From IMG/VR virus record IMGVR_UViG_3300036660_000031, positions 1 to 64,000 of that record: a stretch of DNA of 64,000 nt; one strand, 5' to 3'. The notes under the pieces were generated by a model. It saw nothing but the letters and a program-made list of their open reading frames with translations, was not told the origin of the DNA and made no database searches. Of the stretch, positions 1 through 64,000 are shown in pieces (the stretch's first letter is position 1; every line of letters begins with the position of its first letter). Position numbers and translations under genes: made by a program. The DNA comes from a virus. Lineage: Duplodnaviria; Caudoviricetes.

Positions 1-2364
1 AGCAATACCTGTAGAAGCACCCGTTGCTTCAATGATATTTCCAGAAACGACCATAGCTGCCATCGACTCAGTGGCAATTACATTCCGTTCTGCTAACGTA
101 GGAACATAGTTCTTCAGTAACGTGATCTGACGATAAACACCATTGGCGGCATTGGTGTTTATGGTATTTGAGACTATACGGAATGCTGGCCCACCCGGTG
201 ACACTGCACCGCAAGCTTGACTAATAACGGCACCTTTGTCACGCCGAGCGTACATCGTTGAACCGTCATACCAAAACTCTAAAGTCGCTGGACCTGTAGC
301 AGTGTAAATAGCGGTGTCCATCACCGCTTTCATTGTTGTACGAGAAGCTCCTGTACCAATGCTGAAGAAATGGGCTTGTTGGTCACCATCGTGTGTAATC
401 TCAAAACCAGTATTAGCTGCTGCTACATCGCTAAACAGCATTCCATAGTAGCTATCAAAACTAGCCGCTATGCACAAGTAAAAACCTGTCGTTGCACCAC
501 CGCCATCAGCCGCTGTGAACTTATCAAAAATCGTAGCGCCCGGTGGTGGACTGTTAGTACTACCTACGTGTGAAACATCTATCGCTTCAAGGTGGTTGCC
601 ATTGCTAGAGCTATCACGCCACCGGGTGAAGAAACCACCATATGTTGTGAGTGGAGTACCATTATGTTCAAACTTTGACGCAGGCGTAGCAGTGAACCAT
701 GCACCACCCCGTCCGATCATAATTTCGGCAATGCTAGCAGCAACAGGAGGTATTTCACCTACACCAGCAACAACACCAATAGCTACAGCAGAACCAGATG
801 CTCCAATAATCGCAAGCGTATCACCTGAAACTGTGGCTGTAGCAGCTACAGAACCAGAAGAGGTAATTTGGTTGCTTGAAATAGCTGAAGTTGTAGCACT
901 ACCAACTGAAGAACCACTACTAACAAAAGTAGAAGAACTCGTACCCACCAGACTGGCCGTACCACTGGAAGAGCCTGTAGTAGCAACGCTACTAACCGAT
1001 GCACCAGATACAGATGCAACACCGATTGAAGAGCCAGCACCAGAAAGTTTAGTAGCTGATGTACCTAAAGGTAGCGCAAAACCATTAGAACTACCACTAG
1101 CACCAACAACATTGTTGGTAGTAGCACTTGCAGTAGCTAAGGCTGAAGAAGAACCAACACTAGAAACTATGTTGCCACTTACACCAGACAAAGTAGCTTG
1201 AGCTATCGAAGAACCTGCACTCCCAGAAGTAGCAGAACTTGTGCTTGACAGACTAGCTACACCGCTGGAAGAACCAGAAGCAACAACTATGTTTGTTGAT
1301 GACGCTCCTGCAAGAGCAACACCATTTGAAGAACCAACGCCAGTAATAACAACAGATGAAACGCCAACAGTATTAGCAACGCCATTTGATACACCAACAC
1401 TGATAACTTGATTGGCAGATATAGCCGAACTAGTAGCAGAAGCAATTGACGAACCAGAACTGCTAGATGTTGTGGAAGATACACCTACTAAACTGGCTAT
1501 GCCATCAGAAGAACCATTAGCAGCAAGTGCGTTACTTGTTAAAGCTGATGTAGCTGCAATACCGTTTGCAGAACCAACACTAACAACTAAGTTAGTTGCA
1601 ATACCCGAAGTAGTAGCAGCAGCTACTGATGCACCAACACCGCCAAGTTTAATAGCTGATGTGCCAGAAGTGCTTGCAACACCAATTGATGCACCATCAG
1701 CTTCAGTAATAGTACCAACAGAAGGAGCTAAAGCAATAGTAAGGTAAATATGCGCGAGACTAGAACTAGCTGTACCTGTCGTAACAGCTGTGTCACCAGC
1801 CGTTGCTTTAAGACCAGTAACAATTACAAAACCACCACCAAAACCAACTGAAGAGGTCTGATCATGTTGTTCTGTAATGGTAGTTAAATTTGAATTAGTG
1901 TAGCCACTACCTACTGCTGTGCTATTAGCATCAGTATCAAAAGCAGCAGTCAGAAGAATTAAGCAATTTGGGACAGTAGTAACTACAGCAGGAAAATTTA
2001 AAATAGTGTTAGCGGCGGCTGCACCACCAACAGCAACATTAATCGGAGTAGTGGCATGTACACCCGAAAACTGCATCACAATAGCTGTCTGGTGATCACC
2101 AGAATCAGGCATAGCTACTGCGGTATCACTACCAGAAGCAACTTTATATAAAATGGTTAAACGCAAACTACCTGCAACAGCACTCCCACCAGTACGATCA
2201 CTAGGGTTAGAAACTTGAGTCCAACCTGATGGGTTCGTAAAAGCTTCATTTGCGTTCTCTATAAAAAGAACAAGCAAATTTCCCGCTGTATTAACGGGAA
2301 TAGGTACAGAAAGAGCGCCAATACCAGCGGTAAAAGCGCCCTTGCTAACGAATGCTACTGCCAT
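1..2364 (-). CDS. Tail fibre/adhesin-like protein, 3' end outside window (>=788 aa)
   Basis: Not in ORF track because it has no stop in the window. Hand translation from ATG at 2364 (MAVAFVSKGAFTAGIGALSVPIP...) stays open to base 1: N-terminal beta-rich domain, 20-aa Ser/Gly/Ala repeats, then a ConA/LamG-like domain (GGAWF...WRDSSSNGNH). Confidence 0.8.
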   Translation of the reverse strand, partial: MAVAFVSKGAFTAGIGALSVPIPVNTAGNLLVLFIENANEAFTNPSGWTQVSNPSDRTGGSAVAGSLRLTILYKVASGSDTAVAMPDSGDHQTAIVMQFSGVHATTPINVAVGGAAAANTILNFPAVVTTVPNCLILLTAAFDTDANSTAVGSGYTNSNLTTITEQHDQTSSVGFGGGFVIVTGLKATAGDTAVTTGTASSSLAHIYLTIALAPSVGTITEADGASIGVASTSGTSAIKLGGVGASVAAATTSGIATNLVVSVGSANGIAATSALTSNALAANGSSDGIASLVGVSSTTSSSSGSSIASATSSAISANQVISVGVSNGVANTVGVSSVVITGVGSSNGVALAGASSTNIVVASGSSSGVASLSSTSSATSGSAGSSIAQATLSGVSGNIVSSVGSSSALATASATTNNVVGASGSSNGFALPLGTSATKLSGAGSSIGVASVSGASVSSVATTGSSSGTASLVGTSSSTFVSSGSSVGSATTSAISSNQITSSGSVAATATVSGDTLAIIGASGSAVAIGVVAGVGEIPPVAASIAEIMIGRGGAWFTATPASKFEHNGTPLTTYGGFFTRWRDSSSNGNHLEAIDVSHVGSTNSPPPGATIFDKFTAADGGGATTGFYLCIAASFDSYYGMLFSDVAAANTGFEITHDGDQQAHFFSIGTGASRTTMKAVMDTAIYTATGPATLEFWYDGSTMYARRDKGAVISQACGAVSPGGPAFRIVSNTINTNAANGVYRQITLLKNYVPTLAERNVIATESMAAMVVSGNIIEATGASTGIA
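781..1740 (-). repeat. About 15-16 degenerate 60-bp tandem coding repeats (20-aa unit, e.g. ASGSSSGVASLSSTSSATSG)
   Basis: Successive 60-nt lines align (accatttgaa gaaccaacgc / accgctggaa gaaccagaag / gccatcagaa gaaccattag). Confidence 0.85.
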
Positions 2365-2372
2365 TACTAAGT

Positions 2373-2813
2373 TTAATCTTCAGTAATAGTCGTGGTGGAC
2401 TTAACCCGTGGAATAACACCAACTGCCATAGTGATGTTAGGTGTCAAAGTACCTTTGTACAGCAACGTGCCAGCACCAGATGCAGACGTAACCACACCAA
2501 AGTGAGTTAGTGCAGTACCGGGAACAGCCGTACATTCAGGGAAATCAATGTTTGCAGCAGGAGAAACACTGTTTGCAGTGATAACCCAACCAGCACCAGA
2601 GCGTGCAACACCTTGCCGGACATAACCCGTATAAGCGGTTTCACTTGTGACAGCAGTTCCTACTTCACCGGGATCAGCAGTATGCAGCGTAACAAACAAA
2701 CTACCAGCAGCGGTAGAACCGCGTACACCAATAGCATCACCAATGTTTGCAATGCCTGTGTTGTTAAAAATAAGACCCAGAAACGCAGTCTCGAAATCAT
2801 TACTCTTGCTCAT
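2373..2813 (-). CDS. Phage tail-associated hypothetical protein
   Basis: 146 aa, MSKSNDFETAFLGLIF...LHTADPGE family usually found beside tail fibre genes; directly upstream of the 2364 ORF. Confidence 0.65.
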   Translation of the reverse strand: MSKSNDFETAFLGLIFNNTGIANIGDAIGVRGSTAAGSLFVTLHTADPGEVGTAVTSETAYTGYVRQGVARSGAGWVITANSVSPAANIDFPECTAVPGTALTHFGVVTSASGAGTLLYKGTLTPNITMAVGVIPRVKSTTTITED

Positions 2814-2911
2814 AATAAATCCTATAAAGGGGAAGAAAGCTGTATTGTCGCCTATCTTAGAAATTATGCCGTATTTTTTGGTTTGGTTCCCAAATCCTAC
2901 ATGAGATTGCT

Positions 2912-3154
2912 ATGACATATGCGCTTAATACAGATGCTTCTTATAAGAACATCACTAAAAAACAGTTTGACGCTCTTGCTTCAGACTTTTTAAGTACCCA
3001 AAATAAGTATGACAGAGATTCTTGCTACATCACTACGCATGAAATGGCTGAGTCTGTTATGCAAACACTGTCTGAGTTTCTTTTTAAAGAAGAGCAACTC
3101 AAAGCTGAACGTTATGAAATGTATGAACAACTGAAGAAGGAATTTGAATCATGA
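2912..3154 (+). CDS. Hypothetical protein
   Basis: 80-aa ORF heading a co-oriented, tightly packed gene run. Confidence 0.6.
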   Translation: MTYALNTDASYKNITKKQFDALASDFLSTQNKYDRDSCYITTHEMAESVMQTLSEFLFKEEQLKAERYEMYEQLKKEFES

Positions 3155-3318
3155 TTACCTTACAAGAAGCTCGTAAATTAGCTGAGTTAACAGACAAATC
3201 CATACGACTCTGTGATAACGATATTTGGCATGGTGGTCAGAAGCCCATTAGCCAGTCTAACAAGGATGCTATCAAACAGATAGCACTTCGTAAATGCAAT
3301 AAAGAATTCTACAGGTGA
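3151..3318 (+). CDS. Small hypothetical protein (55 aa)
   Basis: Hand-read MITLQEARKLAELTDK...KEFYR; ATGA overlap with previous stop. Confidence 0.55.
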   Translation: MITLQEARKLAELTDKSIRLCDNDIWHGGQKPISQSNKDAIKQIALRKCNKEFYR

Positions 3319-3337
3319 TTACTCAACAAAATTCACA

Positions 3338-3763
3338 ATGACTTCGGCTACAACAGGCTGGCCTCCCGGCCTTCTTCAAGACGATTCCAAGGCTTTAAGC
3401 ACTTGGCTTGCAAACAAACCACATGCTCGCTTAATTGTGAGAGAAAACATTATGAAGAACATCAGTGCAACGCTTGTCACTAATTGGGTCGGAATTGATG
3501 TACGAACCAAAGATGCTAATAAACTGTTAGCTCAGTTGAAGAAATTGAAATCTACCAAAGATTTCACAGGGCCGTATGCCTACCATGAAGATGGCAGTTA
3601 CGCCCAAATCCGTATCCAGACAACTATGACGGAAGATCAAGTTGATCTCTGGCTATACAGCACCAAGCATGGTGCTGATTATATTGGCACATTCGATGCT
3701 AATCCCCCAAACAACAAACAGTCTGAAGCAATGTCTGAAGTGATAGATGACTCATCTGATTAG
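3338..3763 (+). CDS. Hypothetical protein
   Basis: 141-aa ORF; alternative in-frame start at 3452. Confidence 0.6.
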   Translation: MTSATTGWPPGLLQDDSKALSTWLANKPHARLIVRENIMKNISATLVTNWVGIDVRTKDANKLLAQLKKLKSTKDFTGPYAYHEDGSYAQIRIQTTMTEDQVDLWLYSTKHGADYIGTFDANPPNNKQSEAMSEVIDDSSD

Positions 3764-3794
3764 TTTTACCGTATCTGTACAAAGGAATAGCTAA

Positions 3795-4988
3795 ATGCAA
3801 GTACTCAAATTCCCCAATAGTGTGCCTATCAAAGCATGGACAGACCAAATTGAAGACACTGCTTTGGAGCAACTTAAAAACTTGTCTCAAATGCCATTCA
3901 TCGCAAGAAACGGTGTAGCTGTAATGCCTGACGTACACGCTGGAATTGGTTCTACCGTTGGTTCTGTCATTGCTACGCACAAAGCAATCATTCCTGCTGC
4001 TGTAGGTGTTGATATTGGCTGTGGCATGAATGCACTTCGTTTGTCTTTGACTGCTAACGATCTGCCTGAATCTTTAAAAATCTTGCGAGACAAAATTGAA
4101 AAAGCTATTCCTGTAGGCTTTAACAACCACGCAGATATATCCAGCATAAGTAAACATTGGGAAACCAACAAAACTTTGTACCGCCAATGGTGCAACCTTG
4201 CTGAAGTAAATCCTTTAATTAAGGCAAAAAATATAACTGTTGAAAGCCAGCTTGGAACACTAGGTGGTGGAAACCACTTCATTGAACTCTGTTTGGATGA
4301 GGCCAGCAATGTTTGGGTAATGCTGCATTCTGGTTCTCGCGGAACTGGTAATGCTATTGGCAAATACTTTATTGATAAAGCTAAAGAAGAATGTGAAACA
4401 TGGCACATCAAACTGCCTGACAACAATTTAGCTTATCTTCCCCAAGGTACTCCACTATTCGATGCCTACATAAATGCTGTGTCGTGGGCGCAAAACTATG
4501 CACTAGCAAACCGTGCAGTAATGATGGATTTAGTTATAGAGACGCTAAAAAAAGAAATTCCAACACCATTTCATGTAACACATGAAGCAGTGAACTGCCA
4601 TCACAATTACGTAGAGTGTGAACCCCATTTTGGACAAAACCTATGGGTTACCCGTAAAGGTGCTATCCGTGCTCGTGAAGGTGACCTTGGTATTATTCCT
4701 GGCTCTATGGGTCAGCGTAGCTACATTGTCAAAGGCAAAGGCAACAAAGAATCATACTGCTCATGCAGTCATGGTGCTGGAAGAGCTATGAGCCGTACAG
4801 AAGCCAGAAAGAAATTCTCTCTTGCTGATCTGATAAATCAAACTGAAGGTGTTGAATGTCGCAAAGATGCTGATGTTATTGACGAGATTCCGGGTGCATA
4901 CAAATCTATTGATGTAGTCATGGCGAACCAAAGTGATTTGGTTGAAATAGTCCACACACTTAAACAGGTACTGTGTATTAAAGGTTAA
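3795..4988 (+). CDS. rtcB: RNA 3'-phosphate/5'-OH ligase RtcB
   Basis: Motifs MPDVHAG, VGVDIGCGM, GTLGGGNHFIE, HSGSRG, CHHNY, RKGA, IIPGSMG, SCSHGAGR, DEIPGAYK. Confidence 0.97.
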   Translation: MQVLKFPNSVPIKAWTDQIEDTALEQLKNLSQMPFIARNGVAVMPDVHAGIGSTVGSVIATHKAIIPAAVGVDIGCGMNALRLSLTANDLPESLKILRDKIEKAIPVGFNNHADISSISKHWETNKTLYRQWCNLAEVNPLIKAKNITVESQLGTLGGGNHFIELCLDEASNVWVMLHSGSRGTGNAIGKYFIDKAKEECETWHIKLPDNNLAYLPQGTPLFDAYINAVSWAQNYALANRAVMMDLVIETLKKEIPTPFHVTHEAVNCHHNYVECEPHFGQNLWVTRKGAIRAREGDLGIIPGSMGQRSYIVKGKGNKESYCSCSHGAGRAMSRTEARKKFSLADLINQTEGVECRKDADVIDEIPGAYKSIDVVMANQSDLVEIVHTLKQVLCIKG

Positions 4989-5052
4989 GACAGAAATTGG
5001 GGATAATAACTAGCTGGTTCTCCAGTTTATATCCTCAACCTGAAAGACTTTT

Positions 5053-5415
5053 ATGAAAAGCAAACTATTTATCTGTGGACTACTGCTAGCCAGTATCTGT
5101 ATACCAGCTTCTGCTGTCGATGACGTTCGTTGGTGCGGCCCTCCAGCTAGGGATGCCAAGAATGTCATTATCCGTAGTGGCGCTGAAGTACGCAAGTTCG
5201 TCAAAGTATTCCCTTGTCCTGCCAACTTGAAGCACTCACGAACCTGTAAAGGTTGGGACGTTGATCACATCATTCCGCTTGCCAGTGGTGGATGCGACAA
5301 ACCTGTCAACATGCAGTGGCTCCCTAATACAGCCAAAAACTGCACATCCAGTGATTGCAAAGACAGATGGGAACGTACTTATCACGATACACCCCGTAGA
5401 CGTGTATTACCGTAA
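5053..5415 (+). CDS. HNH-family nuclease with predicted signal peptide
   Basis: N-terminus MKSKLFICGLLLASICIPASA; HNH core CP...CKGWDVDHIIPLASGGCDKPVNMQWL. Confidence 0.75.
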   Translation: MKSKLFICGLLLASICIPASAVDDVRWCGPPARDAKNVIIRSGAEVRKFVKVFPCPANLKHSRTCKGWDVDHIIPLASGGCDKPVNMQWLPNTAKNCTSSDCKDRWERTYHDTPRRRVLP

Positions 5416-5506
5416 CCTGATCTTTTTTGTTTGATACTTACCCAAACAATTCAATGCCAGCTTCGTGCTGGCATATTTTTTGTCTATTACTTTCTGGAGA
5501 ATTTTT

Positions 5507-5737
5507 ATGCTCAACGAACCTAAAAAAAGCATTGTTAAAGCTGTCTGCTTTAAATGCTACATGGTGACATTAATGATCATCATGTTTTCAGCAATCTTCT
5601 TTTTGTATCTTAGCCACCAAAAGCAGGCCAAAGAAGAAGTATTTAACAAAATCTGTTTGGCTATGAAAGGACAACCCGTCCAAACCACAACGATGCACTT
5701 GTGCATGAAGCCCAATGCCTTGTTCACCCCCGTCTGA
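5507..5737 (+). CDS. Small membrane protein
   Basis: One hydrophobic segment (VTLMIIMFSAIFFLYL); GGAG SD favours ATG 5507 over track start 5465. Confidence 0.6.
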   Translation: MLNEPKKSIVKAVCFKCYMVTLMIIMFSAIFFLYLSHQKQAKEEVFNKICLAMKGQPVQTTTMHLCMKPNALFTPV

Positions 5738-6065
5738 TAGACGACCAACAATCATCTCTAAAATAGAGGCCCGTTGTTCCATCGAGGACACCGGGTTTGT
5801 TCTTTCTAATTCACCATCCCCTTGCCATTTATGGACTGGCCCTACCTCTGGTACTGGTCGTGGCGGGGGCTATGGTCGAATGTCCCTTGATGGACAAACC
5901 GTAGCAACACATTTAGTTGTTTACACCCATTACTTTGGTTATATCCCCGGCAAAAAACAGATAGATCATCTCTGTAATCAACGCCTTTGCTGTAACCCTG
6001 CTCACCTTGAACTAGTGAGTCACCTAACTAATCAACGCCGCCGTGCTGCACGGTCTAAGGAATAA
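5715..6065 (+). CDS. HNH (His-Cys box type) endonuclease
   Basis: CHLWTG...YGRMSLDG...HLVVY...IDHLCNQRLCCNPAHL. Confidence 0.85.
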   Translation: MPCSPPSDRRPTIISKIEARCSIEDTGFVLSNSPSPCHLWTGPTSGTGRGGGYGRMSLDGQTVATHLVVYTHYFGYIPGKKQIDHLCNQRLCCNPAHLELVSHLTNQRRRAARSKE

Positions 6066-6067
6066 CC

Positions 6068-6391
6068 ATGAGTAAAGCCAATAATCCATATCGTCTCGCA
6101 AGAAATTATCTTGCCAAAGACTACGTAAAGAAAACTGCCTTTGAACGCTTCAGCGTGATAGGTGCCTTCTACACCCTACTTTTAGTGACTGAGTTAAAGA
6201 AGTCTAAAAGACTGGAAATAAAAGGAGCACTTCAACATGTCAAAGACATGGTGTTCCCTTATTTCAGTGAGCGTCTGTGGCTAACCCACACTGTACTGAA
6301 CGGTGCTGATCCAGATGAGCAACAGCTTCAGGACTGGCGCAATGCTTGGCTAGAGCACTTAGCTACCCAATGGGACATAGGAGAAATTTGA
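6068..6391 (+). CDS. Hypothetical protein
   Basis: 107-aa ORF, AAGGA SD upstream. Confidence 0.65.
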   Translation: MSKANNPYRLARNYLAKDYVKKTAFERFSVIGAFYTLLLVTELKKSKRLEIKGALQHVKDMVFPYFSERLWLTHTVLNGADPDEQQLQDWRNAWLEHLATQWDIGEI

Positions 6392-6774
6392 TGAAGCAAC
6401 CTGAAGACAACAAGACTATGGACTTGTTCGGTATTCCCGGAGTTCCTAGCCCTCGTACATGGATGACAGGACTACGTGAAGAAGACCTTGAAGTAATACA
6501 CGCTGCCATGCGTAAGCAAGTAATGACAGGCACAGGCATTTGCGAAGTAATTATTGGCCCCTACGAACAAGGCAACCGTCCTATTTTTCTAGGGGTAGAT
6601 GACACCGTATTTAACAAAATACCGACTTTGGAAGAACGCTTTATTAATGCAATAAAGCATGTCCACGACTCAGACGAGACATTTGCGGAACCAAGAAAGA
6701 AAGCCAAATGGAAGGATGATAAGTCCTCGTTTGGTCGTCTGAACCAATCAATGAAAGCGAAAAGGTTTAAATGA
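6391..6774 (+). CDS. Hypothetical protein
   Basis: GGAG SD and TGATG overlap support start 6391 (track start 6346). Confidence 0.65.
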   Translation: MKQPEDNKTMDLFGIPGVPSPRTWMTGLREEDLEVIHAAMRKQVMTGTGICEVIIGPYEQGNRPIFLGVDDTVFNKIPTLEERFINAIKHVHDSDETFAEPRKKAKWKDDKSSFGRLNQSMKAKRFK

Positions 6775-7037
6775 TTCAAGTCACTGAGCTAATGATAGAT
6801 AGCTTCCAAAAAGTAATGCTGACTTTCTACTTAAACAATGCGAATAGTCACCGTGACGTAGTTAGGAAAGCAATAAAAGCTGCTATTGAAGCACAACCAC
6901 CAAGCACAGATAACCCTGCCTATCTTGAAATGGTGGGTTACTTCTACAACGATGGCGAACAATGGCGTCAAGCTCATGACCCTCAGTTTGCTAAAACAAA
7001 CACCCCACTTTACAAAATTCATATGGAGAAAGATTAA
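6771..7037 (+). CDS. Hypothetical protein
   Basis: 88 aa, ATGA overlap with previous gene. Confidence 0.6.
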   Translation: MIQVTELMIDSFQKVMLTFYLNNANSHRDVVRKAIKAAIEAQPPSTDNPAYLEMVGYFYNDGEQWRQAHDPQFAKTNTPLYKIHMEKD

Positions 7038-7039
7038 AT

Positions 7040-8092
7040 ATGAGCACCCTTGCTTCAGCTATGCGTGTTACCCCACGCAAGCTTACTTATTTAGTAGCCA
7101 AAATTCTTGAAGCTGGTTTAGTACCATTCATCACTGGATCGCCCGGTATTGGCAAATCTGCCATTACGCACAAACTGGCACAAATGGGCAATCTTCAATT
7201 GATTGACCATCGCTTATCTACAAGTGCTCCAGAAGATATGTCAGGCTTGCCTATGTTCAACAATGGCATGGCTGACTTTGCACCCTTTGCAGGGCTGTTC
7301 CCCATTGATGGAATCTCCACATTACCTCCCGGTAAAAGTGGATGGCTTCTATTCTTGGATGAGTTCAACTCTGCCGAGAAGGAAGTACAAAAAGCTGCTT
7401 ACAAGCTGATCTTGGATCGAATGGTTGGTCAACACCACTTACACCCAGACGTTCAAATCATCTGTGCTGGTAACTTAACCACAGATAAAGCATTCGTATC
7501 TGATATGTCTACTGCCATGCAGTCTCGTGTTATCCACGTAGAACTGAAAGTTGATTTCAAAGAGTGGCTGGAGGACGTAGCAATCCCATTCAAGTACTCA
7601 CAGCAAGTCATTGCATTCCTGTCAAGGCATGAGGACTACCTCATGAATTTTGATCCAAACCATGATGACAAAACGTTCTGTTGCCCACGTACATGGGAAT
7701 TTGTGGATCGTTTAGTCAAAGTATCTGGCAATGATAAGAAGATTGACGAAATGCTGACTCCTGCATTTGCAGGAACTATCTCTGCTGGTATAGCCGTAGA
7801 GTTTGTGCAGTTCACTGCTGTCTATGATCAGTTGCCTTCTATGGCAAGCATCCTAGCTGGTACTGCAACTGTACCTTCTGGTCTTGACCTACGTTGGGCA
7901 ACTATCTCAATGATGGCTGCTGGTGTCAACTTAGACAAACGTGACGACCTAAGCAAACTAACCCACTATGCCAATCAGTTTGATCTGGCACTGAAAGTGC
8001 TGTTCTATCGAATGGCATTGGTTCGTTTTCCACAACTACGCCGTGAACCCACATTCGCTGCTACGCTAATTTCACTTCAAGCACATATGTGA
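7040..8092 (+). CDS. MoxR-like AAA+ ATPase (N4 gp24-like)
   Basis: Walker A GSPGIGKS, Walker B LLFLDEFNSA, AGN sensor, PRTWE. Confidence 0.9.
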   Translation: MSTLASAMRVTPRKLTYLVAKILEAGLVPFITGSPGIGKSAITHKLAQMGNLQLIDHRLSTSAPEDMSGLPMFNNGMADFAPFAGLFPIDGISTLPPGKSGWLLFLDEFNSAEKEVQKAAYKLILDRMVGQHHLHPDVQIICAGNLTTDKAFVSDMSTAMQSRVIHVELKVDFKEWLEDVAIPFKYSQQVIAFLSRHEDYLMNFDPNHDDKTFCCPRTWEFVDRLVKVSGNDKKIDEMLTPAFAGTISAGIAVEFVQFTAVYDQLPSMASILAGTATVPSGLDLRWATISMMAAGVNLDKRDDLSKLTHYANQFDLALKVLFYRMALVRFPQLRREPTFAATLISLQAHM

Positions 8093-8316
8093 TGCAACAC
8101 TCAGTCAAAGCGTATGTCATACCTATGACTGATGGTGTCGGCATATTGATGCTTGAGCATTTATGTGGGCATGAAATAGCTTATAGCTACAAAAGCATCA
8201 ACGATGCTTTAAGAGAAGCAGATAAAAGCGAACGTAATAACCAAATCGCTTGCTTTATATGTTCATACAAAAAAGCACTAAAAGAATGGAGATCAAATGA
8301 ATTTAGCCCTACTTGA
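8089..8316 (+). CDS. Small hypothetical protein, possible Zn-binding
   Basis: LCGH...CFIC; overlaps both neighbours by a few bases. Confidence 0.55.
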   Translation: MMQHSVKAYVIPMTDGVGILMLEHLCGHEIAYSYKSINDALREADKSERNNQIACFICSYKKALKEWRSNEFSPT

Positions 8317-9424
8317 AAAGGAACTGGACAAAACAAAGATCAGTATCTTTCTTGGTTCTACTGCTGCACTGCTTGGCAACATCATGTGCAGCTTTGAAAT
8401 CGTATTTGATAGTCGTCCTAAGACTGCTCAAATCGGTAAGCGAGTCATTCGCTGGAATCCTGATTGGTTTACAGCTTGCACTGCTAAAGGACGTATCTTT
8501 ACTTTGCTCCATGAGTTATGGCACATTGCTCGACTGCACCGTGTTCGTCGTGGAACCAGAACACATAAGCGGTGGAACATTGCTTGTGACTATGTAATCA
8601 ACGAAGGACTTGCTAAAGAAGGTTACGCATGTGGCTCTGATGATTTAGGTGGAATCGACATTTGCCTAGATAAACAGTACTACGGTATGACTGAAGAGCA
8701 AATCTATGAGTTGCTTCCACCTGATGAAGACGAAGAAGGTGATAGTACTAACAGCATGGATGACATGCCTCCTTCAGACGAACCAGATGAAGAACCAAGT
8801 GATGTACCTATTGTGGTACGAGCTATTGAAGCTGCTAACCAAGCAGGTTCTCCCGGTGGTTTACCTATAGAAGTAGTTAAATTCATTGCTGCTTATCTCA
8901 ATCCAGTTGTGCCTTGGCAGAACCTATTGAATAAGTTCTTCAATGATCTAGCTGAAACTCGTCATACGTGGAAACGTCCTAGCAGACGCTACACAACCAT
9001 GTACCTACCTTCTAGGTACAAAGACGAAGGTAAGCTTGCAAAGCTTAACTACTACTTAGACATATCTGGCTCTGTCACACAGAAAGACATTCTCAGATTT
9101 AACTCTGAATTTGATTATGTGAAGCGTACTTATGCTCCTAAAGAAATGGTACAGATACTCTTTAATACTCACATTATTAAAAGAACTGTAATTAAAGACA
9201 GTGATTTATTCACTGACTCAATCATCAGAACAGGTGGTGGTACATCTCTCTACCATGTCCGAGAGGACATTATTGAAAGTAAACCTACTGCTGCCATCAT
9301 CTTCACAGACTTGGAATGCTCGCCAATGGCTACCCTGCCATTCAGCGTACCAATTATCTGGGTAATTGTTGGCAAAGTAAAAAACCCTGTCCCGTTTGGA
9401 GTACCTGTGTACATAGACTTATGA
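8297..9424 (+). CDS. Metallopeptidase-like + VWA-like protein (N4 gp25-like)
   Basis: HELWH (HExxH), WNIACDYVIN, acidic linker, MIDAS-like DISGS, GGGT, FTD. Confidence 0.88.
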   Translation: MNLALLEKELDKTKISIFLGSTAALLGNIMCSFEIVFDSRPKTAQIGKRVIRWNPDWFTACTAKGRIFTLLHELWHIARLHRVRRGTRTHKRWNIACDYVINEGLAKEGYACGSDDLGGIDICLDKQYYGMTEEQIYELLPPDEDEEGDSTNSMDDMPPSDEPDEEPSDVPIVVRAIEAANQAGSPGGLPIEVVKFIAAYLNPVVPWQNLLNKFFNDLAETRHTWKRPSRRYTTMYLPSRYKDEGKLAKLNYYLDISGSVTQKDILRFNSEFDYVKRTYAPKEMVQILFNTHIIKRTVIKDSDLFTDSIIRTGGGTSLYHVREDIIESKPTAAIIFTDLECSPMATLPFSVPIIWVIVGKVKNPVPFGVPVYIDL

Positions 9425-9861
9425 TCCAAATTAGAACAATAAACGATACAGATAAAGAAGCTATTGACGCCTATGTCAATGCTCGTGTTTGGGAACGTGC
9501 AGAAAAAAAGTGGGTAACCACTATTGATTCTGAACTAATTCGTACTGCTTGCAAAAACGAAAACCCAGACATTCATTCCGTCATCATCGAAGAAACTTAC
9601 CTACTCCTATTCAGCATCGTAAAACTATGGTTTTCTAGCGAGCAATTCCTTGAAGAAAAGCTTTTGATTAAACTATTGGATGGGCCGGGTAAGTTCTCTG
9701 ATGTGACTAAAGCATTTGATCAAATGGCCCAAAACCTTCGCATTGACCACATTGTTGTGGGTACTGCGATGGCTCCCAACGACAAAGCATTAGTACGCAT
9801 GTACATGCGTAACGGCTTTGAACAAAGCGCAACCGGACTCTATAAACAAATCGAGACATAA
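9421..9861 (+). CDS. Hypothetical protein, possible GNAT fold
   Basis: ATGA overlap start at 9421; C-terminal ALVRMYMRNGFE resembles GNAT motif B (FYxxxGF). Confidence 0.55.
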   Translation: MIQIRTINDTDKEAIDAYVNARVWERAEKKWVTTIDSELIRTACKNENPDIHSVIIEETYLLLFSIVKLWFSSEQFLEEKLLIKLLDGPGKFSDVTKAFDQMAQNLRIDHIVVGTAMAPNDKALVRMYMRNGFEQSATGLYKQIET

Positions 9862-9863
9862 CC

Positions 9864-10136
9864 ATGTTAGACAAAGACCTTTTAATAGGAATTTCTGCCA
9901 CAAAAATCATTAATAAAACATCTGTTGAATGGAATGCTTCTGTAAAGCAACAAAAAGTTCGCAATACTGGTGGCAAAACCATAACCTTAAACTGTACTTC
10001 CCCCCCTTTAGCTATTAAATCTGAAAAAACCCATGCTGTACTTCCTTGCTCTTTTCACGTTAATCCTCCTATGGCTTGTACTAAAACCTGTACGCTACAA
10101 CCACAATGCCAGTTTCCAAGTGAAAGTGTTGACTAA
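9864..10136 (+). CDS. Hypothetical protein (uncertain)
   Basis: 90-aa ORF overlapping the thyX ORF by about 100 nt. Confidence 0.35.
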   Translation: MLDKDLLIGISATKIINKTSVEWNASVKQQKVRNTGGKTITLNCTSPPLAIKSEKTHAVLPCSFHVNPPMACTKTCTLQPQCQFPSESVD

Positions 10137-11019
10137 CAGTCGAGCAACTACTGGTGTTGAAGCTGTGACTTTCTACTTGAGGTATCCACGATTTATCCAT
10201 GCGGAAATAATGACGCACAAAGACTTCAGCCGTAGTGCTGCAAGTTCTCGTGCTATTCCAGTAAAGAAAGTTCTCTCTCAAGTCTGGAGCAATCCAGCTA
10301 TGCCTACATATTGGGGTGTCAATCGTCCCGGTATGCAGGCTAAAGAAGAACTAACTGGCTGGCGTAAAACCGCTGCAATGAATATCTGGTTGCTTACAGG
10401 CAAGGCTGTATGCGTGTTTGCTTATCTGTTGGTTCAATTGAACCTACATAAGCAACTCGCTAACCGTATCCTAGAACCGTGGCAACTTATGCACGTTACT
10501 TTGACAACGGCAAAACTGGCTAATTTCTGGAACCTACGTATTCACCCAGATGCACAACCTGAAATTTGTTATTTAGCTACGTTAATGAAAAGCACCTTGG
10601 ATGAAACTCCTGCAACTATTTTAAAAGAAGGTGAATGGCATCTGCCTTGGATTGATCTTAAAGATATTAAACCTGCACATATTGCTGCTACCAAGTACAA
10701 AATGCCATACATAGAAGTATTGGTTCGTATCTCTGCTGCTCGTTGTGCTCGGTCTAGTTACGCTACCTTTGGTGGTAGTCGTGACATTACAAAAGACTTA
10801 GACCTGTACGACAAGTTAATCACTACAAAGCCTGTACATGCTTCCCCTGCTGAACATCAAGTAACTCCTGATAGTCAGCACAGTATGTACTACCACTTTG
10901 GTGAAAGTACAGACGCTATCCACAGCAAAAAAGTATGGCGCTTCCCAGAACTGCATGGCAACATGACAGGCTGGATTCAACATCGACGCCAAATACCAGA
11001 ACACTACTTTGAAGGTTGA
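10033..11019 (+). CDS. thyX: FAD-dependent thymidylate synthase (phage ThyX/Thy1 type)
   Basis: YPRFIHAEIMTHKDFSRSAASSRAIP, HKQLANRILEP, HPDAQPEI, SAARCARSSY, HASPAEH. Confidence 0.85.
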   Translation: MLYFLALFTLILLWLVLKPVRYNHNASFQVKVLTNSRATTGVEAVTFYLRYPRFIHAEIMTHKDFSRSAASSRAIPVKKVLSQVWSNPAMPTYWGVNRPGMQAKEELTGWRKTAAMNIWLLTGKAVCVFAYLLVQLNLHKQLANRILEPWQLMHVTLTTAKLANFWNLRIHPDAQPEICYLATLMKSTLDETPATILKEGEWHLPWIDLKDIKPAHIAATKYKMPYIEVLVRISAARCARSSYATFGGSRDITKDLDLYDKLITTKPVHASPAEHQVTPDSQHSMYYHFGESTDAIHSKKVWRFPELHGNMTGWIQHRRQIPEHYFEG

Positions 11020-11052
11020 CCCTTCTATCCTTGTTTTGGTTCGTTAGCTCTC

Positions 11053-11077
11053 AAGCCCCTACTTAGGGGCTTTTTTT
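11053..11077 (+). terminator. Intrinsic terminator
   Basis: AAGCCCCT-ACTT-AGGGGCTT followed by T run. Confidence 0.85.
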
Positions 11078-11097
11078 AACCCTCAAGGAGAATTCTC

Positions 11098-13473
11098 ATG
11101 GAAGTAAACCACACAGCCGATCACGTAACTCATGCAGTTGTCGGCGGTTCAGCCCCCATTCATATGGGTATCAGCGACAGTGCAGAATTCTTTCAGATTC
11201 TTTCCAGTACGCTTTATTCTGACCAAAAATTGGCCGTTGCTCGTGAGACTCTTTGCAATGCTTGGGATGCCCACGTCGAAGCAGGATGCACTGATACTCC
11301 TATACGTATCACCATAGCTTCAGACAAAATTACAATCCGTGATTACGGTAAAGGTATCCACCGTGATCAAATTGGCCCTATCTATGGTGTTTACGGCAAT
11401 AGCACCAAGAAAAATGATGGCCTACAAACTGGTGGCTTCGGTCTTGGTTGCAAAGCTCCTTTCGCATACACAGACCATTTCCAAGTGTCTTCAGCACATG
11501 AAGGAACCAAAACAATCTATAGCATGAGCAAATCTTCTGCTCAGGTAGGTGGCAAGCCAGCAATCATCCCTATTACATCCTTTCCCACCACTGAAACTGG
11601 TTTGGAAGTCTCTATCAATATGCGGGGTGGTGACCACATTGCTTTCCGTGCTTTGATGGAAACTGTTATTGCCAATGGTGAAATGAAAGCTTTGATCAAC
11701 GAAGTTGAATGCAAAACTATTCCATTTAGTACAGCCAAACATGGTTTTGCAATCCTAAATAAAAACCCATTACCTGATGGAAAATTCAACACAAGCTTGA
11801 GCATTTGTGTGCGTTATGGCAATGTAATTTACCCATTAGCAGATCAAAAAGGCGTCATTGGCTTTATGAAAGCCTGTGAAATAATGGAACGATTACCTAA
11901 AAAGAATACTTATGGCGGTACTCCAGTTGCTTGCTTAATATTGTTGGCTCCACCACACAGCATCAGTGTCACTCCAAGTCGTGAATCTCTGTCTATGCAG
12001 GAACACACTATCAATACCGTAAATGGTTTGATTAATAACTTCCTTGAGTACGCCAAGCAAAAGACTAATAGCCTAAACAACATTTTGTTATCTGAAATGG
12101 TGGAAAAAGCTGAAAACTTTGAACTATTAGATATGGACTTGCCTTTAGGCAAAAACGTATTTAATCGTATTTCTTGGTTTGAAACTGACTACATGATTAC
12201 TGATATTAATCAGATGAAACGTGCATTCTTCTCACAAAGAATGGAACCAAACTTACGTAAAAAGGACTACCTTAATCGAATAAACAAGGCAAAGAGTATC
12301 GACTTGCTTGCTTATGGCAAAGCACATTCTCTATATCGCTTTGTCCAACGTAATAAGTTGGGTAGATATGACGAGAAAGACAATTGGGTTGGTAAACACA
12401 TCGTGCGGCCTGTAATGCGAAGGATGATTAAGAATTCTGATCTAAACATCAACCGATTGTTTTTTGTTGGTATTGGTGAATGCAAACAAGCAACTGCTAA
12501 CTTTGAAGCACCTGTAAATGTTATACCTCGTTATGCTCGCCCTAATGTAGTGATTCACTATGTTCGTAAAGACGTAACACAGCGTATTGCAAAAGAAGGG
12601 ACTCTCATAGGAGATGGTATTTTAGGCACTTTGCTTTATCACGTACCCCGTGTAGGAGCCAAAGTAAAAGCTGCTGTCGAATTCTTTGAAAAGTATGGCT
12701 ACAACGTAATTGATCTTACCAAACCATTACCCGGTGAAAGCATTGAAGCTGTTGGCCCTGCTGAACGTGTCAAATCAAACACTGTAAGACAACTAGGACT
12801 TATTGCACTAAGCGAAGGTATTGGACGTAGTGGTTTCCATGCCAATAGTTTGTATGAAGCCAGTGCTAAACGAGTAATGAAGCCTACTTGCGTGTTCTTA
12901 TGTAGTGATACAGACGGACAAAAAGGTATGAACAGACTTGATGGCATAGGCGACATGTCTGATGTTGTGGCTGAAATGTATGGCTCGATTTCTGGAGTAG
13001 CTAAAACTCTTGATCAGTACACACGTTATAAAGAGAAAGGAATTGAAGATGGCGTAGAGTACGTAATCAAAGATGTTGTCAACTACATAACAAATTCTGA
13101 TGTGATTCTTAATCACATAACGGCACATCAAACATTGAGTAGCAGAAGCCTCTACAACGATGTGTACAGCATACTTTTGAGAAACGAAAAAGTAGCTAAT
13201 CATTTCAAACTGCCATTCATTACTGACCCACAGGACAAAAAGTATTTGGCTCTCTGGAACCATATACTGAAGAACTGTCGGTGGAAACTGGACGGTGTTG
13301 TTTCAGACACAGAGAAAGATATTGATTCACTTCCAGAGCATCAAGCCACATTAGACATTTGTACCAAGATTAAAAACTCTAAGTTTTTAGCTTGTATAAA
13401 TCCATATTTCACATCAGAGATCAAAAGCAATCCCGCTTTTCTGATTGAGTTTATCAACTTCCTAATCAAGTAA
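11098..13473 (+). CDS. rIIA: rIIA-like protein
   Basis: GHKL-type N-terminus RETLCNAWDAH, IRDYGKGI, STK, GGFGLGCKAPFAYT; paired with rIIB as in N4. Confidence 0.88.
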   Translation: MEVNHTADHVTHAVVGGSAPIHMGISDSAEFFQILSSTLYSDQKLAVARETLCNAWDAHVEAGCTDTPIRITIASDKITIRDYGKGIHRDQIGPIYGVYGNSTKKNDGLQTGGFGLGCKAPFAYTDHFQVSSAHEGTKTIYSMSKSSAQVGGKPAIIPITSFPTTETGLEVSINMRGGDHIAFRALMETVIANGEMKALINEVECKTIPFSTAKHGFAILNKNPLPDGKFNTSLSICVRYGNVIYPLADQKGVIGFMKACEIMERLPKKNTYGGTPVACLILLAPPHSISVTPSRESLSMQEHTINTVNGLINNFLEYAKQKTNSLNNILLSEMVEKAENFELLDMDLPLGKNVFNRISWFETDYMITDINQMKRAFFSQRMEPNLRKKDYLNRINKAKSIDLLAYGKAHSLYRFVQRNKLGRYDEKDNWVGKHIVRPVMRRMIKNSDLNINRLFFVGIGECKQATANFEAPVNVIPRYARPNVVIHYVRKDVTQRIAKEGTLIGDGILGTLLYHVPRVGAKVKAAVEFFEKYGYNVIDLTKPLPGESIEAVGPAERVKSNTVRQLGLIALSEGIGRSGFHANSLYEASAKRVMKPTCVFLCSDTDGQKGMNRLDGIGDMSDVVAEMYGSISGVAKTLDQYTRYKEKGIEDGVEYVIKDVVNYITNSDVILNHITAHQTLSSRSLYNDVYSILLRNEKVANHFKLPFITDPQDKKYLALWNHILKNCRWKLDGVVSDTEKDIDSLPEHQATLDICTKIKNSKFLACINPYFTSEIKSNPAFLIEFINFLIK

Positions 13474-13478
13474 AAAAC

Positions 13479-14939
13479 ATGACCAATATCATCAAAGTGA
13501 TAGGCGTAGTAGTCGATACGCAACAAGCTACTTTCTACAAAGAAAATGGCGAAACAGTTGTCATCCTTCAAGGTGACACAAGGTTAGCAAACCTTATCCG
13601 TACAGTAACTCCCATTCTTGCTAATGGCAATGGGGCGGTTGCTGAGATTGATCTGGATGCCTATCCAGAAAATTTAGATAACCCCTTCAATACCTACGAA
13701 GAACGTAGCAGTGGTCTAGTAAAGTTCTTCCGTATTGCTAAGAGCAAGCTTGCTGCGTTCTTTAGCAACAAAGAAGAACAAAACCAACCCATCGAAGAAA
13801 TGTCTTTAGGCGTAAGCAGCACAACACCAATAATGTCAGCAATGGAAGACATTATGGCTCACGCTGTACCAGTGAAGAACGGTATCAACCGTACTGCTCT
13901 GGAAGCAACAGAAGAATCAGTAGCTGAAACTATCATTGCCGTTGTCGGTGAAAACATCATTCCTGATGCTCACAAACTGGAACAACAGTTCAAACGATCC
14001 AATGAACAAACGCACACCGTAGGTATGCAGAAGTTCATGGAACGTATTGCTGTTGTAGCAGGCAAGCGTAGTCATTCAGTACAAGACTTAATGCGTTTCA
14101 TGGAACGTGGTGATCTGCCTGTAGCTGAAGATGGAAGCATCGTCATCTACAAGATACTTAAAAAACGTTCCAAAAGTGCTCATCCGGGCTTTACTTATGT
14201 GGATTGCCACAGCGGTAATGTTCCTCAACGTGTTGGCTCCTACGTTCACATGGATGAATCATTGGTTGATCCTAATCGTCGCAATGAATGCTCCAATGGT
14301 TTGCATGTCGCAAGACGTGGTTACTTAGCTGGCTTCAGTGGCGATGTAGTGACAATCTGCAAGGTTCGCCCTGAAGACGTGATTGCTGTGCCTGACTACG
14401 ATGCAAACAAAATGCGTGTCTGTGGTTACCACATCGTTTCTGAACTACCAAGTGAGGACTTCGATCATCTTCGTTGCAACAATCCTATCAAGACTGAAGC
14501 AGGTAAAAAGCTTTTGGCTCAAGCTTTGTCAGGCAACCATCCACCACCTGATAGTGATGTGCTTATCACACAACAAACAGGTGGTGGCATTGTTATCTCC
14601 AATCCAGTGCAAGACGTTAATGTCGATGCAGTAGCTGTGGTGATGGTTGTAAAAGAAATCGAAGCTACGATCTTGGATACAAATCCTGAAGCTAATGTCT
14701 GTGTTGAATTAGTCGATGTAAGAAACTTGTCTGATGAAGTCACAGAAACTGTGGCTACTGGAAAGACTCGTGCTGAACTTGCAAAAGACCTGTTCAAGAT
14801 TTGGAAAGCTGCTCCAAAAGGAACTAAACAACCTTCTGCTCTCGCTTTGAAAACATTCAAGCGTAGTAAAAAGATTGGATGGGATCGTTTAGGTATCTCT
14901 GAGAAAGATGGCAAAGCCATTGAAAAAGACGCAGGCTGA
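13479..14939 (+). CDS. rIIB: rIIB-like protein
   Basis: DLPVAEDGSIVIYK, VDPNRRNECSNGLHV, VRPEDVIAVP..D..KMRVCGY. Confidence 0.88.
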   Translation: MTNIIKVIGVVVDTQQATFYKENGETVVILQGDTRLANLIRTVTPILANGNGAVAEIDLDAYPENLDNPFNTYEERSSGLVKFFRIAKSKLAAFFSNKEEQNQPIEEMSLGVSSTTPIMSAMEDIMAHAVPVKNGINRTALEATEESVAETIIAVVGENIIPDAHKLEQQFKRSNEQTHTVGMQKFMERIAVVAGKRSHSVQDLMRFMERGDLPVAEDGSIVIYKILKKRSKSAHPGFTYVDCHSGNVPQRVGSYVHMDESLVDPNRRNECSNGLHVARRGYLAGFSGDVVTICKVRPEDVIAVPDYDANKMRVCGYHIVSELPSEDFDHLRCNNPIKTEAGKKLLAQALSGNHPPPDSDVLITQQTGGGIVISNPVQDVNVDAVAVVMVVKEIEATILDTNPEANVCVELVDVRNLSDEVTETVATGKTRAELAKDLFKIWKAAPKGTKQPSALALKTFKRSKKIGWDRLGISEKDGKAIEKDAG

Positions 14940-14990
14940 TAGATTTCCAAGGTGAAGATACACTAGAGGTATCTTTATCTTGGAGCTATC

Positions 14991-15323
14991 ATGCCCCGTA
15001 CTCGTCGAACCAAAAAGACAATTCCAGACTCCGATCTTATTCGGTTAAACAGTCTGGGATTCTCTCTCCAAACTATCGGCTCTACATTGGGCTGTCATCC
15101 AACCACTGTAACGCTACGTCTAAAAGACATAGGTGTATCGCCTGCCGATACTCGTCGCACGTTCATGGAAGATGTGCTTATGAAGATGCCAATAGCTCAA
15201 CTCGAATGGGTTGAGAACCAACTTGGCCCCCACTACTCTATCAAGGACTTTGTGAGGAACCTCATAACTAACGCATATCTGGAATACAAAAATGAAAGTC
15301 AATTTTCTGAAACTGGTTCGTAA
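14991..15323 (+). CDS. HTH DNA-binding protein
   Basis: GFSLQTIGSTLGCHPTTVTLRLKDIG helix-turn-helix. Confidence 0.75.
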   Translation: MPRTRRTKKTIPDSDLIRLNSLGFSLQTIGSTLGCHPTTVTLRLKDIGVSPADTRRTFMEDVLMKMPIAQLEWVENQLGPHYSIKDFVRNLITNAYLEYKNESQFSETGS

Positions 15324-15708
15324 AGCCATGACCCCAACTTACGGCACACCCGGTGCTGCTGCCTTTGACATTTACGCTTCTAAATCAACTATCGGAACTG
15401 AGAAAGTTATCGTAGAAACTGGAATTTCTATTGAAATCCCTCCCGGCTACGAAATGCAGATTCGTCCTCGCAGTGGACTTGCTTTTAAAAACCGTGTTCA
15501 CGCCTTTGCAGGAACAATTGATAGTGACTATCGTGGCGAAATCAAAATACTGCTCATGGGTGAATCTACTGGACAAGTAATCAATGTCTTTCATGGTGAT
15601 CGTATTGCACAAGGCATTATCAGACCAGTTGAACAAGTAGAGTTTGTTCAGGTCGATGAACTTTCCGACACACAACGTGGTACTGGCGGCTTCGGCAGCA
15701 CAGGCTAA
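15292..15708 (+). CDS. dut: Trimeric dUTPase
   Basis: Five motifs: AAFD, RPRSG, GTIDSDYRGE, RIAQ, RGTGGFGSTG. Confidence 0.95.
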   Translation: MKVNFLKLVRKAMTPTYGTPGAAAFDIYASKSTIGTEKVIVETGISIEIPPGYEMQIRPRSGLAFKNRVHAFAGTIDSDYRGEIKILLMGESTGQVINVFHGDRIAQGIIRPVEQVEFVQVDELSDTQRGTGGFGSTG

Positions 15709-15729
15709 ATCTCAAACCCATCTACTACT

Positions 15730-15754
15730 GCCCCTCCTTGGAGGGGCTTCTTTC
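15730..15754 (+). terminator. Probable intrinsic terminator
   Basis: GCCCCTC-CTTG-GAGGGGC then TTCTTTC. Confidence 0.6.
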
Positions 15755-15757
15755 GTT

Positions 15758-17062
15758 ATGACTACAGAAACAAAACCAATCAAGCCCCTCAATAAAGGTC
15801 AACAAGCAGCAGCAGATGGCTTCTTTGCTTTTCTATTTACAGAAGAGAAAGAACTAATCCTATCTGGTCCCGGTGGATACGGTAAAACGTACTTGCTAGG
15901 CCATTTGATTGACGAAATCATGCCTAAGTACTTCAAGTCATGTGACTTGATGGGCATCAAACCAGAATTTGATTCTGTGCATATGACTGCTACCACTAAC
16001 AAGGCTGCTGAAGTCTTGGGTGAAGCAACTGGAAGACCAGCTTCCACCATTCATTCGTTCCTTGGACTTCGTGTTCAAGAAGACTATAAAACGGGCAGAA
16101 CCAACCTAATTAAGATCAAAGACAAGTGGATAGTCCATCAGCGTGAAATCATTTTCATTGATGAGTGCTCAATGATTGATAAAGACTTACGCCGAATCAT
16201 CTTGGAAGGTACGCTTAAAAGCAAGATCGTCTATGTGGGTGATCACTATCAGCTACCCCCTGTGTTTGAAGACCTGTCTCCAATCTACAAAGACAAGCTT
16301 CCATTCTTTGAACTAACTCAACCTATGAGAACAGACGTGCCTGAGATTCAGGCTGTATGTGATCAGCTTCGTGAGACTGTCCGTACTGGAATCTTTCAGC
16401 CTATCAAGGCTACTCCCGGTGTAGTTGATTGGCTCGATACAGATGAAGTTATGGCTCTGGTAGACCAGAAGTTTGTTCAAGAAGAAGTTAATGGTCGTGT
16501 GCTTGCTTATAGCAATAACCAAGTCAATGCCCTCAACCAGCATATACGTGCTCAACGTGGCTTGCCTGAAGACTTCCAAGTCGGTGACAAGCTGATAAGC
16601 AACAGTGCTCTGCAATTGTCTACTGGCAATGTTTCTGTAGAAGAACCAATAACCATAATCGCCATCTCTAAAGATGTTGAAACTATGAAAGTAGGTGGTG
16701 CTGAATTCGATGTACGGTACATGGACTTTGAAACTCCATTTAATACATTTACACAAGTACCTGTGCCTGTAGACAGGACACACTTTACATCTCTCATGAA
16801 ATACTTCGCCAGCCAGAAAAGCTGGATGGATTACTATGAGTTGAAAAACAAGTATCCTGATTTACGTCCTAGAGATGCCTGCACTGTGCATAAGGCACAA
16901 GGTTCTACTTACGACATTGTGTTCATTGACTTAGACAATCTGTCTACCTGTACTCAACCCAAACTAGTTGCTCGACTGCTTTATGTGGCGTTCTCACGTC
17001 CAAGAAGCAGGATTGTGATGTATGGTCAGCTAGCTCAACGATATGGAGGTGTCTACGAATGA
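15758..17062 (+). CDS. SF1 RecD/Dda-like DNA helicase (N4 gp37-like)
   Basis: GPGGYGKT, TIHSFL, IDECSM, VGDHYQLPPV, TVHKAQGST, LLYVAFSR; start placed at MTTETK. Confidence 0.93.
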   Translation: MTTETKPIKPLNKGQQAAADGFFAFLFTEEKELILSGPGGYGKTYLLGHLIDEIMPKYFKSCDLMGIKPEFDSVHMTATTNKAAEVLGEATGRPASTIHSFLGLRVQEDYKTGRTNLIKIKDKWIVHQREIIFIDECSMIDKDLRRIILEGTLKSKIVYVGDHYQLPPVFEDLSPIYKDKLPFFELTQPMRTDVPEIQAVCDQLRETVRTGIFQPIKATPGVVDWLDTDEVMALVDQKFVQEEVNGRVLAYSNNQVNALNQHIRAQRGLPEDFQVGDKLISNSALQLSTGNVSVEEPITIIAISKDVETMKVGGAEFDVRYMDFETPFNTFTQVPVPVDRTHFTSLMKYFASQKSWMDYYELKNKYPDLRPRDACTVHKAQGSTYDIVFIDLDNLSTCTQPKLVARLLYVAFSRPRSRIVMYGQLAQRYGGVYE

Positions 17063-17532
17063 ATACGTTCGACCTTGGAATAGAGGTGAAAGAAACTCTA
17101 TTGGAGCCAGAACACAAAGCATTTCAACGCAATGTGGAAAGCTTAGTAATACGAAACACTGATGATCCTTCAGTGTTGGCCTTTATGTATAACGGAGTTG
17201 TTTTCAACGCTGCTACTGCTAAAAGACCTATTCGTAATGCAATTTCTCTTTCGTTGCATCTAACAGATGAAATGAAAGATAACGTGCATATGCTAAAGCT
17301 GGCAACACGAGATGCTCAAACAGTATGGCAAGCATTGCTTCCACTTGTAGAAGCGCACGGCCCTCAAAATGGATTACCTGAGAATTTGAAAGCTATCTTG
17401 CGATCAAAGTTCTCTCCCCGAACTACTCCTTTTGAGGAAATCATAAAAGACACTACTGAGTTATTCCTTAAAAATTGGATGGATGCTTCCAATCAATTGG
17501 CTTACCTCATTTCACTAAGAATAGTAATTTAA
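17059..17532 (+). CDS. Conserved hypothetical protein (N4 gp38 position)
   Basis: 157 aa between helicase and polymerase, overlapping both by stop/start. Confidence 0.7.
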   Translation: MNTFDLGIEVKETLLEPEHKAFQRNVESLVIRNTDDPSVLAFMYNGVVFNAATAKRPIRNAISLSLHLTDEMKDNVHMLKLATRDAQTVWQALLPLVEAHGPQNGLPENLKAILRSKFSPRTTPFEEIIKDTTELFLKNWMDASNQLAYLISLRIVI

Positions 17533-19613
17533 TGAGACACATACTTTTTGGTGATTCCACCATTTCAAAAACAGTCTGCATACTCTCCGTGTACTTAAAC
17601 AAGGTAGAGATGGTTAAGACTTATATGACTCCTTTTGGGCTAGATGAAGATGCTTTCATGGCTGTGGACTTGTACCAAGACCCCCAGAAAAAGAAAACTG
17701 CTAAGGCCGTACTAAAGGAATATACAACTACTGACTTGCTGCCTTTGTTCCATGAACAAGACATTAAGTATGTACTGTGTACCGATGCTGAGTACTTTAA
17801 AGTGCTCACTGGTGTCATGAAGGTGGACATTAACTTAGGGTATGTACTCCCCTGCTCATACGATCCAACTATCCATGTGGCTTACGCCCCATCTTATAAA
17901 GCGGTGTTCTATGATCCAGCATCAGCAAAGCCCAAGATTGAAACAGCTATGCATTCTCTTGGGAACCATATGGAAGGAGGATACAAACCTCCCGGCGACA
18001 ACATCATCAAGTTTGAAGCCTATCCAAACACTGTGCAAGAAATCAGCGGTTGGCTGGACAAGCTACTCGCAATGGATTGTCCACTTACCTGTGACATTGA
18101 AGCCTTCAGTCTCAAGCACCATACGGCAGGAATCGGTTCCATTTCATTCTCTTGGAACCAACATGAAGGAATCGCTTTTCTGGTGGACTATTTACCTACC
18201 GGGGATGGTGTCTCGGCTCCCTTTGGTTCACAAATAAGCAATGGGCCTGTACGTGAACTATTAGCAAACTTCTTCATGCAAATGAAGCACAAGGTGATTT
18301 ATCACAACATAGCATATGACGCTTATGTGCTGATCTATCAATTGTTCATGGCTAACATCATTGACACTGATGGCCTGCTTAAAGGCATCAATATCTTGCT
18401 TGGTAAGTGGGACTGTACCAAACTCATTTCCTATTTGGCTACCAACACTTGTGCTGGTAACGAGCTAGGTCTGAAGGTCCAAGCCCAGGAATTTGCTGGC
18501 AATTGGGCTGTTGAAGAAATCAAAGACATTACAAAGATTGAACCAACAAAGCTACTCAAGTACAACTTAGTGGATGCTCTATCTACTTGGTATGTGTATA
18601 ACAAACACCAACCAACTATGGTAGCTGATCAACAGCTAGAGATATACGAGACTCTGTTTCAACCAACTACTGTTGACATCATACAGATGCAGTTAACAGG
18701 CATACCTTTGAACATGGTACGTGTGCTAGAAGTAGAGGTAGAACTGCAAGCTGACTATAACAGTGCTGTTAATCGTATCGCCAATTGTTCCTTGGTTCAA
18801 GACTTTGCGTATCAACGCAAGCTCAATTGGATCAAGACAAAGAATGCTGGCTACAAGAAAAAAGTTATCGGTATGGCTGAAGCTAATGCTGAGTTGCTTA
18901 AACCAAAAAATGATGTTCGGTGGAATCCAAACTCATATCCCCAAGTACAGGAACTGCTTTATGAAATGATTGGCTTGCCTATCATTGAACTAACTGACAA
19001 TAAGCAACCAGCGGTTGACGGTGAGACTATTCAGAACCTGAAGAATCACACTACAGATCAAAAAGTTTTAGACTTGTTAGACGCATTTTCAGACTACGCT
19101 GCTGTAAATAAGATCGTGACGGGATTTATTCCTGCCATGAAGTGTGCAGCCCTTGGGCCTGATGGATGGCACTATCTGTTCGGTAACTTCAATCTTGGAG
19201 GTACGCTATCAGGCAGACTATCTAGTAGTAACCCTAACTTGCAGAACCTGCCTGCTAATAAAAAGAAAGGTCAAAAGGATTTTGCAAAGCTAATTAAATC
19301 ATGTGTTGAAGCCCCTCCCGGATGGTTGTTTGTTGGTCTGGACTTTGCTTCACTTGAAGATAGAATCTCGGCTCTCACAACAAAAGACCCAAACAAACTA
19401 ACGGTTTATTTAGAAGGTTTTGACGGCCACAGTTTAAGAGCACAGACTTACTTCAGTGAGGCAATGCCAGATATTGAACGTGCCCCCACTGGAGCCAAGT
19501 GCTACAAGGCGCTAGTTGGTACACAGGAAATTTACTTTCATGATCATGAAACCATCATGTACATGGGGAAAACCGTGACAGGCACTGAACTTGTTCAGCT
19601 ATTGTCTTTTTAA
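17532..19613 (+). CDS. polA: Family A DNA polymerase, N-terminal fragment (3'-5' exonuclease, thumb, motif A)
   Basis: Exo DIEAFS, YHNIAYD, YNLVDALST; SGRLSSSNPNLQN; motif A GLDFASLEDR; stops before motifs B and C. TAATG overlap gives start 17532. Confidence 0.92.
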   Translation: MRHILFGDSTISKTVCILSVYLNKVEMVKTYMTPFGLDEDAFMAVDLYQDPQKKKTAKAVLKEYTTTDLLPLFHEQDIKYVLCTDAEYFKVLTGVMKVDINLGYVLPCSYDPTIHVAYAPSYKAVFYDPASAKPKIETAMHSLGNHMEGGYKPPGDNIIKFEAYPNTVQEISGWLDKLLAMDCPLTCDIEAFSLKHHTAGIGSISFSWNQHEGIAFLVDYLPTGDGVSAPFGSQISNGPVRELLANFFMQMKHKVIYHNIAYDAYVLIYQLFMANIIDTDGLLKGINILLGKWDCTKLISYLATNTCAGNELGLKVQAQEFAGNWAVEEIKDITKIEPTKLLKYNLVDALSTWYVYNKHQPTMVADQQLEIYETLFQPTTVDIIQMQLTGIPLNMVRVLEVEVELQADYNSAVNRIANCSLVQDFAYQRKLNWIKTKNAGYKKKVIGMAEANAELLKPKNDVRWNPNSYPQVQELLYEMIGLPIIELTDNKQPAVDGETIQNLKNHTTDQKVLDLLDAFSDYAAVNKIVTGFIPAMKCAALGPDGWHYLFGNFNLGGTLSGRLSSSNPNLQNLPANKKKGQKDFAKLIKSCVEAPPGWLFVGLDFASLEDRISALTTKDPNKLTVYLEGFDGHSLRAQTYFSEAMPDIERAPTGAKCYKALVGTQEIYFHDHETIMYMGKTVTGTELVQLLSF

Positions 19614-19618
19614 ACAAC

Positions 19619-19642
19619 ACCACCTAACTAGGTGGTTTTTTT
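19619..19642 (+). terminator. Intrinsic terminator directly after polA N-fragment
   Basis: ACCACCT-AACT-AGGTGGT followed by T run. Confidence 0.85.
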
Positions 19643-19655
19643 AGCTTCACATAAC

Positions 19656-21578
19656 ATGACTATAGAACAAACAATATTTGAAACACCACAACAGGAATAC
19701 ATCGCTAAAAGCAAATACGCCCGGTATTTAGATAAGGAAAAAAGACGAGAAACATGGGGAGAAACTGTTCAACGATACTTCGATTTTGCCCATGAACACA
19801 TTGAAGAAAAGTTTCCACAAGCTTCGACTAAATGGCATGAAGTTGAAGCAGAAATGCAATATCAAGTTTTCTCCTTGAGAACCATGCCCTCAATGCGATT
19901 GCTAATGACTGCTGGTGAAGCAGTTAAACGCAACAACATTGCAGCCTACAACTGCCACTATGCTGCTATCGACAAGGTACGCAAATTTAGTGACATGCTG
20001 TTGATTCTCATGCACGGTACTGGCTCAGGCTTTTCATGTGAACGACAAGCAATTGCCAAGCTACCGGCAGTACCTGACACAGTGAATAAGACAGACGATG
20101 TAATCGTTGTCAAAGATTCCAAAGAAGGTTGGGCAAATGCTTTTAGCATTCTGCTTCGCCACCTTTATCAAGGTGCTATTCCAAAAATTGACTACTCCAA
20201 AGTACGCCCTAAAGGAGCACGCCTCAAAACTTTTGGTGGTCGTGCTTCTGGTCCTGAACCACTGAAGAAACTATTTGATTTTGTTAGCAACTTGTTTCTT
20301 CATGCGGCTGGCCGTAAGCTGACTTCATTGGAAGTCCATGATATTTGCTGCTTGATTGCAGACATTGTGGTTGTCGGTGGTGTACGCCGTTCTGCACTTA
20401 TCAGCCTGAGTAATCTGTCTGATCTGCGTATGCGTGATGCTAAAGAAGGTCAGTGGTGGACTGCTCACGGACACCGTGGTTTAGCTAACAACTCTGCCGT
20501 ATATACAGAACGTCCTGAAGTGGAAATCTTCATGGCTGAATGGTTGGCTCTTATCAAATCCAAGTCTGGTGAGCGTGGAATCTTCAACCGTCAAGCTGCT
20601 AGAAAGCAAGCTGCACGTTGGGGCAGACGTTCGGCTGATGCAGATTATGGATGCAATCCATGCTCTGAAATTCTGCTGCTGTCTAACGAGATGTGTAATC
20701 TTACTGAAGCTGTAATCCGTAAGGGTGACAGTTATGAAGTTATTAAAGAGAAGATTCGTATAGCAACCATTATGGGTGTCTATCAGTCTTCACTGACAGA
20801 CTTCAAAGGTGTAGATGCAGAACTGCAACGCAATTGTGAAGAAGAACGTCTGCTTGGTGTGTCCATGACAGGCGTGATGGATCACGAAATCCTGAACAAC
20901 GTAAACCCAACAGCTATTCAATGGCTGGAAGACTTGCGTGATTATTCCCGTGAAGTGGCAACAGAATGGGCTGGATACTTTGGTATCAATGTCTCTGTGG
21001 CTATCACTTGCAATAAGCCTTCAGGCACTGTGGCTCAACTCACTAATGCTGGCACTGGCGGTTTACATCCACGATTCGGTAAGCATTACATTCGTACCTA
21101 TCGTCAAGACAACAAAGACCCATTGACTCAGTTCCTTAAAGAACAAGGTATTGCATGGGAACCAAGTGTGACTAAGCCAGAGACTGAAACTATTTTCAGC
21201 TTTGTAGTGGAGTCTCCTGATGGTGCAGTGATGCGTGATGATCGTACTGCGATAGAACAGTTAGAGCATTGGCTCATGTTCCAACGTCACTGGTGTGAGC
21301 ACAAGCCTTCAATCACTATCTACGTCAAAGACCATGAGTGGCTAGAAGCTGGTGCATGGGTATACAAACACTTTGATGAAGTCTGTGGAGTAAGCTTCTT
21401 GCCTTTTGATAATGGTTCGTATCGTCAAGCACCGTTCCAAGAAATCACAAAAGAAGAGTACAGGGAATTCATTGCCAAGTACCCCGGCACGATTGACTGG
21501 AGTAAGTTTGTTGAACTCGATGACATGACCGAAGGTGGTCAAGAACTAGCCTGCACTGGCGGTGCTTGCCTGATCTAA
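19656..21578 (+). CDS. nrdJ: Class II (adenosylcobalamin-dependent) ribonucleotide reductase, monomeric type
   Basis: MPSMR, TFGGRASGPEPL, GGVRRSA, NPCSEI, CNLTE, KPSGT, PSITIYV, GVSFLP, C-terminal CTGGAC; no NrdB in window. Confidence 0.9.
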   Translation: MTIEQTIFETPQQEYIAKSKYARYLDKEKRRETWGETVQRYFDFAHEHIEEKFPQASTKWHEVEAEMQYQVFSLRTMPSMRLLMTAGEAVKRNNIAAYNCHYAAIDKVRKFSDMLLILMHGTGSGFSCERQAIAKLPAVPDTVNKTDDVIVVKDSKEGWANAFSILLRHLYQGAIPKIDYSKVRPKGARLKTFGGRASGPEPLKKLFDFVSNLFLHAAGRKLTSLEVHDICCLIADIVVVGGVRRSALISLSNLSDLRMRDAKEGQWWTAHGHRGLANNSAVYTERPEVEIFMAEWLALIKSKSGERGIFNRQAARKQAARWGRRSADADYGCNPCSEILLLSNEMCNLTEAVIRKGDSYEVIKEKIRIATIMGVYQSSLTDFKGVDAELQRNCEEERLLGVSMTGVMDHEILNNVNPTAIQWLEDLRDYSREVATEWAGYFGINVSVAITCNKPSGTVAQLTNAGTGGLHPRFGKHYIRTYRQDNKDPLTQFLKEQGIAWEPSVTKPETETIFSFVVESPDGAVMRDDRTAIEQLEHWLMFQRHWCEHKPSITIYVKDHEWLEAGAWVYKHFDEVCGVSFLPFDNGSYRQAPFQEITKEEYREFIAKYPGTIDWSKFVELDDMTEGGQELACTGGACLI

Positions 21579-21582
21579 GCTG

Positions 21583-21620
21583 AAAGACAAAGCCCGGAAC
21601 ACTCTGGGCTTTGTTTCTTT
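21583..21620 (+). terminator. Intrinsic terminator after nrdJ
   Basis: AAAGACAAAGCCCGGA-ACAC-TCTGGGCTTTGTTTCTTT. Confidence 0.75.
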
Positions 21621-21645
21621 GGTTCTAACACTCAAGGAGATACTT

Positions 21646-21840
21646 ATGGAAATCATTGAACAGGGTCAACTACCAGAAGAAAAAGAGTACACCGCAAAGT
21701 GTTCTAACTGCCAAACCAAATTCAAGTTTCAAGCTAAAGAAGCTCTTGGTCGTAATTGCAATCGTAATGAAAGCTACCTGAGTGTAATTTGCCCTTACTC
21801 TAAATGCGGTAAACAAGTGTATGTAGAAGTCCAATGTTAG
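21646..21840 (+). CDS. Small Zn-ribbon protein (64 aa)
   Basis: CSNC...CPYSKC; AAGGAG SD before ATG 21646. Confidence 0.75.
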   Translation: MEIIEQGQLPEEKEYTAKCSNCQTKFKFQAKEALGRNCNRNESYLSVICPYSKCGKQVYVEVQC

Positions 21841-22568
21841 TCATTGATCAACTTATCGCAGCAGTCACTGAAGTGACTGTTAGTGAGCACGATGTAGCTC
21901 GTATCAATTCCATTGAAGTACATTACAAACCCAAACGACAAGATAGCAAAGCACCAACCTTTGCACTGACATACCAAGGTACTTGGTCAACACTGGTCAA
22001 GAACTGTGGCTTCTCACCTCAAGTAGCTAAAGAAATTGAACAAAGATACCACGGACTCTATGCTGTCAGTACTGAGTGGGTACAAAAGAAACTGAACCAA
22101 GCAGCTAAGGAAGGGTACATCACAGGTGCATTCGGCCTGAGACTGCGTACTCCTTTGTTGGCTCAAGTTGTACGGGGTAATCGACAGACTCCCCGTGAAG
22201 CAGAGGCTGAAGGCCGTACTGCTGGTAATGCGTTAGGTCAAAGCTGGTGTTTACTAAACTCACGAGCTTGGGCTGCAACTATGAAAATTGTCCGTGCTAG
22301 CCCTTATAGGACGACGATCAGACCTTGTGCCCAAATCCATGACGCTGGTTATGCTTTGGTTCGTGATGACATTGAACCAATCATGTTTTTGAATGAGCAT
22401 CTTGTACGTGAAGTTCAATGGAACAATCACCCCGATATTTACCACCCTGAAGTTGGATTAGGTGGTGAACTCTCTATTTTCTATCCAACATGGAAAGATG
22501 AAATTGGTATCCCAAATGGGGCCACTGAAGATGAAATATTTACTATAGTAAAAAAGGTATTTTCATGA
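21834..22568 (+). CDS. polA: Family A DNA polymerase, C-terminal fragment (motifs B and C)
   Basis: Motif B RQDSKAPTFALTYQG, GAFGLRLRTP, EGRTAGNALGQS, motif C QIHDAGY. Confidence 0.92.
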   Translation: MLVIDQLIAAVTEVTVSEHDVARINSIEVHYKPKRQDSKAPTFALTYQGTWSTLVKNCGFSPQVAKEIEQRYHGLYAVSTEWVQKKLNQAAKEGYITGAFGLRLRTPLLAQVVRGNRQTPREAEAEGRTAGNALGQSWCLLNSRAWAATMKIVRASPYRTTIRPCAQIHDAGYALVRDDIEPIMFLNEHLVREVQWNNHPDIYHPEVGLGGELSIFYPTWKDEIGIPNGATEDEIFTIVKKVFS

Positions 22569-22696
22569 AGCAATTTATAAAAGATAACGTGGCATTCTGC
22601 GTGCTGCTTACTTGTGCTGCTATCGCTTTGATAGTATTCAGCCAAGTCATGACAGCAATTGGTATCCTCGTTGTCGCCACATTCACGTTAAAATAA
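22565..22696 (+). CDS. Small membrane protein (43 aa)
   Basis: Hand-read MKQFIKDNVAFCVLLTCAAIALIVFSQVMTAIGILVVATFTLK; ATGA overlap. Confidence 0.55.
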   Translation: MKQFIKDNVAFCVLLTCAAIALIVFSQVMTAIGILVVATFTLK

Positions 22697-22718
22697 CTGT
22701 CTACACCCATCCCCGCAC

Positions 22719-22742
22719 AGGAGCCAATTGGCTCCTTTTCTT
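22719..22742 (+). terminator. Palindromic hairpin/terminator
   Basis: AGGAGCCAATTGGCTCCT then TTTCTT. Confidence 0.65.
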
Positions 22743-22765
22743 CCCTCTGTACTTAGGAAAATCAT

Positions 22766-23086
22766 ATGATTGAAAAAGCACCCGTCGATGAGTCTATGAC
22801 TATGCAGCATTACTTCTTGCTTGCTGGCAGTGTCGCCTATCGAGTCCCATCAGAAAATGGTGAAAACACTATTGGCGTGATTACGCTTAATGGCATCATC
22901 ACCACTGATAACCAAGCACTTCGCATGAGTGATCTGGGCAAAGCTCAGAAAGTTTTGCAACACCACTTCCGTCTTAAAACAAACGACAGCACCCTTGAAA
23001 TTGTTGACGTGGTTCTGGTAAACGTGTTCTATCTGGGCTTCCAGTCCCCGATGATGTTCAACGATCTTGGAGTCCCGATTCAATAA
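22766..23086 (+). CDS. Conserved N4-like hypothetical protein
   Basis: 106 aa, AGGA SD, syntenic position after polymerase. Confidence 0.65.
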   Translation: MIEKAPVDESMTMQHYFLLAGSVAYRVPSENGENTIGVITLNGIITTDNQALRMSDLGKAQKVLQHHFRLKTNDSTLEIVDVVLVNVFYLGFQSPMMFNDLGVPIQ

Positions 23087-23409
23087 TGATTACTGAACCA
23101 AAGGTATTGACTGGTGGCAAGGTCAATTACTATTTAGTTAAAGTAACTCATCCTCAGCGTGAAGAACAACCTTCTTATCAAGCGGAATGCGAAGACATTA
23201 TTCGTGCTCTGAAAATGACGTTTGATGAGGGTTGTGAATTCAAAGCTATTTGGCGTACTGCTTCTGCCCGTATAGGCAATGGCAAAGCAGGCCAAGGTGC
23301 TATGTATGACGCTGAGAAACGAGTCCACTATGCCGGTGCCTGTCTCCGTCAATATCAACAAGACAAGATACGGGAAGAATCTACCCCTAAACAGGAGTTA
23401 ATCAAATGA
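23086..23409 (+). CDS. Conserved N4-like hypothetical protein
   Basis: LTGGKVNYY...AECEDIIRAL.MTF.EG..FKAIWR. Confidence 0.7.
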   Translation: MITEPKVLTGGKVNYYLVKVTHPQREEQPSYQAECEDIIRALKMTFDEGCEFKAIWRTASARIGNGKAGQGAMYDAEKRVHYAGACLRQYQQDKIREESTPKQELIK

Positions 23410-24377
23410 TTATCACCAACAAAAATGATATAGCTTTGCCTATGGCTGTGTGGTTACTTAATGACGAGTACGACTACATCAACGAACCAAACTACATTAG
23501 TGCAACCACATTAATGAAGCCAGTACGTCAAGCAGTTCTTGCTAAACGTGTACCCATTGAAAGTCGTGGCTTTGATTTAAGTGACTTGATTGCTTCACGT
23601 ATAGGGACTGCTCTGCATGACTCTATCGAAAAAGCAGTTAACAACAACATGTCCAAAGCATTGAGTATGCTTGGTTACCCCGAAAGTGTTATCAAACGCG
23701 TGGTAGTCAATCCAACAGTTGACGACCTTGAAGGCATTGACGATCCAATCATACTGTGGACTGAACAACGGACTACAAAGAAGGTTGGCAAGTGGACTGT
23801 AGGCGGTAAGTTTGACTTAGTAGCTGAAGGAATCATCCAAGACTACAAGTCAACTTCTGCATACACATGGTTGTATGGTGATCGTGATGATGAACACCGT
23901 CTGCAACTGTCCATCTACAAGTGGTTGAACCCTAACAAGATCACTGAAGACTACGGAATCATTAACTACATTTTCACTGACTGGTCTAAAGCTATTGCTG
24001 CACAGAACCCTAAGTATCCACAATCAAAGCTGATAGTTAAAAACTTGACGCTGCTGGAACCAAAGGAAGTACAGCAATGGGTGATAAGCAAACTTCATCA
24101 GCTAGAAAAGCTGGAGACTGCACCAGACAAAAGCATTCCTGAATGCACCTCAGAAGAATTGTGGATGTCCGATCCCGCGTATAAGTATTACGCTAATCCT
24201 GCTGCCACTGCTGGCAGATCAACTAAAAACTTTGATTTTTTGCATGAGGCGAATGCCCACCTAAAAGCCAAAGGTGTGGGAGTGGTGAAGACCATTCTTG
24301 GAGAACCTAAACGATGCGGTTACTGTCCTGCGTATGACGTATGCAAACAGAAAGACCGTTATTTCAACCTACCATAA
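23406..24377 (+). CDS. PD-(D/E)XK exonuclease (N4 gp42-like)
   Basis: ISATTL, GTALHDSIE, GKFDL, DYKST, QLSIY, C-terminal CGYC...C. Confidence 0.85.
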   Translation: MIITNKNDIALPMAVWLLNDEYDYINEPNYISATTLMKPVRQAVLAKRVPIESRGFDLSDLIASRIGTALHDSIEKAVNNNMSKALSMLGYPESVIKRVVVNPTVDDLEGIDDPIILWTEQRTTKKVGKWTVGGKFDLVAEGIIQDYKSTSAYTWLYGDRDDEHRLQLSIYKWLNPNKITEDYGIINYIFTDWSKAIAAQNPKYPQSKLIVKNLTLLEPKEVQQWVISKLHQLEKLETAPDKSIPECTSEELWMSDPAYKYYANPAATAGRSTKNFDFLHEANAHLKAKGVGVVKTILGEPKRCGYCPAYDVCKQKDRYFNLP

Positions 24378-24389
24378 CGAGAGAATTAA

Positions 24390-26540
24390 ATGATTGACCT
24401 GACCGGAATTAACCACCATCCAGCAATAGAAGAAATTGTTGAAGTGCTTTGCGCTAAGACACAGAATACTGACAAAGGATTTTTTCGTACTGAAGCTGCT
24501 TTCTTCTTCGGCAAAATGGCTGCTGCAATGCGTGCAACTATCCTGACGAAAGATCGTGGCGAGATTCCAGTCAACATTTATGCCTTGGCTCTTGCTACTT
24601 CTGGCTTCGGCAAAGGCCACTCTGTCCACATCTTTGAGAATGAATTTCTCATGGGATTCAAGAAGCGATTCATGGAAGACACCTTCCCTGTAGTCGCTGA
24701 AAAGAATCTTTGGGACATTGCCAATGACCGTGCTGCCAAGAACGGTAACGATCCACAGGAAGAGTTTGACAAGGTAGCTGCCTCATTTAAACGTGCTGGT
24801 GCCTACCCATTCACCTTTGACTCTGGCACTACGCCTGCTGTGAAGCAACTGCGTAATAAACTGCTGCTTGCCAATTGCGGTTCTATCAATATGCAAGTCG
24901 ATGAGATTGGTTCCAATCTTGAAGGCTCTGCTGAATTGTTGAACCTCTATCTTGAGTTGTATGACCAAGGTATTGTCAAACAGAAGCTGACCAAGAACAC
25001 TCCAGAATCACAACGTGACGAAGAGATTGACGGTAAGACTCCCACTAACATGTTGCTGTTTGGCACTCCTGCCAAGCTGCTCGATGGTGGCCCTACTGAA
25101 GATGCGTTCTACAGTTTGCTTGAGACTGGCTATGCTCGTCGTTGCCTGTTTGGTTGGGGTCAGCAAGATCGCAAAGCTAGCCATTCACAGACACCTGAAG
25201 AAATTTATCAGAAGCTGATCCAACCACAGAACTCGTCTATCGTGACAAAGTGGGCAACCCGCTTTCATGGATTGGCAGACCCTGCTCGGTTTGGTTGGGA
25301 AATTGAATTGGAAGATGACGTAGCTGTTGAACTGATTCGCTATAAGAAAAGCTGTGAACAAATGGCTGATGCTTTGGCTGATCACAAAGAAATACAGAAA
25401 GCAGAACTGTCTCACCGTTACTTCAAAGCTCTCAAGCTGGCTGGTGCTTATGCATTCATTGATGGTTCCAACAAGCTTTCAATAGACAACCTGAAACAAG
25501 CAATTTTGCTGGTAGAAGAATCTGGCGAAGCTTTCAAGATCATCTTGAACCGTGAAAAGACCTATGTGAAATTGGCTCGTTATATCGCTGCTGAAGACAC
25601 TGAGTTGACTCATGCAGACTTGCACGAAGCATTACCGTTCTACAAGACAGGTAATGCAGCACGCAATGAAATGATCAGCTTGGCTACAGCATGGGGCTAC
25701 AAGCAGCACATCTTAATCAAGAAAACATTCGTTGATGGTATTGAGTTCTTCCACGGTGAAACTTTGCAAGAAACTAACCTTGATGAACTAACGTTGTCAT
25801 ACAGTGATCACTTTGCTTATCACTATGAAGCTCAGACTGCATCCTTTGAACAACTACATTTGTTGACTCAAGCTGATGGCTTGCATTGGTGCAATCATGC
25901 ATTCAAGAACGAACATCGTGCAGAAGAGAACGTATTAGTTGGCTTCAACATGATTGTGATTGACGTGGATGGTGGTACTCCTATCGCTACTGTGCATGAA
26001 CTACTTAAAGAGTACAAGTTCATGACGTATACAACCAAGCGTCACACTGATGAAGATAACCGCTTCAGAATTATCTTGCCTATGAACTACCGCTTAGAGT
26101 TAGAAGCTGATGACTACCATGCATTCATGAACTCTATTGTGGAATGGCTTCCATTCAAAACTGATGAAGAAGCTAATCAACGATCACGTAAATGGTTGTC
26201 GTGTGCTGAAGGTGTTCACCATTACAACACTGAAGGTGCGATGTTTGATGTACTGAAGTTCATACCTAAGACTAGCAAGAATGAAGAATTCAAGTCTGAG
26301 ATGAAGAAGGTCGAGTCAATGGATAACCTAGAACGCTGGTTTGCTCAACGTATTGCTTCAGGCAATCGGAACAATCAGATGGTCAAATTTGCATTGACAC
26401 TCGTAGACGGTGGTATGGATTTCTACACTGTGCAGGCACAGGTTCATGCTTTCAATAAGAAGCTAAACAATCCATTAGCTCCTAACGAGATTGAGAACAC
26501 CATCATGCAGACCGTAGCCAAGAAGCTGTCTGGTAAATAA
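24390..26540 (+). CDS. DNA primase-type replication protein (N4 gp43-like)
   Basis: SGFGKGHS, DEIGSN, prim-pol-like IDVDGG / YTTKRH / RFRIILP, C-terminal GNRNN primase-C-like segment. Confidence 0.85.
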   Translation: MIDLTGINHHPAIEEIVEVLCAKTQNTDKGFFRTEAAFFFGKMAAAMRATILTKDRGEIPVNIYALALATSGFGKGHSVHIFENEFLMGFKKRFMEDTFPVVAEKNLWDIANDRAAKNGNDPQEEFDKVAASFKRAGAYPFTFDSGTTPAVKQLRNKLLLANCGSINMQVDEIGSNLEGSAELLNLYLELYDQGIVKQKLTKNTPESQRDEEIDGKTPTNMLLFGTPAKLLDGGPTEDAFYSLLETGYARRCLFGWGQQDRKASHSQTPEEIYQKLIQPQNSSIVTKWATRFHGLADPARFGWEIELEDDVAVELIRYKKSCEQMADALADHKEIQKAELSHRYFKALKLAGAYAFIDGSNKLSIDNLKQAILLVEESGEAFKIILNREKTYVKLARYIAAEDTELTHADLHEALPFYKTGNAARNEMISLATAWGYKQHILIKKTFVDGIEFFHGETLQETNLDELTLSYSDHFAYHYEAQTASFEQLHLLTQADGLHWCNHAFKNEHRAEENVLVGFNMIVIDVDGGTPIATVHELLKEYKFMTYTTKRHTDEDNRFRIILPMNYRLELEADDYHAFMNSIVEWLPFKTDEEANQRSRKWLSCAEGVHHYNTEGAMFDVLKFIPKTSKNEEFKSEMKKVESMDNLERWFAQRIASGNRNNQMVKFALTLVDGGMDFYTVQAQVHAFNKKLNNPLAPNEIENTIMQTVAKKLSGK

Positions 26541-26587
26541 AACCGAACCAAGTGAAGAATCCCATTTCTTTATTTGGTTCATAACCC

Positions 26588-27358
26588 TTGAAGGAAACTA
26601 TGTCAGAAACAATTGAAGAACCCATTGCACCTAATGATCAACTAATAGCCATCGTTGGATACTCTGCTACTGGTAAGAGTGCAAGCTTGCGTAATATAAG
26701 AAGCAAATCCAGATGGCTGTATCTGAACTGTGAATCAGGCAAACGCCTGCCGTTCAAGAATAACTTCAACAGCATCACCATCACCGATCCCCAAGAGGTG
26801 CTGGACTACATGCAAGAAGCTATTGACAACCCTGAAGAAGTTGATGGCATCATTATTGACTCTATTACTTTCCTGATGGAAATGTACGAGTCTATGTGTG
26901 TACTGACTTCTGCCAATACTATGGCTGCATGGGGTGCTTACCAGCAATACTTCAAGACACTGTTGCAGCAAATGGTTCCAAAGTTTGGTAAGCCAGTGAT
27001 TTTCATTGCACACGTTAAAGACGAAGTGGATGAAAAGAATTTGGAAACCAAGACTTTTATTCCGGTTAAAGGTGCTCTCAAGGGGGTAGGTATTGAAGCT
27101 TATTTCTCCTGCATCGTAGCTGCAAAACGCTTGTCTATTAAAGATTTAAAGGACTATCACAACACCTTACTACCCATCACTGAAGACGATGAAGTGCAAG
27201 GCTACAAACACGTATTTCAAACCCGGTTAACCAAAAAAACAATCGGTGAGCGTATTCGTGGACCAATGGGCATGTTCACTCGTGAACAGACATTCATCGA
27301 CAATGACGCCCAACTTCTGTTGGATCATTTGCATAAATTCTACTCTGCTGAAGAGTAA
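26588..27358 (+). CDS. Sak4-like ssDNA-annealing ATPase (N4 gp44-like)
   Basis: GYSATGKS, IIIDSITF, IFIAH, GIEAYFS. Confidence 0.8.
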   Translation: MKETMSETIEEPIAPNDQLIAIVGYSATGKSASLRNIRSKSRWLYLNCESGKRLPFKNNFNSITITDPQEVLDYMQEAIDNPEEVDGIIIDSITFLMEMYESMCVLTSANTMAAWGAYQQYFKTLLQQMVPKFGKPVIFIAHVKDEVDEKNLETKTFIPVKGALKGVGIEAYFSCIVAAKRLSIKDLKDYHNTLLPITEDDEVQGYKHVFQTRLTKKTIGERIRGPMGMFTREQTFIDNDAQLLLDHLHKFYSAEE

Positions 27359-27394
27359 ACTCACCCTCCCTGAAATTAGAAAGTAAATAAAATT

Positions 27395-28138
27395 ATGTCA
27401 TTTTTCAAAAATCTCTCAACCGATGGCCTCGAAAAACAAGAAGACCGTCTTGGTGGTGGTGGCCTGTGGGACACCAATATGTATGATGGCCGTGTCAAAA
27501 TGGCCTACGCTGCCAGCTATGACAGCGGTGCTCAGTACATTCAACTGATCCTTGCCAAAGATGGTAAAGAGTATCGTGAACGAATTCTGATCACAAACGG
27601 CAAGGGTGAAAACTTCTATACCAAGGATGGTAAGAAGCTGCCACTCATGGGCTTCAGCATGATTGATTCACTCTGCGTGTTGACTACTGATCAGCCATTG
27701 TCTGCACAGGATGTAGAAGAAAAGATTGTCAACGTCTATGACTACGAGTTGAAGAAGGAAGTACCTACTGCTGTACCAGTTCTGACAGGTTTGTTGGATC
27801 AAGAAGTGACCTTTGCTATTGAACGTCAGCTTGGCTTTAAGCAAGCCAAAGGTGGTGATGGCAAGTATCACGATACGGCTGAAGAGCAAGAAACCAATGA
27901 ACTGCAAAAGTTCTATCACACTGAAACCAAGCTGACGGTGACTGAAGCAGAGCAAGGTTTAGAAGAAGGCGTGTTCTATCACAAGTGGCTTGCTGCCAAT
28001 GTAGATGAAAATGGTATTGGCAAAGTGCGTGACAAGCGTAAAGGAACCAAGAACGTAGCTGGTGCTGCTGGCAAGCCTCCTGTGGCTGGTGGTGCTATCG
28101 CTGGTGTCAAGAAATCTATCTTCGGCAAGAAAGCCTAA
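27395..28138 (+). CDS. ssb: Single-stranded DNA-binding protein (N4 gp45-like)
   Basis: DRLGGG, AY...SGA, N4-type C-terminus KSIFG; syntenic. Confidence 0.8.
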   Translation: MSFFKNLSTDGLEKQEDRLGGGGLWDTNMYDGRVKMAYAASYDSGAQYIQLILAKDGKEYRERILITNGKGENFYTKDGKKLPLMGFSMIDSLCVLTTDQPLSAQDVEEKIVNVYDYELKKEVPTAVPVLTGLLDQEVTFAIERQLGFKQAKGGDGKYHDTAEEQETNELQKFYHTETKLTVTEAEQGLEEGVFYHKWLAANVDENGIGKVRDKRKGTKNVAGAAGKPPVAGGAIAGVKKSIFGKKA

Positions 28139-28695
28139 TGAAAATCCCTGTCTGTGGAATGGACCCCAGTTTACGTAACTGGGGCATAGCTGAAGCTATG
28201 CTCGACCTAGAGACAGGGTACTTGGATACCCCACTGCTGACACTGATACAAACAGTTGATCCAGTGGGGAAACAAGTTCGACAAAACTCCAAAGACCTTT
28301 CTTTGGCAGAACAAATCTGTGCAATAGCTTTACCCATAGCACGTAGTGCTAAAGTACTATTCGTTGAGGTGCCTCACGGTTCACAGTCTGCCAGAGCAAT
28401 GGTTAGTTATGGAGTTTGCTGTGGCGTACTTGGTTGCTTCAGAGCAATGGGCATTCCCATAATTCAAGTAGCGCCTGCTGATGTGAAAAGCTCATTCACT
28501 GGAAACAAGCAGGCCACAAAAGAAGAGATGATTGCTCAAGCAGTACTTGAGTATCCTCTTGCTAACTTCCCTCGACAAAGGGGAAAACTGGTAGCTAAAG
28601 CAGAGCACGTTGCTGATGCAATAGCTGCCATTCATGCTGGTGTACTAACACCAGAATTTTCAAACATCATGCGTATTTACAAACAAATAGGTTAA
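28138..28695 (+). CDS. RuvC-like Holliday junction resolvase
   Basis: GMDPSLRNWG, VEVPHGSQSARA, HVADAIAA. Confidence 0.85.
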   Translation: MKIPVCGMDPSLRNWGIAEAMLDLETGYLDTPLLTLIQTVDPVGKQVRQNSKDLSLAEQICAIALPIARSAKVLFVEVPHGSQSARAMVSYGVCCGVLGCFRAMGIPIIQVAPADVKSSFTGNKQATKEEMIAQAVLEYPLANFPRQRGKLVAKAEHVADAIAAIHAGVLTPEFSNIMRIYKQIG

Positions 28696-28697
28696 TC

Positions 28698-29177
28698 ATG
28701 CAACTCATCCTCCCTCAATCCGATCTTGAACAAGCCATCAAGAACTACGTCAACGATCTGGTCAACATCAAAGAAGGTACGACCATTGAAATTGATTTGA
28801 AAGCTGGCCGTGGTCTTGACGGTTTTACAGCCACAGTTGACATCAATAAAATTGGTGGCCCATCTGCTCCGAAGACTGTTGTGCCTGCCGCTTTACCAAT
28901 GGTACAACCTGTACGTGAGCCAAGCAAAGGCATTCTGCGTGGTGTTGCAGTACCTGTTCCTGAGACAGTTGCTGAACCAGAAGCACAGCCAGAAGCAGTA
29001 CAGCAAGCAGAAGCTGATCCAGTTCCTGAAGTAGTGGAACTGCCTACTCCTGAAGCTGAGGCTACTAAAAGTGAGCAGCCCAAAGCTGCTACGCCTAAAG
29101 CGACGGAAGAGCCTGCTGCCGTTGCTGCCACCCCTACTCGTCGTCCCATTTTCGGGAATTTGAAAAAGCCAGAGTAA
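28698..29177 (+). CDS. Conserved hypothetical protein with Pro/Glu/Ala-rich tail
   Basis: 159 aa, syntenic after resolvase in N4-like phages. Confidence 0.7.
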   Translation: MQLILPQSDLEQAIKNYVNDLVNIKEGTTIEIDLKAGRGLDGFTATVDINKIGGPSAPKTVVPAALPMVQPVREPSKGILRGVAVPVPETVAEPEAQPEAVQQAEADPVPEVVELPTPEAEATKSEQPKAATPKATEEPAAVAATPTRRPIFGNLKKPE

Positions 29178-29181
29178 GAAC

Positions 29182-29316
29182 ATGACGGTCATCCTATACA
29201 TCGTATTAGGTGTGGCCGCTGTTCTTGCTATGAGTTCGGCAATAATCGCAGCGGCTCCATACGTTGCAATGTTTCTTGTCATTGGTATAGTGATGTACTT
29301 CATTACCAAAGACTAA
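29182..29316 (+). CDS. Small membrane protein (44 aa)
   Basis: Hand-read MTVILYIVLGVAAVLAMSSAIIAAAPYVAMFLVIGIVMYFITKD. Confidence 0.55.
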   Translation: MTVILYIVLGVAAVLAMSSAIIAAAPYVAMFLVIGIVMYFITKD

Positions 29317-29428
29317 TAAGAAATGACACCCCGGAAAGTACGGGGGCTATCATTGAAAGATTTTGAGACTTAATCTGTTAGTAAATACTAGTTAAGGCTA
29401 GCAGAAAAAGTGGGCATTCAGTAAGCAC

Positions 29429-29510
29429 TGAAGTAGTAATTCAGAAGGCTACACGCACTTGGAAAGAGCGACAACTATTTAAGTTGGCAGGCTATTCATA
29501 CCGTTTACCT
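29429..29510 (+). pseudogene. Possible decayed tRNA-Ser(GGA)
   Basis: CGCAC-TTGGAAA-GAGCG anticodon-like arm and long variable-arm hairpin CAAC-TATTTAA-GTTG; T arm and acceptor stem not intact. Confidence 0.3.
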
Positions 29511-29578
29511 AAGAATCTTTCAATGATGGTGATAGCAATCTCAAAGGTATTGAGGATAAAAAGATTTAGAGTGATTAC

Positions 29579-29653
29579 GGTGGGTGTCGCCAAATGGATT
29601 AAGGCAAGGGCGAATGTGCCCTATCGTTGGTTCGATTCCAATCACCCACCCCA
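29579..29653 (+). tRNA. tRNA-like RNA with His-type G-1:C73 acceptor and non-canonical anticodon loop
   Basis: GTGGGTG/CACCCAC acceptor, GCC/GGC D stem, AGGGC/GCCCT stem with 6-nt loop GAATGT, GTTGG-TTCGATT-CCAAT T arm, encoded CCA. Confidence 0.75.
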
Positions 29654-29737
29654 AACATATAGCAGCCTGAGATTTACAGATACTGCTTATGTGGGTAGTT
29701 TGCTAGTTCTACGACTTGAAAAAACTAGCACCCATTT

Positions 29738-29767
29738 TGTGAGAGACAAACCATCTTGTCTCTCACA
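29738..29767. terminator. 12-bp hairpin between convergent middle and late blocks
   Basis: TGTGAGAGACAA-ACCATC-TTGTCTCTCACA, 9 bp from the vRNAP stop. Confidence 0.7.
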
Positions 29768-29775
29768 TTTCCCCA

Positions 29776-32700
29776 TTAATGAGTCATTGCCCACCAAGGG
29801 TTCAATGCTGGAGCACGTAGTCCCATTCCTGGCCCCATTGAATATCCTAAAGTTCCACTCACAGCTTTGGTTAAGAAGTTGTCTTCGATAGGAGAACCAA
29901 TAGGTCCAAACATGGCAGGCACAGGCATCAAGCCTGATACAAAAGCATGTACAGGATTGTTTCTCAACATCGAAGCAGCTACCTTAGTAGAACGCAGCTT
30001 GAAGTTGTAGAACCAAAGCAAACCAATCTGCTCCAGATAACCACGGAATCTACCGGGCAACCTGTCATAGTTAATAAACTCTTCGGTGATCATCGCCATA
30101 GCTTCAGCAGGAGGTTTACCTTTACGCAGAACTAACTCGTCATACATGATCGCTTTAGCCAAGAAGTCTCCATACTGGACGGCCTTCTGCAAGCCTTGAA
30201 ACAACGCCGTGTCTTTAGTAATGTAGGCATAACGTCCGGCATTACGAATAGATTCAGGAAGCTTGCTCACTTGCTTCTCGATGTACTCTTGCCAACGTCC
30301 TTGGCTCAAATCAACGTCATCGTGCATCACACCCACATCTGAAATCGCAGTAAATTCACCAGCTTCAATTAAAGGCCAGATCGTCAACCGACGTTGTGCA
30401 TCCTTGAGTGATTGAATCTCAGCCTCAAGCTTCAGTACAGCATTGGTTCCTACAGCAGCACGTAACTCAGCTTCAGCATCAACCTGACGCAAGCGGTTCT
30501 TAACGTATGAGTTAATCTCAATTGTCTTGCTGTTGGACTTCTTCAGAATGTCCAACAATGGGACACCACGAGACTTTAACTGAACCATGTTAGATACAAG
30601 GTTCATTACAGGAACAATCACAGACTTCACAACAATAGTTGTACGAGCATCGCTCATGAAGTTTGAAAGAATCTTCTCACCGTTAGTCAGGTGGCTGAAA
30701 GCTTTGTTGCCCATCACACCTAAAGCAACACGTTTAAAGATTTCCTGTGTTTCATCAGAGAACCGGGTATTACCTGTCCAAGCATCACCGACTGAAGCAG
30801 CACGATAACCAAAAGCATCAAACAGCATGTCACGACGAACCATAAATTCGTCATCAGAACCAACTGCATTAGCCATGTAGTCTTTAACTGAAGCAGGCAT
30901 GATCTTCAGTGCGTCTTTCAGCACAGGGTCTTTGGCATCATAGATATTGACATACTCAGAAGCACGGCCTGCTTGTAAGTCTTTCTTGTACATAGCAACC
31001 ATGTTGTCTACCAACTTGTCATTGACAGAACTAGCCATAGCTTCTTCAACCTGACGACCACGCCACACACCAAGCATTTGGTGTAGCTTGTCATTCTTCT
31101 GCAAGCGTTCCAACTGCGTTGGATCAATAGAGCGTTCATAAGCAATCACGTCACCAGTAGGGCCGAACACAGGCATCAGTTGTTCATTAGTTCTTTTCTC
31201 AGCACCAAGAGCAATACGCTTAGTAATCTCAGCAACCACAGCAGGTTCATTGATCATGCCAGCAGTCAGACCTTGTGTATAACCGTGCATGGCAGTTACG
31301 CCACCAGCAGTAATGTTCACGTTCTGCACAATGCCTTGGCTAAATGGAGCACGAGTAGGAGTGTTGCTAAAGTAGTAACTCTTCTTGAGTGGATACTTCT
31401 CACCACCAGCACCATCGTAGGAACCAACCATGACATAGCTCATAGCAGTCAGGCGTGCATGTTGTGTATCGTCAGCAACTATCAGAGACATACCAGAAGA
31501 TTGAACCGATGGAATGTAGCCTTTGTAGTGATTGAAAAGTGAACCAGAATTAGCAAGTGCCTTGTCTGTCTCGTCCTTACGTTGTTGCTTCAGGTAAGAG
31601 AACGTGAAGTCCAGACCGGCATCATCAGACAGTTCGTTGAAGGTATTACGCTCGGCTTGTTCCATATCCCGAACAGCGTACAGCGATACCAGTTGGTCAA
31701 TGTCACTAGTCAAAACTGGAGTGATCGTGATCTTGGCAACACGCTCATTGAACATACGGGAGATAGCTTCTGCATTACGCAGCAAGTTAGAACCCGGATT
31801 ACCAGTCTTCATGTAGTCAGCCAGTTGCTTGGACTTAGCCAAGTAACGTGGAGCATGTACACCAGTGAGTACCTTGATTGCATCTTCCTTGGCTTTAATG
31901 GCTTGGGCCATCTTAGCTTTATTGCGAATCAGTTCTTTGATTTCAACGAAAGGAATATTGAGAGAAACCAAATCAGTCTTACCCATGACTTTATTGAGAT
32001 CAGTCCACTGCTCATTAGTCAGAGTAGTTTTAAATTCTTTCTCAATACGCAGTGGAACATTCTCACGGAACTCTTGACGAACAGCAGCAACAGTAGAACG
32101 CACCTTTTTGATCATGTCGTAAATGTCAGCATTGGAACCAACACGACCAATCAGATCATTGGCAAAGTCACGCAATGGCTGTAGACCTTCACGACTGCTC
32201 ATTGCAGACAGAGCACCTTCAGCACTTGCTTCAGCAGTAGTGTTAGTCAAAGTACCAGAGACAGCTTTGACAACTTCACCAGCAACAACTACATATTTGT
32301 TGTTTGAGGTCTTTAGCTTGTTGCCTAAATTAGCACCAGCCAGAGCCAAATCACCAAGGCGATCAACTACTTTACCGTTGGCAGTATCAACCCAACCACC
32401 CATCTTGTCACCCATCATCGTGAGTACGGTAGCTTTCTTATCAACAGTATCAAGAATGTTTTCCTGTAAACCATCAATAGCTTCCCGAACAGAGTCAGTA
32501 TCTTTGGTTCCAGACAGGCGATTAGACAATGCTTCCATAGCGTTATTGCCGTAGTTACGCAGGTAATCATCCAGTGTAGTGCCAGTGTTTTTAGCAACTT
32601 CAGGCATAGTCATAGTAGACAGAATAGTCCTAAAGCTATCATCAACAGTAGCTAAAGCAAAGAACACTGGCATTAAAGAACTACGTCCAGCAGAATCTTT

Positions 32701-35700
32701 AACCAGCAAAGTTTTACCCATGATCAAGTCATACTTCTCCTGTGCATAGAACCTATCAGCAGGATCATTGAGTTGTGGGTTAACCATGAAGTTCTCTACT
32801 TCAAGCTGCTTAGTAACGTGGTTGTATAACTCTTGTGCTTTAGCAATTGAAGCAGGATTCAAAGCAGCTTCTGTACTCAATGCACCCACTACAACTTGGA
32901 AAGTACTTTTCTGTTGTTGGCTCATAGGGAAACTTGCAGACACAGTATTAGTCAAAACAGTTGCATGATTAACAGCAGTGTTCTTCTTCACCTGATTAAC
33001 CAAACCATTAAACAAAGGCTCCATCATTTCCAGATAAGCAGTCTCAATCTGATTAAGACGAGCATCATTGCCATAGGCAGTTGAGTGACGCAAGATCAAA
33101 GCCTTACCTGCATTTACAGGGTTAGGCTGACGACGAGTACTAATCAAAGCAGTGTTAAACCGTACTTGATTAAAGAAGTCTCGTGGCAGTTTGTCAGGGC
33201 TAGAACCAAAGAAGATATTACGGATGGTGTTAACCACAGCACGGGTGAACTTCACCAATGCAGAAGGGTTAGCCTTGGTAGCTTTACCAACTTCAATCAG
33301 AGCTTCGTTAGTAGTGGCCCATGCCATCAGTTCATTCAGTTCAGCAGCATCACCAAACTCAGACTTAGCAGCTTTCATTGAATTGATTGCCTGAGTGACA
33401 GCAAGGTTCTGTTCTGGAGTACGCTCCAGAGCACCGTTATGCTGCATCGTATAGAACTGGTCACGTAGAGCTTTCAAACGCTCCACAGCAGCCACAGTGA
33501 CTTTATCTTTGTTGGTTCCTGCGATAGCAGACTGTACTTTTTCAAAGGTAGCAGCATGAACCAACTCATGTACCAGTACTTCAGGACTGCCTGAAGTTAG
33601 GAAGATAAGCTTGCTTTCTGGCAAAGTCAAACCATCAGCAGAACCAAGTAAACCACCAGTCTCTGTTTGAATGTCTTCACGAGTACCAACGATCACACGA
33701 TAGTCACGCATAGCAGGGCTACGCAATGCTTGCTTGGCAGTCTCTTGCAAGTCAGCAGGCATCTTCCGAACCAAGGTCAATACACCCTCAAAAGTCATCA
33801 TGATCCTTGGGATCATTTTCTTTTCGAGTGGCTTGAGTTCTTCACTGTTTGAATCACGGGCAAAGCTGATCTTGCTGATCCTACGGAACTCTTCTTTGTA
33901 TATTTCATTCAGACGAGCGATCTGCTCATCTTCTGGCATCATGGACAGGTCTTCACCTTCATTCTGGTAAGGAGCTTCAGCAGAGGCCATCTGATCAACA
34001 GAGTGACGTACACGCTTCAAGGTGGCATGACGAGCATCAATCTCATTAGCCATGTTCTCAATGACACCACTCACATAGTCCAGTCCGTCAGAGAAACTAA
34101 TATCACTTAGACCCAAAGAAGTAAAGGTACGCTGCATGGCTTCGACTTCACGCTCATTGCCCATAGTGTCAGCCATAACTTGCTTCATGTTAGGCAACGA
34201 AGCTCTAAAGCTATCAGCAACAGCCCTCATAGGATTACCCTGCCATGTCTGAGACACGGCAGTATTAGCTTGCAGTGATCCTTCTTTAATCTTGTCAACG
34301 GGCATGTTCACACCGTCAAAGATTTTCAAGGTGCCAGCAATAGCATTAGGCATAGTGCTCATAAGCTGCATCATCAGACCGTCACCCATACCAATGTTCA
34401 GGAATGGGGAACCAGCAACACCAGCATGGTCAGGTGCAAACACTGAAGCATCCATTGCATAGTCACCAGCCAGAGCTTGAGAGAATGCACTGACATTCAC
34501 CATAGTCTGAGATGTACTAGCTATCAAGAACTCTTGAGCCTTAGTTTTCACAGTAGGGAACTGTTTGATTAAGTCAGCCATGATTGCTTGCTGTTCATTA
34601 CGGCTCAGGAACTGAGTCTTAGGACGAGCATGTTTCTGCACAGCTTGATAAACAGCAGCTTCAAACCTAGCAGTCATAGCAATGGATTGCAGGTTAGTAG
34701 CAACCTGAATCATCTGTGATGAATCCATCACTTCAGTACCGACAGTTTCTTCGATACCTTTACGCAATGGCTCAACGAACATCTTCAGCATGTTCTCTTG
34801 TAGCGACTTCAAATGTAGACCACCTACCTTAAAAGTAGCTGGAGTACCCCAATTCATTGGTGGAACTTTTGTATATACAGTGTTTCCATCAGGGCCAGTT
34901 GAGCTTGTACTGGTAGGAATAATGACGTACTTTTCCTTCTTCTTGGAGAATTTCACAAAGGTATCTGTGAGCATGGACATTGAATCAAGAAAGTCTGAGT
35001 ACATAGATTCAGCAGACTTATTAGCTGAAGCCATTGAACCAAACATAGCATCATGGAATTTCATGCCGGGGTTGGCAGCTTGTTTCTGCATAGCCTCAGA
35101 CATTTTGGCGTAGATACTATCGAGCAGTTCAGCCGTAACTTTGTTAGCAATACCACGAGCGCCAGAACCATAAACAGTGATGGTCAATGGATTCTTAGCC
35201 ACACCACGTTGTAGTTCGATTTCACCAGTCTTCTCATTGATCGACACGTCCTTAACAAAGACGTTCATCAAACGCATGAGAGGACTGATCAAACGATTTG
35301 CATTGTCAGATTCCAAACGTTGTTGCATCTCAATTCTGCGTTCAGCAAACTTGAGAGTAGAAGCCATATACAGATCAACACCATCAGTCTTACGGTGTTC
35401 ATTCATTGTTTGATCGGGTGTCAAGAACAGACCACCCTTGGCAACATTACGCAACCAGTTAGGAGTAAACCTACCAGAAGCCAAGTTAACCATTGCATTG
35501 ATTGGGCCGTTGGTCACACCGTCTGCTTCAACATAAACAGCAGTGTCGTACTCAGAAGGCATACCACCGTCTTCAATCATGTTCTGAAGGCGAGCATAGT
35601 CAACGATTGCATGTAGTCCCATGAACGTACTACCAGCAGCAGGCATCGCAGCTTTGATAACAGAAACAGCATCACTATCTACTGAACCAGTAGCATCATA

Positions 35701-38700
35701 CTTTTGCATCAAAAGCAGAGCATCTTTCAGATTACCAGCAAACAAAGTTTTTACTTTGGCAATGGAATCTTCCAAAGGAATAGTGTGTACTTTCACACCA
35801 AGCATCTGTGCGACAGACAACATATAGTTGTTGTAATCTTCTTGGTTCGTCATATCAATCTTGGATTGATTAGGCATGAGTGCTTCACGAACCAACTTAG
35901 AAGCTTGGGGATTCTGACGACCAAGCATCTGCATACGACCAACCCGGCTTATGCCGTAAGCAAAGCGTACAGGTACTTGAGTACGGTTCTTTCCAATAGT
36001 ATCAGCTACGTTATCTATCTCTTTAGTACGAGCCAACAGGGAATCAAATGCAGCAGTGATTGACAGGTTCTTACCTTCAACAGACTCAAGGTGAGTCTTA
36101 TTAAACAAGGCACGCTTCTTTTCATCAATCTTGCCAGCACCAAAGATTTCAATCAAACCATCAGGTTTAAGTTGCTCATACAGTTTGAGCATTAGTTCAT
36201 TCAAAAAGAATGGAGTCTTCTGTTCAGCTTCTATAGCTTTGGTTTGTTCAGCAGTCAGTGCCACATCAGCATTGTTCATCTGTGACTTAGCAACTGGAGG
36301 AATAGCATCCCCAAAATACATAGACTCTGGTACTTCAGAGTTAGCAATCTCAGATAGTAATGTGGGGTAACCCTCATAAGCATCATTGCCAAGCACAGCA
36401 TGGTCAAGCTTGAAAGTGTGCAAGTCTTTATTAGTACCAACGTTCAACAGCTTATGGTCAACCAGTTTGGCTTCCATCATAGACATAAGAACTTCAGTAG
36501 CAACAGCTTGTGGAATACCTATCGTAGCTGATTGGGTGTAATCATTGTTGCCCTTCAAACCCCAGAACTCTGTGATGTTTGCAGCGATACGTGGAACCAC
36601 ATCAACCAACAGCAGCAGATCACCACCATTGAACTCAGCCAACATCTCAGGAGATACTTCGTCTTCAGCAATATTGAGAATCTTGGCAATGTCTTTCTCT
36701 TCACGAATAGGGCCAGAGTTCGTAGCATTCTGGAACCAATCTATACCAGCCAGAACAGCAGACTCTACAAGTTCTTGGTTATAGGCATAACCACCTTTGC
36801 CATCAGAATCAGCAATACTCAATACTTTGCCACGCAGGAAGTCACTAACGTCAGTACCTTTATCAAGCAGTTGACGTAGGGTCAAACCCTTATTCTTAGG
36901 CACAACGTCCAACTGTTTATTCAAGTTGGCGTTCATCATTTGAACTAGCTTACGAGTCATCACAGGTACACGGTTACGATAGTACTCTGTGATTTCAGGA
37001 GTCAACTTACGTTTCTCAGTTGTACCCATGAAAGTATTGAATGACTCACGAGACTGCATAGCATCTTTAAGTGCTTGTGCAGGGGAACCAGAACCAAAGA
37101 AGCGAGAGACAACCTTACGCAAATTGAATGCTTTAGCCAGTGAAGTACCTTCGTCTTTTGTAGGTGTCACCAAATTAGGATAAGCATCTGCTACAGTTTT
37201 AATAGCAAGAGGTGCTTCTGGCTCAACGCTTGGCGGCGTTTCTACTAGTGGTTCAACCACTGGTGGAGTATCAACTACAGGGGGTGGAACTACAACAACA
37301 GGTGAAGCAGGAGTAATCTTAGCTACCACTGGAGTAGGAGTTACAACGGCTTTAGGGGCTTCTTCCTGCACTGCAATATCAGCACCGGCAGTAGTCTCAC
37401 GCAGATTCATTTCAGCGTCTAACTGTTTGAATCGTAAGCGTTCTGCATAGCCCGGTGTAACCATTTCTTTATCTAATTGGTTCTGCAAAGTAGCATCAGA
37501 AGCTTTCTTAATAGCTACTGGAATACTTAATTCCTTGGGGGCTTTTTGTTTTACGCCTGTTCTTGCTTCTTGCGTTCCAACAGATTTTGCAACACTTCCA
37601 TCCGATTCTTTGGTGGTAGTGACCGTAGTTCCTTCAGGGATTGTTCCTTCGATTTCGGCTTGGGTAGTTGTAATTTCATTTAGTAATTCCTGCTCAGTAA
37701 ATTGATTTTCAAGTTGATTAAGTGTTTGATCCAATTGCTTTAATAAGTCTTCTGTTTCATTGGTCAAATAATTCTGATTGCGTAGCTTTTCTTTGATGTA
37801 CTCAGTAGCAGCGACTTCATCTGTACCACGTAAACTAAATGGTAAAAACTCATCAAGAGCGCCATCAGCAACACGATCAACAAGTGAACTACCCGGTTTA
37901 CCTCTCAATAAGCTATATCGCTTTTTCCATTCTTTGCCATAAGTATCTAACAAGTCAGACTCATTCATTGAGTTTTTGATAGCACTCCATAAACTACTTG
38001 GATTCTTACGTTTGGTTGAACGAATCTTTTTCTCAACCTTAGCAATTTTTTGTTCTGTAGTTGGTTCAACAGCGGCAGCTTTAACCTTTTTAGGTGTCTT
38101 AGCTACGGGATCAGCTTTAGGGGGTACAGAAACTGAAACAGGGGTTTCTACTACTGGAGCAGGAGTAGTTTGTTTTACACCATAGCCACGTTTGCCATTA
38201 GCAAACTCAGCAGCTACTTCAGGAGCTTTGCCTTGAAGGATTGCATCCAGTTCAGGAATAGGCAGGCTATCCAATTGCAGGGCAGGATAAGCCTCAGCTA
38301 AACCATTGTGTACTTGGGCCAGGAATCTAGCTTCAGCAGTCACAGTATTAGCAAAGCGAAGTGAACCAACCTGATTAGGGGTAACACCGATCAGCTTCTT
38401 GGAAGGAACCATCTTAAAGCCAGCAGCAGCCGACAGTACATTTGCAGCTACCCGTGGTGCATCAGGGCCAGCAGCAAAGTGTTCATTAATTGCTTTTACT
38501 TTGTTAGCCTGACCTTGGGCAAACATACCAAACAGTTTCAATGCACCTTGAGCAGCAGCCATGTCACCGTTGTTGATCAGCTTAGTAATATGGTTAGCAT
38601 GTTGTAAAGCCGAACGCTTACCATCCACATTACGGCCATCATCATCTTCAGTTTTGACTTGGAATGCCACAATGTCTTTAGGCCGTGGATCACCAGCAGC

Positions 38701-40785
38701 TTGCAAACGTTTGTCGTAGTCAATAGCAGCACGCATCACAGTCTTAGCTGTATTCAATGCACCTAGTTGTTGTTTGGTCAGTTTAATGTCACCGTCTTGT
38801 GCCATCTTCAGAACAACAGCAGCGACTTCTGGATTAACCTTTGTAGCATCCATCTGTGCAGCAGCAACCACGATTTGAGCAGACTCACGAGTCTGTTTAA
38901 GATCGTTCAGGAAAACTTTGGCATCATCAGTAGCAAGAAACTGTGAAGCAACTTCCATTGCTTTTTGTACTTCAAAAGACTCACCAATAGCATTCTCAAT
39001 ACCTGACAGTTCTTCCATGTGCATACGCACAGCTTCAGGCAGTGATTCCTTATCAATGTTCCCCATAGTGGAACTGGCTTCTGCCAGTGGAGCCAACAAA
39101 GCAAGGAGGGCAACACCCTTACCAAAACTCTGTTGCAAGTCCTTCTCACCACGAATGTTCTTAACCAGTGCAGATACTGCTTCAGTACGAGTAGCAGCAC
39201 CTTGGATAATGTCTTTTGCACCACTTAGCAATGGGCTATCGAGTTCACCTTCAGCAATCTTCAGTGAGTTCATAAAGCCAGAGTAGGCATCCATTGCAGC
39301 AGCTTTAGGTGCAGCAGTCTCAGGAGTATCTTGTGGCGTAGGAGCCAATGCTTGTACAACTTCAGCTTGTACTTGTGGTTCAACTTGAGCCAAAGCAATA
39401 GTCTTCTCAACCACACGATTGATAGAAGCAGGACCAGCAGCAGCATTTTTCTCTACAACTGCATCACCTTTCAAAGCCAGATACTCAGTAGCACCCACCA
39501 AGGCAGAGCCAGCACCACTCACAGCAGCTTGAATTGTCCGACCAGTAGCAGAAGGTGTTTGCAATGCTCCAGCAGTTCCTAAGCCATATAGGGCACCAGT
39601 ACCAATTTGTTCGCCAACACCTTGAGACAGAGTTTTGTCTGTATCAGCAAACATTTGAATGGCTTTGTTCTGGGCTAGTTGTCCAGTACCACCTTGAATA
39701 CCTTCTTCCAGTGTCTCTCTACCAAGGTTTCCAGCAACAGCTTTAACTGATGCAGCTTTTAATGGATTAGCAGCAAAACCATCCACTAATTTACCAGCAG
39801 CGATAGCAGCAGGCAAAGTAACGACAGCAGAAGTTAGACCTGCACGATTAGCCAGTGTTGACTTAGCTTCCTCTTTAGTCATTCCTTCAGCAATCATTCC
39901 AGCGTAATCAGGTGAACCCTTCATTAGCTTTTCATGATCCATGCCCATGATCTCATTGGCAGTACCTTGATAAGCACCACCAGATTCAAGAGCACCAATT
40001 GCCAATGGAACACCGTACTTAGCAGTAGCCCCACCTGCTTTTTGAAGCAAGCCAGCTACAGGTGAAATAGACAATAAAGAACCAACACCTTGAGCAATAC
40101 CATCACCCAAGGTTGTTGGATCAGTACCAGCATTCTTGACGCTAGACATAACGTCACGGCCAATACGAGACAGTGACGAACTAAGGTCAGTCTTACCTGA
40201 AGCCAAGTCTTGTTCAAATTGGAGAGTGCTATCACGCTCATCCATTTGGTTCTCAGCAGCCAGCAATCTACGTTTGGCTTGCAGAGCAGGGGATTGTGTG
40301 GACTGACCAAACTTGGTCATTTTGTCCAAACCTTCAGCAGCCCACAGACCAGCATCTTTATTCAGTATGCCTAAACCTAGAGCACCAATGCCACCCAATG
40401 AATTAGCAATGCCCATACCGACACCAGACACAGTATCAGCAGCAGTTTGTTCTAGGGTACGTTGAGCAAGCTTGTCGTTTAAGACTTGCTGATCAGCAGC
40501 AGACTTAGCAAGGATTGCATTGTTTGCAGCATCTTGCCCGTACTTCTGATCCATCTGAGTAGGGGTTAAATAGCGGGAATCATATTCTTGTTCTGGGGCA
40601 GACATGACCCCTGAATTACTAGAAGCTCCAACACTAGGAGCATAAAGAGTTTGTGGGGTGACACCACCCAATGATGCTTTTTTGGCTTCCGATGCTTGGG
40701 CAACTTGTGCTTGTTTTTGTTGACCAACTGTACCGACTATCCCAGTCGATGCTTTTTCTAACAGATCATTGAGAAGTGGGTTCAC
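29776..40785 (-). CDS. Virion-encapsidated RNA polymerase (N4 gp50-like, 3669 aa)
   Basis: T7-like RNAP motifs RVGRMQM, YVEADGVTNGP (A), RGVAKNPLTITVYGSG (B), KIFDG (C); giant size; no Cys seen, as in N4 vRNAP. Confidence 0.97.
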   Translation of the reverse strand: MNPLLNDLLEKASTGIVGTVGQQKQAQVAQASEAKKASLGGVTPQTLYAPSVGASSNSGVMSAPEQEYDSRYLTPTQMDQKYGQDAANNAILAKSAADQQVLNDKLAQRTLEQTAADTVSGVGMGIANSLGGIGALGLGILNKDAGLWAAEGLDKMTKFGQSTQSPALQAKRRLLAAENQMDERDSTLQFEQDLASGKTDLSSSLSRIGRDVMSSVKNAGTDPTTLGDGIAQGVGSLLSISPVAGLLQKAGGATAKYGVPLAIGALESGGAYQGTANEIMGMDHEKLMKGSPDYAGMIAEGMTKEEAKSTLANRAGLTSAVVTLPAAIAAGKLVDGFAANPLKAASVKAVAGNLGRETLEEGIQGGTGQLAQNKAIQMFADTDKTLSQGVGEQIGTGALYGLGTAGALQTPSATGRTIQAAVSGAGSALVGATEYLALKGDAVVEKNAAAGPASINRVVEKTIALAQVEPQVQAEVVQALAPTPQDTPETAAPKAAAMDAYSGFMNSLKIAEGELDSPLLSGAKDIIQGAATRTEAVSALVKNIRGEKDLQQSFGKGVALLALLAPLAEASSTMGNIDKESLPEAVRMHMEELSGIENAIGESFEVQKAMEVASQFLATDDAKVFLNDLKQTRESAQIVVAAAQMDATKVNPEVAAVVLKMAQDGDIKLTKQQLGALNTAKTVMRAAIDYDKRLQAAGDPRPKDIVAFQVKTEDDDGRNVDGKRSALQHANHITKLINNGDMAAAQGALKLFGMFAQGQANKVKAINEHFAAGPDAPRVAANVLSAAAGFKMVPSKKLIGVTPNQVGSLRFANTVTAEARFLAQVHNGLAEAYPALQLDSLPIPELDAILQGKAPEVAAEFANGKRGYGVKQTTPAPVVETPVSVSVPPKADPVAKTPKKVKAAAVEPTTEQKIAKVEKKIRSTKRKNPSSLWSAIKNSMNESDLLDTYGKEWKKRYSLLRGKPGSSLVDRVADGALDEFLPFSLRGTDEVAATEYIKEKLRNQNYLTNETEDLLKQLDQTLNQLENQFTEQELLNEITTTQAEIEGTIPEGTTVTTTKESDGSVAKSVGTQEARTGVKQKAPKELSIPVAIKKASDATLQNQLDKEMVTPGYAERLRFKQLDAEMNLRETTAGADIAVQEEAPKAVVTPTPVVAKITPASPVVVVPPPVVDTPPVVEPLVETPPSVEPEAPLAIKTVADAYPNLVTPTKDEGTSLAKAFNLRKVVSRFFGSGSPAQALKDAMQSRESFNTFMGTTEKRKLTPEITEYYRNRVPVMTRKLVQMMNANLNKQLDVVPKNKGLTLRQLLDKGTDVSDFLRGKVLSIADSDGKGGYAYNQELVESAVLAGIDWFQNATNSGPIREEKDIAKILNIAEDEVSPEMLAEFNGGDLLLLVDVVPRIAANITEFWGLKGNNDYTQSATIGIPQAVATEVLMSMMEAKLVDHKLLNVGTNKDLHTFKLDHAVLGNDAYEGYPTLLSEIANSEVPESMYFGDAIPPVAKSQMNNADVALTAEQTKAIEAEQKTPFFLNELMLKLYEQLKPDGLIEIFGAGKIDEKKRALFNKTHLESVEGKNLSITAAFDSLLARTKEIDNVADTIGKNRTQVPVRFAYGISRVGRMQMLGRQNPQASKLVREALMPNQSKIDMTNQEDYNNYMLSVAQMLGVKVHTIPLEDSIAKVKTLFAGNLKDALLLMQKYDATGSVDSDAVSVIKAAMPAAGSTFMGLHAIVDYARLQNMIEDGGMPSEYDTAVYVEADGVTNGPINAMVNLASGRFTPNWLRNVAKGGLFLTPDQTMNEHRKTDGVDLYMASTLKFAERRIEMQQRLESDNANRLISPLMRLMNVFVKDVSINEKTGEIELQRGVAKNPLTITVYGSGARGIANKVTAELLDSIYAKMSEAMQKQAANPGMKFHDAMFGSMASANKSAESMYSDFLDSMSMLTDTFVKFSKKKEKYVIIPTSTSSTGPDGNTVYTKVPPMNWGTPATFKVGGLHLKSLQENMLKMFVEPLRKGIEETVGTEVMDSSQMIQVATNLQSIAMTARFEAAVYQAVQKHARPKTQFLSRNEQQAIMADLIKQFPTVKTKAQEFLIASTSQTMVNVSAFSQALAGDYAMDASVFAPDHAGVAGSPFLNIGMGDGLMMQLMSTMPNAIAGTLKIFDGVNMPVDKIKEGSLQANTAVSQTWQGNPMRAVADSFRASLPNMKQVMADTMGNEREVEAMQRTFTSLGLSDISFSDGLDYVSGVIENMANEIDARHATLKRVRHSVDQMASAEAPYQNEGEDLSMMPEDEQIARLNEIYKEEFRRISKISFARDSNSEELKPLEKKMIPRIMMTFEGVLTLVRKMPADLQETAKQALRSPAMRDYRVIVGTREDIQTETGGLLGSADGLTLPESKLIFLTSGSPEVLVHELVHAATFEKVQSAIAGTNKDKVTVAAVERLKALRDQFYTMQHNGALERTPEQNLAVTQAINSMKAAKSEFGDAAELNELMAWATTNEALIEVGKATKANPSALVKFTRAVVNTIRNIFFGSSPDKLPRDFFNQVRFNTALISTRRQPNPVNAGKALILRHSTAYGNDARLNQIETAYLEMMEPLFNGLVNQVKKNTAVNHATVLTNTVSASFPMSQQQKSTFQVVVGALSTEAALNPASIAKAQELYNHVTKQLEVENFMVNPQLNDPADRFYAQEKYDLIMGKTLLVKDSAGRSSLMPVFFALATVDDSFRTILSTMTMPEVAKNTGTTLDDYLRNYGNNAMEALSNRLSGTKDTDSVREAIDGLQENILDTVDKKATVLTMMGDKMGGWVDTANGKVVDRLGDLALAGANLGNKLKTSNNKYVVVAGEVVKAVSGTLTNTTAEASAEGALSAMSSREGLQPLRDFANDLIGRVGSNADIYDMIKKVRSTVAAVRQEFRENVPLRIEKEFKTTLTNEQWTDLNKVMGKTDLVSLNIPFVEIKELIRNKAKMAQAIKAKEDAIKVLTGVHAPRYLAKSKQLADYMKTGNPGSNLLRNAEAISRMFNERVAKITITPVLTSDIDQLVSLYAVRDMEQAERNTFNELSDDAGLDFTFSYLKQQRKDETDKALANSGSLFNHYKGYIPSVQSSGMSLIVADDTQHARLTAMSYVMVGSYDGAGGEKYPLKKSYYFSNTPTRAPFSQGIVQNVNITAGGVTAMHGYTQGLTAGMINEPAVVAEITKRIALGAEKRTNEQLMPVFGPTGDVIAYERSIDPTQLERLQKNDKLHQMLGVWRGRQVEEAMASSVNDKLVDNMVAMYKKDLQAGRASEYVNIYDAKDPVLKDALKIMPASVKDYMANAVGSDDEFMVRRDMLFDAFGYRAASVGDAWTGNTRFSDETQEIFKRVALGVMGNKAFSHLTNGEKILSNFMSDARTTIVVKSVIVPVMNLVSNMVQLKSRGVPLLDILKKSNSKTIEINSYVKNRLRQVDAEAELRAAVGTNAVLKLEAEIQSLKDAQRRLTIWPLIEAGEFTAISDVGVMHDDVDLSQGRWQEYIEKQVSKLPESIRNAGRYAYITKDTALFQGLQKAVQYGDFLAKAIMYDELVLRKGKPPAEAMAMITEEFINYDRLPGRFRGYLEQIGLLWFYNFKLRSTKVAASMLRNNPVHAFVSGLMPVPAMFGPIGSPIEDNFLTKAVSGTLGYSMGPGMGLRAPALNPWWAMTH

Positions 40786-40856
40786 AGTACGCCTTATTAA
40801 ATCAAAGCTAAGTATAACTAATGGGAACCCTCACAGGAGAATTCCCATCAGTAACT

Positions 40857-43151
40857 TTAAGGGTTCATATCAAGGAATGCTTTCTCAGCTTCTGCCAAAG
40901 ATTTGAAAGATTGCTTGCCAATACGTTGGAATGCAGGATTAGGGATAACCCTATAAAACGGCACATTCGGATCACGTATTGTAGGCGGCAATTCGAGTTG
41001 CCATGTCTTACCACCATCAGTAGTTCTAACTGGAGCAACACTCTTGTCAGCCTTTTTCAACAGGCTTGCAGCTTTAGCTTCCGTAGAAGCACCCGTAACA
41101 GCAGGACGTTCTGGCACAGGGTCAGTACGCATACCGGGTTGAGCTATGTTAGCAGTAGCCTGACTAACTGATTGCTCAGTTATACGAGAATCAGCCTGAT
41201 CAATAAGTGCCTGTTTGTACATTTCTTCAGCACCGGGAGTACCTTTTCTAACAGCACCTGCGGCAGCAGCTACCAGTGCATCAGCCTGCTTGGTAGCAGA
41301 TTGAGCATCATTAATTGCTTGCTCATTCTGTGCATAAATAGAACTGGTACGTTCAGCATTGAGCAGTTTACCGTTCTTCTTGTAGTCCTGAACCAAGGTT
41401 TTAAGACGACTTTCGTTAATGCTTTTTTGCCATCCCATCGGACCTTCACCAAAGATATTCAGTTTACGGTCAGTGTTGGTTCCAGCTTCTTTTAATACCT
41501 CAGCAGCAACAGCACCATTAACACCCAACTGTTCTTTAACATAATTAAGTTGTGTCTCAATTTCAGCAGGTTGAGTCTTGCTGAATGGGCCATCTTTACC
41601 AGTCAAGTTGTTGGTAATGGTAGCTGTAGAAGTGTCAGTACCATATGAAGACTTGGCAATCTTCACCAGATTCATAACTTCAGAAGCACCACTACTTGCC
41701 TTAGCCAGAGTGTTAGCAGTAGAACCAGAAGAAGCAGACAGAGCGAGTTCTGCACTGCTAGGCATACCAGCATTGAACTTACCAATATGACGTTCAGACC
41801 AGCTTTGAACAGTGTCACCATCCTTGAAGCCATTCTTCTTCATGGCATCCAAAGTCTCAGCACTTGGCTTACCACCTTTCAAAGCAGTCAAGATACCGGG
41901 TCCAACATTGTGAACCAAGTAAAGATTCTGGGGTGTGACAGGAAGTCCAGCTTCTTTAATGTAGCCAGAATTCTCTTTAGCTAAGAGAGCACTAGCCATG
42001 ATATTCACATCAGCATTCTTACGAGGATCATTGTCTTTCTGGAAATTAGAAGCATCGACTGGCAACATACCAAGGGATTTACCTTCAGCACTGTTAGCCA
42101 AGTTGTTCCAAGTCTTCTGTGTAAATTGACCGGGACCAGTTGCACCTGTAGGAGAAATAGCACCTTTTAGGCCACCCTCCATATTCAACATCCCTGTCAT
42201 GTACTCAGAAGGAATGCCATACTTTTCAGCAGCAGCAGAAGCTACCTTAGAAATCGCAGGTGTCATACCTTTAGAGGAAGATACAGAACCACCACCTCCA
42301 CCAGCAAGTAAAGTTTCAGCAGGCGTGTTGATTGAAGGGAACAGTCCTTTCAATGCTGTAGTCAGATTAGCAATGTAGCCAATAGGCTTCTTGTTAGTAA
42401 CTGCTTCACCTAAGATAGCGTTAGCCTGTGCTTCAGTAGCAAGACCACCACTTGATTGCAGACGAGCCAAATCACCCATGAGTGTCTGGTTGTTCTGATA
42501 CTGATCTTCAGTACGATTACGATCACGCTCAAGCAATCCACGATCTTGAATTGCTTCATTGTTAAGGCGATTCTCTTTGCCCCAACCAAAGGACTTCAGA
42601 CGATCAAAGAGTGCATTGTCTTGGTTCAAGTTCACTTCATCTTGACGATTCTTGACACCTTGTCCAGTATTCACTAGAAGTTGACCGGCATTACTGCCAG
42701 TCAATGCAGCAACTCTTAGAGGGTCCATTGCTTCATTCTGGGCTATCTCTCTAGTCTTTGCAGCAACTAACAAAGGGTCCATTAATGCAGCTTGATTGTT
42801 TTCAGCAGTCTTACCAGCAATAAGTAGCGGGTTAAGCTGACTACGGTAGTCCATGTTCTGTTGATTAGAAGCATTCTCAATCAAGTTACTAGAACGAGAC
42901 ATGACCTTGGCTAGTGCTTCAGCAGAAGCATTACCCACAGGCATAGCACCAGAAGCTATATCAGTTTGAAGCTGTCCAGCATCTGAGTAACCAGCTAATT
43001 TAGCTAACACGCCTTGATCAGCAAACTGACCAACAGCACCAGAAGCACCGTTGGCAGCATTAGAAAAAAGTCGTGCAGCCGAATTAATGCTGTCTTGGAC
43101 ACCAGCAAAATTAGGGCCAACAACTTGTTGCCACGTTAGGGGTTTATTCAT
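40857..43151 (-). CDS. Ejection protein (N4 gp51-like) with lytic transglycosylase-like domain
   Basis: Adjacent to vRNAP; AAEKYGIP...LNMEGG...SPTGATGPGQFT..TW...DPR.N SLT-like segment. Confidence 0.8.
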   Translation of the reverse strand: MNKPLTWQQVVGPNFAGVQDSINSAARLFSNAANGASGAVGQFADQGVLAKLAGYSDAGQLQTDIASGAMPVGNASAEALAKVMSRSSNLIENASNQQNMDYRSQLNPLLIAGKTAENNQAALMDPLLVAAKTREIAQNEAMDPLRVAALTGSNAGQLLVNTGQGVKNRQDEVNLNQDNALFDRLKSFGWGKENRLNNEAIQDRGLLERDRNRTEDQYQNNQTLMGDLARLQSSGGLATEAQANAILGEAVTNKKPIGYIANLTTALKGLFPSINTPAETLLAGGGGGSVSSSKGMTPAISKVASAAAEKYGIPSEYMTGMLNMEGGLKGAISPTGATGPGQFTQKTWNNLANSAEGKSLGMLPVDASNFQKDNDPRKNADVNIMASALLAKENSGYIKEAGLPVTPQNLYLVHNVGPGILTALKGGKPSAETLDAMKKNGFKDGDTVQSWSERHIGKFNAGMPSSAELALSASSGSTANTLAKASSGASEVMNLVKIAKSSYGTDTSTATITNNLTGKDGPFSKTQPAEIETQLNYVKEQLGVNGAVAAEVLKEAGTNTDRKLNIFGEGPMGWQKSINESRLKTLVQDYKKNGKLLNAERTSSIYAQNEQAINDAQSATKQADALVAAAAGAVRKGTPGAEEMYKQALIDQADSRITEQSVSQATANIAQPGMRTDPVPERPAVTGASTEAKAASLLKKADKSVAPVRTTDGGKTWQLELPPTIRDPNVPFYRVIPNPAFQRIGKQSFKSLAEAEKAFLDMNP

Positions 43152-43163
43152 GATGTGCCTTTA

Positions 43164-43712
43164 TTAACGGGTAAGTTTTTTACGCTCGTATTCTGCTTGA
43201 GCTTTAGAAGGATCGTCACCATTGAACTGACCACGAGTACGAAGACGGTCATCAAGAGTACTGTTGTATGCTTTAAGACTGTTATTCAAGTTGGTGTTGG
43301 TCACATCTTTAGTAAGATTAAACTGATCACGGGCAAGGTTGACAGACTTAGCACCCATCCAAAGATTAGCCAAAGAACCAAGTCCCTGCATACCAAGCTG
43401 TAAAGTAGGCATATTCATGCCAAGACCAGAGTTAGCAAAAAAGCCACCTCCCGCACCTTGAGTACCAACACCCCATGTAGGAATGCCACCACCTTGTCCA
43501 TTCATACTCACATTGCCACTGGTTCCCATCATACCAATTGGGTTGAATTGTTGGCTCTGGGTAGAACCAAAGTTCTGACCAAAAGTATTCATTGCAGCGC
43601 CAGCAGCATCACCAGTTGCAGGAGGCGCACCAAAAGTAGGAAACTGCATTCCCTGAGAAGGGAACTGTGGTGCCTGTGGATTAAACGAGTAGTTAGCCAT
43701 ATTAGTTCTCAA
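43164..43712 (-). CDS. Small ejection/structural protein (N4 gp52-like)
   Basis: Gly-rich N-terminus, hydrophobic LGMQGLGSLANLWMG, then coiled coil; syntenic. Confidence 0.75.
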   Translation of the reverse strand: MRTNMANYSFNPQAPQFPSQGMQFPTFGAPPATGDAAGAAMNTFGQNFGSTQSQQFNPIGMMGTSGNVSMNGQGGGIPTWGVGTQGAGGGFFANSGLGMNMPTLQLGMQGLGSLANLWMGAKSVNLARDQFNLTKDVTNTNLNNSLKAYNSTLDDRLRTRGQFNGDDPSKAQAEYERKKLTR

Positions 43713-46429
43713 TCAAGATAAGGTAATTTAAGTTGTGGTCCAGGAAATTCTTCCACTAATTTAAGGGAGGTATCCGCAATTTCAGTACCTGTCATCATGG
43801 TTCTTGTGAAGAACTGATCGGGCCTTTCTGTTGCGTAGCGGGTAGCTTCAGCAATCATTGTTGGATCAACACCTGAGTCTTTTAGCAACTCTTGGGTCAT
43901 TGTATTGATCTTCTCCATCGCAAGTTTGCTTTCAGCAATCATGTCTATCGTCTGCTTATTCAAGTCTACAGCCACACCTTGTAGGTGATTGCTGTATTCC
44001 TGCAAACCACTCATAGAGAGTTTAATCAAATTATCAGCTTTTGTTAATTCTGCCCACTGAGCATTTATGTCAAAGGTTGCTCCGTTGACTGCCATGCTAA
44101 TGACAACCATCGAAACAATCGCACCAACAACATTACCAAAAGATGATCCAAAAAGTGAGCCAGCAGCTTTAGTGATTATCGCAGCGACCAGAGAAGCAAC
44201 CAAGGCATTAGCTATGGCCCCTGCAACAATTGCAGCAGTACCAGCAAAACCTAGTGACACACCTACTGCAATGTTGCTTCCAAGAACACCAGCAGTACCA
44301 GCACCGATACCACCAGTGGCAACAGAAATAGCAATGATTGCTACGATTAAAAGAATCTTGAAAGCACCTGTGGCATACCAAGGGGTAGTGGTAGTTTGCA
44401 CCTCATAGTAATTTAGAACCAAGAAAGCACACTCAAGACTGAGTTGGGTACGGCGAATGAGGTTAGTTTCTCTAAACACTGCTTCATGCAGTGGAACAAT
44501 AAAGCCAGAGTTTTCATCTTTTTTGTCGATGGCTTCAAATGCCAAAGTCTGCACCACCTTACCACCATACACATTGTTTGTATGTACTAGATCGAAGTAT
44601 TCATATTCTTCCCAAAGTGTGTCTGAGATTTGACAACCAAATGCAACCAGCATAGTAGTGCTAGTAACATACTGGGTTGACGCTGGAGCATCAGCAGTAG
44701 CTGGAGTATATGTAGGCACATCAATGCTGACACTGCCTTTGTTAACTGCCCAAGCATTACCTACCTTGCCACCAGCACGAGGATTCATACCAGAACCAAC
44801 AATACGATTGCCACCTTTACCAGCAACGGAAACACTGTATTGCCAATTCTCTATGCCATTAAGAGCAGTAACCTCAAAGGAGTATTGCTGTGGTGTAGGT
44901 GGAATAGGGCGTGTATCTGCAAGAGATGCATTGAGTAAAGCTTCAGATTGATTTGATGCTTGGTAGTTGGCTACGAATTGCAACCACGCTGTTTGAAAGT
45001 CATCAGAGTCACGCAAGAAACGTGTATCAGATGGGGTTGAATCAGCCAAGTTTTTAAAAAACTCATACAGGTAAGTTAATCCATCTTGTTGTTGAGTTCC
45101 CAGAGCCACACCAAATACTATCCAAGCATGGTCAATCTTACTGACATCTGGATTATTTTCTAATGATTTAAGAATGTCATCGTACTTGTCGCCACTTCCA
45201 AAAGCTTTACGTACAGCTTTTTTATTCCAACTATATTGCTCAGGAAAGTTAGTAGCATTAATAGGTGCATTGGTTCTACGAATTGGGATCACAGGAAAGA
45301 ACTTCTGGATTGTGCCAACCATATTAAACAGCACACTGTTTCCATAAGGACTCGTACCTTGCTTGTAAACTACAAGTTGAACAGGTTCCCATTTCTCATC
45401 ACGAGTAGTTTGGGTAAGTACATGGTGTTGCCATGTGATGATAACCACAGGCATTGTCGTAGTGGTGATAGTAGTTTTAGTGACACCACCCACAGTAGAA
45501 TTAGTCGAAGTCTTGGTAGTAGTGGAACCAAGAATATATTGACTGTATATATAAGCGGTAGTTGTTGTAGTGGTAGCCACAATATCAGGTGTTGCCTGAA
45601 CACTATCAACTCTAGTAAAGACACCTTCTTCTCTGGCGTATATAGGATTCTCAACAGTAGTTACTGTGTTATTAGTGGAAGGTGTATTGTCAGAGTAAGT
45701 GATTAAAGTTCTAACTGTTTTAGTTCCAGACACAGGAGTGGGAACTAATATGTAGCTACCCACAAAACCAGTAGTGTTTGGCTTATTAGCTGTATACATC
45801 CAACCAGTGTCATAAAAGACTGATCCGACTTGGGTACGCTCTTCATAGTACAGATAAGCATACAAGCTTGGTGTATTAACATCAAAAGGTGGTACATAAA
45901 CAACTTGAGTACCATCAGCAAAGTTAATGAGTAATGCCCCCGTAACTATAGTAATTGGGTATCCTTGTGCGTTGATAGTATCGTATGTCTCTTGTTTGAC
46001 TTCAAAGTTCTGACCCCGATAATTGGGGTAGTATTTGTAGATATATACCAAAGCAATAGATTGCAGATCAACAGTACCAACTGAATAACTAACAATACGC
46101 TTTTGTCTATTAGGTACAGGTGGAACCAAGAAGTCAAAGCCTTCTTCACCTAATACATATGAAGTGACTGCAATACCTTGATAGTTACCCACTCGGTTAT
46201 TAAATCCAGATCGTTCTGCCCACTTAGCAAAACGCATGTAAGCAGTGGCAGGGCCACTAATATGTGATTTAACAATACCAACACCCAAACCATTGGCAGA
46301 CTTACCAGACACCACAAGACTAAGTATGGTGTTCTTCATGTAGTTACCTCGGCTAGCTACATCCCCTGCCAAGTTATAGGCAGAGGAGCCAGCCGATATA
46401 GTTGTAGTTGTCTTACTTTTGAATCCCAC
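43709..46429 (-). CDS. Tail structural protein (N4 gp53-like)
   Basis: 906 aa, FFPVIPIR and C-terminal hydrophobic block typical of this position. Confidence 0.75.
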   Translation of the reverse strand: MGFKSKTTTTISAGSSAYNLAGDVASRGNYMKNTILSLVVSGKSANGLGVGIVKSHISGPATAYMRFAKWAERSGFNNRVGNYQGIAVTSYVLGEEGFDFLVPPVPNRQKRIVSYSVGTVDLQSIALVYIYKYYPNYRGQNFEVKQETYDTINAQGYPITIVTGALLINFADGTQVVYVPPFDVNTPSLYAYLYYEERTQVGSVFYDTGWMYTANKPNTTGFVGSYILVPTPVSGTKTVRTLITYSDNTPSTNNTVTTVENPIYAREEGVFTRVDSVQATPDIVATTTTTTAYIYSQYILGSTTTKTSTNSTVGGVTKTTITTTTMPVVIITWQHHVLTQTTRDEKWEPVQLVVYKQGTSPYGNSVLFNMVGTIQKFFPVIPIRRTNAPINATNFPEQYSWNKKAVRKAFGSGDKYDDILKSLENNPDVSKIDHAWIVFGVALGTQQQDGLTYLYEFFKNLADSTPSDTRFLRDSDDFQTAWLQFVANYQASNQSEALLNASLADTRPIPPTPQQYSFEVTALNGIENWQYSVSVAGKGGNRIVGSGMNPRAGGKVGNAWAVNKGSVSIDVPTYTPATADAPASTQYVTSTTMLVAFGCQISDTLWEEYEYFDLVHTNNVYGGKVVQTLAFEAIDKKDENSGFIVPLHEAVFRETNLIRRTQLSLECAFLVLNYYEVQTTTTPWYATGAFKILLIVAIIAISVATGGIGAGTAGVLGSNIAVGVSLGFAGTAAIVAGAIANALVASLVAAIITKAAGSLFGSSFGNVVGAIVSMVVISMAVNGATFDINAQWAELTKADNLIKLSMSGLQEYSNHLQGVAVDLNKQTIDMIAESKLAMEKINTMTQELLKDSGVDPTMIAEATRYATERPDQFFTRTMMTGTEIADTSLKLVEEFPGPQLKLPYLD

Positions 46430-46438
46430 AAGACTTCC

Positions 46439-47689
46439 TTATAGACCGTTATTGTTTTTAACGGAAGATAGCACCTGCGAAATATTAGCAGCATTAAACG
46501 AGCCGGGAGTGTCAATACCTTCGTCCACAGCTTTGTGTGAAATCCAAGCATCAGTAAAGAGCTTGGCAGCATTGATCTCTGAACTACGTTGGTAGCTACT
46601 AATTTGTTGACTGTATAGTTGTTTTTGTTTACCAAGTGAACCAGAAACAAACTGACCATCTTCACGTATATCAAGAGTTTGTGCACGTTGAACTTCTTTT
46701 TGTTCATCAAGCAACCTGAGTTGTGCAGGCATCATTTGATTCAAACTATAGACACCAGTATCCAGTTGGTTCTGGGTGATCAAAAGCTGTCGTGGCAATA
46801 TATTGGTAAGCGTGTACTGAGCAGTATTGTTCTGTATAGTCATCTGCTCACTTTGCTTAGGCAGAATCGTATTCAGATTAAACAGACCAGTATTCAATTG
46901 GTTCTGTGTAAGTTCCATCTGTTTAGGCAGAATGTTGGTCAAGCTGTATTGAGCAGTCGCATTCTCAATTGTTTTACCAGCAACATTAGCAGGCAGTACC
47001 ACAGTACGGTTATACAGTTCAGTATCCAGTTGACTCTGATTCAATTCGACTTGCTTAGGCAAGACAGTACCAAGATTGAACAAAGCAGTGTCATTCTGAA
47101 TAGTCAGTTGAGCACTCTGCTTAGGCAAAATGTTAATCAGATTAAAGTCCTGAACTTCTATCTGTTTGAGATTCAAACAATACTGTGCATCTTCATTTGC
47201 CATACGCAGTTTGGTTAAAGCAAACTCTGCCTTCTGGTTCTGAGCACGAATCTGGGCAATAGCCAGTTCAACACCAGCCAACTTCAGTTGTACCTTGCCT
47301 GTAATAGCAGCAATCTGTGAATTTACAGCAGCCCAATAAGCCTGATCACGGCCAAGCAAAAACTGAGTAGCATTGCCCATAGCAACCTGAACCAAAGCAA
47401 TATATGCCTTGGAGTACTCAGCACCTACGATACGACCAGCAGCAAACTCTTCTTTTAAGTGTGCTTTCACACTGGTCATTAGATTGTCAAATGCACCGTC
47501 ACCATTAACCAAACCATTAGTTAGTTCAGCAATGCCAAGCTTGGGGATTTGTTGGTACAACGGGTTGTCAATACCACCCGGCAATTCAAATTCTGGTCCC
47601 GTTACAGGGAATGTAGGAATGACAAAGTTTTCCCCTGCTGTCACTGTAGTCAGCAAGGAGTTAGCGAGAATATCTGCACCACAGGACAT
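46439..47689 (-). CDS. Tail tube-like structural protein (N4 gp54-like) with 22-aa repeats
   Basis: GAFD.LM..V..HL.EEF..GRI.GAEY.KAY N-terminus, FTDAWI C-terminus; syntenic. Confidence 0.75.
   Translation of the reverse strand: MSCGADILANSLLTTVTAGENFVIPTFPVTGPEFELPGGIDNPLYQQIPKLGIAELTNGLVNGDGAFDNLMTSVKAHLKEEFAAGRIVGAEYSKAYIALVQVAMGNATQFLLGRDQAYWAAVNSQIAAITGKVQLKLAGVELAIAQIRAQNQKAEFALTKLRMANEDAQYCLNLKQIEVQDFNLINILPKQSAQLTIQNDTALFNLGTVLPKQVELNQSQLDTELYNRTVVLPANVAGKTIENATAQYSLTNILPKQMELTQNQLNTGLFNLNTILPKQSEQMTIQNNTAQYTLTNILPRQLLITQNQLDTGVYSLNQMMPAQLRLLDEQKEVQRAQTLDIREDGQFVSGSLGKQKQLYSQQISSYQRSSEINAAKLFTDAWISHKAVDEGIDTPGSFNAANISQVLSSVKNNNGL
46708..47143 (-). repeat. About 6.5 tandem 66-bp (22-aa) repeats
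   Basis: NLINILPKQSAQLTIQNDTALF / NLGTVLPKQVELNQSQLDTELY / SLTNILPKQMELTQNQLNTGLF etc. Confidence 0.85.
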
Positions 47690-47709
47690 AAGGAATTCCT
47701 TTTCAATTG

Positions 47710-47732
47710 AAAACGGCCCGATCTACGGGCCG
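47710..47732 (-). terminator. Intrinsic terminator
   Basis: CGGCCCG-5 nt-CGGGCCG with T run on minus strand. Confidence 0.7.
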
Positions 47733-47754
47733 CTTGATGTTACCTCAAAAGAGC

Positions 47755-48486
47755 TTACTTGTTGCCAGCAGCCGCTTGTGCTGAGGCCAATTGAGTCAAC
47801 TCTTCAGTAGTCAACGGAGGTAAAACTTCTAGTGAGAACTCACGCGCCCATGAAGTTTCGATCTTGATCTGACGAGTAATTTTGTCAGTGAAAGTACGGA
47901 TGTTCTGGAACCGACGAGATTCAAGTTCAGTAAAGATGCAATAAGGTACATGGTAACCTTCATCAGAAGCTTCACCGTAAGGGATGTACTTCTTAACAGC
48001 ACCAAGAAATTCATTGGCAACTGTAAAGACTTCACCGGGAAGGTCTTTCTTTTTTGGATCAAGGTTCTGAATACGCAAGCGAACCAATTTCATTTGGCTC
48101 TGTACCATGTGTTCACGAAGAGAAAGTTTCTTCTTTGGGGGAACTGGAACAGGGTCAGCAGTTTCCAAAGGGTTCACTGAAGCAAGTGGATTGGGGGCAA
48201 ACGTCACTTCTTTAGAAGGAGGATTCAATGATTGTTCGTTTGGAGTATTGTCCACAGCTTCATCATCGCCATCAACTTCTTCTTCTGGCTCATTGTCAGC
48301 AATCAGTTTTTCACCAGATTGAGCAGCATTAACTTTCTCACGCAGTTTCTCAAGTTTAATGTTGTTAGAAAACTTCAAGCCCATCAGCTTGGCACGTTGT
48401 TTAAGCAAAGACAACTCATCATCTTGTACGCTTGAGTCAGCTTCATCATTTTGAGTCTCGTTACGAGATTGTTCATTTTCAGTCAT
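47755..48486 (-). CDS. Conserved head-region protein (N4 gp55-like)
   Basis: LKQRAKLMG.KFSNNI..EKLR; KLVRLRIQN.DP.K.DL.GE. Confidence 0.75.
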   Translation of the reverse strand: MTENEQSRNETQNDEADSSVQDDELSLLKQRAKLMGLKFSNNIKLEKLREKVNAAQSGEKLIADNEPEEEVDGDDEAVDNTPNEQSLNPPSKEVTFAPNPLASVNPLETADPVPVPPKKKLSLREHMVQSQMKLVRLRIQNLDPKKKDLPGEVFTVANEFLGAVKKYIPYGEASDEGYHVPYCIFTELESRRFQNIRTFTDKITRQIKIETSWAREFSLEVLPPLTTEELTQLASAQAAAGNK

Positions 48487-48510
48487 AGTAAATACCTGTA
48501 TGGGATAGAG

Positions 48511-48543
48511 AAAAAGGAAGAAGGAGACTAGCTCCTTCTTCCT
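48511..48543 (-). terminator. Intrinsic terminator after capsid gene
   Basis: AGGAAGAAGGAG-5 nt-CTCCTTCTTCCT, T run on minus strand. Confidence 0.8.
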
Positions 48544-48561
48544 ATCTTAACTCACTGTAGA

Positions 48562-49791
48562 TTAAACAGGAGCAACAGCTTTGATCAGTGCAATCCGCTC
48601 TGGGCGGGTAACAAGGATACCGTAGTACCACTTGATTGAACTGAAGCCAGTTTCACCGTAAGGATCATTACGGTCAGCAGTCTCACGGCCCGGCATTTTG
48701 GTCATAACCGTAAACTTGACAGACTTACCATCAGTCTGGAAACCGATAGTCGTAAAGGACTGATCACCAACAACCAACATTGGGAACACGTCATAACGCT
48801 CTTGTCCACCAACAGTTGAAGTACGGAAACCGGGGTTGCTCGTAGCAACTGCACCAGCACCAGCCCAATGGAGCATGTCAGGAACTTGCACGATACGCAA
48901 AGGACCAACAGAACCGATCTCACCGTTCAACGCAGTACCTGCATCAGCGTAATGCTGAATGGCAATAAATGCAGGATTGCCGAACGTGTCCTTGATTTCC
49001 ATAACAGGAGCAGCAAGTTCAGAACCAATGTATGCAATACGGCCAGCACCAATAACTTTGGTGTCGATGTAACGTGAACCAGAAATAACCGTGGTCTGTT
49101 TAGGAGTACGGTTGTCATCCAGCATTGCATTCAAGCGAGTGATGTTGCGGTAGCTGATCACCGAAGCTGGAATTTCAGGAACTGCACCAGCGGCAGGAGT
49201 CACTTGACCAGTAATGGTAGCGTTGGAAGTAGCAGCACCGGCATACAGAACTACACCAGCCGAAGCCAGCAAGTCTTTTTGCAACACATCTTCTGTAACT
49301 TTCGTGGCACCAGTCATCAGTTCACGGCTCAGGTGTTCTTTGAGCATGTCATCACTGTCAAAGTCCATAGACTCTTGAGTGAATTCATAAAAGAAACCAA
49401 ACTTGTGCAACGTGCCTTCACGGGCAAGACGAGTGAAACCAATACGATTCACACGGCCACCGTTCTCAGTCAGAACAGGAAGCTTGCTTGTGATATAGCC
49501 AATGTCCTTAGACGAGCCATACAAATTGCCGTTAGCAATCGTGACACCATTTGCATCAATGCCTTGATCATTGACATTACGATCATCAAGAATAGGAACA
49601 TACTCATAGACCTTAATGGTCTTGCCGTAGTTCTTAGGCATGTTAGTCACTGAAGCCAGTGGCATGAAGAACTGTTCACGGCGTGCCTCGATAAGAGACT
49701 TCCGTAGCCAGTAGAAAGAATTCATTTGATCACTGCTAGCCGAGTCTACACTCGACTTTTGACCAGCGATAGGAGCGTTATAGTTCAACAT
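48562..49791 (-). CDS. Major capsid protein (N4 gp56-like)
   Basis: [50 protein letters not shown]. Confidence 0.95.
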
Positions 49792-49803
49792 TTAAATTAG
49801 TCC

Positions 49804-51006
49804 TTATAGGCGGTTTTGCCAATTTTTCAGAAAATCGTCATCACTCAAGTTTTCAAGCTTGGCGACAGGAACAATACGTTTCGGGGTTAGTCGTGTAGAG
49901 GCGGCTGCATTTGCTGCTGCTCCGTTGGTTAAAGACGACTTAGGGGCAGCTACACGGGTAGCTACTGGCGTTATAACTGGAGAATTAGTTTGCTTAGGCG
50001 CATTATGCACAACTTGATTGTTTGTTGCATTTAAATTATTAAATGCACCACGAGTATGTAACTCATTACCAATAGCAATATATGAAGTAATGAACGGTGT
50101 ACCCGCTGGAATCTTTCCCAGAACGGCTTGCCGATTAACTTCAGTCGTAATAATGTCGTAAACGCCATTCTCACGTTGCTGCTGAATCGTTGCCATTGCC
50201 TCTGGAGTCTTCCACAGCTCTTGTTTGCTGGCGTCATCCCAAGATGAGTTAATCAAAGAGATGGTTTCTTTTCCTGCTGGAGTGGACTGTAAGTCTTCCA
50301 ACACTGCACGGAAAGCAATCTCTTGATCTGTCACCTTGTGATTACCTGCTTCATAAGCTGGCTCAACTGACACATCAATATCCAGTGGATCAACACCGGA
50401 ATCTTTAATAAGCTTCTTGAGAGCTTCAGGATTCTTCTTCTCCAAATCAATGTAGAAGGAGAGCTTTGCTTCATCAAGCATCCCATTATTTTCCAACATC
50501 GCAAGAATCTTACGATGTGGTGCAATGTCCTGCATCTTGCGAGTGAAGTTAGCACCCATAGAAGCAAGCTGACGGAGTTCATCCAAACTTTGGATTTCGA
50601 CCGTCTTACCATTGGCTTTAAGTGGCGCAAGCGCCGCTTTATATTGCTCTTCATAATTGATAACAACCGGCTTCTCATCAGTAGCAGGTTTGTCGTCAAC
50701 TAGTTTTTTCTCTTTTGGTTCCTCTTTAACTGGTGGCTTTAAGTCACCATCAGACTCAACAGAAGCTTCTTTATCAGTTTCAGGTTTTTCCTCAGAAGGC
50801 GGTACTTCTGACCCATCCGTAGCTGGAACCTCTACTACTGTATCCCCTTCAACTGTCTCTTCCTCAGTAGGAGTTTCAACAACTTCTTCTTGGGTTTCTT
50901 GGGTTGGAGTTTCAAGTTCTGTTTCGCCAACAGGAGGCTTAACCTCGTCAACTACTACAGCCGGAGGGGGAGCATTCAAGAACTCGTCATCAGTAAGTAC
51001 AGACAT
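49804..51006 (-). CDS. N4 gp57-like protein (acidic N-terminus; often annotated tape measure, possibly scaffold)
   Basis: KANGK, L.SMGANF.RKMQ, IDL....PEA.KKL.KDSG.DPLD. Confidence 0.75.
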   Translation of the reverse strand: MSVLTDDEFLNAPPPAVVVDEVKPPVGETELETPTQETQEEVVETPTEEETVEGDTVVEVPATDGSEVPPSEEKPETDKEASVESDGDLKPPVKEEPKEKKLVDDKPATDEKPVVINYEEQYKAALAPLKANGKTVEIQSLDELRQLASMGANFTRKMQDIAPHRKILAMLENNGMLDEAKLSFYIDLEKKNPEALKKLIKDSGVDPLDIDVSVEPAYEAGNHKVTDQEIAFRAVLEDLQSTPAGKETISLINSSWDDASKQELWKTPEAMATIQQQRENGVYDIITTEVNRQAVLGKIPAGTPFITSYIAIGNELHTRGAFNNLNATNNQVVHNAPKQTNSPVITPVATRVAAPKSSLTNGAAANAAASTRLTPKRIVPVAKLENLSDDDFLKNWQNRL

Positions 51007-51012
51007 GGTTGT

Positions 51013-51366
51013 TTACCCCACATCCACTATTTGATCAGCTTCAGCACGAGCCTCTTCTAACTGGTCATCAAGTTGGCCTATCTGGTCTTCAGCAGCATTG
51101 CCCATCTGAATAAGCACAGATAGGTAACGCTTCAAATGGCCCGAAGCTTGGGCAATAGCCAAAGCATCTTTCTGGTTCTTTTCAGGAATAGCAGGATCAG
51201 CAGAGATTTGTGCATAACGAGCGCACTCATGAAGCATAAAGTTTTCACTAATCACCTTTCGGAAATCTGAATTTTGAGTGAGTCGCTGCACGGCTGCACG
51301 CAACTCAAGGGCTTTTTGAAAACCTACTCGTTGGTTTTCAAGTTGTTCTACGGTGACTTCAGACAT
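51013..51366 (-). CDS. N4 gp58-like protein
   Basis: 117 aa coiled coil between gp57-like and portal. Confidence 0.7.
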   Translation of the reverse strand: MSEVTVEQLENQRVGFQKALELRAAVQRLTQNSDFRKVISENFMLHECARYAQISADPAIPEKNQKDALAIAQASGHLKRYLSVLIQMGNAAEDQIGQLDDQLEEARAEADQIVDVG

Positions 51367-51383
51367 GCTGATTGGTCTTTCAG

Positions 51384-53702
51384 TTAAAGGTTAATAGCAG
51401 GGTTAAGTGCAGGGTCCAGCCTTGGATCAAACTGACCGGAACCAAGGGAATACTGAGGGTCTAGTTCAGCGGCTTGATTACGTTCTAATGAACTTTGTGC
51501 TGGTGCATCATCAAGTTTATCACTAACTCTGTTGAATCCTATTGCAGCAGCTAAATCAGGAGCTACTTCACCCTCTTTCTTAGGTGTAGTGAGTGCCTTA
51601 GTAACCTGCAAGTCTTGATTACCTTTAGCTTGACCCTTCATCTTCTCAAGATCACGAGCATGTTTAGTACCAGTCTCTTGTTCAACAAAGTTCAGATCAA
51701 GAGAATCTTTGTTAGCACGGGACTCTTCAGCTTTAGCAAGATTGAGTTGTGCTTCAGAGTTGATCTTAGCAACCTCTGCACGCTTCTTCTCAATATCAAG
51801 TTTAATCATCTCTAGCTGTTCAGGAGTAGGTTCAGGCGGTTTGTAGTTACGAAGCTTATGAGCTAACTCAGGCATACGCTTTAGTTCTGCAATTTCAGCA
51901 AGCAGACCCAAGGTAACTTCAGTACCAGCATTAGGCCCAACAGTCTGGAGAATAAAACCAAGGTCTTTAGACTTGGAATCATCAATCTCAGCAGTGGAAA
52001 TATCTACTTCAAGATCAAAGTCACCCGGTAAATCTTCACGAAGAATATCAGCAAACTCATCATTGGTGACACGAACAACTTCCTTCTCAGACAAGAAGGC
52101 AGCATTCATCTTGATAATCTTGTAGCCAACATCAGAGATTGCTTTAGCCAATCTACGAAGGATTGCCATTTCACGTTTGGACGAAGCATCCAGTACACCA
52201 CGAATACCGGCAGCTACATCACCATAAGCTTCACCAGAAATACCACCACCAAAAGACTTCACACCAGTAAGTGCCTCAGCTTCTTGGTTCTGGAGGTTCA
52301 GCATTAACAATGCTGACTGTGGCAACTCTGGGTACTTGTGCTCAATCAGTCCAGCTTGAGGACTAACTGTAGGATTGAACTCGTAGTCTTGACCATTTTC
52401 ATACCGACGACGGTTAAGTGGATCAAGCATTCCTTTAGCAAAGCCTTGCTGACCATTAGCAGACCGACCCAACAGATCAATCATTCCACGGGTAACAGCA
52501 CCAAGGATTGCTTGGTTGTCTTCTAGCAATTCAGCATCAGGCTCACCATACATCTCACGTTTGACCGGGAGATACTTGGCAATAACGAATGGCAGTTTTT
52601 TATCTGGGTATGGATTCTCTTCCATACGGATCATGATGTTGCCGATCCAAGTAGCAACAATACTTGTCAGTATGCCCTTGCCATCAATATCGTAGAAACC
52701 CCAATACTCATGGGCCACTACTTTCTTACGTGGGGCATCTTGAAATTGAAAATCTGTAGGAGTCTTAGTAGCAAATTCAGCATCTGATACTGGAGCACCA
52801 TTTGTCCAGTTCACTTTGTCCAGATTAGAGTAGCGATCTTTCTCTGCTTCAAGGTCAGCCTTGCAAGTCTCAAAGGCGACAACAGCAAACTTTGCTTTCT
52901 CTACGTCACCACCACAGGACGGATCAAAGATCACATTCTCTGGGTTCTCAACAGAAACTGTAGGGTGGTTAAAAACAACTTGTTCTACTTCGACTTCCTG
53001 CTCACCATTCTGTACAGCAACTAAAGCTTGACCAGTCTCTTCGTAGTAATTGATTGCTTCCTTGATTAAAGGATCAGCTTTCTCGTCAAACTCACGAGGG
53101 TTTATGGCTTTAACTTCCATGCCTTGCTGAAATGCCATGACCTGTTCTTGACTTTGAAACTCAAAGTACTCATAGACAGGAGCCATTTCCTTAACCATTA
53201 CAGTCTTACGCTTCCAGCCAACACGGAGAACGCATGTACCTTCATCAACAGTTGCACGAACGAAATCATCAATAAGGTTGACCCTATTGAGCTTGGTTCT
53301 GAATTGGTAGTTAAGCAGTATTTCGTTTTGCTTGGCAGACTTGGTATCTTCAAAAGTATTGGGGCTAACCTTGAACAGTTTACTGGTTCCTAAAAACGGT
53401 TCAGTAAGTGCAGAGTAACGCCATTCAGCTTGACGACGAATGAGCTTAGGTTGCACAGAAGAACGACCTTTAACTTTCGTAGGTCGTGCTTTACCTTTGC
53501 AAGCCATCAAATCATTCCATACATTAATCTTCCCAATCTGTGCGCTATGAGCACCTTGGGCCTGCTCCATATCATGCTTGAGTTGAGCAATAGACGGTTC
53601 TTTTTTCCAATCAGTCAGCTTGGCCGATTGATTGGGATCAAGAGGATTGTCACGACTGATAATGTCGTGCTTGGGTGCATGATTAGAAGAGTCGTCGATC
53701 AT
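51384..53702 (-). CDS. Portal protein (N4 gp59-like)
   Basis: [39 protein letters not shown]. Confidence 0.93.
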
Positions 53703-54192
53703 TTGTTATTTGCTCGTAGTAAAGCTGTCGTTGTCGTTCGCACTGTCCAAGAGTTTCCCTGAATTCAAATACCAAGCTTCGGCCTTCTTCAAGAGTTCTG
53801 TCGAGTTGGGTTGTGTAGTTGGCAAGACGTTCTCGCTGAGAGGCTGTACCTTCGGATTGACGTTTATAAATTGAAGCTCTGGCTTCCGAAGAGCGCAACC
53901 TGTTAGTGTACTCAGACTGCATAGCAGCAAGAGCTTTAGCATGGTTGGCTTTAAGTGTAGTGAATTCATTATCAATCCTTCGACTTTCAGTATTGTGGAA
54001 CTCTTCTTTTTTCGCAATTGCTAGGTTTAGACTAGCAATTGTTTCATCCCTTTTTTTAGCTTCTACATCCCATTTAGCCTGTACTTTAGCAGCACCGTGG
54101 TTGGAACCAAGAAGGTAGACTGACCCTACACTTACTATGAAAGTAAGTACAAGGATAATCAATAGCCAAATATTTCGAGTTAGTGAGAACAT
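53683..54192 (-). CDS. i-spanin (Rz-like)
   Basis: N-terminal TM helix then coiled coil; in lysis cassette. Confidence 0.8.
53706..53942 (-). CDS. o-spanin (Rz1-like lipoprotein) embedded in i-spanin
   Basis: [15 protein letters not shown]|C lipobox, Pro-rich mature part, alternate frame. Confidence 0.75.
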   Translation of the reverse strand: MLKLLLLCSLSTLTGCALRKPELQFINVNPKVQPLSENVLPTTQPNSTELLKKAEAWYLNSGKLLDSANDNDSFTTSK

Positions 54193-54387
54193 TTAAGGCA
54201 GTGTGTGAGGGTCAACTATAGTTTGGAATTGAGCCAAAAACACAATTCCAGCTTCCTGTAGTTTGGTTAATTTACCTCCCGCAATATTACTTGGTTGGTA
54301 GACACGACCAGAATATTGTTTGGCAGGGTTAAATGGAATTGGTGGGCCAACCCACATACCTCCTTGGTAGTTGTCATCAATTGGCAT
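54193..54387 (-). CDS. Small hypothetical protein in lysis cassette
   Basis: 64-aa ORF abutting the i-spanin start. Confidence 0.55.
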   Translation of the reverse strand: MPIDDNYQGGMWVGPPIPFNPAKQYSGRVYQPSNIAGGKLTKLQEAGIVFLAQFQTIVDPHTLP

Positions 54388-54396
54388 AACATCCCT

Positions 54397-54966
54397 TTAA
54401 GTAAAAGTTTCGTAAGCACTCGCCATTTTCCCATGATAGTTGTTATCTTCATAGCCTATTCCGTTGTAGCCCAAAGCAAAACCTCTCCAATCTTTTGTAC
54501 GTATGTCAGAGGCCAGTCCTGCGGACACTACATAACGAACAAACATCTTGAGATGCTCGCCTTCAGATTTGTAGGCAGCATTGACAAAATCTTGTATGGT
54601 ACTAAAACCAACAAGGGGGTAGTTAAACCCCATTACTTGAAACATACCCCAACTAACAGACATAAGTGCAGCATTGCGATCAAGCAAAATTGCACGAGTT
54701 AAACGTTTCTGTTCAGCCTCCCAATTACGCCCATAAAACTTCTTAGTCCATTTCTTGAAAGAAAGATCAGGTGCTTGAAGATCAAATTTACCATTAGTAA
54801 ACTTGTGGAACTTATGACCTTCAAACAAAGTAAGAGGTGAACCATCAGGGTTAAAGCCCCCACGACCACCAGATTCTACTTGAGCTACTGCTTTAATAGC
54901 CGCAACTTCACACTTGAGAAAATCCGCTGACCACTGAAAGTCAGATTCAGTGATATGCGGTTTCAT
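54397..54966 (-). CDS. Endolysin, N-acetylmuramidase (DUF3380 type; N4 gp61-like)
   Basis: AVAQVESGG, LFEGH.F, SWGMFQVMGFN, FALGYNG..Y..N.YH.KM..AY. Confidence 0.9.
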   Translation of the reverse strand: MKPHITESDFQWSADFLKCEVAAIKAVAQVESGGRGGFNPDGSPLTLFEGHKFHKFTNGKFDLQAPDLSFKKWTKKFYGRNWEAEQKRLTRAILLDRNAALMSVSWGMFQVMGFNYPLVGFSTIQDFVNAAYKSEGEHLKMFVRYVVSAGLASDIRTKDWRGFALGYNGIGYEDNNYHGKMASAYETFT

Positions 54967-55232
54967 ACTTTTGCTTCTAACGATTTTGGAGCAACACTTT
55001 TTTGACGCCAAGCACGTAAAGGGATGATGATAAGAATCAAAAACAATTGCAATTTGGATTTACTTGCATCACTCAGAAAAGGTGTTGCAACATTGAACAC
55101 TAAGTCAATGTTATCAAGACCAGTTTGAAGCAAATCAGGTAAAGCAGCAGCAATAATTGCTGCCCAAAAAGTAAAGGTTTTGAGTAAGTTAGGTATGAAG
55201 TGTTTGTCATACCATGCTTTAAGTGTGTTCAT
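54963..55232 (-). CDS. Putative holin
   Basis: 89 aa with two hydrophobic segments, immediately upstream of endolysin. Confidence 0.6.
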   Translation of the reverse strand: MNTLKAWYDKHFIPNLLKTFTFWAAIIAAALPDLLQTGLDNIDLVFNVATPFLSDASKSKLQLFLILIIIPLRAWRQKSVAPKSLEAKV

Positions 55233-55702
55233 AAAACTTCTACATCCATAGTTAGTAAAACAGGAATCGGATACAGCTTATGTACTGGATTGCATTCATA
55301 GTCCAGCACTGTAATTAATACTCCTACGCCCGGTGTTGCAGCAGAAGGTACTTTGACGCTAAGAATTAAAGAATCAGGAGTCCTTCTATTTTGATCATCC
55401 AAAGCTATAGAGTTCATTATCTGAGCGCCTTCTGTTATGTCATAACGTGAACCAGAACTATCGTAAAACATTCTGGAATAAGTGACAGAACAATGACGAT
55501 GCATTTCTCTTTTCACAGTTGCACGAAAAATAACTACATCACCTGCTTTCGTAGGTTTAGATGTGTAGCTAACCATAACAAAAGGTGGACTTCTATCTAG
55601 CGACCATACTATCACTTGAGCCAAAGCACCAAAGATCAAAAAGATTCCTATAAGTATAGTAACAGTAGCTACTCGGTTAATCTTTTGAGTGGGGTTCATC
55701 AT
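55229..55702 (-). CDS. Membrane-anchored hypothetical protein
   Basis: N-terminal TM followed by soluble domain with two Cys. Confidence 0.65.
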   Translation of the reverse strand: MMNPTQKINRVATVTILIGIFLIFGALAQVIVWSLDRSPPFVMVSYTSKPTKAGDVVIFRATVKREMHRHCSVTYSRMFYDSSGSRYDITEGAQIMNSIALDDQNRRTPDSLILSVKVPSAATPGVGVLITVLDYECNPVHKLYPIPVLLTMDVEVL

Positions 55703-56007
55703 TTCGGAGGCCAGCCTTCCATTGGAGGAATACTAATTCCCTCCTGATTATGAATAAAAGATTCAAGCACATAAATACGGCGCATAAACAAAGACTTCTC
55801 TTCTAAAACCCTAGATAAATCTCTTCGTAGACTTGATATTTCCTCCTGTAGTCTATTGCTTAGTGCAATCCTTGCCTCGTTTTCACGTAGCTCAGACTCT
55901 TTTGCTTTTGCATCAATGTGACTCATAAGCCATTTGGCACCACCACCAAGAATAGCAAAGAATGAGCCAAGAGCAGCGATGATTAGTGTGAAATCTGTAG
56001 GAGACAT
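55699..56007 (-). CDS. Putative holin/antiholin-like protein
   Basis: N-terminal TM (LIIAALGSFFAILGGGA) plus coiled coil. Confidence 0.55.
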   Translation of the reverse strand: MSPTDFTLIIAALGSFFAILGGGAKWLMSHIDAKAKESELRENEARIALSNRLQEEISSLRRDLSRVLEEKSLFMRRIYVLESFIHNQEGISIPPMEGWPPK

Positions 56008-56086
56008 TCGTGGGTGTCCTGAAGTCTTCTGCCTTTCGGAGACAGTTAGGGTTAACGTTAATATTTGAATTGTTAAAACGAGCCAA

Positions 56087-56119
56087 AGACTCAGTAACCC
56101 TTTTGAAGTTACTGAGTCT
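56087..56119 (-). terminator. Hairpin after tail appendage gene
   Basis: AGACTCAGTAAC-9 nt-GTTACTGAGTCT. Confidence 0.6.
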
Positions 56120-56144
56120 AAGCTTTTAACCTAACTAGATCAGA

Positions 56145-58799
56145 TTAAGTAGGGGTCTTTGACCGCACAAAACCTTCTACACCATCACGCAAGGCAGGAG
56201 TCAGATCGCTCAAGGTATGCACCGAGTAATAAATATCGGAACCAGAGAAACCATTGCCCGGAGTACCTGCAAAGAATCCACCATTCAAAGCAAAGTCAAT
56301 ATTGGTTGAACTGCAAGCAGCACAAGCAGCACTAACGATTATTCCACCATTCACTTGCAAGAATATTTCAGTGCTTGTCTGCCAAGCTTTAACCAAAACA
56401 TTAATGTTAGGTGGATTAGCGTTCAATGGGGCCAAGACTTGAGAAGCAATCTGCACATTGGTAGCACCAGTACCAACACGGAAAGTTATTCTGCCTAAGT
56501 ATGATTCATACTGGATAGAACGACCGTCATTGATAGTGACTTGATCTGACCAAATGAATGGGTAATCAACCAAAACTTTTGCACCTAAGCAGATGAAGAA
56601 GTTAGTTGACGCCGCACCACCCCGGTCACCACTACCACCGCCACCACCGTTTGATGTGAATTCAGCATAAGTGTTAAGTGCTTTAAATGCACCAAGATCA
56701 CGGTAGTAAGCTTCAGCGCCCGAAGCAATATAAACATTGTTTGCATTGCTAGAGCGATCAAGCCAAGTCCACACTGGATCATTTGCATTAATAACAGTAC
56801 TTGGACCATTCTTTTGCAGGTAGTTCAACTGAGGATCAAACCATGCACCATTTTGTCCACCGTTGTAGGCAAACGCATTGGTAATAGCAACTTCACCAGT
56901 ATTAACCGCAGGAGGGGGAACAACTACAGTACCACCGCCAGAGAACCGGTTAATCATTGAAGTCAGGTAAGCAGGGAAAGAAGATGCAACCTTATCGTGC
57001 ATAGACCAAGTAAAGAATCCACGGGTGTTTGGTTGAGCAGCTATCAATTTGTCTACTTCACGTTCAGCTTCAGCTAAAGTCAAGCAGTCATCAAAGATGC
57101 CACGAGCATTACCATGAGACAAACCCAGAACAACTTTTGTTGGTCCCAATTCATTGATCCAGTCCACCATTTTTCGATACACATAGTCCACGCCTTTGAC
57201 GTAAGCAGTGTCATAAAACTGTGGAGCCACATAGCTAAGTAAACCAGCAGCATTTAGTGCTTTAGCAACAACAAGGTCATATGGGCTATATGCATTAACG
57301 CCAATTGCATCAGGAGAAGGTGGCATTGTGACCGAGAAATTCGGACCATAAAAATCACGCAACGTCTGACTGATATAAACCATCTCACTAGTGTTAGTGG
57401 TAACAGCAGCAGGAGTGTCTTTAGAAATTTGACGCAGATAAGCTTCAAAAGTATTCCAGTCAATACCGTCAATCTTTCCACCCAACTGAGTCACCATGTT
57501 TTTAAACGAAGTGATGAAGTTGTTTGAACGAGCACGAGTGTCAAAGTTGAAACCGTTCCAAGCACCGCCAACAGTCAAAATCACACGAACTCCACGGGCG
57601 CGAAGTGCAGCAATTTTATCGTTGGAGATAGGTGGCTCACCAGCATTAGGCATTTGGAAAGTACCGTCGCCCAAGTTATCCCGTTGGTTCGGAATAGAAG
57701 GAGTACCAGCAGGCTGCATGTTAAACAAATAAACCGTGTTTACTTGAGAAGGAATGTCATTAAGCGTGAATGTGAATGGGTACTCATAAACTTCATGGTA
57801 CATAGCTATAACGTCAGCAGGTACAGCAATCAAACCATTTGCATCAACTACTACGACATTGGCACTAGTACGGCTACTAACAGTAGCACCAGCGGTACTT
57901 TCAGCACCTGCACTATTTACAGCTTTAACAACCCACGTATATGCTGTATCTGCAACAAGACCGTTAGCCACAAAGCTATTTGTAGTAATTGGGGTGCTAT
58001 TAGCTTTTGTAGCATTACGATATACGTTATAGCTAACCGCATTAGTAGAAGGACTCCAATCAAGACGTGTGCTACTTGCAGTGATATTACTCAACGTAAG
58101 GTTAGTAGGTGCCAACACAGCAGCAGTAGGAGCTACAACAGCGCCTGTAGGAATGCCTTTGCGATACATGCGGCCTTTCATGATAAGCCCATCAGAAATG
58201 AATTCATAAATATCCTCTGTTTCATCAGTAATAGAAGGTTCAGGAACAGTATTGCCTTCCCACCTGTAAGCTGAACTGAAGCCCAATGTAAATTGGCCTG
58301 CACCAGCACCACGGCGTACAGCAAGATAATAAATACCGCGTTCAAGGTTTGACGGATTCGCCATAACAGTTGAACCAGTAAGATTCAACAGTGAGTAAGA
58401 GCGAAGGTACAACGGCCAAACAACGTTAGGTGACCAAGTAAGAACTTGTTCAGTAAGAGGTATTACAGCAGCAGTACCGGCTGGACCAGCAGGACCAACT
58501 GTACCGGGAGCACCATTAGTTCCGTTAACACCAATCACACCATCAGTACCGGGTGGACCAGATGGACCGGGAAGTCCATTGGTTCCATTAGCACCGGGTA
58601 AACCATTAGAACCGTTAGTACCATTAGCACCCGGATTACCGGGATCACCTTTTGGTCCCTGTATACCTTGAGGACCAGCGGCACCAGCAGCAGATGCGGC
58701 AGCTAAAGCTGCATTTTTTGCAGCAACAGCAGAAGCAGTTAGGTCTGTAATGCTTTGTATAAGTCCAGCAATTTGAGCATTAGTAGCGGAAGTAGCCAT
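56145..58799 (-). CDS. Tail appendage: collagen-like + FN3 + GH18-like hydrolase + ConA/LamG-like domain
   Basis: G-X-Y run; APTNL...LDW...SYNVYRN...YTWVVKAVN FN3; VILTVGG, IDGIDWNTFE, PQFYD TIM-barrel motifs; AGGA SD before ATG 58799. Confidence 0.8.
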   Translation of the reverse strand: MATSATNAQIAGLIQSITDLTASAVAAKNAALAAASAAGAAGPQGIQGPKGDPGNPGANGTNGSNGLPGANGTNGLPGPSGPPGTDGVIGVNGTNGAPGTVGPAGPAGTAAVIPLTEQVLTWSPNVVWPLYLRSYSLLNLTGSTVMANPSNLERGIYYLAVRRGAGAGQFTLGFSSAYRWEGNTVPEPSITDETEDIYEFISDGLIMKGRMYRKGIPTGAVVAPTAAVLAPTNLTLSNITASSTRLDWSPSTNAVSYNVYRNATKANSTPITTNSFVANGLVADTAYTWVVKAVNSAGAESTAGATVSSRTSANVVVVDANGLIAVPADVIAMYHEVYEYPFTFTLNDIPSQVNTVYLFNMQPAGTPSIPNQRDNLGDGTFQMPNAGEPPISNDKIAALRARGVRVILTVGGAWNGFNFDTRARSNNFITSFKNMVTQLGGKIDGIDWNTFEAYLRQISKDTPAAVTTNTSEMVYISQTLRDFYGPNFSVTMPPSPDAIGVNAYSPYDLVVAKALNAAGLLSYVAPQFYDTAYVKGVDYVYRKMVDWINELGPTKVVLGLSHGNARGIFDDCLTLAEAEREVDKLIAAQPNTRGFFTWSMHDKVASSFPAYLTSMINRFSGGGTVVVPPPAVNTGEVAITNAFAYNGGQNGAWFDPQLNYLQKNGPSTVINANDPVWTWLDRSSNANNVYIASGAEAYYRDLGAFKALNTYAEFTSNGGGGGSGDRGGAASTNFFICLGAKVLVDYPFIWSDQVTINDGRSIQYESYLGRITFRVGTGATNVQIASQVLAPLNANPPNINVLVKAWQTSTEIFLQVNGGIIVSAACAACSSTNIDFALNGGFFAGTPGNGFSGSDIYYSVHTLSDLTPALRDGVEGFVRSKTPT
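58476..58685 (-). repeat. Collagen-like Gly-X-Y repeat (about 23 triplets)
   Basis: GAAGPQGIQGPKGDPGNPGANGTNGSNGLPG...GPAGPAG. Confidence 0.9.
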
Positions 58800-58809
58800 G
58801 AATGTATTC

Positions 58810-59409
58810 CTATACGTTGTTAATAACAATTGTTTGAGTCTGAGCAATAGAGGTGGCAATTTCAATGAAATGTCCTTCAAAAGTCCCTTCAATACCGATT
58901 TGAGCTAACAAGGCTGCGTCAACACTATTCTTTACAACCAGTGCTGCATCAGTTAATGCTTGAGCTTGTCCCATAGTAGTTGCTGTAGTAGCAGCAGAAA
59001 GTTGGGCAGCACTAGCAGAAACCTGAGCAGCGTCTGCTTCTAGTCCAGCAAGACGCAGTTGTTCAGTCACAAGAGCAGGCACACCAGTAAGAGAGTTTAC
59101 TAGATTTGAGACGTTAGCTTCCAGCAGTATTAGTGAAGGGACATTTGCGTTTAAAGATTGTAAAACTGTCAGGTTTAATGCTAGTGCAGTTAGTTCCGCT
59201 TTTATAGCATCTAAACGAATAATCTCAGGCAACGTCATGGAGACAGAAACAAGTTCTGCCATACGATTCGAGAGATTCTGTACATGAACCATGCGATCCG
59301 CAACATAGCGAACAACACTGTAGCCGTTGCCAATTAAACGGTCTACATGAGGTTCATTGGTTCCATAAGCATCACCACCAGCGTTTTGAAAAACAGATTG
59401 GTATCCCAT
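58810..59409 (-). CDS. Appendage anchor/whisker protein (N4 gp66 N-terminus-like)
   Basis: VDRLIGNGY.VV.YVA N-terminal motif plus coiled coil; follows adaptor gene. Confidence 0.65.
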   Translation of the reverse strand: MGYQSVFQNAGGDAYGTNEPHVDRLIGNGYSVVRYVADRMVHVQNLSNRMAELVSVSMTLPEIIRLDAIKAELTALALNLTVLQSLNANVPSLILLEANVSNLVNSLTGVPALVTEQLRLAGLEADAAQVSASAAQLSAATTATTMGQAQALTDAALVVKNSVDAALLAQIGIEGTFEGHFIEIATSIAQTQTIVINNV

Positions 59410-59410
59410 T

Positions 59411-60118
59411 TTATATCCAGCCTCTTAGTTTAAAGCGTGTGTTATCTTCACTGATACTTTGATTGAGTACGTCTGTTTCTACAATTTCATTGCAGATAGT
59501 ATCAAAACGAACCATGTGACCTTGCCCAATTGCTTGAGCTTCAGCCGTATTCATATTTGAATAGACACTGCTTGCAATGAATGCAGTCAAAGCACCGTGA
59601 AGGGAATCAGGTAATTCAATGTATTTGTGCCCACCTTCTTTAAGTTCCAGTAAGGGGTGACTTGCTTGATAAGCCACTGATAACACTTCATTGAACTGAG
59701 GGTTGTTAACCTGAATCAGTCGGATGGATGGTGTATTTACAGACCAGATGTTATTGTTGACATTAAGGGGACGTTCTCTACCCCAGGAATTATGCACCGA
59801 TGTGACTTTAAGTACATCACCCATAAACCTATCGCTAGATAAGTCACGGATGTAGGCAAAATCAGCAACAGTAGGATCATAACCAGAAGCGGAGAATTCA
59901 GGTCGCAAATGGTAGAAAGTTAAACCCTCAACCAGTTCGATAATGCAGTCTTTTTCTTTGAGGGTGTACTTGGTGTACAAGCGTTTAAGTCCTTCATTAC
60001 AAAAGTAGACAACCTGTGGTTGTTTACTCTCATCAATAGTACCTACTTCCACTTGTGCCATGTGGTGATTCGATAACTCGCCATAAGCGAGCATCGAAAA
60101 GAGATCATTAAGAAGCAT
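59411..60118 (-). CDS. Head-tail adaptor (N4 gp67-like)
   Basis: L.YGELSN, NEGL.RLY.KY.LKE, YQA.HP, C-terminal RGWI. Confidence 0.85.
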   Translation of the reverse strand: MLLNDLFSMLAYGELSNHHMAQVEVGTIDESKQPQVVYFCNEGLKRLYTKYTLKEKDCIIELVEGLTFYHLRPEFSASGYDPTVADFAYIRDLSSDRFMGDVLKVTSVHNSWGRERPLNVNNNIWSVNTPSIRLIQVNNPQFNEVLSVAYQASHPLLELKEGGHKYIELPDSLHGALTAFIASSVYSNMNTAEAQAIGQGHMVRFDTICNEIVETDVLNQSISEDNTRFKLRGWI

Positions 60119-60129
60119 AAATTGAATCC

Positions 60130-61722
60130 TTAAACAATATAGGAGGCAAGCCCACTAAGACCTTCAGCCTCTTGTTGTTCTTCCCAGATACCATTCTCAT
60201 CAGGAGTAATGGGGGCAGATTCAGAAGGTTTCCAAGGGGTCATTGAAGCAAGTTGAGAGATTGTGTCAATACAGTCATCTTTACCCTTTATGCCGGACTT
60301 GGTGACTAGTCGTAATTGTCCCATGAAGATACCCATGATAACGCTACGTTTCATTTCTTCGGGGAAATACATCTTGCCAAGCTTAAATAAAGGCAGAACC
60401 AAACCAAACCTAGTGAGCTTATCCGACATAGAACGTAAGCCCGGATTGCCACTACGCTCATTCGATGCCAGATTAAAGAACGTATTCTTGGTCATCATCT
60501 CTGACTGAATCCACTTAATGAATGCTTGCTGTTGTCCAGAGACTTCAATACCAACAGACTGAGGTTTGTATTGTTGAACCAAACGAAACAGATCATTCAA
60601 GGATTTATCCATAGTCTGACGTTCGCATACACCGTCAACCCAGAACCAATCACCATTAGAATTGTAAGCCCAGACACTGATCACTGAGAAGTCAGCAGTT
60701 TGTTTAGCTGAAGTAGCGAAGTCAGTTGTGATATAAAAGTTGAAAGTACTTTTCTTAGCCAACAACTTGGCACGCTCATACCAGCGAATTTCGCCTTCTT
60801 GTACTAGACGTTCTTCTTCAGAAGAAATCCTAAGCATCAACTCTTGAAAGAATCCAGCTTCCTTGCCTGTCTTAACTGCCATGTCATATTGAGCAGCCAC
60901 ATAGTCAAAAGTAAACCGATCTTCCCAAGCACCTACAAACTCTTCTCGTGTGCAGGGGAATCGTTCACATACCGGCCAAACGTTAACGTCCCAAGCTCCA
61001 GATTCAACAGCCTCAATCAGAATGTCTTCCTTGCTAAAAGGAGTTCCGTTAAAGATTACCTTTCTTCGGGTTGGGTCCATTGCATGATTCACCCCCTTAT
61101 ATACAGTGTCCTTGATAGATTCCATAGCAACCTTTGACTTAGAGTCATCATCGCTAACCAGATCATCCAAGATGCATAGAGTAGGTCGCTTACCAAAAAT
61201 CTTAGTTCCCCGTAATCCTGTCTTGGCTCCAAACATCTTTACACCCAACATCATGCCATCTCTGTTCTGAAACTCCAGATAGTTATCAGTGAACTTGGCT
61301 GTAGGTATCCAGTACTGAAGGAACTCACTATTGTTGTAGCGGAACTCAATGTTCTTTCGTGCAGACTTAACACCGTTCTCCATTGAGTCTGATACATAGA
61401 TCATCCCGCTTACTCTACCGAAGTTAGGCAAGTAACCGAACTGAGCTACAAACAATGTTAAGTACTCCATGAACAGAGTAGTCTTTGCTGCACCACGGAA
61501 ACAAAGATTAGCAATGTAGTCACTGACTCCTTGTGCAACTTTGTCCAGCATAGCTAGATGTACTGGTGGAGTCTTGTGAGACTCTCCTTGCCCACCATTA
61601 ACTAACTTGATCCAGTTCATAAAGATCAAAGAGAACTCACTCGGCATATAAGTAGGACTATTTAAGATAGTGTAGTCAACACTATCTAGCCATTGATCAA
61701 TCTCTTGTTTAATTAACGTCAT
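60130..61722 (-). CDS. terL: Terminase large subunit (N4 gp68-like)
   Basis: CFRGAAKTT, GLRG, ILDDLVSD, NGTPF, TTDFATS, DDCIDTISQL. Confidence 0.95.
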   Translation of the reverse strand: MTLIKQEIDQWLDSVDYTILNSPTYMPSEFSLIFMNWIKLVNGGQGESHKTPPVHLAMLDKVAQGVSDYIANLCFRGAAKTTLFMEYLTLFVAQFGYLPNFGRVSGMIYVSDSMENGVKSARKNIEFRYNNSEFLQYWIPTAKFTDNYLEFQNRDGMMLGVKMFGAKTGLRGTKIFGKRPTLCILDDLVSDDDSKSKVAMESIKDTVYKGVNHAMDPTRRKVIFNGTPFSKEDILIEAVESGAWDVNVWPVCERFPCTREEFVGAWEDRFTFDYVAAQYDMAVKTGKEAGFFQELMLRISSEEERLVQEGEIRWYERAKLLAKKSTFNFYITTDFATSAKQTADFSVISVWAYNSNGDWFWVDGVCERQTMDKSLNDLFRLVQQYKPQSVGIEVSGQQQAFIKWIQSEMMTKNTFFNLASNERSGNPGLRSMSDKLTRFGLVLPLFKLGKMYFPEEMKRSVIMGIFMGQLRLVTKSGIKGKDDCIDTISQLASMTPWKPSESAPITPDENGIWEEQQEAEGLSGLASYIV

Positions 61723-62458
61723 TCTTTACTTCCACATCAATGATGATTTGTGAAGCAATCTCTTTAGCAGTTGATCCTTCACGAATCATTTCTTGCTGTT
61801 GCTGTGCCATACGCACCAAGAGTTCACGCATTTCTTTAACACCTGAAGTGTCACGCATGTCTACATTGATAAGTGGGCCTGCTTCCTTTGGCTTTGCCAA
61901 GTGAGTCATCAGACTATTAGCTGCATCACTACGAACCTTGGGGCTAACCATATGATCACGCATGATAGTAGCTTGAGTATTGATAGCTTCTTGGAATATG
62001 TCTTGGTTCAGAACCCATGATGGAACCAGAGTCTGTTCCATGATCTTGTTGACTAACTTGTTCTTGCTATAGGCATGAACATAAGCACTGACATCTTTCA
62101 TCGGTGTACCTTGAGCCATGAGCTTCTGGTATCGCTGAGGGAAAGTTTTAATGTAGGCGTCTTGGTTGCTGCACTTCATTAGTTTGTAGCTGACGTACTT
62201 CACAGCATTCAAATAGTCTTCTGTCTTGTACTTACCTTCAGACAACACGCCTGTATAGCCCAAGAAGTTTTCCCTAATCAGTTCAGCTTCCTCTTGATTA
62301 GTACTGACAGAGTTAAGTTGATCAGCCAGTGTTTGTGTTGCGCTACTTCTTAAATTAGATGGAAGTGTCTTTGATAAGAGTTCTACAGTGAACATGACTT
62401 GATTCCTTAGATATTTGTTTGCGTACCGGACCGGCGAATTCTCACGCCAAGAATCCAT
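61709..62458 (-). CDS. Terminase small subunit-like (N4 gp69-like)
   Basis: DYLNAVKYVSYKLM, AY.KTFP.RY, KVRSDAANSLMTHL.KP. Confidence 0.8.
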   Translation of the reverse strand: MDSWRENSPVRYANKYLRNQVMFTVELLSKTLPSNLRSSATQTLADQLNSVSTNQEEAELIRENFLGYTGVLSEGKYKTEDYLNAVKYVSYKLMKCSNQDAYIKTFPQRYQKLMAQGTPMKDVSAYVHAYSKNKLVNKIMEQTLVPSWVLNQDIFQEAINTQATIMRDHMVSPKVRSDAANSLMTHLAKPKEAGPLINVDMRDTSGVKEMRELLVRMAQQQQEMIREGSTAKEIASQIIIDVEVKNDVN

Positions 62459-62658
62459 GAGTAGCTTTCCATGTGGTAAAGCTGTTCCCGTAACGATGCT
62501 TGCTCGATTGGTTCCAGAGTCTCTACAAGTTTAGAACCAAGGAATAAACGCAGGGCTGTAGTCTTCTTATCAAGTTCTCCACGTTCATCAATCACGCGGT
62601 GTACCCAAGATTGTTTGTTTTGGTTTGTGTCTGGTGAGGTTGACATGGGTTTACTCAT
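62407..62658 (-). CDS. Hypothetical protein, crAss001_48-like family
   Basis: RVIDE..ELD.K...L..F.......L...EQ..L.EQL..M..Y..IL..RI pattern. Confidence 0.55.
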   Translation of the reverse strand: MSKPMSTSPDTNQNKQSWVHRVIDERGELDKKTTALRLFLGSKLVETLEPIEQASLREQLYHMESYSWILGVRIRRSGTQTNI

Positions 62659-62968
62659 GGTGGGTGAATTAGGCTTATACTTTAACCTACCTTTCACTCC
62701 CCTGTTCAAATCTCCCTTAGCACTAAGAGAAAGAGATGGGGATTCCTATGTCTGCTGGTGTTATACACCATCAAACTAAAAAGGGATTCCCATAACACCC
62801 ATCCTTGATATAGAATTCAATTCGGCTGGGTGAACCCGTAAGCAGTAAGTGGGGTTGGCATGAAAACCACTGCAATCAGAGACTGCGATCTCCTCACATT
62901 CCTAACAATGTGCTAGTAGTTGATCTGATAGTTTAGACAAGTAATCTTCAACACTTGTCACTGTGTAG

Positions 62969-63009
62969 AGGGGAGAGTAGCTTAATTGCTTCTCTCCCCT
63001 TTTCTTTTT
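62969..63009 (+). terminator. Intrinsic terminator-like hairpin
   Basis: AGGGGAGAG...CTCTCCCCT followed by TTTCTTTTT. Confidence 0.7.
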
Positions 63010-63039
63010 AACCAACAGGATTAGGATTAGGATTCCACC

Positions 63040-63483
63040 ATGCCCAGACTAAACGACTTCTACCAAGAAGAGTACAACACAAAGTTTGAACGTGAACACA
63101 AGCAAAACAAACGAAGCATCGCAGTCTTCAACACTGAAGGCGAAGCACTAGGCATAGTCACTCTTTGCTTTGACACCATTGAAAGAATGTTCGCATACAG
63201 GAACATTACACTCATACTAGAAGGCCATGCCTTTGCAACTATAGCTCTGTACTGTAGTCACCTTGTATATACATACGAAGGTAGACCGAACCAGAACTAC
63301 CCACAGTTACTGATGAACTGTACTGGTGGTTCTCCACAAGCTATGGAGTCTATAAACTTTCTTGCTCTATCTAATATATTGAACCAACACATACACATGG
63401 GACTTAAAGAGTTCCATATGCGTATAGACACTCCACAACGCTATGAGTACAGAGAGAAGGACAAGTACAGACTTACTCTGTGA
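63040..63483 (+). CDS. Hypothetical protein
   Basis: 147 aa, AGGA SD upstream. Confidence 0.6.
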   Translation: MPRLNDFYQEEYNTKFEREHKQNKRSIAVFNTEGEALGIVTLCFDTIERMFAYRNITLILEGHAFATIALYCSHLVYTYEGRPNQNYPQLLMNCTGGSPQAMESINFLALSNILNQHIHMGLKEFHMRIDTPQRYEYREKDKYRLTL

Positions 63484-63491
63484 TAGACAGG

Positions 63492-63532
63492 AAAAGTTCT
63501 AGAAAATATCTCGCAGATTTTTTGGAACTTTT
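63492..63532 (+). promoter_or_regulatory. Candidate vRNAP hairpin promoter
   Basis: ATCT-CGC-AGAT-TTTTT-GGA has N4 early-promoter spacing (triloop at -12..-10, T run, GGA start), inside a longer inverted repeat. Confidence 0.35.
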
Positions 63533-63700
63533 TAATTTAGTCATTGCTGTGTACAGCTTTATAGTATCGGGGCTTACACGCCCCTACACATACACATACC
63601 CCCCGGTATACACACACTCCATACACGTAGGTACACCCCATGTCATTGCGCCTGTCGGCGCTCATGGCACTATCGCCTCGTATTAACTGGAGTTACCCTC

Positions 63701-64000
63701 ATGTCCACATCACGCTTCACCCTTGGTTCCATACTTACTACAGTATCAACCACTGCTAACACCCTCACGTCTACCATCAGTAGCGTAGGTAAGGGTGCAG
63801 AGATGCTCAATGCTTTCGTAGAAAAGCAAGCTAAAGAGCAAGCATATCGCTATGACTTAGAACATAAAGTCTTTCAAGAGACTACTAAGGTAGAACTAGC
63901 AGATCAATTAGCTACATCAGCTAAAACAATTGATGCTAAGAAACACAAAGATCCTGCTTATGCAGCTTCCTTTGATCACTTCTATTCCCTTCTTGATACA
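63701..64000 (+). CDS. First early gene product (N4 gp1-like), 3' end outside window
   Basis: GGAG SD; MSTSRFTLGSILTTVSTTANTLTSTISSVGKGAEMLNAFVEKQ... open to window end. Confidence 0.65.
   Translation, partial: MSTSRFTLGSILTTVSTTANTLTSTISSVGKGAEMLNAFVEKQAKEQAYRYDLEHKVFQETTKVELADQLATSAKTIDAKKHKDPAYAASFDHFYSLLDT

Follow-up and report, generated by a model that had tools for sequence, protein, structure and literature searches.

How can a family A DNA polymerase be made from a gene that is cut in two between its catalytic motifs, and why should a ribonucleotide reductase (RNR) gene lie inside the cut? Both questions are raised by the polA locus of the window, a 64,000-nucleotide stretch that forms part of a 73,147-bp genome record with direct terminal repeats, recovered from an ice metagenome. 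Its best DNA and protein matches are N4-like phages, its replication module is syntenic with N4 gp37-gp43, and the gene order (helicase, gp38-like gene and polA, with exonuclease and primase further on), the size and the terminal repeats are those of the Schitoviridae. The polymerase is encoded as follows:

17532..19613, plus strand: polA N piece (693 aa), with the exonuclease, the thumb, the palm with motif A and the first fingers helices
19479..19610, plus strand: C-terminal 'tail' of the N piece (44 aa, RAPTGAKCYKAL...ELVQLLSF), which has no counterpart in unsplit polA when aligned to N4
21834..21884, plus strand: N-terminal 'head' of the C piece (17 aa, MLVIDQLIAAVTEVTVS), recognised by its conserved start and pattern
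21834..22568, plus strand: polA C piece (244 aa), with the fingers O-helix and motif B, palm motif C and the C-terminus

The two pieces are separate ORFs that share out a single family A polymerase (PF00476, N4 gp39-like): the N piece covers positions 21-202 of the 381 in the Pfam DNA_pol_A profile (E 9.7e-21) and aligns to N4 gp39 with 53% identity up to E633, and the C piece covers positions 203-305 and is 61% identical to gp39. The preliminary description had placed motif A on a first ORF ending at 19613 and motifs B and C on a separate downstream ORF, closed off upstream by an in-frame TAA at 21810, and had judged both halves undecayed. The ORF list and the Pfam matches agree on every point, with motif A (GLDFASLEDR, approximately 19335-19364) on one piece, motif B (RQDSKAPTFALTYQG, 21936-21980) and motif C (QIHDAG, 22332-22349) on the other and the TAA in place, while the 3'-5' exonuclease match is weak (PF01612, E 0.0023, 18.2 bits against a curated cut-off of 23.6 bits). 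N4 gp39 is, as had been said, one polypeptide (859 aa), and aligning both fragments to it, as the description suggested, puts the break after E633, at profile positions 202|203. Past the equivalent of E633 the N piece runs on for the 44 tail residues without homology to gp39, and the C piece opens with the 17 non-homologous head residues before homology restarts at HDVARINSI. An alternative start of the N piece lies upstream at 17475; the ATG at 17532, which overlaps the stop of the preceding ORF, aligns with M1 of gp39. The cleanness of the break and the intactness of the halves counted for a split of polA by a mobile cassette.

The split is not a misassembly, since contigs of X2, an ice-metagenome sample from a second study, match the window exactly over both junctions (19484-20454 and 21496-22684) and the order N piece, nrdJ, C piece is found in at least six other assemblies. 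That the locus is inactive debris, with another polymerase replicating the genome, or else an assembly artefact, is scarcely credible: in addition to the identical X2 junctions, the architecture is common to many independent assemblies, all catalytic motifs are kept across the two halves and conserved over hundreds of clusters, and the extensions are under purifying selection as protein (pN/pS approximately 0.15 for the tail and about 0.35-0.5 for the head).

Between the two halves, the window contains the following features:

19619..19643, plus strand: terminator-like element just 3' of the N piece stop, a 7-bp hairpin with seven consecutive T behind it (dG -10 kcal/mol, z -2.45)
19656..21578, plus strand: nrdJ, a class II adenosylcobalamin-dependent RNR of the monomeric RTPR type (640 aa; Pfam, TIGR02505)
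21585..21616, plus strand: strong hairpin, terminator-like or an RNA-stability element, 3' of nrdJ (dG -24.1 kcal/mol, z -5.55)
21646..21840, plus strand: Zn-ribbon ORF (64 aa, CxxC...CxxxxC), matching phrog_2834 of unknown function (9.2e-07)

That nrdJ is intact, as first described, is confirmed by matches to the Pfam RNR-II insertion (PF21995), barrel and alpha domains and by an alignment to PDB 1L1L, in which the catalytic Cys, Asn and Glu and the C-terminal Cys pair of a monomeric RTPR-type class II RNR are kept (NPCSE, CNL, NC(H) and CTGGAC align to C408/E410, C419, C119 and C731/C736). Against the RTPR family TIGR02505 it scores 294.6 bits (E 1.4e-87), short of the equivalog cut-off of 340, so that its substrate may be either NTP or NDP. 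Its start is probably ATG 19656, and GTG 19632 is also possible. The Zn-ribbon ORF does lie between the halves, and its start is corrected to what is probably ATG 21646, with a ribosome-binding site (AAGGAG, 21634-21639) in front of it. At its other end, the TAG stop and the ATG of the C piece overlap (caATGtTAG). The ORF gave no Pfam or NCBIfam match, and other nrdJ-bearing relatives are without it. With two terminator-like hairpins between the halves, the stoichiometry of the N and C pieces could be uneven.

The break recurs among relatives. Of 89 loci, 24 are split, with tails and heads conserved in the split ones, and the same site is broken in at least nine separate polA lineages (at least nine state changes on the polA tree), where split clades adjoin unsplit sisters. 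Stand-alone C-piece homologues number 1429 (134-427 aa); among the best 120, many are on 65-76 kb contigs and about 95 share the start position and pattern of the head. The survey of what fills the gap, suggested at the outset, found unrelated cargo or none at the same break: the halves are separated by -4, 21, 27 or 64 bp, and by up to 3 kb, and the gap is either without cargo or holds HNH/NUMOD4 endonucleases (L045, L064, L092 and L094), nrdJ, Tad2-like or Acb2/Tad1-like genes, a dNMP-phosphatase-like HD protein or small unknown ORFs. No HNH endonuclease is present between the polA halves of the window; its close relative L092 has both nrdJ and an HNH endonuclease in the gap, and the HNH gene of L003 is located at a second break, upstream. 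A split locus, L045, and an unsplit one, L030, are 94-96% identical in DNA outside a tract of 894 nt in L045 that stands in place of 109 nt in L030, a difference left by a discrete element that was inserted or lost recently. In P0123, polA is re-fused with element remnants kept. Finally, relatives that bear the endonuclease have candidate translational bypass inserts of 48 nt and 6 nt inside motif B, and such candidates are found in L092, L045, L033 and L064, the 48-nt insert being stop-containing with a hairpin; the C piece of the window is uninterrupted, with no such insert.

These gaps bear directly on the possibility that the 2.4-kb insert is a self-splicing intron carrying ORFs, removed from the mRNA to give one polymerase. 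Group I introns with ORFs for endonucleases do occur in phage polA genes (cited in PMC2677866), an intron was proposed for phage JA-1 (PMC3670811), and the N reading frame stays open past the point where homology ends, which is common where an exon frame enters an intron. Yet the tail and head evolve as protein, being 40-50% identical across lineages, the non-coding stretches in the gap of the window are only 18-67 nt, and no group I or II intron match was obtained in 19300-22100 at E up to 10, although divergent phage introns can escape Rfam. In relatives, ORFs with the same tail and head are -4 to 64 nt apart, too close for a ribozyme to fit between them; where the gap is shortest, an intron is excluded and there must be two polypeptides (or, in L022, readthrough). 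A search for RNA data sets that contain the sequence of the window found none. We therefore consider splicing of the window's mRNA highly improbable and favour a polymerase assembled in trans. The preliminary description had proposed such a heterodimer with its dNTP-supply enzyme encoded inside the break; the heterodimer is still the best reading, whereas a pairing with the dNTP enzyme by design does not fit the varying cargo.

If the pieces assemble, the tail and head are candidates for holding them together. The tail is conserved in 16 split loci and falls into three sequence types, the window having type A. Tail type co-varies with head type among split loci, which is not independent evidence of binding, since both are inherited together on one cassette. 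Homologous tails and heads are also found at a second polA site, before DGYDGHSLRA (L047, L090, P0038 and others). AlphaFold models were made for two relatives, a natural 84-aa middle piece bearing head and tail (pLDDT 77) and the L022 readthrough (pLDDT 65-74 within the module); they have modest confidence and represent relatives rather than the type A module of the window in its polymerase context. In them, the tail forms four short strands and a helix and the head one or two strands, surrounded by helical fingers, which suggests that tail and head make up a small shared beta-sheet module that may hold the halves together. Fold searches with the module models gave nothing above noise (Z at most 3.5). 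As side observations, an Atlas structural search returned a weak match to a cluster of viral GyrB-like 502-aa proteins (TM 0.59 over 42 residues), and Foldseek a weak match to T4 topoisomerase II (8yo3_C, E 1.9).

A complete Hint fold takes about 125 aa or more over both parts. This size has to be set against the idea that tail and head together form a miniature split intein, which joins the halves by protein trans-splicing, as the module has only about 61 residues. The idea draws on the element-like behaviour of the module and its homologues at the second polA site, on the heads ending in [H/F/Y][D/N], and on a Cys followed by an aromatic residue at a fixed position in roughly half of the tails; moreover, tails of types B and C have stretches similar to GDTVALPDG that resemble intein block A, and the structural alignment of the middle-piece model with the longest coverage is to a circularly permuted Npu intein, albeit a weak one (Z 3.5, 72 residues). 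The residues expected of an intein do not follow, however. The head is always followed by Val (V21 in A2), which is not a nucleophile, the tail Cys, present in the window, gives way to A, V, T or P elsewhere (L022, L028, L032, L062, L067, L078, L083 and L089), there is no TxxH block, and the head ends in HD, HN, FD, FN or YN, so that its last residue is often D and not N. A search of PDB with the tail profile found no intein. Trans-splicing is accordingly very unlikely in our view, and evidence for a functional split intein was not obtained, as both a conserved nucleophile and a C-terminal Asn followed by Cys, Ser or Thr are lacking. We thus retain halves that would reassemble without being ligated.

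The remaining question is why nrdJ is there. Its place in polA could itself be selected, for co-transcription or physical coupling of dNTP synthesis to the polymerase: nrdJ is the only RNR of the 73,147-bp genome, and the order N piece, nrdJ, C piece is kept throughout a clade made up of the window, L003/L004, L006-L009, L092 and L093, with 73-85% protein identity. Against this, the site holds cargo of unrelated kinds in other lineages, or stands empty, at least one unsplit N4-like genome (L069) has nrdJ elsewhere, approximately 7.7 kb downstream, hairpins bracket the gene like a self-contained unit, and its closest relatives belong to unrelated phage groups (55-57% identity to nrdJ of non-N4-like phages). 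Selected coupling is therefore unlikely. The varied or missing cargo of relatives, and the presence of nrdJ together with an HNH gene in L092, point instead to nrdJ as cargo in a mobile-element hotspot.

Taken together, polA was probably cut by a homing-endonuclease-type cassette, its separate pieces reassembling and nrdJ being auxiliary cargo; for the window itself, the mobile-element origin of the split is suggested by its relatives. In the proposed model, the cassette inserts into the fingers subdomain between motifs A and B and brings a tail of approximately 44 aa that ends in a stop codon, a slot for cargo, and a head of approximately 17 aa with its own start codon. The N and C pieces would then be made as separate polypeptides, translation of the C piece probably being coupled to the Zn-ribbon ORF, and the halves would reassemble non-covalently into one active polymerase, held together by the beta-sheet module of tail and head. 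In the window phage, the endonuclease would have been lost and the slot taken by nrdJ and the Zn-ribbon ORF, making the window an apparent endonuclease-free derivative of the element and not a complete one. Flanked by its hairpins like an independent expression unit, nrdJ would serve as ordinary auxiliary dNTP supply, its place inside polA reflecting the hotspot without a mechanistic link.

On this model, one active site would be spread over two polypeptides (motif A versus motifs B and C), which is unusual for family A polymerases, and tail and head would be natural compact protein-reassembly devices. They would also offer an alternative to introns and inteins for tolerating the insertion of mobile elements, for which the T4 topoisomerase has been the main case to date. 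Within an essential and highly conserved gene, the break acts as a hotspot of gene exchange, and it would offer nrdJ and the Tad2-like and Acb2/Tad1-like genes a stable place to land with the help of homing, which bears on the spread of accessory and counter-defence genes among phages.

Several split genes are known with which this locus can be compared. The statement that N4-like phages have split polA genes with homing endonucleases is correct for the literature, in that an HNH gene splits the DNA polymerase of the N4-like Vibrio phages JA-1 and VCO139, for which the authors suggested an intron (PMC3670811). Phage family and gene are shared, and the HNH gene lies between the halves there and in relatives here, but the JA-1 site is different (pieces of 559 and 332 aa as against 693 and 244 aa) and JA-1 and VCO139 have no metabolic cargo. 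PMC2677866 summarises the cases of NrdA of Aeromonas phage Aeh1, interrupted by MobE ('genes in pieces'), and of the family B polymerases of the T4-like gp43 kind, interrupted by GIY-YIG genes; these enzymes are intein-less, the endonucleases that split them are free-standing, and the pieces reassemble and are active. In contrast to these different enzymes with their own breaks, the N4-like break runs through a single active site, between two of its catalytic motifs; it is met again in many lineages, and cargo is inserted there. The fractured genes of environmental phage-like DNA (Dassa et al. 2009, PMC2677866) likewise combine a broken replication enzyme, short extra peptides on both sides and a free-standing endonuclease gene between, but their extensions are complete, splicing split inteins, whereas the polA tail and head are without the defining intein residues and size. 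In MEP401-type OM43 phages, the family A polymerase is encoded by two ORFs, which are separated by a small unknown one (PMC10580990). They are another phage group, and their nrdJ, although among the closest relatives of the window's, is not inside their polA break.

The remaining comparison, with the T4 mobA element, is by architecture and not by sequence homology. This element of T4-type phages reportedly splits the large subunit of topoisomerase II (genes 39 and 60; Bonocora et al. 2011, PNAS, via PMC11461880). It gives the split topoisomerase conserved C- and N-terminal extensions that are thought to act in assembly (bioRxiv 10.1101/2022.08.31.505936; PMC11461880), and MobA elements and bypass are, according to Manning and Atkins, exclusive to Topo2L (bioRxiv 10.1101/2022.08.31.505936). 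The polA element differs in its target, a family A polymerase of N4-like podophages and not a myovirus topoisomerase, and in a slot that takes large non-endonuclease cargo (nrdJ, Tad2-like, Acb2/Tad1-like), and the window differs further in having neither an HNH gene between its halves nor a bypass insert. In both systems, an essential replication gene has received an HNH cassette more than once at a single site, near-identical 'parental' genomes are without the insert, extensions are present on the C-terminus of ORF1 and the N-terminus of ORF2 (approximately 70 aa in T4 and 61 aa in N4-like polA), the endonuclease can be lost while the extensions stay, re-fusion with remnants is possible (P0123), and a short stop-containing insert lies a few dozen codons into ORF2 (in polA relatives). 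We tentatively propose, with a little less than even confidence, that a second family of mobA-like elements, not described before, exists in N4-like phages, consisting of a tail, an HNH cargo slot, a head and a hop insert in motif B, the adaptors of which let the polymerase work in two or three pieces, with the break acting as a hotspot for nrdJ and for Thoeris and CBASS counter-defence genes and the window as an endonuclease-free descendant. Should ribosomes indeed hop over the motif B inserts of relatives, programmed bypass among phages would extend beyond the lineage of T4 gene 60.

The virus record that contains the window is 73,147 bp long with direct terminal repeats. It is most closely related to N4-like phages (Schitoviridae), with which it shares about 65-68% DNA identity across polA. 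The ORF list and Pfam bear out the arrangement reported in the preliminary description, in which the polymerase gene occupies two ORFs separated by a class II ribonucleotide reductase (RNR) gene, nrdJ, and a small Zn-ribbon ORF:

17532-19613: polA N piece, matching DNA_pol_A profile positions 21-202 of 381 (Pfam)
19619-19643: hairpin followed by seven T, upstream flank of nrdJ
21585-21616: very stable hairpin (-24 kcal/mol), downstream flank of nrdJ
21834-22568: polA C piece, matching DNA_pol_A profile positions 203-305 (Pfam)

An exonuclease family match on the N piece is weak and lies under the curated cut-off (Pfam). N4 gp39 is indeed a single polypeptide (859 aa), and alignment of both fragments to it, as had been proposed, maps the break after gp39 E633. 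This point lies within the fingers subdomain, some 40 residues past motif A and some 20 ahead of motif B. Past ...MPDIE, the N piece carries 44 further residues without an N4 counterpart (the tail), and the C piece opens with 17 residues without a counterpart (the head), followed by HDVARINSI.... The C frame is closed upstream by an in-frame TAA at 21810, as described previously, and the first start codon thereafter, the ATG at 21834, shares bases with the stop codon (TAG) of the Zn-ribbon ORF; the good AAGGAG site of this ORF suggests that the C piece is translationally coupled to it. The Zn-ribbon ORF has no similarity to the endonuclease of L092, one of the relatives' polA loci introduced below. 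The assembly is sound: both junctions are matched by identical contigs from a second ice-metagenome sample belonging to a different study, which speaks against the misassembly considered earlier; two further matching sequence sets (X3 and X4) cover the stretch in part only. Sequencing runs with a high share of the window's DNA are ice metagenomes only, and sediment metagenomes hold small shares; none of the runs listed is from RNA.

Among proteins of comparable length, 1429 homologues of the C piece were found, the best 120 of which are mostly 243-257 aa long, start at the same alignment column, show the head pattern ML.I.......EV...EH[D/N] or variants and, in many cases, sit on contigs of 65-76 kb. 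Ninety-one relative polA loci (L0xx) were fetched and both polA halves located in each. The gene is continuous in 65 loci, with 70-74 residues between motifs A and B, and split in 24. At every locus split at the window's site, the N piece ends in a tail and the C piece opens with a head; by sequence, the tails fall into three types that can be aligned, and each type comes with a particular type of head. The two ORFs are -4, 21, 27 or 64 bp apart where there is no cargo, 180-700 bp apart in other loci, and 1.7-3.0 kb apart in yet others. A survey of what fills the break in relatives, also suggested in the preliminary description, returned nothing at all in some loci and in others the following cargo, identified with Pfam and PHROGs:

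L045 and L064, also L092 and L094: HNH/NUMOD4 endonucleases
L067:7092-7598 and L083:8541-9008: Tad2-like domain proteins (E 2.6e-17 and 8.6e-25)
L078:2008-2451: Acb2/Tad1 hairpin-domain protein (E 1.1e-10)
L050: dNMP-phosphatase-like HD protein
L005: six small ORFs without known function
the window, L003/L004, L006-L009, L092 and L093: nrdJ

The Tad2-like and Acb2/Tad1 proteins would, from their domain matches, be counter-defence-like. In L092, nrdJ is followed by the HNH endonuclease, and in L003 an HNH endonuclease lies at a second polA break, further upstream. All examples of the split at this site come from metagenome assemblies: in the searches made, no cultured phage among 50,697 deposited phage genomes showed the break, the full tail was unmatched in that set and none of the sampled C-piece matches starts at the head.

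The split behaves as a mobile element. A maximum-likelihood tree of the polymerase domain, built without tails and heads, requires that the split was gained or lost at least 9 times, and places several split clades, with good support, as sister groups to unsplit genomes. The clearest case is the pair of the split locus L045 and the unsplit locus L030, which share 94-96% DNA identity on both flanks; 109 nt of L030 are replaced in L045 by an 894-nt tract in which tail and head flank an HNH gene and which also takes in the first ~35 codons of the C piece and a 48-nt insert. A second break site with similar tails and heads lies before DGYDGHSLRA (L047, L090, L091, the homologous protein P0038 and others), and polA is therefore in three pieces in some phages, the middle one consisting of a head, ~20 polymerase residues (YDGHSLRA...MPDIE) and a tail:

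L003:3759-4013 and L050:7713-7988; homologous proteins P0124-P0134, P0174, P0183 and P0186: polA middle pieces, 84-96 aa

Longer middle pieces (125-168 aa) begin at breaks further upstream, one of them at motif A. P0123 (903 aa) is a continuous polA in which a tail-head insertion, shortened to 38 aa, persists at the break, and P0101 (303 aa) is alike; both look like a gene re-fused after loss of the cassette. A 90% identical relative is split at the upstream site instead.

In the preliminary description, the RNR was thought to supply dNTPs to the polymerase within whose break it is encoded. Its gene most likely starts at 19656 and encodes an RTPR-like enzyme with all catalytic cysteines present, the sole RNR of the genome, whose nearest relatives (55-57% identity) are found in unrelated phage groups (MEP401/402, PaMx25/NP1-like, HMO-2011 and the CRP roseophages). 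Because hairpins bracket it on both sides, nrdJ resembles an expression unit of its own, set between the two parts of the polymerase. The functional pairing is not upheld, since the same break in relatives holds unrelated cargo or none, and nrdJ is better explained as cargo in a mobile-element hotspot. We found no report in the literature of an RNR inside the break of a split N4-like polA. The nrdJ at the polA break of the close relative L003 (4034-6937) encodes 967 aa, with a LAGLIDADG_3 domain; the cargo gene itself seems to harbour an intein.

How, then, is an intact polymerase obtained? RNA splicing is not the general solution because in relatives the same two ORFs are retained with practically nothing between them, and an Rfam scan of the gap at E values up to 10 gave chance-level matches only and no intron. 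A split intein is likewise improbable: tail and head total only 61 residues, the residue following the head is an invariant Val, the tail Cys is not conserved, sequence searches return no intein and fold searches nothing above noise, the Npu intein matching the model of a middle piece at Z 3.5, below the noise level (VIA-align).

The extensions are translated and constrained, with pN/pS of ~0.15 for the tail (at pS 0.5-0.8) and ~0.35-0.5 for the head. AlphaFold models of a natural 84-aa middle piece (pLDDT 77) and of the polymerase domain of L022, translated across its one in-frame TGA (module pLDDT 65-74) both predict four short strands and a helix for the tail and one or two strands for the head. 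Since the fingers surrounding this module are helical in the models, the head strand most plausibly pairs with the tail sheet. The best reading is a two-subunit polymerase, in which the N and C pieces would be made separately and reassemble, with tail and head acting as a clamp that holds the halves together; the heterodimer put forward in the preliminary description is thus reasonable, if still unproven. In L022 (6107-6109), as in L023, the polA halves are in the same frame, separated by one TGA and 16 codons, and stop-codon readthrough could yield a full-length chain there.

Searched against 5.8 billion plus 1.84 billion proteins, the tail profile gave interpretable matches only to polA N pieces and middle pieces (mid-size matches were checked), with no other enzyme family among them; a few long proteins, each matched in several short segments, resemble noise. 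Against PDB sequences, the profile gave a chance match only. With the middle-piece model, Foldseek found no match at E 0.001 or better, and the best VIA-align hits (Z 4.0; chemokine and PH-like small sheets) all fall below the noise level. Structural look-alikes from the Atlas, in viral topoisomerase, helicase and RNR clusters, are leads only. BLAST and MAFFT time and again aligned the start of the tail, RAPTGAKCYKALVGT (19479-19520), with the motif B of unsplit polymerases, SKAPTFALTYQGT. That the tail might derive from a decayed motif B (RAPTGAKCYKA from KAPTFALTYQG) was considered but found no support, hhalign of the tail profile against the C-piece profile giving a probability of 0.1, and the similarity may be due to chance.

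Some relatives, not including the window, carry in-frame, stop-containing inserts inside motif B of the C piece, namely L045, L064 and L092, with HNH/NUMOD4 genes in the gap, and L033, with a gap without a long ORF:

L092:5922-5985: 48-nt insert, 14-bp hairpin (-32.5 kcal/mol, z ~-6)
L045:9127-9192: 48-nt insert, 11-bp hairpin (-32.9 kcal/mol, z ~-6)
L033 and L064 about 9100-9125: identical 6-nt insert TAGCTT after CCT, with differing flanks

Both 48-nt inserts are bounded by Thr codons, ACC upstream and ACT downstream, the latter followed by TAT/TAC CAA/CAG GG, with a purine-rich GGGA or AGGA run ahead of ACT, and their hairpins differ in sequence. P0050-52 and P0064 (190 and 204 aa) start just past motif B, where gene callers split the genes. 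These inserts are candidate programmed ribosomal bypass sites like that of T4 gene 60, and would, as in T4, protect the element from its own endonuclease.

What makes the split noteworthy is mainly its portable adaptors, its role as a hotspot for cargo and the candidate hops in relatives. N4-like vibriophages with a split polA are already known (PMC3670811), with the split at another site than in the window. Most similar among known systems is the mobA element of T4, by which the large subunit of topoisomerase is split and which comprises a conserved C-terminal extension, an HNH endonuclease, a conserved N-terminal extension, a short target-homologous stretch and a 50-nt bypass; many independent insertions are known, alongside parental genomes that are almost identical, and the element may lose its endonuclease or re-fuse with the extensions kept (bioRxiv 10.1101/2022.08.31.505936). 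The authors of that study proposed the extensions as a general rescue for split ORFs, and stated that MobA elements and bypass are confined to topoisomerase (bioRxiv 10.1101/2022.08.31.505936). The insertion of ~70 aa in this system has been called an assembly chaperone in a cryo-EM study (PMC11461880). All of the mobA traits listed above are found among the relatives of the polA described here, whereas the polA element differs from mobA in its target, its phage group and its large non-endonuclease cargo.
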